From IMG/VR virus record IMGVR_UViG_2695420569_000028: DNA of 11,925 nt; one strand, 5' to 3'. The translations under genes were made by a program, and so were the position numbers. The notes under the pieces are model-generated. The model searched no databases and was not told where the DNA came from. It worked only from the letters and a program-made list of their open reading frames with translations. The stretch's first letter is position 1. The number at the start of each line of letters is the position of its first letter. Source of the stretch: a virus (lineage: Duplodnaviria; Heunggongvirae; Uroviricota; Caudoviricetes). Shown here piece after piece: positions 1 through 11,925 of this stretch.

Positions 1-258
1 ATGCAAACCGTTATTTTTGGTCGTTCGGGTTGCCCTTACTGTGTGCGTGCAAAAGATCTGGCTGAGAAATTGAGCAATGAACGCGATGATTTTCAGTATC
101 AGTATGTAGATATTCGTGCGGAAGGGATCACTAAAGAAGATCTACAACAAAAGGCAGGTAAACCCGTAGAAACCGTGCCGCAGATTTTTGTCGATCAGCA
201 ACATATCGGCGGCTATACCGATTTTGCTGCATGGGTGAAAGAAAATCTGGACGCCTGA
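1..258 (+). CDS. grxA: glutaredoxin 1
   Basis: 85-aa ORF with the CPYC active-site motif (GRSGCPYCVRAK); protein recognised end to end as E. coli GrxA. Confidence 0.95.
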   Translation: MQTVIFGRSGCPYCVRAKDLAEKLSNERDDFQYQYVDIRAEGITKEDLQQKAGKPVETVPQIFVDQQHIGGYTDFAAWVKENLDA

Positions 259-267
259 TCGTCTGAC

Positions 268-300
268 AAGCCCTCGCGTTGAGGGCTTTACTGATTTTTT
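268..300 (+). terminator. putative intrinsic terminator downstream of grxA
   Basis: Inverted repeat AAGCCCTC (268-275) / GAGGGCTT (281-288) with 5-nt loop, followed by a T6 run at 295-300. The T-run is 6 nt from the stem, so not canonical; the stem overlaps the convergent ybjM stop codon. Confidence 0.45.
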
Positions 301-665
301 CTGTGCTGTGGTTTAAACAAACTACTGATAAATAAGAAACACAGTGCCCCCAGCGCACACCAGAACACCGCGCTTAGTAACCATGCCAGCTCTTGCCAGA
401 ATGAGCGCGTCGGTGAAAAAAACAGCCGCATAATGAGCATTGAACAGGGTGCCGCCAGCATTGCGCCAAATAGAGGTTTCAGGACTTCTCTACGCTGTGA
501 AAAGAAGCTGGCGACTGCTCCAGGAAGAATGAAAAATAGCAAGCCGATTTCAGGATGCCCGGCAGCCCGAAAAGCGCCTTTCATGTGCGTCGCCAGAAAA
601 AGGCACACCACAATGAAGAGGACAAAACAGCAGATTGCCCCCGCCCAACGTTGTTTATGTTTCAC
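288..665 (-). CDS. ybjM: inner-membrane protein YbjM
   Basis: 125-aa hydrophobic ORF with several predicted TM segments; recognised as E. coli YbjM; convergent with grxA as in E. coli. Confidence 0.85.
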   Translation of the reverse strand: MKHKQRWAGAICCFVLFIVVCLFLATHMKGAFRAAGHPEIGLLFFILPGAVASFFSQRREVLKPLFGAMLAAPCSMLIMRLFFSPTRSFWQELAWLLSAVFWCALGALCFLFISSLFKPQHRKNQ

Positions 666-934
666 TCGTTCCTCCTGACACTGCGTCTATCGAACACATT
701 TTTCGCCAGTGTGGCGTTCAGTAAGATAAAGCCGCTTCGCATTCCATGCTAATATAGGCCAACGCAATTCATATAGCCGTTGATACCTAATGTGATTACA
801 CTAGTAAAATATATTGTTACTTTACTATCGTTTAGGTGCGCTGAATGAATCTGCGCCCTGAATTCTGGTAAAAAACATTATCGTAAATTACCATTTCTTT
901 CAACAGCTTACTAGTAAACAAGAAGTTAGCCTCC

Positions 935-2620
935 GTGAATATAAACGTCGCCGAATTGTTAAATGGGAATTACATTCTGTTATTATTTGTGGTCCTCGCG
1001 CTTGGGCTATGTCTCGGAAAGTTACGACTTGGTTCGATCCAACTGGGTAATTCCATTGGCGTTTTAGTCGTATCGCTGTTATTAGGCCAACAACATTTCA
1101 GCATTAACACCGATGCGCTTAATCTTGGCTTTATGCTGTTTATTTTCTGCGTCGGGGTCGAAGCCGGACCGAACTTTTTTTCCATTTTTTTTCGCGATGG
1201 GAAAAATTACCTAATGTTAGCACTGGTGATGGTTGGCAGTGCGCTGGTGATCGCCTTAGGGTTAGGTAAGCTGTTTGGCTGGGATATTGGCCTGACGGCC
1301 GGTATGTTAGCAGGCTCTATGACGTCGACACCGGTTCTGGTCGGTGCTGGCGATACACTGCGTCATTCCGGCATGGAAAGCAGGCAGCTCTCACTGGCAC
1401 TGGATAATCTGAGCCTCGGGTATGCCTTAACCTATTTAATCGGTCTGGTGAGTTTGATTGTTGGTGCGCGTTACTTGCCGAAATTGCAGCATCAGGACTT
1501 ACAGACCAGCGCCCAGCAAATCGCCCGCGAACGTGGCCTGGACACTGATGCCAACCGTAAGGTTTATTTACCGGTGATCCGCGCCTATCGCGTCGGCCCG
1601 GAGCTGGTGGCCTGGACCGACGGCAAAAATCTGCGTGAACTGGGTATTTATCGACAAACCGGCTGCTACATTGAACGTATTCGACGTAACGGGATTCTGG
1701 CAAATCCAGACGGTGATGCCGTGCTACAAATGGGCGATGAAATAGCGTTGGTAGGCTATCCCGACGCCCATGCCCGACTCGATCCCAGCTTCCGTAACGG
1801 TAAAGAAGTTTTCGATCGTGACCTTCTCGACATGCGTATCGTCACTGAAGAAGTGGTCGTTAAAAACCATAACGCTGTAGGTAAACGTCTCGCACAACTG
1901 AAGTTGACCGATCACGGTTGCTTCCTTAACCGCGTCATTCGTAGCCAGATTGAGATGCCGATAGATGACAACGTCGTGCTTAACAAAGGTGACGTTTTAC
2001 AAGTCAGCGGTGATGCCCGTCGCGTAAAAACCATCGCCGATCGCATCGGCTTTATCTCGATTCACAGCCAGGTCACTGACCTGCTGGCATTTTGCGCCTT
2101 CTTTGTTATTGGGCTGATGATCGGGATGATCACCTTCCAGTTCAGCACATTCAGTTTCGGCATGGGGAACGCTGCCGGGTTGTTATTCGCCGGAATTATG
2201 CTGGGCTTTATGCGTGCTAACCACCCGACCTTCGGTTACATTCCGCAAGGTGCATTAAGCATGGTGAAAGAGTTCGGCTTGATGGTGTTTATGGCAGGCG
2301 TTGGTCTGAGCGCCGGTAGCGGTATTAATAACGGCCTGGGCGCGATTGGCGGTCAGATGTTGATTGCCGGATTAATTGTCAGTCTTGTGCCCGTGGTTAT
2401 CTGTTTCTTGTTCGGTGCTTATGTATTGCGAATGAACCGCGCACTGTTGTTCGGCGCAATGATGGGCGCACGCACCTGCGCGCCGGCAATGGAGATCATC
2501 AGTGATACAGCTCGCAGTAACATCCCTGCGCTGGGCTATGCGGGCACCTACGCAATCGCCAACGTCCTGCTGACGCTGGCAGGGACAATCATCGTCATGG
2601 TATGGCCAGGATTAGGATAA
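935..2620 (+). CDS. ybjL: putative AAE-family transporter YbjL (two membrane domains flanking TrkA-C/RCK_C-like soluble region)
   Basis: 561-aa ORF, GTG start at 935; hydrophobic N- and C-terminal halves with a soluble central region; sequence recognised as E. coli YbjL. Confidence 0.93.
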
Positions 2621-2732
2621 AACTGAAGTTGCCCTGAAAATGAAATTTTTTTGCACAACCGCAGAACTTTTCCGCAGGGCATCAGTCTTAATTAGTGCCA
2701 CTGCTTTTCTTTGATGTCCCCATTTTGTGGAG

Positions 2733-2775
2733 CCCATCAACCCCGCCATTTCGGTTCAAGGTTGATGGGTTTTTT
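2733..2775 (+). terminator. rho-independent terminator in the ybjL / prophage-end intergenic region
   Basis: Perfect 10-bp inverted repeat CCCATCAACC (2733-2742) / GGTTGATGGG (2760-2769), with extra CCG/CGG pairing inside the loop, followed by TTTTTT (2770-2775). Only the + strand has the T-run, so it terminates ybjL-direction transcription. Confidence 0.55.
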
Positions 2776-2855
2776 GTTGCCTGAAATTTATGCCGTTTAA
2801 AATCATGACGTTAGAAGCACTGTTTTTTAACGATGGCGACAAAATGGCGGCAGCG

Positions 2856-3074
2856 TCAAAGAGAGAGCGCCACCTGTCCTGATTTCATTGGATGCGGCTG
2901 AACCGGATTTGACTCTTTTGGCGTTGCAATCGAACGAACAAAAGTTTCATGGGTTACAAAAGTATGGCTGCAGTTAATATTCTGGCACTGGTTGTAACGC
3001 TCTTTGGTCAATGAAGATACCTGAAAACTGCTGCGAGTATGGGCGGCACTTCCACACAGTGGGCAAATCATCAT
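2856..3074 (-). CDS. ogr: Ogr/Delta-family zinc-finger late-gene transcription activator
   Basis: C-X2-C-X22-C-X4-C motif (CPLCGSAAHTRSSFQVSSLTKERYNQCQNINC) and KERYxQCQNxNC signature typical of P2 Ogr. The longest ORF is 83 aa (start 3107), but the internal Met at 3074 gives a 72-aa product with a GGAG Shine-Dalgarno about 10 nt upstream, matching Ogr length. Position after gene D matches P2 order. Confidence 0.85.
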   Translation of the reverse strand: MMICPLCGSAAHTRSSFQVSSLTKERYNQCQNINCSHTFVTHETFVRSIATPKESNPVQPHPMKSGQVALSL

Positions 3075-3164
3075 TTTTCGAGTTCTCCCCATTTTTGCTA
3101 AATTCACAATAATGATACCGCATTATTCCATTTTGCAAACTTAAAAGTTCTCCATTGCGAAGAA

Positions 3165-4265
3165 TCATTCCATTTCGAAATCATCAATCCTCACTTCAAG
3201 CTCCAGACTGGTTGTAAAACCGTTATCGGGGCTGACGGTATGCGTCAGAGTCGTAATGGTCCATTCCGCATCATCTATCGGTTGTTTAAAGCCACTAACT
3301 TTCACTGGCATTTCCGTGTAAAGATCTGCCCGCCCTTCCGCCAGTTGTAGCGAGAATGACGCAACGCCGCGTTGCAGGCGTTCCCACTGCATTTTCGCTG
3401 CCCGTTCAGCGTTGCTCCGGTTGGCATAAGTGCGATTAAGTACCAGCACGTTTTCATCCGTACCCACCAGGTAATCGCCCTGCTTCGCTTCCGGCTCTTT
3501 CTTCTGCTTCTTAGTTCTGCGCTTACGCTTCACCGTGGTGCTTTCTTTCTTCGCAGGTTCGCGGGTATGCAACCAGCTGGCAATTACGCCCGTGTAGGCT
3601 CCGCGATCTGCCAGGGTAAAGCGGTGACTGTCGCCGTCCTTGCGTGTGATAGTGATCACTGGCAGTGGTTTACCAGTGGCGCTTTTGCCCTGCCCCTGCC
3701 GGATGAATAACAGATTGCCATTTTTCACCGACGCGATGGCACCGTACTGTCGCGCCAGCCGCATCAGAAAACTACCGTCACTCTCATTAGTCTGGTCTAT
3801 ATGCTCCACGAGCTTATCCGACAGGTCTTTACCCAGTACCATCTTCAGCTTGTGCCGCGCGGCTATCTCCTTCACCACTTCCCCAATGGTGGTCTTGTGC
3901 CACGATTTTTCACGGCGGGTATTCAGCGTTTCCCGAAAATCAGCACTTCGCGCCCGGATAGTCAGGCGGTCCGGTGCGCCAGTGTGTTCAATCTCGTCCA
4001 CCGTGAATGCCCCTTTCGGGAAAAGCGGCTGCCCCTTCCAGCCCAGCGCCAGCGTAATGACCGCACCACGGCGCGGCAGCACGATTTTCCCGTCGGCATC
4101 GTCCAGCTCCAGATCAAGCTGGTCTGCTTCAAAGCCCCGATTGTCCGTCAGAGTCAGACTCATCAGGCGGTTATCCAGCACAGTGGTGATATCCCTACCC
4201 TCAATACTGATGCTGAATGCCGGAGTTTTGTTGCTTTTGTTAAGCAGTTCAGAGCTGAAATTCAC
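3165..4265 (-). CDS. D: P2 gpD-like tail protein (late control gene D family)
   Basis: 366-aa ORF; GTG start overlapping the U stop (GTGA); lysine/arginine-rich linker (KRKRRTKKQKK) typical of gpD; sits at the end of the FI-FII-E-T-U-D tail operon. Confidence 0.88.
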   Translation of the reverse strand: MNFSSELLNKSNKTPAFSISIEGRDITTVLDNRLMSLTLTDNRGFEADQLDLELDDADGKIVLPRRGAVITLALGWKGQPLFPKGAFTVDEIEHTGAPDRLTIRARSADFRETLNTRREKSWHKTTIGEVVKEIAARHKLKMVLGKDLSDKLVEHIDQTNESDGSFLMRLARQYGAIASVKNGNLLFIRQGQGKSATGKPLPVITITRKDGDSHRFTLADRGAYTGVIASWLHTREPAKKESTTVKRKRRTKKQKKEPEAKQGDYLVGTDENVLVLNRTYANRSNAERAAKMQWERLQRGVASFSLQLAEGRADLYTEMPVKVSGFKQPIDDAEWTITTLTHTVSPDNGFTTSLELEVRIDDFEME

Positions 4266-4747
4266 GACAGCAGCCCTCCCACCGTTTTACTGATATCGCT
4301 TAAGGCAGACGTTGCCGTTTCCTGCAGATTATTCAGTTGCGCACTGAGATCACCGAACATATCGGACAGGGATTCATCCACCCGTTTGAGCGACAGGGTG
4401 AACTCAATCCGGCGCGGCATACCGTCGCGGAAAAACTCCGTTTTAGTCTGATTCAGTCCCTCAATCACATACATGCCATAAATCGTGCCGCTGCCTTCAA
4501 TCAGGGGCCATGCTTTCCCCTGTTCTGCCATCTGCTCCAGTGCCAGCAACGACAGCCTGCCACCTGTTATCTCCGGCATAAGAACACCGGAAAGCGTCAG
4601 CATGTCGTTGTCCGGTCCCAGAAACTGCGTGGACGGACGTCGGTTTACCCGGCTGTTTGCCGCATGTCGCCAGCTGCGTTGATACTGCAGCTCCTGATAC
4701 GGCACGGTGCGCAGCATAAACACGTACAATCCCAGCACCATCATCAT
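4262..4747 (-). CDS. U: P2 gpU-like tail protein
   Basis: 161-aa ORF beginning MMMVLGLYVF, recognised as gpU family; start overlaps the T stop and stop overlaps the D start (translational coupling). Confidence 0.88.
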   Translation of the reverse strand: MMMVLGLYVFMLRTVPYQELQYQRSWRHAANSRVNRRPSTQFLGPDNDMLTLSGVLMPEITGGRLSLLALEQMAEQGKAWPLIEGSGTIYGMYVIEGLNQTKTEFFRDGMPRRIEFTLSLKRVDESLSDMFGDLSAQLNNLQETATSALSDISKTVGGLLS

Positions 4748-7700
4748 GCGTCGTATCCCCCCTGATCGCTGTAGTTACTCCTGGCTTTTGCCTTCAGCCT
4801 ACGTTCACGTTCATCAAGCTGGCGGGCCACCTCCCGCGCAATATCCTGCGCACTTTGTCCTGGCTGCGTCTGAATGATGATCTGCATCGGTGCCTCAATC
4901 CGTTGAACGGGCGGCACAGTGGCTGCACGACTCACCATCGCTTCGCCGCCTTTCGCGGGAAGTGCCAAAGGGTGCAACGGTGGAAGCTCTGCAGGCGCGG
5001 CAGCAACGCCCATCATTCCGGCAACAACGGCAGCCAGTGCAGCTGTATTTCTCCGGCTGGTCACATTTGCCGGGCCGTTAACAATTTCCGGCCCGTTTTC
5101 ACCGACGATGCCAAACTGCCCGCGCGGGATATAGCCGCCGCTGTCATACATCCCCGCAAAGCCATATCCCCATGACGGAAAACCACCCGATGGCATCATC
5201 ACTTTACCGTCTGCATTCACCGTCGCAGGTTGCTGACGCGTCACGCTTTCCGGCAGTTTCGCCTTTGCAGCCTCTTTACTGACAATGCCGAGTTTATCCA
5301 GCAACCAGGAAACGCCAGATTTCAGGGAGTCCAGCGGATGCATAACCATATTCAGCCCTTCCGCCAGTGCCTCCCCGAATCGTCGCCCCATTGCCGCTGC
5401 GCTCTGCAGTTCGGCAGAAGTCGACTTAACGGGCGTCAGCAGATCAGTAAACCAGCCCCACAGCGCCTGCACTTTGTCACCAATCCACTGGAACACAGGC
5501 TTAAGCGGTTCGAACGCTGCACTGATGGGACCTGCCGCCGCTTTGAATCCTTCCACCACGCCACCGAGAAATGCGGTGATGGGTTGCCAGTATTTCCAGA
5601 CAACCAGTGCCACACCCGCCAGTGCAGTAACCACAAGACCTATCGGACTGAGCAGAGCACCTAACAGACCAGATACGGCATACAGGGCAACGCGCAACAT
5701 CGCCAGTGGACCAGATGCCAGTACTCGCAGCACCGTGCCTGCGGCAGCCAGCCCGCCGCGTAGTGCTGCCAGTGGATTCATAAACATCACAGCAACCGCA
5801 CGTAAACCGGATAATCCAGACCGCAAAAGTGCAACCGGCGCACCTGCTACAGTTTTCAGGACATTTCCCGTCAGTGATGCCGTGCGGCGCAAAGACGACA
5901 ACGGCGCAGTAAGTAAACCTGCGGCGTTGCCCGATGAAGCAAGCCCGCGTCGCAGCAGTGCCAGTGGTGCGCCAGCCAGCCAGGACAACGCGCTGCTGGT
6001 TCGAGTTACTGCTGCCGTAACGGAAGATAACGTTTTGATACCCAACACAGAGAATCCCAGACGGATCACTGCCAGCGGCCCCAGCACTGCAGCCAGCGCC
6101 ACCGCTAAGGTGCCGAGGCCGACGGTAACCGCAGCCACAACAGCCGATGCTTTCATCAGTGTGCCTGTCAGTTCCGGGTTAGCTTCCACCCAGCGACGCA
6201 ACGCCCCCGTGACGCTTTTCACCGTGTACAGAATATCCATCAGCGGCTGGCGCAGCGTTTCGCCCAGGCTGCTGAAGGTGTTCTGCGCTCCGGTTTTGAC
6301 CAGCAACCACTGCGCAGAAAGTGAATCCTTGTTAATGTCGGATTCTTTCTGCATGGAGCCGAGCGCATCATTGCCCGCTGTCAGTTTTAACTGACGCTGC
6401 AGTTCCGGCAGGTTGTTTGCCAGTTTCGCCGCGTCATCGCCAAACTCTTTACCAAACAACATAGTCATGGCAGACAGGCGCTTGTCCTGCGGCAGCGCGT
6501 TTACCTTCTCCAGCACGCGCTGGATGGTTCCCATCGCATCCTTCGTCATCTGCTTTTCAATCACTTCAGGATTGAGTTTCAGCAGATTCATCCCTTCAAA
6601 GAAACTCTTGCTTTGCATGGTGGCAATGGACAATTCACGCACCATCGCGTTTGCTGCACTGGCTGCAACCTCTGGCGCAGCGCCCAGTGTCAGGAAGGTG
6701 GAACCCAGCGCCGCCGCTTTACGATAATCCAGACGGTCAGCCACACCGCCCAGACGTTGCATCACATCAATGATGTCTGCCCCTTTCGACATGGCGTTAT
6801 CATCCAGATAGTTCAGCGCATCACCGAGCTGTTCAATATTGCGGGTGGGGATTTTGTAGAGCTGGGCGATTTTCCCCAGACTTTCTGACAGTTCATCCGC
6901 TGGCAGCTCAAAGGCTGTTGCCGCCTTTGCTGCCGTACTGGCGAAGGCCAGCAGGTCACGTTTCTGATCTTCCCAGCTGTCGTCAGGGTTTGCGACGTTC
7001 ATGCGCGCACCACCTTCAACCAGTGCAGCGAAGTCCACCGCACCGTTTTCCATCGGCAACTGTTCGCTGGCAGCCTTGATGGCATCCTGCATTTCATAAA
7101 AACGTGCAGTGCGGTTGCCATTATCGTCACGCAGACCATTGACCTGCTTTGCCACACCTTTCATGGCATCTTCCATGCTGGTATAGCTTTTTACTGCCGC
7201 CATCACTGGCGCACCCATTGCCAGCCCTGCAGCCGTGGTGGTGGCTCCGGCACCTGCAATACGATCACGCACCTCCAGCGAACGGGCATAACTGGCACGC
7301 GCTGCATTCATCCTGCGCTGAGCTTCCCCCAGTCGCTTCAGCCGCGCCTCCTGTTTCGAAAGTTCCTGGTTATAACGTGATGTTTCACGGGCTAAACGGG
7401 CAGTTGCTCCCGCATCGTCTTTCGCAGAAATTCCCGCCCGGTACAGTTCAGCACGCACAAGCGCCGTCTGCTGCTGCAGCTTTTTCTGGCGTTCTTCCAG
7501 GCGCTGAACAGCCAGCCGTTGACGGCCCAGAGCAACAACCTGACGTTGCGAAGGCGGCCCCATCGCTCCCAGTTCCTGACTGAGCAAATTTGCACGCTGG
7601 CGGGCATAGTTCAGCCTGTCGCCTAATTTCTGATTTTCTGCCTGCAGCTTTCGGAAGCTGTCCAGACTGCTCCCGGCCTGATCAAGCTGCTTTATTGCAT

Positions 7701-7821
7701 CGCGGGATTTTTTGACAGCAGCAGCCAGTTCTCTTGAACTGGCCTGCGCAGATCGAAATGGACGGGTGAGCTTGTCAACCGCATTAAGAATGACCTGCAG
7801 ACGCAGGTTGTTATCACTCAT
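4744..7821 (-). CDS. T: tail tape measure protein (P2 gpT-like)
   Basis: 1025-aa ORF; coiled-coil-like N-terminal region, central Ala/Gly/Leu-rich hydrophobic repeat block, Gly-rich C-terminus; positioned directly after E/E' as in P2. Confidence 0.9.
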   Translation of the reverse strand: MSDNNLRLQVILNAVDKLTRPFRSAQASSRELAAAVKKSRDAIKQLDQAGSSLDSFRKLQAENQKLGDRLNYARQRANLLSQELGAMGPPSQRQVVALGRQRLAVQRLEERQKKLQQQTALVRAELYRAGISAKDDAGATARLARETSRYNQELSKQEARLKRLGEAQRRMNAARASYARSLEVRDRIAGAGATTTAAGLAMGAPVMAAVKSYTSMEDAMKGVAKQVNGLRDDNGNRTARFYEMQDAIKAASEQLPMENGAVDFAALVEGGARMNVANPDDSWEDQKRDLLAFASTAAKAATAFELPADELSESLGKIAQLYKIPTRNIEQLGDALNYLDDNAMSKGADIIDVMQRLGGVADRLDYRKAAALGSTFLTLGAAPEVAASAANAMVRELSIATMQSKSFFEGMNLLKLNPEVIEKQMTKDAMGTIQRVLEKVNALPQDKRLSAMTMLFGKEFGDDAAKLANNLPELQRQLKLTAGNDALGSMQKESDINKDSLSAQWLLVKTGAQNTFSSLGETLRQPLMDILYTVKSVTGALRRWVEANPELTGTLMKASAVVAAVTVGLGTLAVALAAVLGPLAVIRLGFSVLGIKTLSSVTAAVTRTSSALSWLAGAPLALLRRGLASSGNAAGLLTAPLSSLRRTASLTGNVLKTVAGAPVALLRSGLSGLRAVAVMFMNPLAALRGGLAAAGTVLRVLASGPLAMLRVALYAVSGLLGALLSPIGLVVTALAGVALVVWKYWQPITAFLGGVVEGFKAAAGPISAAFEPLKPVFQWIGDKVQALWGWFTDLLTPVKSTSAELQSAAAMGRRFGEALAEGLNMVMHPLDSLKSGVSWLLDKLGIVSKEAAKAKLPESVTRQQPATVNADGKVMMPSGGFPSWGYGFAGMYDSGGYIPRGQFGIVGENGPEIVNGPANVTSRRNTAALAAVVAGMMGVAAAPAELPPLHPLALPAKGGEAMVSRAATVPPVQRIEAPMQIIIQTQPGQSAQDIAREVARQLDERERRLKAKARSNYSDQGGYDA

Positions 7822-8250
7822 CGTTGGCCCCGCTTCTCTGAATCGCTTTATACCGCCATTCCAGCACTTCGGTCAGCGGCATAACGTCAGTAACGGATGG
7901 CGGCCAGTGAAAAATGGTGGCGATATCTGCCACCAGATCGTCAACCGTCAGGCTGTCGGTAAACCGGCAAGCACCGACTTCTTCAACAAAAAAGTGACAA
8001 CCTCAACCGACATGGCAGTGAGATCTGCCGGGTCCATCTCTGCAATTTCCTGTGCAGTCAGTGCCGGACTGGAGATGCGGGGGATCACGGTCATCATCGC
8101 GTTTACATCCATATCCATAATGGCCTGCAGGCGTGTACCGCGCAGCGCACCGGACTGCGGTTTACGCAGCACAATTTCGGTGATTTCTGTTTTACCGCGC
8201 TTGATGGGGGTATCCAGTTGAATGGTCTTTTCAGTCTGCTTATCGCTCAT
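7814..8250 (-). CDS. E': tail assembly chaperone gpE+E' made by programmed -1 ribosomal frameshift (about 145 aa)
   Basis: Hand translation: frame 0 reads ..V T F L L K K S..stop; after a -1 slip at T_TTT_TTG the reading continues FFVEEVGACRFTDSLTVDDLVADIATIFHWPPSVTDVMPLTEVLEWRYKAIQRSGANDE and stops at TGA (7816-7814), overlapping the T start codon (7821-7819). Predicted length is close to P2 gpE+E' (about 142 aa). Confidence 0.75.
7948..8250 (-). CDS. E: tail assembly chaperone gpE (frame-0 product)
   Basis: 100-aa ORF between FII and T; contains the slippery heptamer near its 3' end. Confidence 0.88.
   Translation of the reverse strand: MSDKQTEKTIQLDTPIKRGKTEITEIVLRKPQSGALRGTRLQAIMDMDVNAMMTVIPRISSPALTAQEIAEMDPADLTAMSVEVVTFLLKKSVLAGLPTA
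7987..7993 (-). promoter_or_regulatory. slippery heptamer T_TTT_TTG for the E/E' -1 frameshift
   Basis: Minus-strand ACT TTT TTG read in gpE frame 0 (T86-F87-L88); X_XXY_YYZ geometry; the same heptamer is used in the P2 E/E' frameshift. Confidence 0.75.
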
Positions 8251-8304
8251 TTTGCTGTCCTGTCAATTGGGTTCTGGCGCGGTATCCCGCGCCGTTCAGA
8301 TATA

Positions 8305-8820
8305 TCAGAGGCCGAGGGCGTTGCGGTGCGCTTCCATCAGGTCCACACCGTCCACAATTTCCACCATGTTGATAAGGTCCACTTCATAGAGCACCTCACC
8401 ATTGATGGTCAGCTTCGCGTAGCTGTTGGTACTGGTCACTTTGGTGGTGTTGCTTTCGCCCGTCTTCCACTCGCCGGAATCCACTTCTTTGTGACGTCCA
8501 CGCACGACAAGCTCCACGGCCTGCACTTCCCCGGTATCGTCACGCTGAATAGAGCCGGTAAAGCGCAGCTGGATGCCATCCACCGTGGCTTTACCCATCT
8601 GTTTAAACAGCAGCAATTCAGTACCACCAATGGAAAATTCTGTGTCCAGCGCACTGTCATCAAGCCCCAGATCCACATCCACCGCACCCGGCATTCCGCC
8701 GCCGCGATACTTCTCATATTTGCGGGTAAATTTCGGCAGCGTCAGCGACTCAACGATCCCCTGCCAGTTGTTCCCGTCGTTAAACAGGTTCAGGTGTTTT
8801 AATTTGCGTGGTAATGCCAT
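8305..8820 (-). CDS. FII: tail tube protein (P2 gpFII-like)
   Basis: 171-aa ORF immediately downstream of FI with a GGGGA Shine-Dalgarno in the 9-bp spacer; size and position match gpFII. Confidence 0.9.
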   Translation of the reverse strand: MALPRKLKHLNLFNDGNNWQGIVESLTLPKFTRKYEKYRGGGMPGAVDVDLGLDDSALDTEFSIGGTELLLFKQMGKATVDGIQLRFTGSIQRDDTGEVQAVELVVRGRHKEVDSGEWKTGESNTTKVTSTNSYAKLTINGEVLYEVDLINMVEIVDGVDLMEAHRNALGL

Positions 8821-8829
8821 GTTGTCCCC

Positions 8830-10002
8830 TTACGCGCTGACCTGGCTGGCGAAATTCACCAGGTACTGATCGGTGATGCGCTGACGCAGCATCAGGTTTT
8901 CAAGTGGCGGCACTGGCGTGTAGTCGTAGTCGATGGTGAGTTTTCCGGCTTTCAGCGTGTCTTTGTCGTTCACCGACTCATCCAGCCAGCAATCACCACC
9001 AATGAGATAGCCCTGACTGACCAGGCTGCGCATTTTGGCGCGGATACCTTCGATAATGTCGCGGGCCAGCGACGGGTTAAGCGGTTTATCCACCGCCCAC
9101 ATGTGTGCTTCTGCCATCGTGTCCATCAGCACCTGCGCCGTGCGGGTGTAGTTTTCGAAGGCAAAGAGCGGGTCATCACTCAGGCAGCGGGAACCCCAGA
9201 AGCGGAAACCGTCTTTACGCACAAGCGTGGTGACGTCGTTCTGGTTCAGCAGACCTGCATCGGTTGCCGGGTCCTGCAGATCCCAGAACACATCTGCAGA
9301 AATTCCGGTGACACCGTTCACGCCCACGTTGGACAGGCTTTTGTGCCATCCGGTCTGCTCGTCAATTTTGGCGCGCAGACCAAGCGCACGGGCGGTGGCA
9401 TATGCCGTTGCTTCGGCATTCAGCACCGTGTCCCAACCAGTAAAGTCAGGCCAGATCAGCATCCCTTCGCGCTGGCTGAAGTTTTCGCGGTAAGTGATCG
9501 CCTCCTGCACTGTCTTGCAGCCATACGCTGACAGGTAAGCAAATCCACGCAGGCGTTGCGCCACGCTCAGCAACTCAGTAGCTACCGCCTTGGTGTCGTG
9601 GCCTGGCACGCCGAGAATGCGCGGTTTAACGCCGAGCTGTGACTGGGCAGATAACAGGGCTTTCATACCTGTTTTTTTACCTTCAGCAGTCACTGCGCCG
9701 ATGATATTGGTCGTGGTTTCGTCTTCCGTTTCACCCTGCGGCACACGCACAACAATGGTCACGGGTTTTGCCTGGTCAGCGATGGCATCCAGCGAACGGG
9801 CCAGAGTACCTGACTCACCCGCTTTACCGCTGGCAGTCAGCACATCAGTGATCAGCACGGGTTTATTAAGAGGAAACATTTTTGCATCGGCATCATCGCC
9901 CGTGCAGACCATACCCACGATGGCGGTGCTCACCGTGGTAATAGATCGGGTGCCTTCGTTGACTTCAACAACGCGCACCCCGTGGTGGTAATCCTGAGCC
10001 AT
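8830..10002 (-). CDS. FI: contractile tail sheath protein (P2 gpFI-like)
   Basis: 390-aa ORF; AGGAGG Shine-Dalgarno 9 nt upstream of the ATG; first gene of the FI-FII-E-T-U-D block; size matches gpFI (about 396 aa). Confidence 0.9.
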
Positions 10003-10078
10003 AGTGGCGAACCTCCTGATTGGATTAGGCTTCGCCCTATGTTGAAGTGATTGTGCCTGACAAACAGCTAAGCGCAGT

Positions 10079-10096
10079 TGTGTCGTTATTCACACA
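10079..10096 (-). promoter_or_regulatory. candidate Ogr-dependent late promoter element (TGT-N12-ACA dyad) upstream of FI
   Basis: TGT (10079-10081), 12 nt, ACA (10094-10096), centred about 86 bp upstream of the FI ATG and embedded in a larger inverted repeat CGTTATT/AATAACG (10084-10104). P2 late promoters carry a TGT-N12-ACA element near -55. Confidence 0.4.
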
Positions 10097-10144
10097 AAAT
10101 AACGGTATTTGTCTGCTTGCAGGGATAATCAACATAATGCTGAT

Positions 10145-10711
10145 TCAGGGGGATTCATTGATCTTATTTGCCGGAAATTTTCTATAAATGGTAGAAACGC
10201 CTACATCAAAAATCAGTGCAATACGCTGTATTGATTCTCCGGCCTCGAGTAAACGCCCAATCTGTGCCCACTGTTCGGTGGTCAACTTAGGACGGCGTCC
10301 ACCTACTCTGCCTTTGGCACGAGCTGCAGCCAGCCCTGCCCTGGTACGTTCAACTATCAGTTCGCGTTCCATTTCAGCCAGGGCACCCATGACATGAAAA
10401 AAGAAACGGCCCATTGGGGTACTGGTATCAATACTGTCAGTCAGGCTTCTGAAATTCACACCACGCTGGCGCAACTCTTCTATCAGCGTAACAAGATGCC
10501 GCATACTGCGCCCCAACCTGTCCAGCTTCCAGACAACCAGCGTGTCTCCTGCCGATAGTGTCCTGAGTAGTTTTTTCAGCCCCGGTCTGTCGGACTTAGT
10601 GCCACTGATTTTGTCCTCAAAAATCCGCTCACATCCCGCGCAGTTCAGTGCATTACGTTGCAAATCGGTGTTCTGGTCATTTGTTGACACGCGTACATAG
10701 CCAATAAGCAT
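10145..10711 (-). CDS. serine DNA invertase, Hin/Gin/Cin/Pin (Din) family
   Basis: N-terminus MLIGYVRVSTNDQ with the catalytic Ser in the conserved position, resolvase catalytic domain motifs (LVVWKLDRLGRS, GRFFFHVMGALAEMEREL), C-terminal HTH (GESIQRIALIFDVGVSTIYRKF). Longest ORF starts 2 codons earlier (MIM-LIG, 10717); the conserved MLIG start at 10711 is preferred. Confidence 0.92.
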   Translation of the reverse strand: MLIGYVRVSTNDQNTDLQRNALNCAGCERIFEDKISGTKSDRPGLKKLLRTLSAGDTLVVWKLDRLGRSMRHLVTLIEELRQRGVNFRSLTDSIDTSTPMGRFFFHVMGALAEMERELIVERTRAGLAAARAKGRVGGRRPKLTTEQWAQIGRLLEAGESIQRIALIFDVGVSTIYRKFPANKINESP

Positions 10712-10738
10712 GATCATCCCCCTGAATAAAAACCGGAG

Positions 10739-11074
10739 ATGATGCCAGTTAGCTGGTACCTCTGCATTTTCTTAAACGTTGGTTTTGGAGAAGGTGCTAA
10801 CTGGGTTATGTTACCTGGAGGAATGATAATTCAGCGTGTTTATCTTGGATTTCCTATTGGCACCAATGCAAGACACATAACTTTCCCCCGGTCGTTTACA
10901 ACAACGAACTATTCCATCTCAATTAACTGGAATGATATCGGTACTGTAACAACTGAAACACAATCACCAGCAAATGTGGCGGTTGTTCATCAAACAAAAT
11001 CATTAACAGGGGCCAGCATCTGGCAGGCAGGTCCCGGGGGATTTAATGTGGACATTATAGCGGTGGGGTATTGA
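10739..11074 (+). CDS. promoterless tail-fibre C-terminal variable-domain cassette (inferred 'off' orientation); functional part likely 10793-11071
   Basis: ORF runs away from the invertase, begins inside the crossover site (site encodes ..FLNVGFGE..), and is rich in Gly/Thr/Asn/Ser. Its arrangement relative to the site and invertase mirrors the silent fibre cassette of the Mu G segment. First ATG is probably not a real start. Confidence 0.45.
10767..10792. promoter_or_regulatory. 26-bp Din-family crossover site (hix/gix/cix-like)
   Basis: TTTTCTTAAACG-TT-GGTTTTGGAGAA: imperfect dyad with AAAC-N4-GTTT core geometry; right half matches the recalled gix half-site GGTTTTGGATAA at 11 of 12 positions; lies 50 bp upstream of the invertase start, at the 5' boundary of the fibre cassette. 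Confidence 0.6.
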
Positions 11075-11081
11075 TATGTAA

Positions 11082-11216
11082 AAGAGGAAACATTTTTGCA
11101 TCGGCATCATCGCCCGTGCAGACCATACCCACGATGGCGGTGCTCACCGTGGTAATAGATCGGGTGCCTTCGTTGACTTCAACAACGCGCACCCCGTGGT
11201 GGTAATCCTGAGCCAT
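11082..11216 (-). pseudogene. duplicated 5' fragment of FI (first 45 codons) with its promoter and Shine-Dalgarno
   Basis: Identical to 9868-10002; the reading frame runs into the 3' end of the fibre cassette on the opposite strand instead of the FI body. Confidence 0.7.
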
Positions 11217-11292
11217 AGTGGCGAACCTCCTGATTGGATTAGGCTTCGCCCTATGTTGAAGTGATTGTGCCTGACAAACAGCTAAGCGCAGT

Positions 11293-11310
11293 TGTGTCGT
11301 TATTCACACA
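11293..11310 (-). promoter_or_regulatory. second copy of the TGT-N12-ACA late-promoter dyad (within duplicated unit)
   Basis: Identical to 10079-10096 at offset 1,214. Confidence 0.35.
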
Positions 11311-11358
11311 AAATAACGGTATTTGTCTGCTTGCAGGGATAATCAACATAATGCTGAT

Positions 11359-11925
11359 TCAGGGGGATTCATTGATCTTATTTGCCGGAAATTTTCTATA
11401 AATGGTAGAAACGCCTACATCAAAAATCAGTGCAATACGCTGTATTGATTCTCCGGCCTCGAGTAAACGCCCAATCTGTGCCCACTGTTCGGTGGTCAAC
11501 TTAGGACGGCGTCCACCTACTCTGCCTTTGGCACGAGCTGCAGCCAGCCCTGCCCTGGTACGTTCAACTATCAGTTCGCGTTCCATTTCAGCCAGGGCAC
11601 CCATGACATGAAAAAAGAAACGGCCCATTGGGGTACTGGTATCAATACTGTCAGTCAGGCTTCTGAAATTCACACCACGCTGGCGCAACTCTTCTATCAG
11701 CGTAACAAGATGCCGCATACTGCGCCCCAACCTGTCCAGCTTCCAGACAACCAGCGTGTCTCCTGCCGATAGTGTCCTGAGTAGTTTTTTCAGCCCCGGT
11801 CTGTCGGACTTAGTGCCACTGATTTTGTCCTCAAAAATCCGCTCACATCCCGCGCAGTTCAGTGCATTACGTTGCAAATCGGTGTTCTGGTCATTTGTTG
11901 ACACGCGTACATAGCCAATAAGCAT
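11359..11925 (-). CDS. serine DNA invertase, second identical copy (start codon at window edge)
   Basis: 188-aa translation identical to copy 1; the ATG of MLIG lies at 11925-11923, the last bases of the window. Confidence 0.85.
   Translation of the reverse strand: MLIGYVRVSTNDQNTDLQRNALNCAGCERIFEDKISGTKSDRPGLKKLLRTLSAGDTLVVWKLDRLGRSMRHLVTLIEELRQRGVNFRSLTDSIDTSTPMGRFFFHVMGALAEMERELIVERTRAGLAAARAKGRVGGRRPKLTTEQWAQIGRLLEAGESIQRIALIFDVGVSTIYRKFPANKINESP

Follow-up and report, generated by a model that had tools for sequence, protein, structure and literature searches.

An apparent 1.2-kb tandem repeat beside the invertible tail-fibre segment of a P2-like prophage is very probably an artefact of draft assembly

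The perfect tandem repeat at the right-hand end of an 11,925-nucleotide viral record (IMG/VR record IMGVR_UViG_2695420569_000028; this whole stretch of DNA is called the window below) is not a real genomic feature, and we are highly confident that it was produced during scaffolding or gap filling, when a phase-variable locus was put together in a draft assembly. What the DNA really contains is a single P2-like prophage next to ybjL. It has one DNA invertase gene of the Gin/Pin type and one invertible segment of 1746 bp, and when this segment turns, the tail fibre gene exchanges its C-terminal end along with its assembly chaperone. The part of the sequence that looks like a second copy is the same single locus with this segment in the other orientation, because it matches an inverted single-copy relative at 1050 of 1050 bases.

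The window runs through grxA, ybjM and ybjL into the tail end of the prophage, where ogr, D, U, the tape measure gene, E, FII and FI are followed by the invertase gene and a silent fibre cassette (Table 1). In single-copy relatives FI is followed by the invertase gene, then, on the other strand, by the “gp53-like” cassette, next by two tail fibre assembly genes of which the second is oriented the opposite way, and last by the fibre gene. This arrangement is standard for invertible tail-fibre segments. The cassette protein and the tail fibre assembly gene after it occur as the same pair in five other assemblies. The fibre coding of the cassette ORF lies only to the right of the crossover site, and this right-hand site, with its central dinucleotide at 10779-10780, is the only crossover site present in the window.

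When the window is compared with itself, positions 9868-10711 recur at 11082-11925 with identity at 844 of 844 bases and a start-to-start spacing of 1214 bp, far above the chance expectation, and the identity does not extend leftward of 9868 and 11082. The preliminary description of this DNA, which reported the same recurrence without differences, is borne out on this point, and it also correctly identified the parts of the unit, namely the 5' end of FI, the TGT-N12-ACA element, the invertase, the crossover site and the fibre cassette. Its headline reading, that the repeat is a real tandem duplication of these parts, is not supported by the source record, by the nature of the second block or by the survey of closed genomes described below.

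Table 1. Features of the FI-to-fibre region, in window coordinates; L002 is a single-copy sibling assembly.
Feature	Position	Strand	Basis
Tail sheath gene FI, P2-type, 390 aa (the single real copy)	8830..10002	-	ORF; Pfam Phage_sheath families on identical product; RefSeq “phage tail sheath protein”
First 45 codons of FI, inside the repeat	10002 down to 9868	-	
TGT-N12-ACA element upstream of FI	10079..10096, again 11293-11310	.	Pattern match
Serine DNA invertase, Gin/Hin/Cin/Pin type, 188 aa as annotated	10145..10711	-	Pfam and PDB matches
Silent alternative tail-fibre C-terminal cassette, “gp53-like domain”, 111-codon ORF	10739..11074	+	Translation; RefSeq annotation of equivalent gene
Right crossover site (copy 1), 26 bp, TTTTCTTAAACG-TT-GGTTTTGGAGAA	10767..10792	.	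Inverted-repeat pairing with left site in L002
Crossover site, left site of L002 read in reverse, TTCTCACATACC-TT-GGTTTGGGAGAA			
Crossover site, copy 2, TTTTCTTAAACG-TT-GGTTTGGGAGAA			
Tail fibre assembly gene, first five bases ATGTA	11076..11080	+	Alignment to single-copy relatives
Scaffold gap, “N” in public record, “A” in window	11081	.	Comparison with CYAW01000014.1
Second block: FI codons 45 to 1, promoter region, invertase	11082..11925	-	Match to inverted L002

An exact look-up of the cassette protein led to an NCBI draft contig of 106,000 bp (GCA_001286145.1:CYAW01000014.1), with which window positions 739-11925 agree at every base except one. The exception is position 11081, where the window has an A and the record, at its position 104950, has an N that lies exactly on the join between the two blocks and is the sole non-ACGT base in the 11.4-kb locus of the record. 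The window itself contains no N at all, and since the N is displayed there as an A, the join has the look of a sequenced junction. In other words, the join is a one-base scaffold gap and not a sequenced junction. Alignment to single-copy relatives leads to the same position: on the left, homology ends at 11080 (…GATATGTA, where the relatives continue CGTATGG…), and on the right, the homology to the FI side starts at 11082 (AAGAGGAAAC…), while the A at 11081 agrees with neither parent sequence. The left-hand block has its last determined bases in the first five of the tail fibre assembly gene; the relatives run on …ATGTACGTATGG. One homology stops at 11080 and the other starts at 11082, with no microhomology between them in this alignment. 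A determined junction sequence, which a genuine duplication should possess, is thus lacking in the source record, and the single N is what a misjoin leads one to look for.

The public record also explains where the window stops. A truncated sheath ORF of 53 codons and a second recombinase are annotated there as genes, so the window ends exactly at a gene boundary, and the contig itself stops 206 bp farther on. An exact look-up of the 53-aa product of the truncated sheath ORF gave no match; the product in the record carries an X that comes from the N.

The 206 bases beyond the window bear on the nature of the second block. Their first 74 bases follow copy 1 and then differ from it, so that the two copies are identical over 918 bp only, which is short of the full unit. 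In unit coordinates the first difference falls at 10786, within the 26-bp crossover site, and the divergence is complete after that site. The site in copy 2 is a hybrid: its left half is that of the right site, its right half is that of the inverted left site, and the two are joined at the central dinucleotide (Table 1). The comparison was made with a single-copy sibling assembly (L002, GCA_001284985.1, contig CYDJ01000009.1, 75896-96231), which has 7 differences from the source over the 10,342 positions that they share before the N, one of the 7 being in the prophage. This sibling has its crossover sites at 10029-10054 and 11775-11800, in inverted orientation and with their centres 1746 bp apart, and the sequence that follows the copy 2 site in the source is the reverse complement of its positions 11650-11768, the variable part of the fibre gene that adjoins the left site.

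In silico, we flipped the 1746 bp of L002 that lie between the two central dinucleotides and compared the product with all of the source sequence to the right of the N. This is the comparison that gave 1050 matching bases out of 1050, with 0 mismatches, and it covers the second block in the window together with the 206 bases beyond it. A second copy that repeats the unit, as a genuine duplication would have, is not what follows the join: after 918 bp there stand a hybrid site and an inverted fibre end, and the sequence past the join is the alternative isomer of the locus, as a misjoin leads one to anticipate. The preliminary description had kept an assembly artefact of the inversion region as its fallback, and had named a mis-joined inversion isomer as the outcome that would refute the duplication; the N at the join and the complete match to the flipped isomer uphold the former, and such an isomer is what the evidence shows. 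Its expectation of two invertase genes, two crossover sites in direct orientation, and a decoy late promoter with a truncated sheath peptide falls with the duplication.

The closed genomes speak with the same voice. At least 80% of the window is covered at this locus in 768 of 5426 closed E. coli genomes. Among the matches listed, the matching length reaches at most about 11,080 bp of the 11,925 bp, so each of these records has one copy; it had been proposed that related P2-like prophages be checked for copy number at this locus, and among the matches listed from closed E. coli genomes the number is one. None of the 5426 closed genomes covers more than 50% of a 200-bp query with the join at its centre, and the exact junction strings are absent from species-representative genomes, metagenome contigs and viral contigs. 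Independent sightings of the junction thus number 0 among the 5426 closed E. coli genomes. On the other hand, the arrangement of copy 2 itself is continuous in 240 closed records (241 genomes), counted as at least 80% cover of a 400-bp query across the 5' end of the invertase gene and the hybrid site, and both orientations of the segment are present among closed genomes. Strain 13E0767, whose genome comes nearest to the left part of the window among the closed ones (99.8% identity), was considered as an isomer control and set aside, since the cassettes that it carries on the right of the crossover site are different ones. TUM9754 was used in its place; it is the one record with the copy 2 arrangement that was inspected, and it has a single invertase.

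How could two forms of one locus have come to stand in a row? The record contains both isomers, and for this reason both orientations of the segment were apparently present in the sequenced culture. They would have given two assembly blocks that have in common the 5' end of FI, the promoter, the invertase gene and one half of the crossover site. The block from orientation 1 would run into the silent cassette, and that from orientation 2 into the expressed fibre end, read as its reverse complement. The two blocks would then have been set in series with a single residual N between them, and the contig would have ended soon after. The right-hand block begins exactly at codon 45 of FI, and the left-hand block ends 5 bases into the assembly gene.

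The assembly accessions are not mentioned in searchable papers, and we accordingly infer the method of assembly: the software step behind the join, the short-read origin of the data, and the way in which some 0.9 kb of common sequence came to be written twice. Four further draft assemblies that carry this cassette have contig breaks within the segment or close to it, which is consistent with short reads combined with a scaffolder or a gap filler. Gap-filling tools of this sort leave one N if a gap cannot be closed. It should be mentioned that the N alone is no proof against a sequence that spans the join. The authors of a widely used pipeline built from Velvet, SSPACE and GapFiller state that these greedy tools can produce false joins (PMC5320598). 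A join first appears as a run of N; GapFiller fills this gap from both edges and closes it only if the extensions overlap (PMC5320598; PMC3446322). The locus resembles short-read misjoins from scaffolding or gap filling (for example, with SSPACE/GapFiller) in its single N, in its duplicated flanks, in the end of the contig close by, and in being a locus with two forms.

A block that carries an invertase could also have come from another place, if a second, related P2-like prophage in the same genome had been wrongly scaffolded onto the first; the repeat would then still be an artefact, made by joining two loci. In some closed E. coli genomes the region is matched at as many as 5 places, so an extra invertase-bearing element of the P2 type is common. 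However, the block is the flipped form of this very prophage without a single mismatch, and the match includes the 5' end of FI, the promoter and the variable part of the fibre gene, so that a simple inversion isomer explains everything with no extra element. We consider a second prophage very unlikely as the source of the block.

A genuine and recent tandem duplication in the isolate, in which the junction base was merely left uncalled and the segment beside copy 2 happened to be flipped, is likewise very unlikely. In its favour, no difference separates the two copies inside the window, illegitimate recombination can give a blunt join that lacks microhomology, and the sequence taken alone forbids nothing; head-to-tail identical copies with a novel join are also what real bacterial tandem duplications, formed by unequal crossing-over or illegitimate recombination, look like. 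The present case differs from these in that its join is undetermined, its copy 2 is partial and leads into the other isomer, and its junction is found in none of the other genomes searched. Three coincidences would be needed: the only undetermined base in 11.4 kb of the record falling on the join, a second unit that is the flipped isomer at every one of 1050 bases instead of a second unit proper, and the end of the contig only 206 bp later. It also counts against a duplication that a perfect tandem repeat of 1.2 kb would be unstable to homologous recombination, and that short-insert read pairs could not legitimately resolve a repeat of that kind. Had the duplication been true, the locus would have a second invertase gene, and a pair of crossover sites in direct repeat would compete with the inverted partner site; the switch could then turn either of two nested segments, or lose the unit by deletion. 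As for a junction made by the invertase itself at a secondary site, some 300 bp separate the join from the crossover site, and on inspection neither parent sequence at the join resembles a half-site, so we rejected this origin.

With the repeat read as an assembly join between two isomers, the real feature is an ordinary invertible tail-fibre switch of the Gin/Cin/Pin/Hin type (Din family), which is a known kind and is common in E. coli. Known members are the G segment of phage Mu, the C segment of P1, the P segment of e14, and the switches of invertase-bearing P2-like prophages. As in these systems, the recombinase is small, of the serine type, and very near to DNA invertases with solved structures. 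It has the N-terminal motif GYVRVST, a resolvase catalytic domain (Pfam Resolvase, PF00239) and a C-terminal helix-turn-helix domain (HTH_7, PF02796), and its ORF has a possible alternative start at 10717. Its best solved relatives are PDB entries 3uj3 and 4m6f, deposited as “DNA-invertase” (E = 1e-91, residues 1-184), which we take to be Gin of phage Mu. Two 26-bp crossover sites in inverted orientation flank the segment, at the distance given above for L002, and the alternative fibre C-termini lie in opposite orientations, each with its own chaperone (gene tables of L001, L002 and L009). Both orientations are found, and the hybrid site places the exchange at the central dinucleotide. There is no notable difference from the known switches; this one belongs to a tail module of the P2 type, where it has the fibre genes on one side and FI on the other, as it does in hundreds of closed E. 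coli genomes.

The element upstream of FI at 10079-10096 is a candidate Ogr-dependent late promoter element, a role that is suggested by the biology of P2; the TGT-N12-ACA pattern has 7 matches against 3.3 expected, and taken alone is not significant.

The case carries a warning for readers of draft genomes. A single N that is rendered as a base turns a scaffold join into what seems to be a perfect and recent duplication with extra genes, here a second “recombinase” and a sheath ORF truncated to 53 codons. Because both orientations coexist in culture, invertible segments are a predictable site for such artefacts. The presence of both isomers in one record also indicates that inversion was probably active, and with it the invertase of the prophage, in the culture that was sequenced; this is a modest point, and one to be expected for a switch of so well known a kind.

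Draft assemblies routinely break at the invertible tail-fibre locus. In four further draft assemblies that carry the identical cassette, the contig ends either within the invertible segment or no more than about 110 bp away from it, and the positions concerned are collected in the table below. On the 2-kb contig of L007, the first 80 or so bases (L007:1-80) have no match to the sibling prophage, and a comparison with the single-copy sibling locus L002 gives 154 mismatches overall, the first of them at the contig start. This unmatched start could be another contig-end artefact, or it could reflect a different downstream context. The invertase on this contig is called as a protein of 194 aa.

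Contig ends in draft assemblies sharing the fibre cassette, and the gene at the prophage end
Feature	Locus	Position or length	Strand	Remark
Contig end	L003	11908
Contig end	L005	11298
Contig end	L006	11157
Short contig	L007	2002 bp
ogr	window	about 2856-3074	minus	at prophage end

Base 11081 is “N” in the matching public record, whereas it is “A” in the window. It seems that undetermined bases were swapped for a normal base at some step between the record and the window; replacements of this kind can hide scaffold gaps.

The 111-codon cassette ORF opens with some 13 codons (window 10739-10778) that lie left of the crossover centre, within the spacer adjoining the invertase, and the start of this annotated “gene” therefore belongs to no fibre protein. 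After inversion, only the portion of the ORF to the right of the crossover site has a coding role.

Gene calling in GCA_001284985.1, the sibling assembly, splits the tape measure gene (L002:4006-7083, corresponding to window 4744-7821) into two ORFs, 520 and 504 aa long. Between L002 and the source contig there is one difference in this region, at L002:5569 (window 6307), which probably represents either a nonsense mutation or a sequencing error.

The prophage end lies directly downstream of ybjL (window 2620-3165). At least 80% of the window is covered at the ybjL locus in 768 of the 5426 closed E. coli genomes, and this site is therefore a P2-like insertion point in frequent use. The same tail module is also found at ssrA, not ybjL, in the closed genome S1-CAM-01-A (L001:14670-16175), where the annotation divides the fibre gene into two pseudogene pieces with about 650 bp between them.

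Follow-up and report, generated by a model that had tools for sequence, protein, structure and literature searches.

The module that lies upstream of the tail sheath gene in the 11,925-nt stretch of DNA analysed here (the window) is very probably the invertase-proximal end of an invertible tail-fibre segment of the Pin/Gin type, carried by a P2-like prophage. An earlier note on this DNA had read it as a fibre-switching module resembling the Mu G segment and placed within a P2-type tail cluster, and this reading is supported by the enzyme, the crossover site, the cassette and the inversion found in relatives. The switch itself is nothing out of the ordinary: its textbook mechanism has already been described for P2-like prophages, so that the present case adds one more instance of a known system and nothing beyond that. 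The only unusual feature of the module is a direct duplication of 1214 bp that cuts the segment right after the silent cassette.

Host DNA occupies the left end of the window, in which grxA (1-258), ybjM (288-665) and ybjL (935-2620) are accompanied by the sRNA gene rybB (2700-2778, plus strand; Rfam RF00110, 105 bits), located between ybjL and ogr. Two genomes that lack the prophage, retrieved from a 42-mer holding positions 441 and 471, align to the window only up to 2791, which places the prophage end (~2791) directly against the 3' end of rybB. The same two positions carry the only SNPs that are private to the window, both synonymous. The element is a P2-like E. coli prophage beside this host sRNA gene, and the minus strand of the window contains its tail cluster, with genes in the order FI, FII, E/E', T, U, D and ogr. 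These calls are based on precomputed Pfam hits on identical genes in ten related loci (L002-L011), whose counterparts match the sheath, tube, Phage_TAC_7, GpE, tape measure, GpU, GPD and Ogr_Delta families, and the RefSeq gene names in the closest complete genome (S1-CAM-01-A, L001) agree with the P2-like assignment. The genes concerned, all on the minus strand, are D (3165-4265), U (4262-4747), the tape measure gene T (4744-7821), GpE/E' (7814-7933), E (7948-8250), FII (8305-8820) and an intact FI tail sheath gene (8830-10002), the latter identified by Pfam Phage_sheath_1 on the identical gene of the ten loci and named "phage tail sheath protein" in RefSeq. FI is located downstream of the first invertase copy and on the same strand as this 188-aa invertase gene. 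A pattern search placed a TGT-N12-ACA dyad (10079-10096, minus strand) some 85 nt before the start of FI, duplicated at 11293-11310, which we take to be the signature of P2 Ogr-activated late promoters, and which presumably has this function here.

Copy 1 of the DNA invertase gene (10145-10711, minus strand) encodes a protein of 188 aa, or of 190 aa if translation starts at the alternative ATG at 10717. Pfam recognizes a Resolvase domain at residues 3-135 (180 bits) followed by HTH_7 at residues 138-181, and over residues 1-184 the protein matches structures of Mu Gin (3uj3, E=1.4e-91; 4m6f, E about 1e-91). It also matches PHROG 125 ("DNA invertase") and is identical to PinE of e14 at 155 of 180 aa (86%) and to Gin at 136 of 180 (76%), while its catalytic Ser9 sits in the motif YVRVSTNDQ, which is the same in both enzymes. 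Judged by its sequence, the 188-aa protein belongs to the Gin/Pin/Hin group of serine invertases. In this family, invertase dimers bound to inverted sites synapse with a Fis-bound enhancer, cleave a 2-bp core, rotate and religate the DNA (PMC3798978), and in Mu the Fis-dependent recombinational enhancer is located in the invertase gene itself (Kahmann 1985; Johnson & Simon 1985). Inversion in the prophage analysed here would likewise depend on Fis and an enhancer. A degenerate Fis-like 15-mer occurs at nt 71-85 of the invertase gene, a position common to gin and pinE; no second site with the same degenerate pattern was found 48 bp from it, and a search of the gene for an enhancer by nucleotide conservation and the degenerate Fis motif gave nothing beyond this hint.

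The second component of the switch is a 26-bp crossover site of the pix/gix/hix type at 10767-10792, TTTTCTTAAACGTTGGTTTTGGAGAA (TTCTCCAAAACCAACGTTTAAGAAAA when read on the minus strand), which contains AAAC-N4-GTTT and has the core dinucleotide TT at 10779-10780. A dyad with this geometry just upstream of the invertase had been proposed from the sequence by the earlier note, and it is confirmed as a site that is unique in the window: at up to three mismatches the 26-mer occurs once in the window and not at all in 200 shuffles, and a scan of the 11.9 kb with the consensus TTCTCNNAAACCNNGGTTTNNGAGAA at up to six mismatches revealed no other site of the invertase type. Sites of this family carry conserved AAACC/GGTTT arms on either side of a 2-bp core. 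The window site deviates at two of the 20 specified positions of the consensus, and its dyad is imperfect, with half-sites that agree at 8 of 12 positions by our own count from the sequence. Its outer half-site points towards the invertase and its inner half-site towards the cassette, and it lies 55 nt upstream of the invertase gene when the RefSeq-style start (10711) is used, a distance that shrinks to 49 nt for the longer ORF (10717). The suggested alignment to known inversion sites, for which the reference sites were taken from Mu and K-12 sequence records, gives 24 of 26 matches to the pix site beside pinE of e14 (25 of 26 for the corresponding site of the relative L006) and 18 of 26 to Mu gixR.

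A weak terminator-like hairpin of six pairs followed by TTTATT occupies 10731-10750 on the minus strand, where it separates the crossover site from the start codon of the invertase. The RNA fold of the invertase leader is unremarkable (z = -1.7), and Rfam and tRNA scans of the interval under study (10718-11081) returned no match.

On the far side of the site lies the silent alternative fibre C-terminus, a cassette of the Sv' type that comprises 97 codons past the crossover (10781-11074, plus strand). It forms the larger part of a 111-aa ORF (10739-11074, plus strand) that runs through the site and, as had been noted before, reads away from the invertase. Residues 25-111 of this ORF span the whole of the Pfam model PF21882, Gp53-like_C, with 27.3 bits against a cut-off of 24.9; this model describes the C-terminal domain of a putative tail fibre, and the profile search called for by the earlier note thus finds fibre C-terminal similarity above the Pfam threshold. 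PHROG matches on the cassette (1396, tail fibre, and 2557) likewise belong to families of tail fibre and virion structural proteins. A further link is to an expressed protein, as the last 94 codons of the cassette are identical at 93 of 94 positions to the C-terminus of the 447-aa fibre of two relatives (L006 and L007). The cassette is a promoterless alternative C-terminus of the P2 H-type fibre, and in the orientation of the window it is silent; no promoter-like site was found on the plus strand at 10712-10780.

That the fibre-like ORF begins inside the site, as first described, holds for its fibre part, which starts at the crossover, and does not hold for its ATG, which is located 28 nt outside the site. 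The crossover falls in codon 14, which contains the TT at 10779-10780; beyond the site the ORF continues for 93 codons and a stop, matching the earlier count of about 94. RefSeq calls this ORF as a CDS ("gp53-like domain-containing protein") in many genomes, e.g., at 8140-8475 of L001, which would make it a free-standing gene translated from its own ATG. This is highly improbable: the first 13-14 codons precede the invertible segment and show no relation to fibre sequence, a GGAG abuts the ATG directly with zero spacing as read from the sequence, the plus strand at 10712-10780 is the stretch already described as being without a promoter-like site, and in the opposite orientation the same codons form the in-frame C-terminus of the 447-aa fibre. 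The RefSeq CDS, with its ATG outside the invertible segment, is probably an annotation artefact, and the 111-aa "gp53-like domain-containing protein" at this position is better read as a promoterless alternative fibre tip than as an independent gene. As the earlier note stated, the cassette is short and runs into a duplicated FI fragment. Both facts stand, although its shortness is not an anomaly, since the cassette has the same length in relatives, where it is followed by a gene for a 142-aa chaperone.

Relatives were found through the exact tape-measure protein: the prophage recurs in ten loci, and in seven of these it occupies the chromosomal site seen in the window. Each of the ten has one invertase gene and all share one layout, i.e., gene I, fibre gene H, chaperone, inverted chaperone, inverted cassette, invertase and FI, although the ORF of the inverted cassette is not always called. 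The RefSeq annotation of L001, which is 98.4% identical and has the complete architecture with a single invertase gene, displays this layout too. The order predicted by the earlier note (constant fibre part, site, variable part with its chaperone, inverted chaperone, cassette, site and invertase) is found complete in near-identical prophages. Cassettes and chaperones differ among the ten loci (L002-L011, 5600-7100), with at least four combinations and with silent cassettes of 110, 111, 133 and 163 aa. Since these combinations occur together with an identical tape measure, they indicate frequent cassette exchange at the fibre locus. The chaperones of L001 and L010 are Caudo_TAP proteins of 142 aa (117 bits) and 197 aa.

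Two side observations concern the relatives themselves. In L001, the annotation splits the fibre gene into two pseudogene pieces, ~650 nt apart (9470-10975). The prophage of L002, L005 and L008 is the same one (99.4% identical) at a different chromosomal site, adjoining smpB, and after ogr (15228-16143) these loci carry a 57-aa ORF and a reverse-transcriptase gene (RVT_1), neither of which is present in the window and which together are possibly a retron.

The direct evidence for inversion comes from four loci (L006, L007, L009 and L010) that are 99.6-99.9% identical to the window over the shared DNA and contain the complete 1.75-kb segment. In all four, the partner site is located 1746 bp away, in inverted orientation and inside the fibre gene. 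L009 and L010 have a 501-aa fibre followed by the 197-aa chaperone and a 111-aa ORF beside the invertase, which is the orientation of the window; L010 is collinear with window positions 1-11080 at 99.93%. L006 and L007 have a 447-aa fibre followed by the 142-aa chaperone, and in them the fibre gene ends, on the coding strand, with the cassette DNA of the window (10776-11080). The alignment of L010 with L006 is collinear apart from one stretch of 1751 nt, which matches at 99.66% as its reverse complement and has both breakpoints within the 26-bp sites. Orientation makes no difference to the outer half-sites, TTCTCACATACC and CGTTTAAGAAAA, and the inner half-sites, GGTTTGGGAGAA and GGTTTTGGAGAA, which differ by one base (G/T), switch sides with the orientation, as predicted for an exchange at the central dinucleotide. 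Inversion has occurred at exactly these sites between near-identical prophages, and both orientations, which had been suggested as a means of checking the proposal, exist in nature among the relatives. In the fibre, the crossover falls in codon 350 within the motif YLG(L/F)GEG, which matches NLGLGEG in StfP of e14 and NLGLQE in S of Mu. Among 5426 complete E. coli genomes searched with junction-specific queries, 81 have the silent arrangement and 19 the fibre-fused, expressed one.

Assemblies of this locus may themselves be affected by switching. Two near-clonal isolates from a dog hospital (L014, NZ_CM172035.1, 4091-8181, and L015, NZ_CM172040.1) agree at 99.98% as far as the fibre-gene site, and across the segment one of the pair has a gap-rich consensus of low quality, with 92.7% identity in direct and 83.5% in reverse orientation and with two sites whose half-sites are inconsistent. 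This garbled consensus looks like a mixed-orientation culture that was blended by the assembler. Considered as a clean clonal example of switching, these CUVET strains were rejected, as the segment consensus of CUVET23-RF4 is a low-quality chimera.

Taken together with the family mechanism, these data suggest how the switch would operate. The serine invertase would bind two 26-bp sites in inverted orientation, one at the YLG(L/F)GEG codons (346-354) of the H-type fibre gene and the other 55 nt upstream of the invertase gene. It would cut both at the central TT/AA dinucleotide, rotate the ends and rejoin them, by which the 1.75-kb segment would flip. In the relatives, the segment carries two alternative fibre C-termini, of 151 aa and of 97 aa (the Gp53-like_C cassette), each followed by its own assembly chaperone, of 197 aa and 142 aa respectively, in convergent arrangement. 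Upon inversion, the cassette would become the tip of a 447-aa fibre that replaces the 501-aa form, and the exchange of the tip would presumably change receptor specificity. By analogy with Mu and P1, and in line with a published statement that tail-fibre structures alternate in P2-like prophages (PMC4272514), the switch may alter host range. For the window's own prophage switching is predicted from these relatives, because the window lacks the partner site, the two chaperone genes and the constant part of the fibre; it contains a single site and ends 1.1 kb past it with the duplication intervening, and this copy could be cut off from its partner site.

The closest characterised system is the P segment of e14 in E. 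coli K-12 (pinE, stfP/tfaP, tfaE/stfE). The two share the gene order, an invertase that points in the same direction as the fibre gene and is 86% identical, a site beside the invertase that matches at 24 of 26 positions and lies at the same distance of 54-55 nt from the start codon, and an LGLGEG motif encoded at the crossover. Unlike e14, which is a lambdoid remnant, the host element here is the tail cluster of a P2-like myovirus; moreover, the variable cassettes differ and the segment in the window is interrupted by the duplication junction. The Mu G segment with Gin, and likewise the P1 C segment with Cin, are similar in having inverted 26-bp sites in the fibre gene and beside the invertase gene (Gin being 76% identical) and a pair of alternative fibre C-termini that each come with a dedicated chaperone. 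Compared to Mu, however, the match to gixR amounts to just 18 of 26 positions, the segment is 1.75 kb instead of about 3 kb, and the cassettes are much shorter, with 97 and 151 aa past the crossover. In P2-like prophages, invertible segments are known to alternate tail-fibre structures, and inversion of the fibre segment has been reported for such prophages of EPEC, with co-existing orientations detected by sequencing and PCR and with a three-site variant included (PMC4272514). At the P2 Z/fun hotspot, located between the fibre and tail genes, a DNA invertase with inverted neighbouring genes is frequent (bioRxiv 10.1101/2024.10.15.618418), and this survey bears out the earlier placement of the module in the Z/fun slot between the fibre genes and FI. 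By their descriptions, the P2-like loci of EPEC E2348/69 (PMC4272514) and those of the Z/fun survey resemble the present one in phage type, slot and kind of switch. A duplicated invertase-cassette unit is described in neither report.

This duplication consists of a perfect direct repeat, in which 9868-10711 equals 11082-11925 over 844 nt with no mismatch at an offset of 1214, so that the FI fragment described earlier as duplicated is real as a feature of the sequence. Copy 1, of which the window lets 9868-10711 be compared, contains FI codons 1-45 and the region upstream of FI in addition to the invertase gene; the full 1214-bp period is 9868-11081. Copy 2 (11082-11925) ends with the window, exactly at the invertase start codon, and comprises the FI' fragment (11082-11216, minus strand; FI codons 1-45), the duplicated FI upstream region (11217-11358) with its own TGT-N12-ACA dyad (11293-11310) and the whole second invertase gene (11359-11925, minus strand). 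The junction is located at 11081/11082. To its left, the alignment with L001 and L010 runs to 11080, where a remnant ATGTA (11076-11080, plus strand) marks the start of the 142-aa tail-fibre assembly chaperone; the relatives continue with ATGTACGTATGG, where the remnant in the window stops after 5 nt. The A at 11081 is templated by neither side, and from 11082 onwards the sequence is that of the FI interior (codon 45). The junction creates a 53-aa FI' fusion ORF (11055-11216) that is not on record. A 36-mer across the junction is absent from the genome, viral and metagenome contig collections searched, and a 96-nt junction query has no match covering at least 80% of its length in the 5426 complete E. 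coli genomes.

The invertase itself was considered as the origin of the junction, through recombination at a cryptic site, and rejected. The junction has no microhomology and lies 289 nt from the true crossover site, and by our own reading the two flanks offer nothing like a half-site in register with the breakpoint; the closest candidate, GGTTTATTAAGA in FI, matches at 7 of 12 positions and is 8 nt off the breakpoint. The lack of both microhomology and likeness to a crossover site implies that the invertase did not make the junction.

The repeat can be read in two main ways. One, to which we give about an even chance, is that the repeat is an assembly artefact in which contig ends, or the ends of a circular assembly overlapping by ~1.2 kb, were joined end to end without trimming, so that the real prophage would carry a single invertase gene next to a complete invertible segment of the usual kind. 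The other, which we regard as a serious possibility somewhat short of even, is that 9868-11081 was recently duplicated in tandem, which is formally equivalent to a deletion in a tandem double lysogen, and by this event the prophage would have two invertase genes, two FI upstream regions, two silent cassettes and three crossover sites, two of them direct and 1214 bp apart and the third their inverted partner in the fibre gene. The identity of both copies at all 844 comparable bases suits a join of overlapping ends and also fits a very recent event, and the repeat is cleanly head-to-tail, as a real duplication would be. The junction, without microhomology or recombination site and with one untemplated base, is what a ragged contig end would leave. 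Furthermore, it occurs in no collection searched, compared with ~100 complete genomes that have the module in single copy, and the absence of the junction from the 5426 complete E. coli genomes, together with the other points in favour of an artefact, counts against a genuine duplication. A perfect direct repeat of 844 bp or more is, in addition, unstable to homologous recombination. Assemblies are also unreliable at this locus, as illustrated by the CUVET23-RF4 consensus, which is garbled across the segment in comparison with a near-clonal relative. On the other hand, scaffolders usually put Ns at joins, and there are none here; the window was evidently cut at annotated gene boundaries, which implies that there is more of the record after 11925 and that it was taken to be continuous sequence. 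In a genuine duplication, copy 1 keeps an intact upstream region and a full-length FI, so that the tail genes would still be expressed, and three-site P2-like prophages that form four isomers have been described (PMC4272514). On balance we lean slightly towards the artefact. Invertible fibre segments are spots of assembly error, and a duplicated invertase unit at such a place calls for a check of the reads before it is interpreted.

A third reading, that a rearrangement removed the rest of the segment and left the invertase and the cassette as relics without switching, would explain why the window contains no partner site, chaperone gene or constant fibre part and why the segment is cut off at 11080. 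We judge it unlikely, as both invertase ORFs are intact and do not differ from each other, the remainder of the segment should follow copy 2 if the duplication is a simple one, and the closest relatives all have the complete segment. Under either the artefact or the duplication, the segment should continue after 11925 as far as the partner site; extrapolation from L010 predicts a further copy of the site at 11981-12006 and the inverted partner, TTCTCACATACCTTGGTTTGGGAGAA, near 13727-13752 in the fibre gene. For a simple tandem duplication, a second cassette copy would end at about 12288, and the chaperone gene would start with ATGTACGTATGG at about 12290, ahead of the convergent chaperone pair and the 151-aa variable part.

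If the duplication is real and very recent, it could represent an intermediate between a two-state switch and a multi-site system of the shufflon kind, a proposal we put forward tentatively and consider rather doubtful. Such a locus, with its two invertase genes and three sites, would be akin to the three-site P2-like locus of EPEC and would provide a small, neat example of how inversion systems gain sites and cassettes. Invertase copy 1 would then lie downstream of both the duplicated FI upstream region (11217-11358) and a promoter-like element created by the junction, either of which could raise invertase expression during late phage growth. The latter element is a σ70-like TTTACA-17-TATAAT (11 of 12 positions; 11082..11054, minus strand) whose -35 hexamer spans the junction and whose TTTACA reads CGTACA in relatives; it points through the cassette in antisense, towards invertase copy 1.
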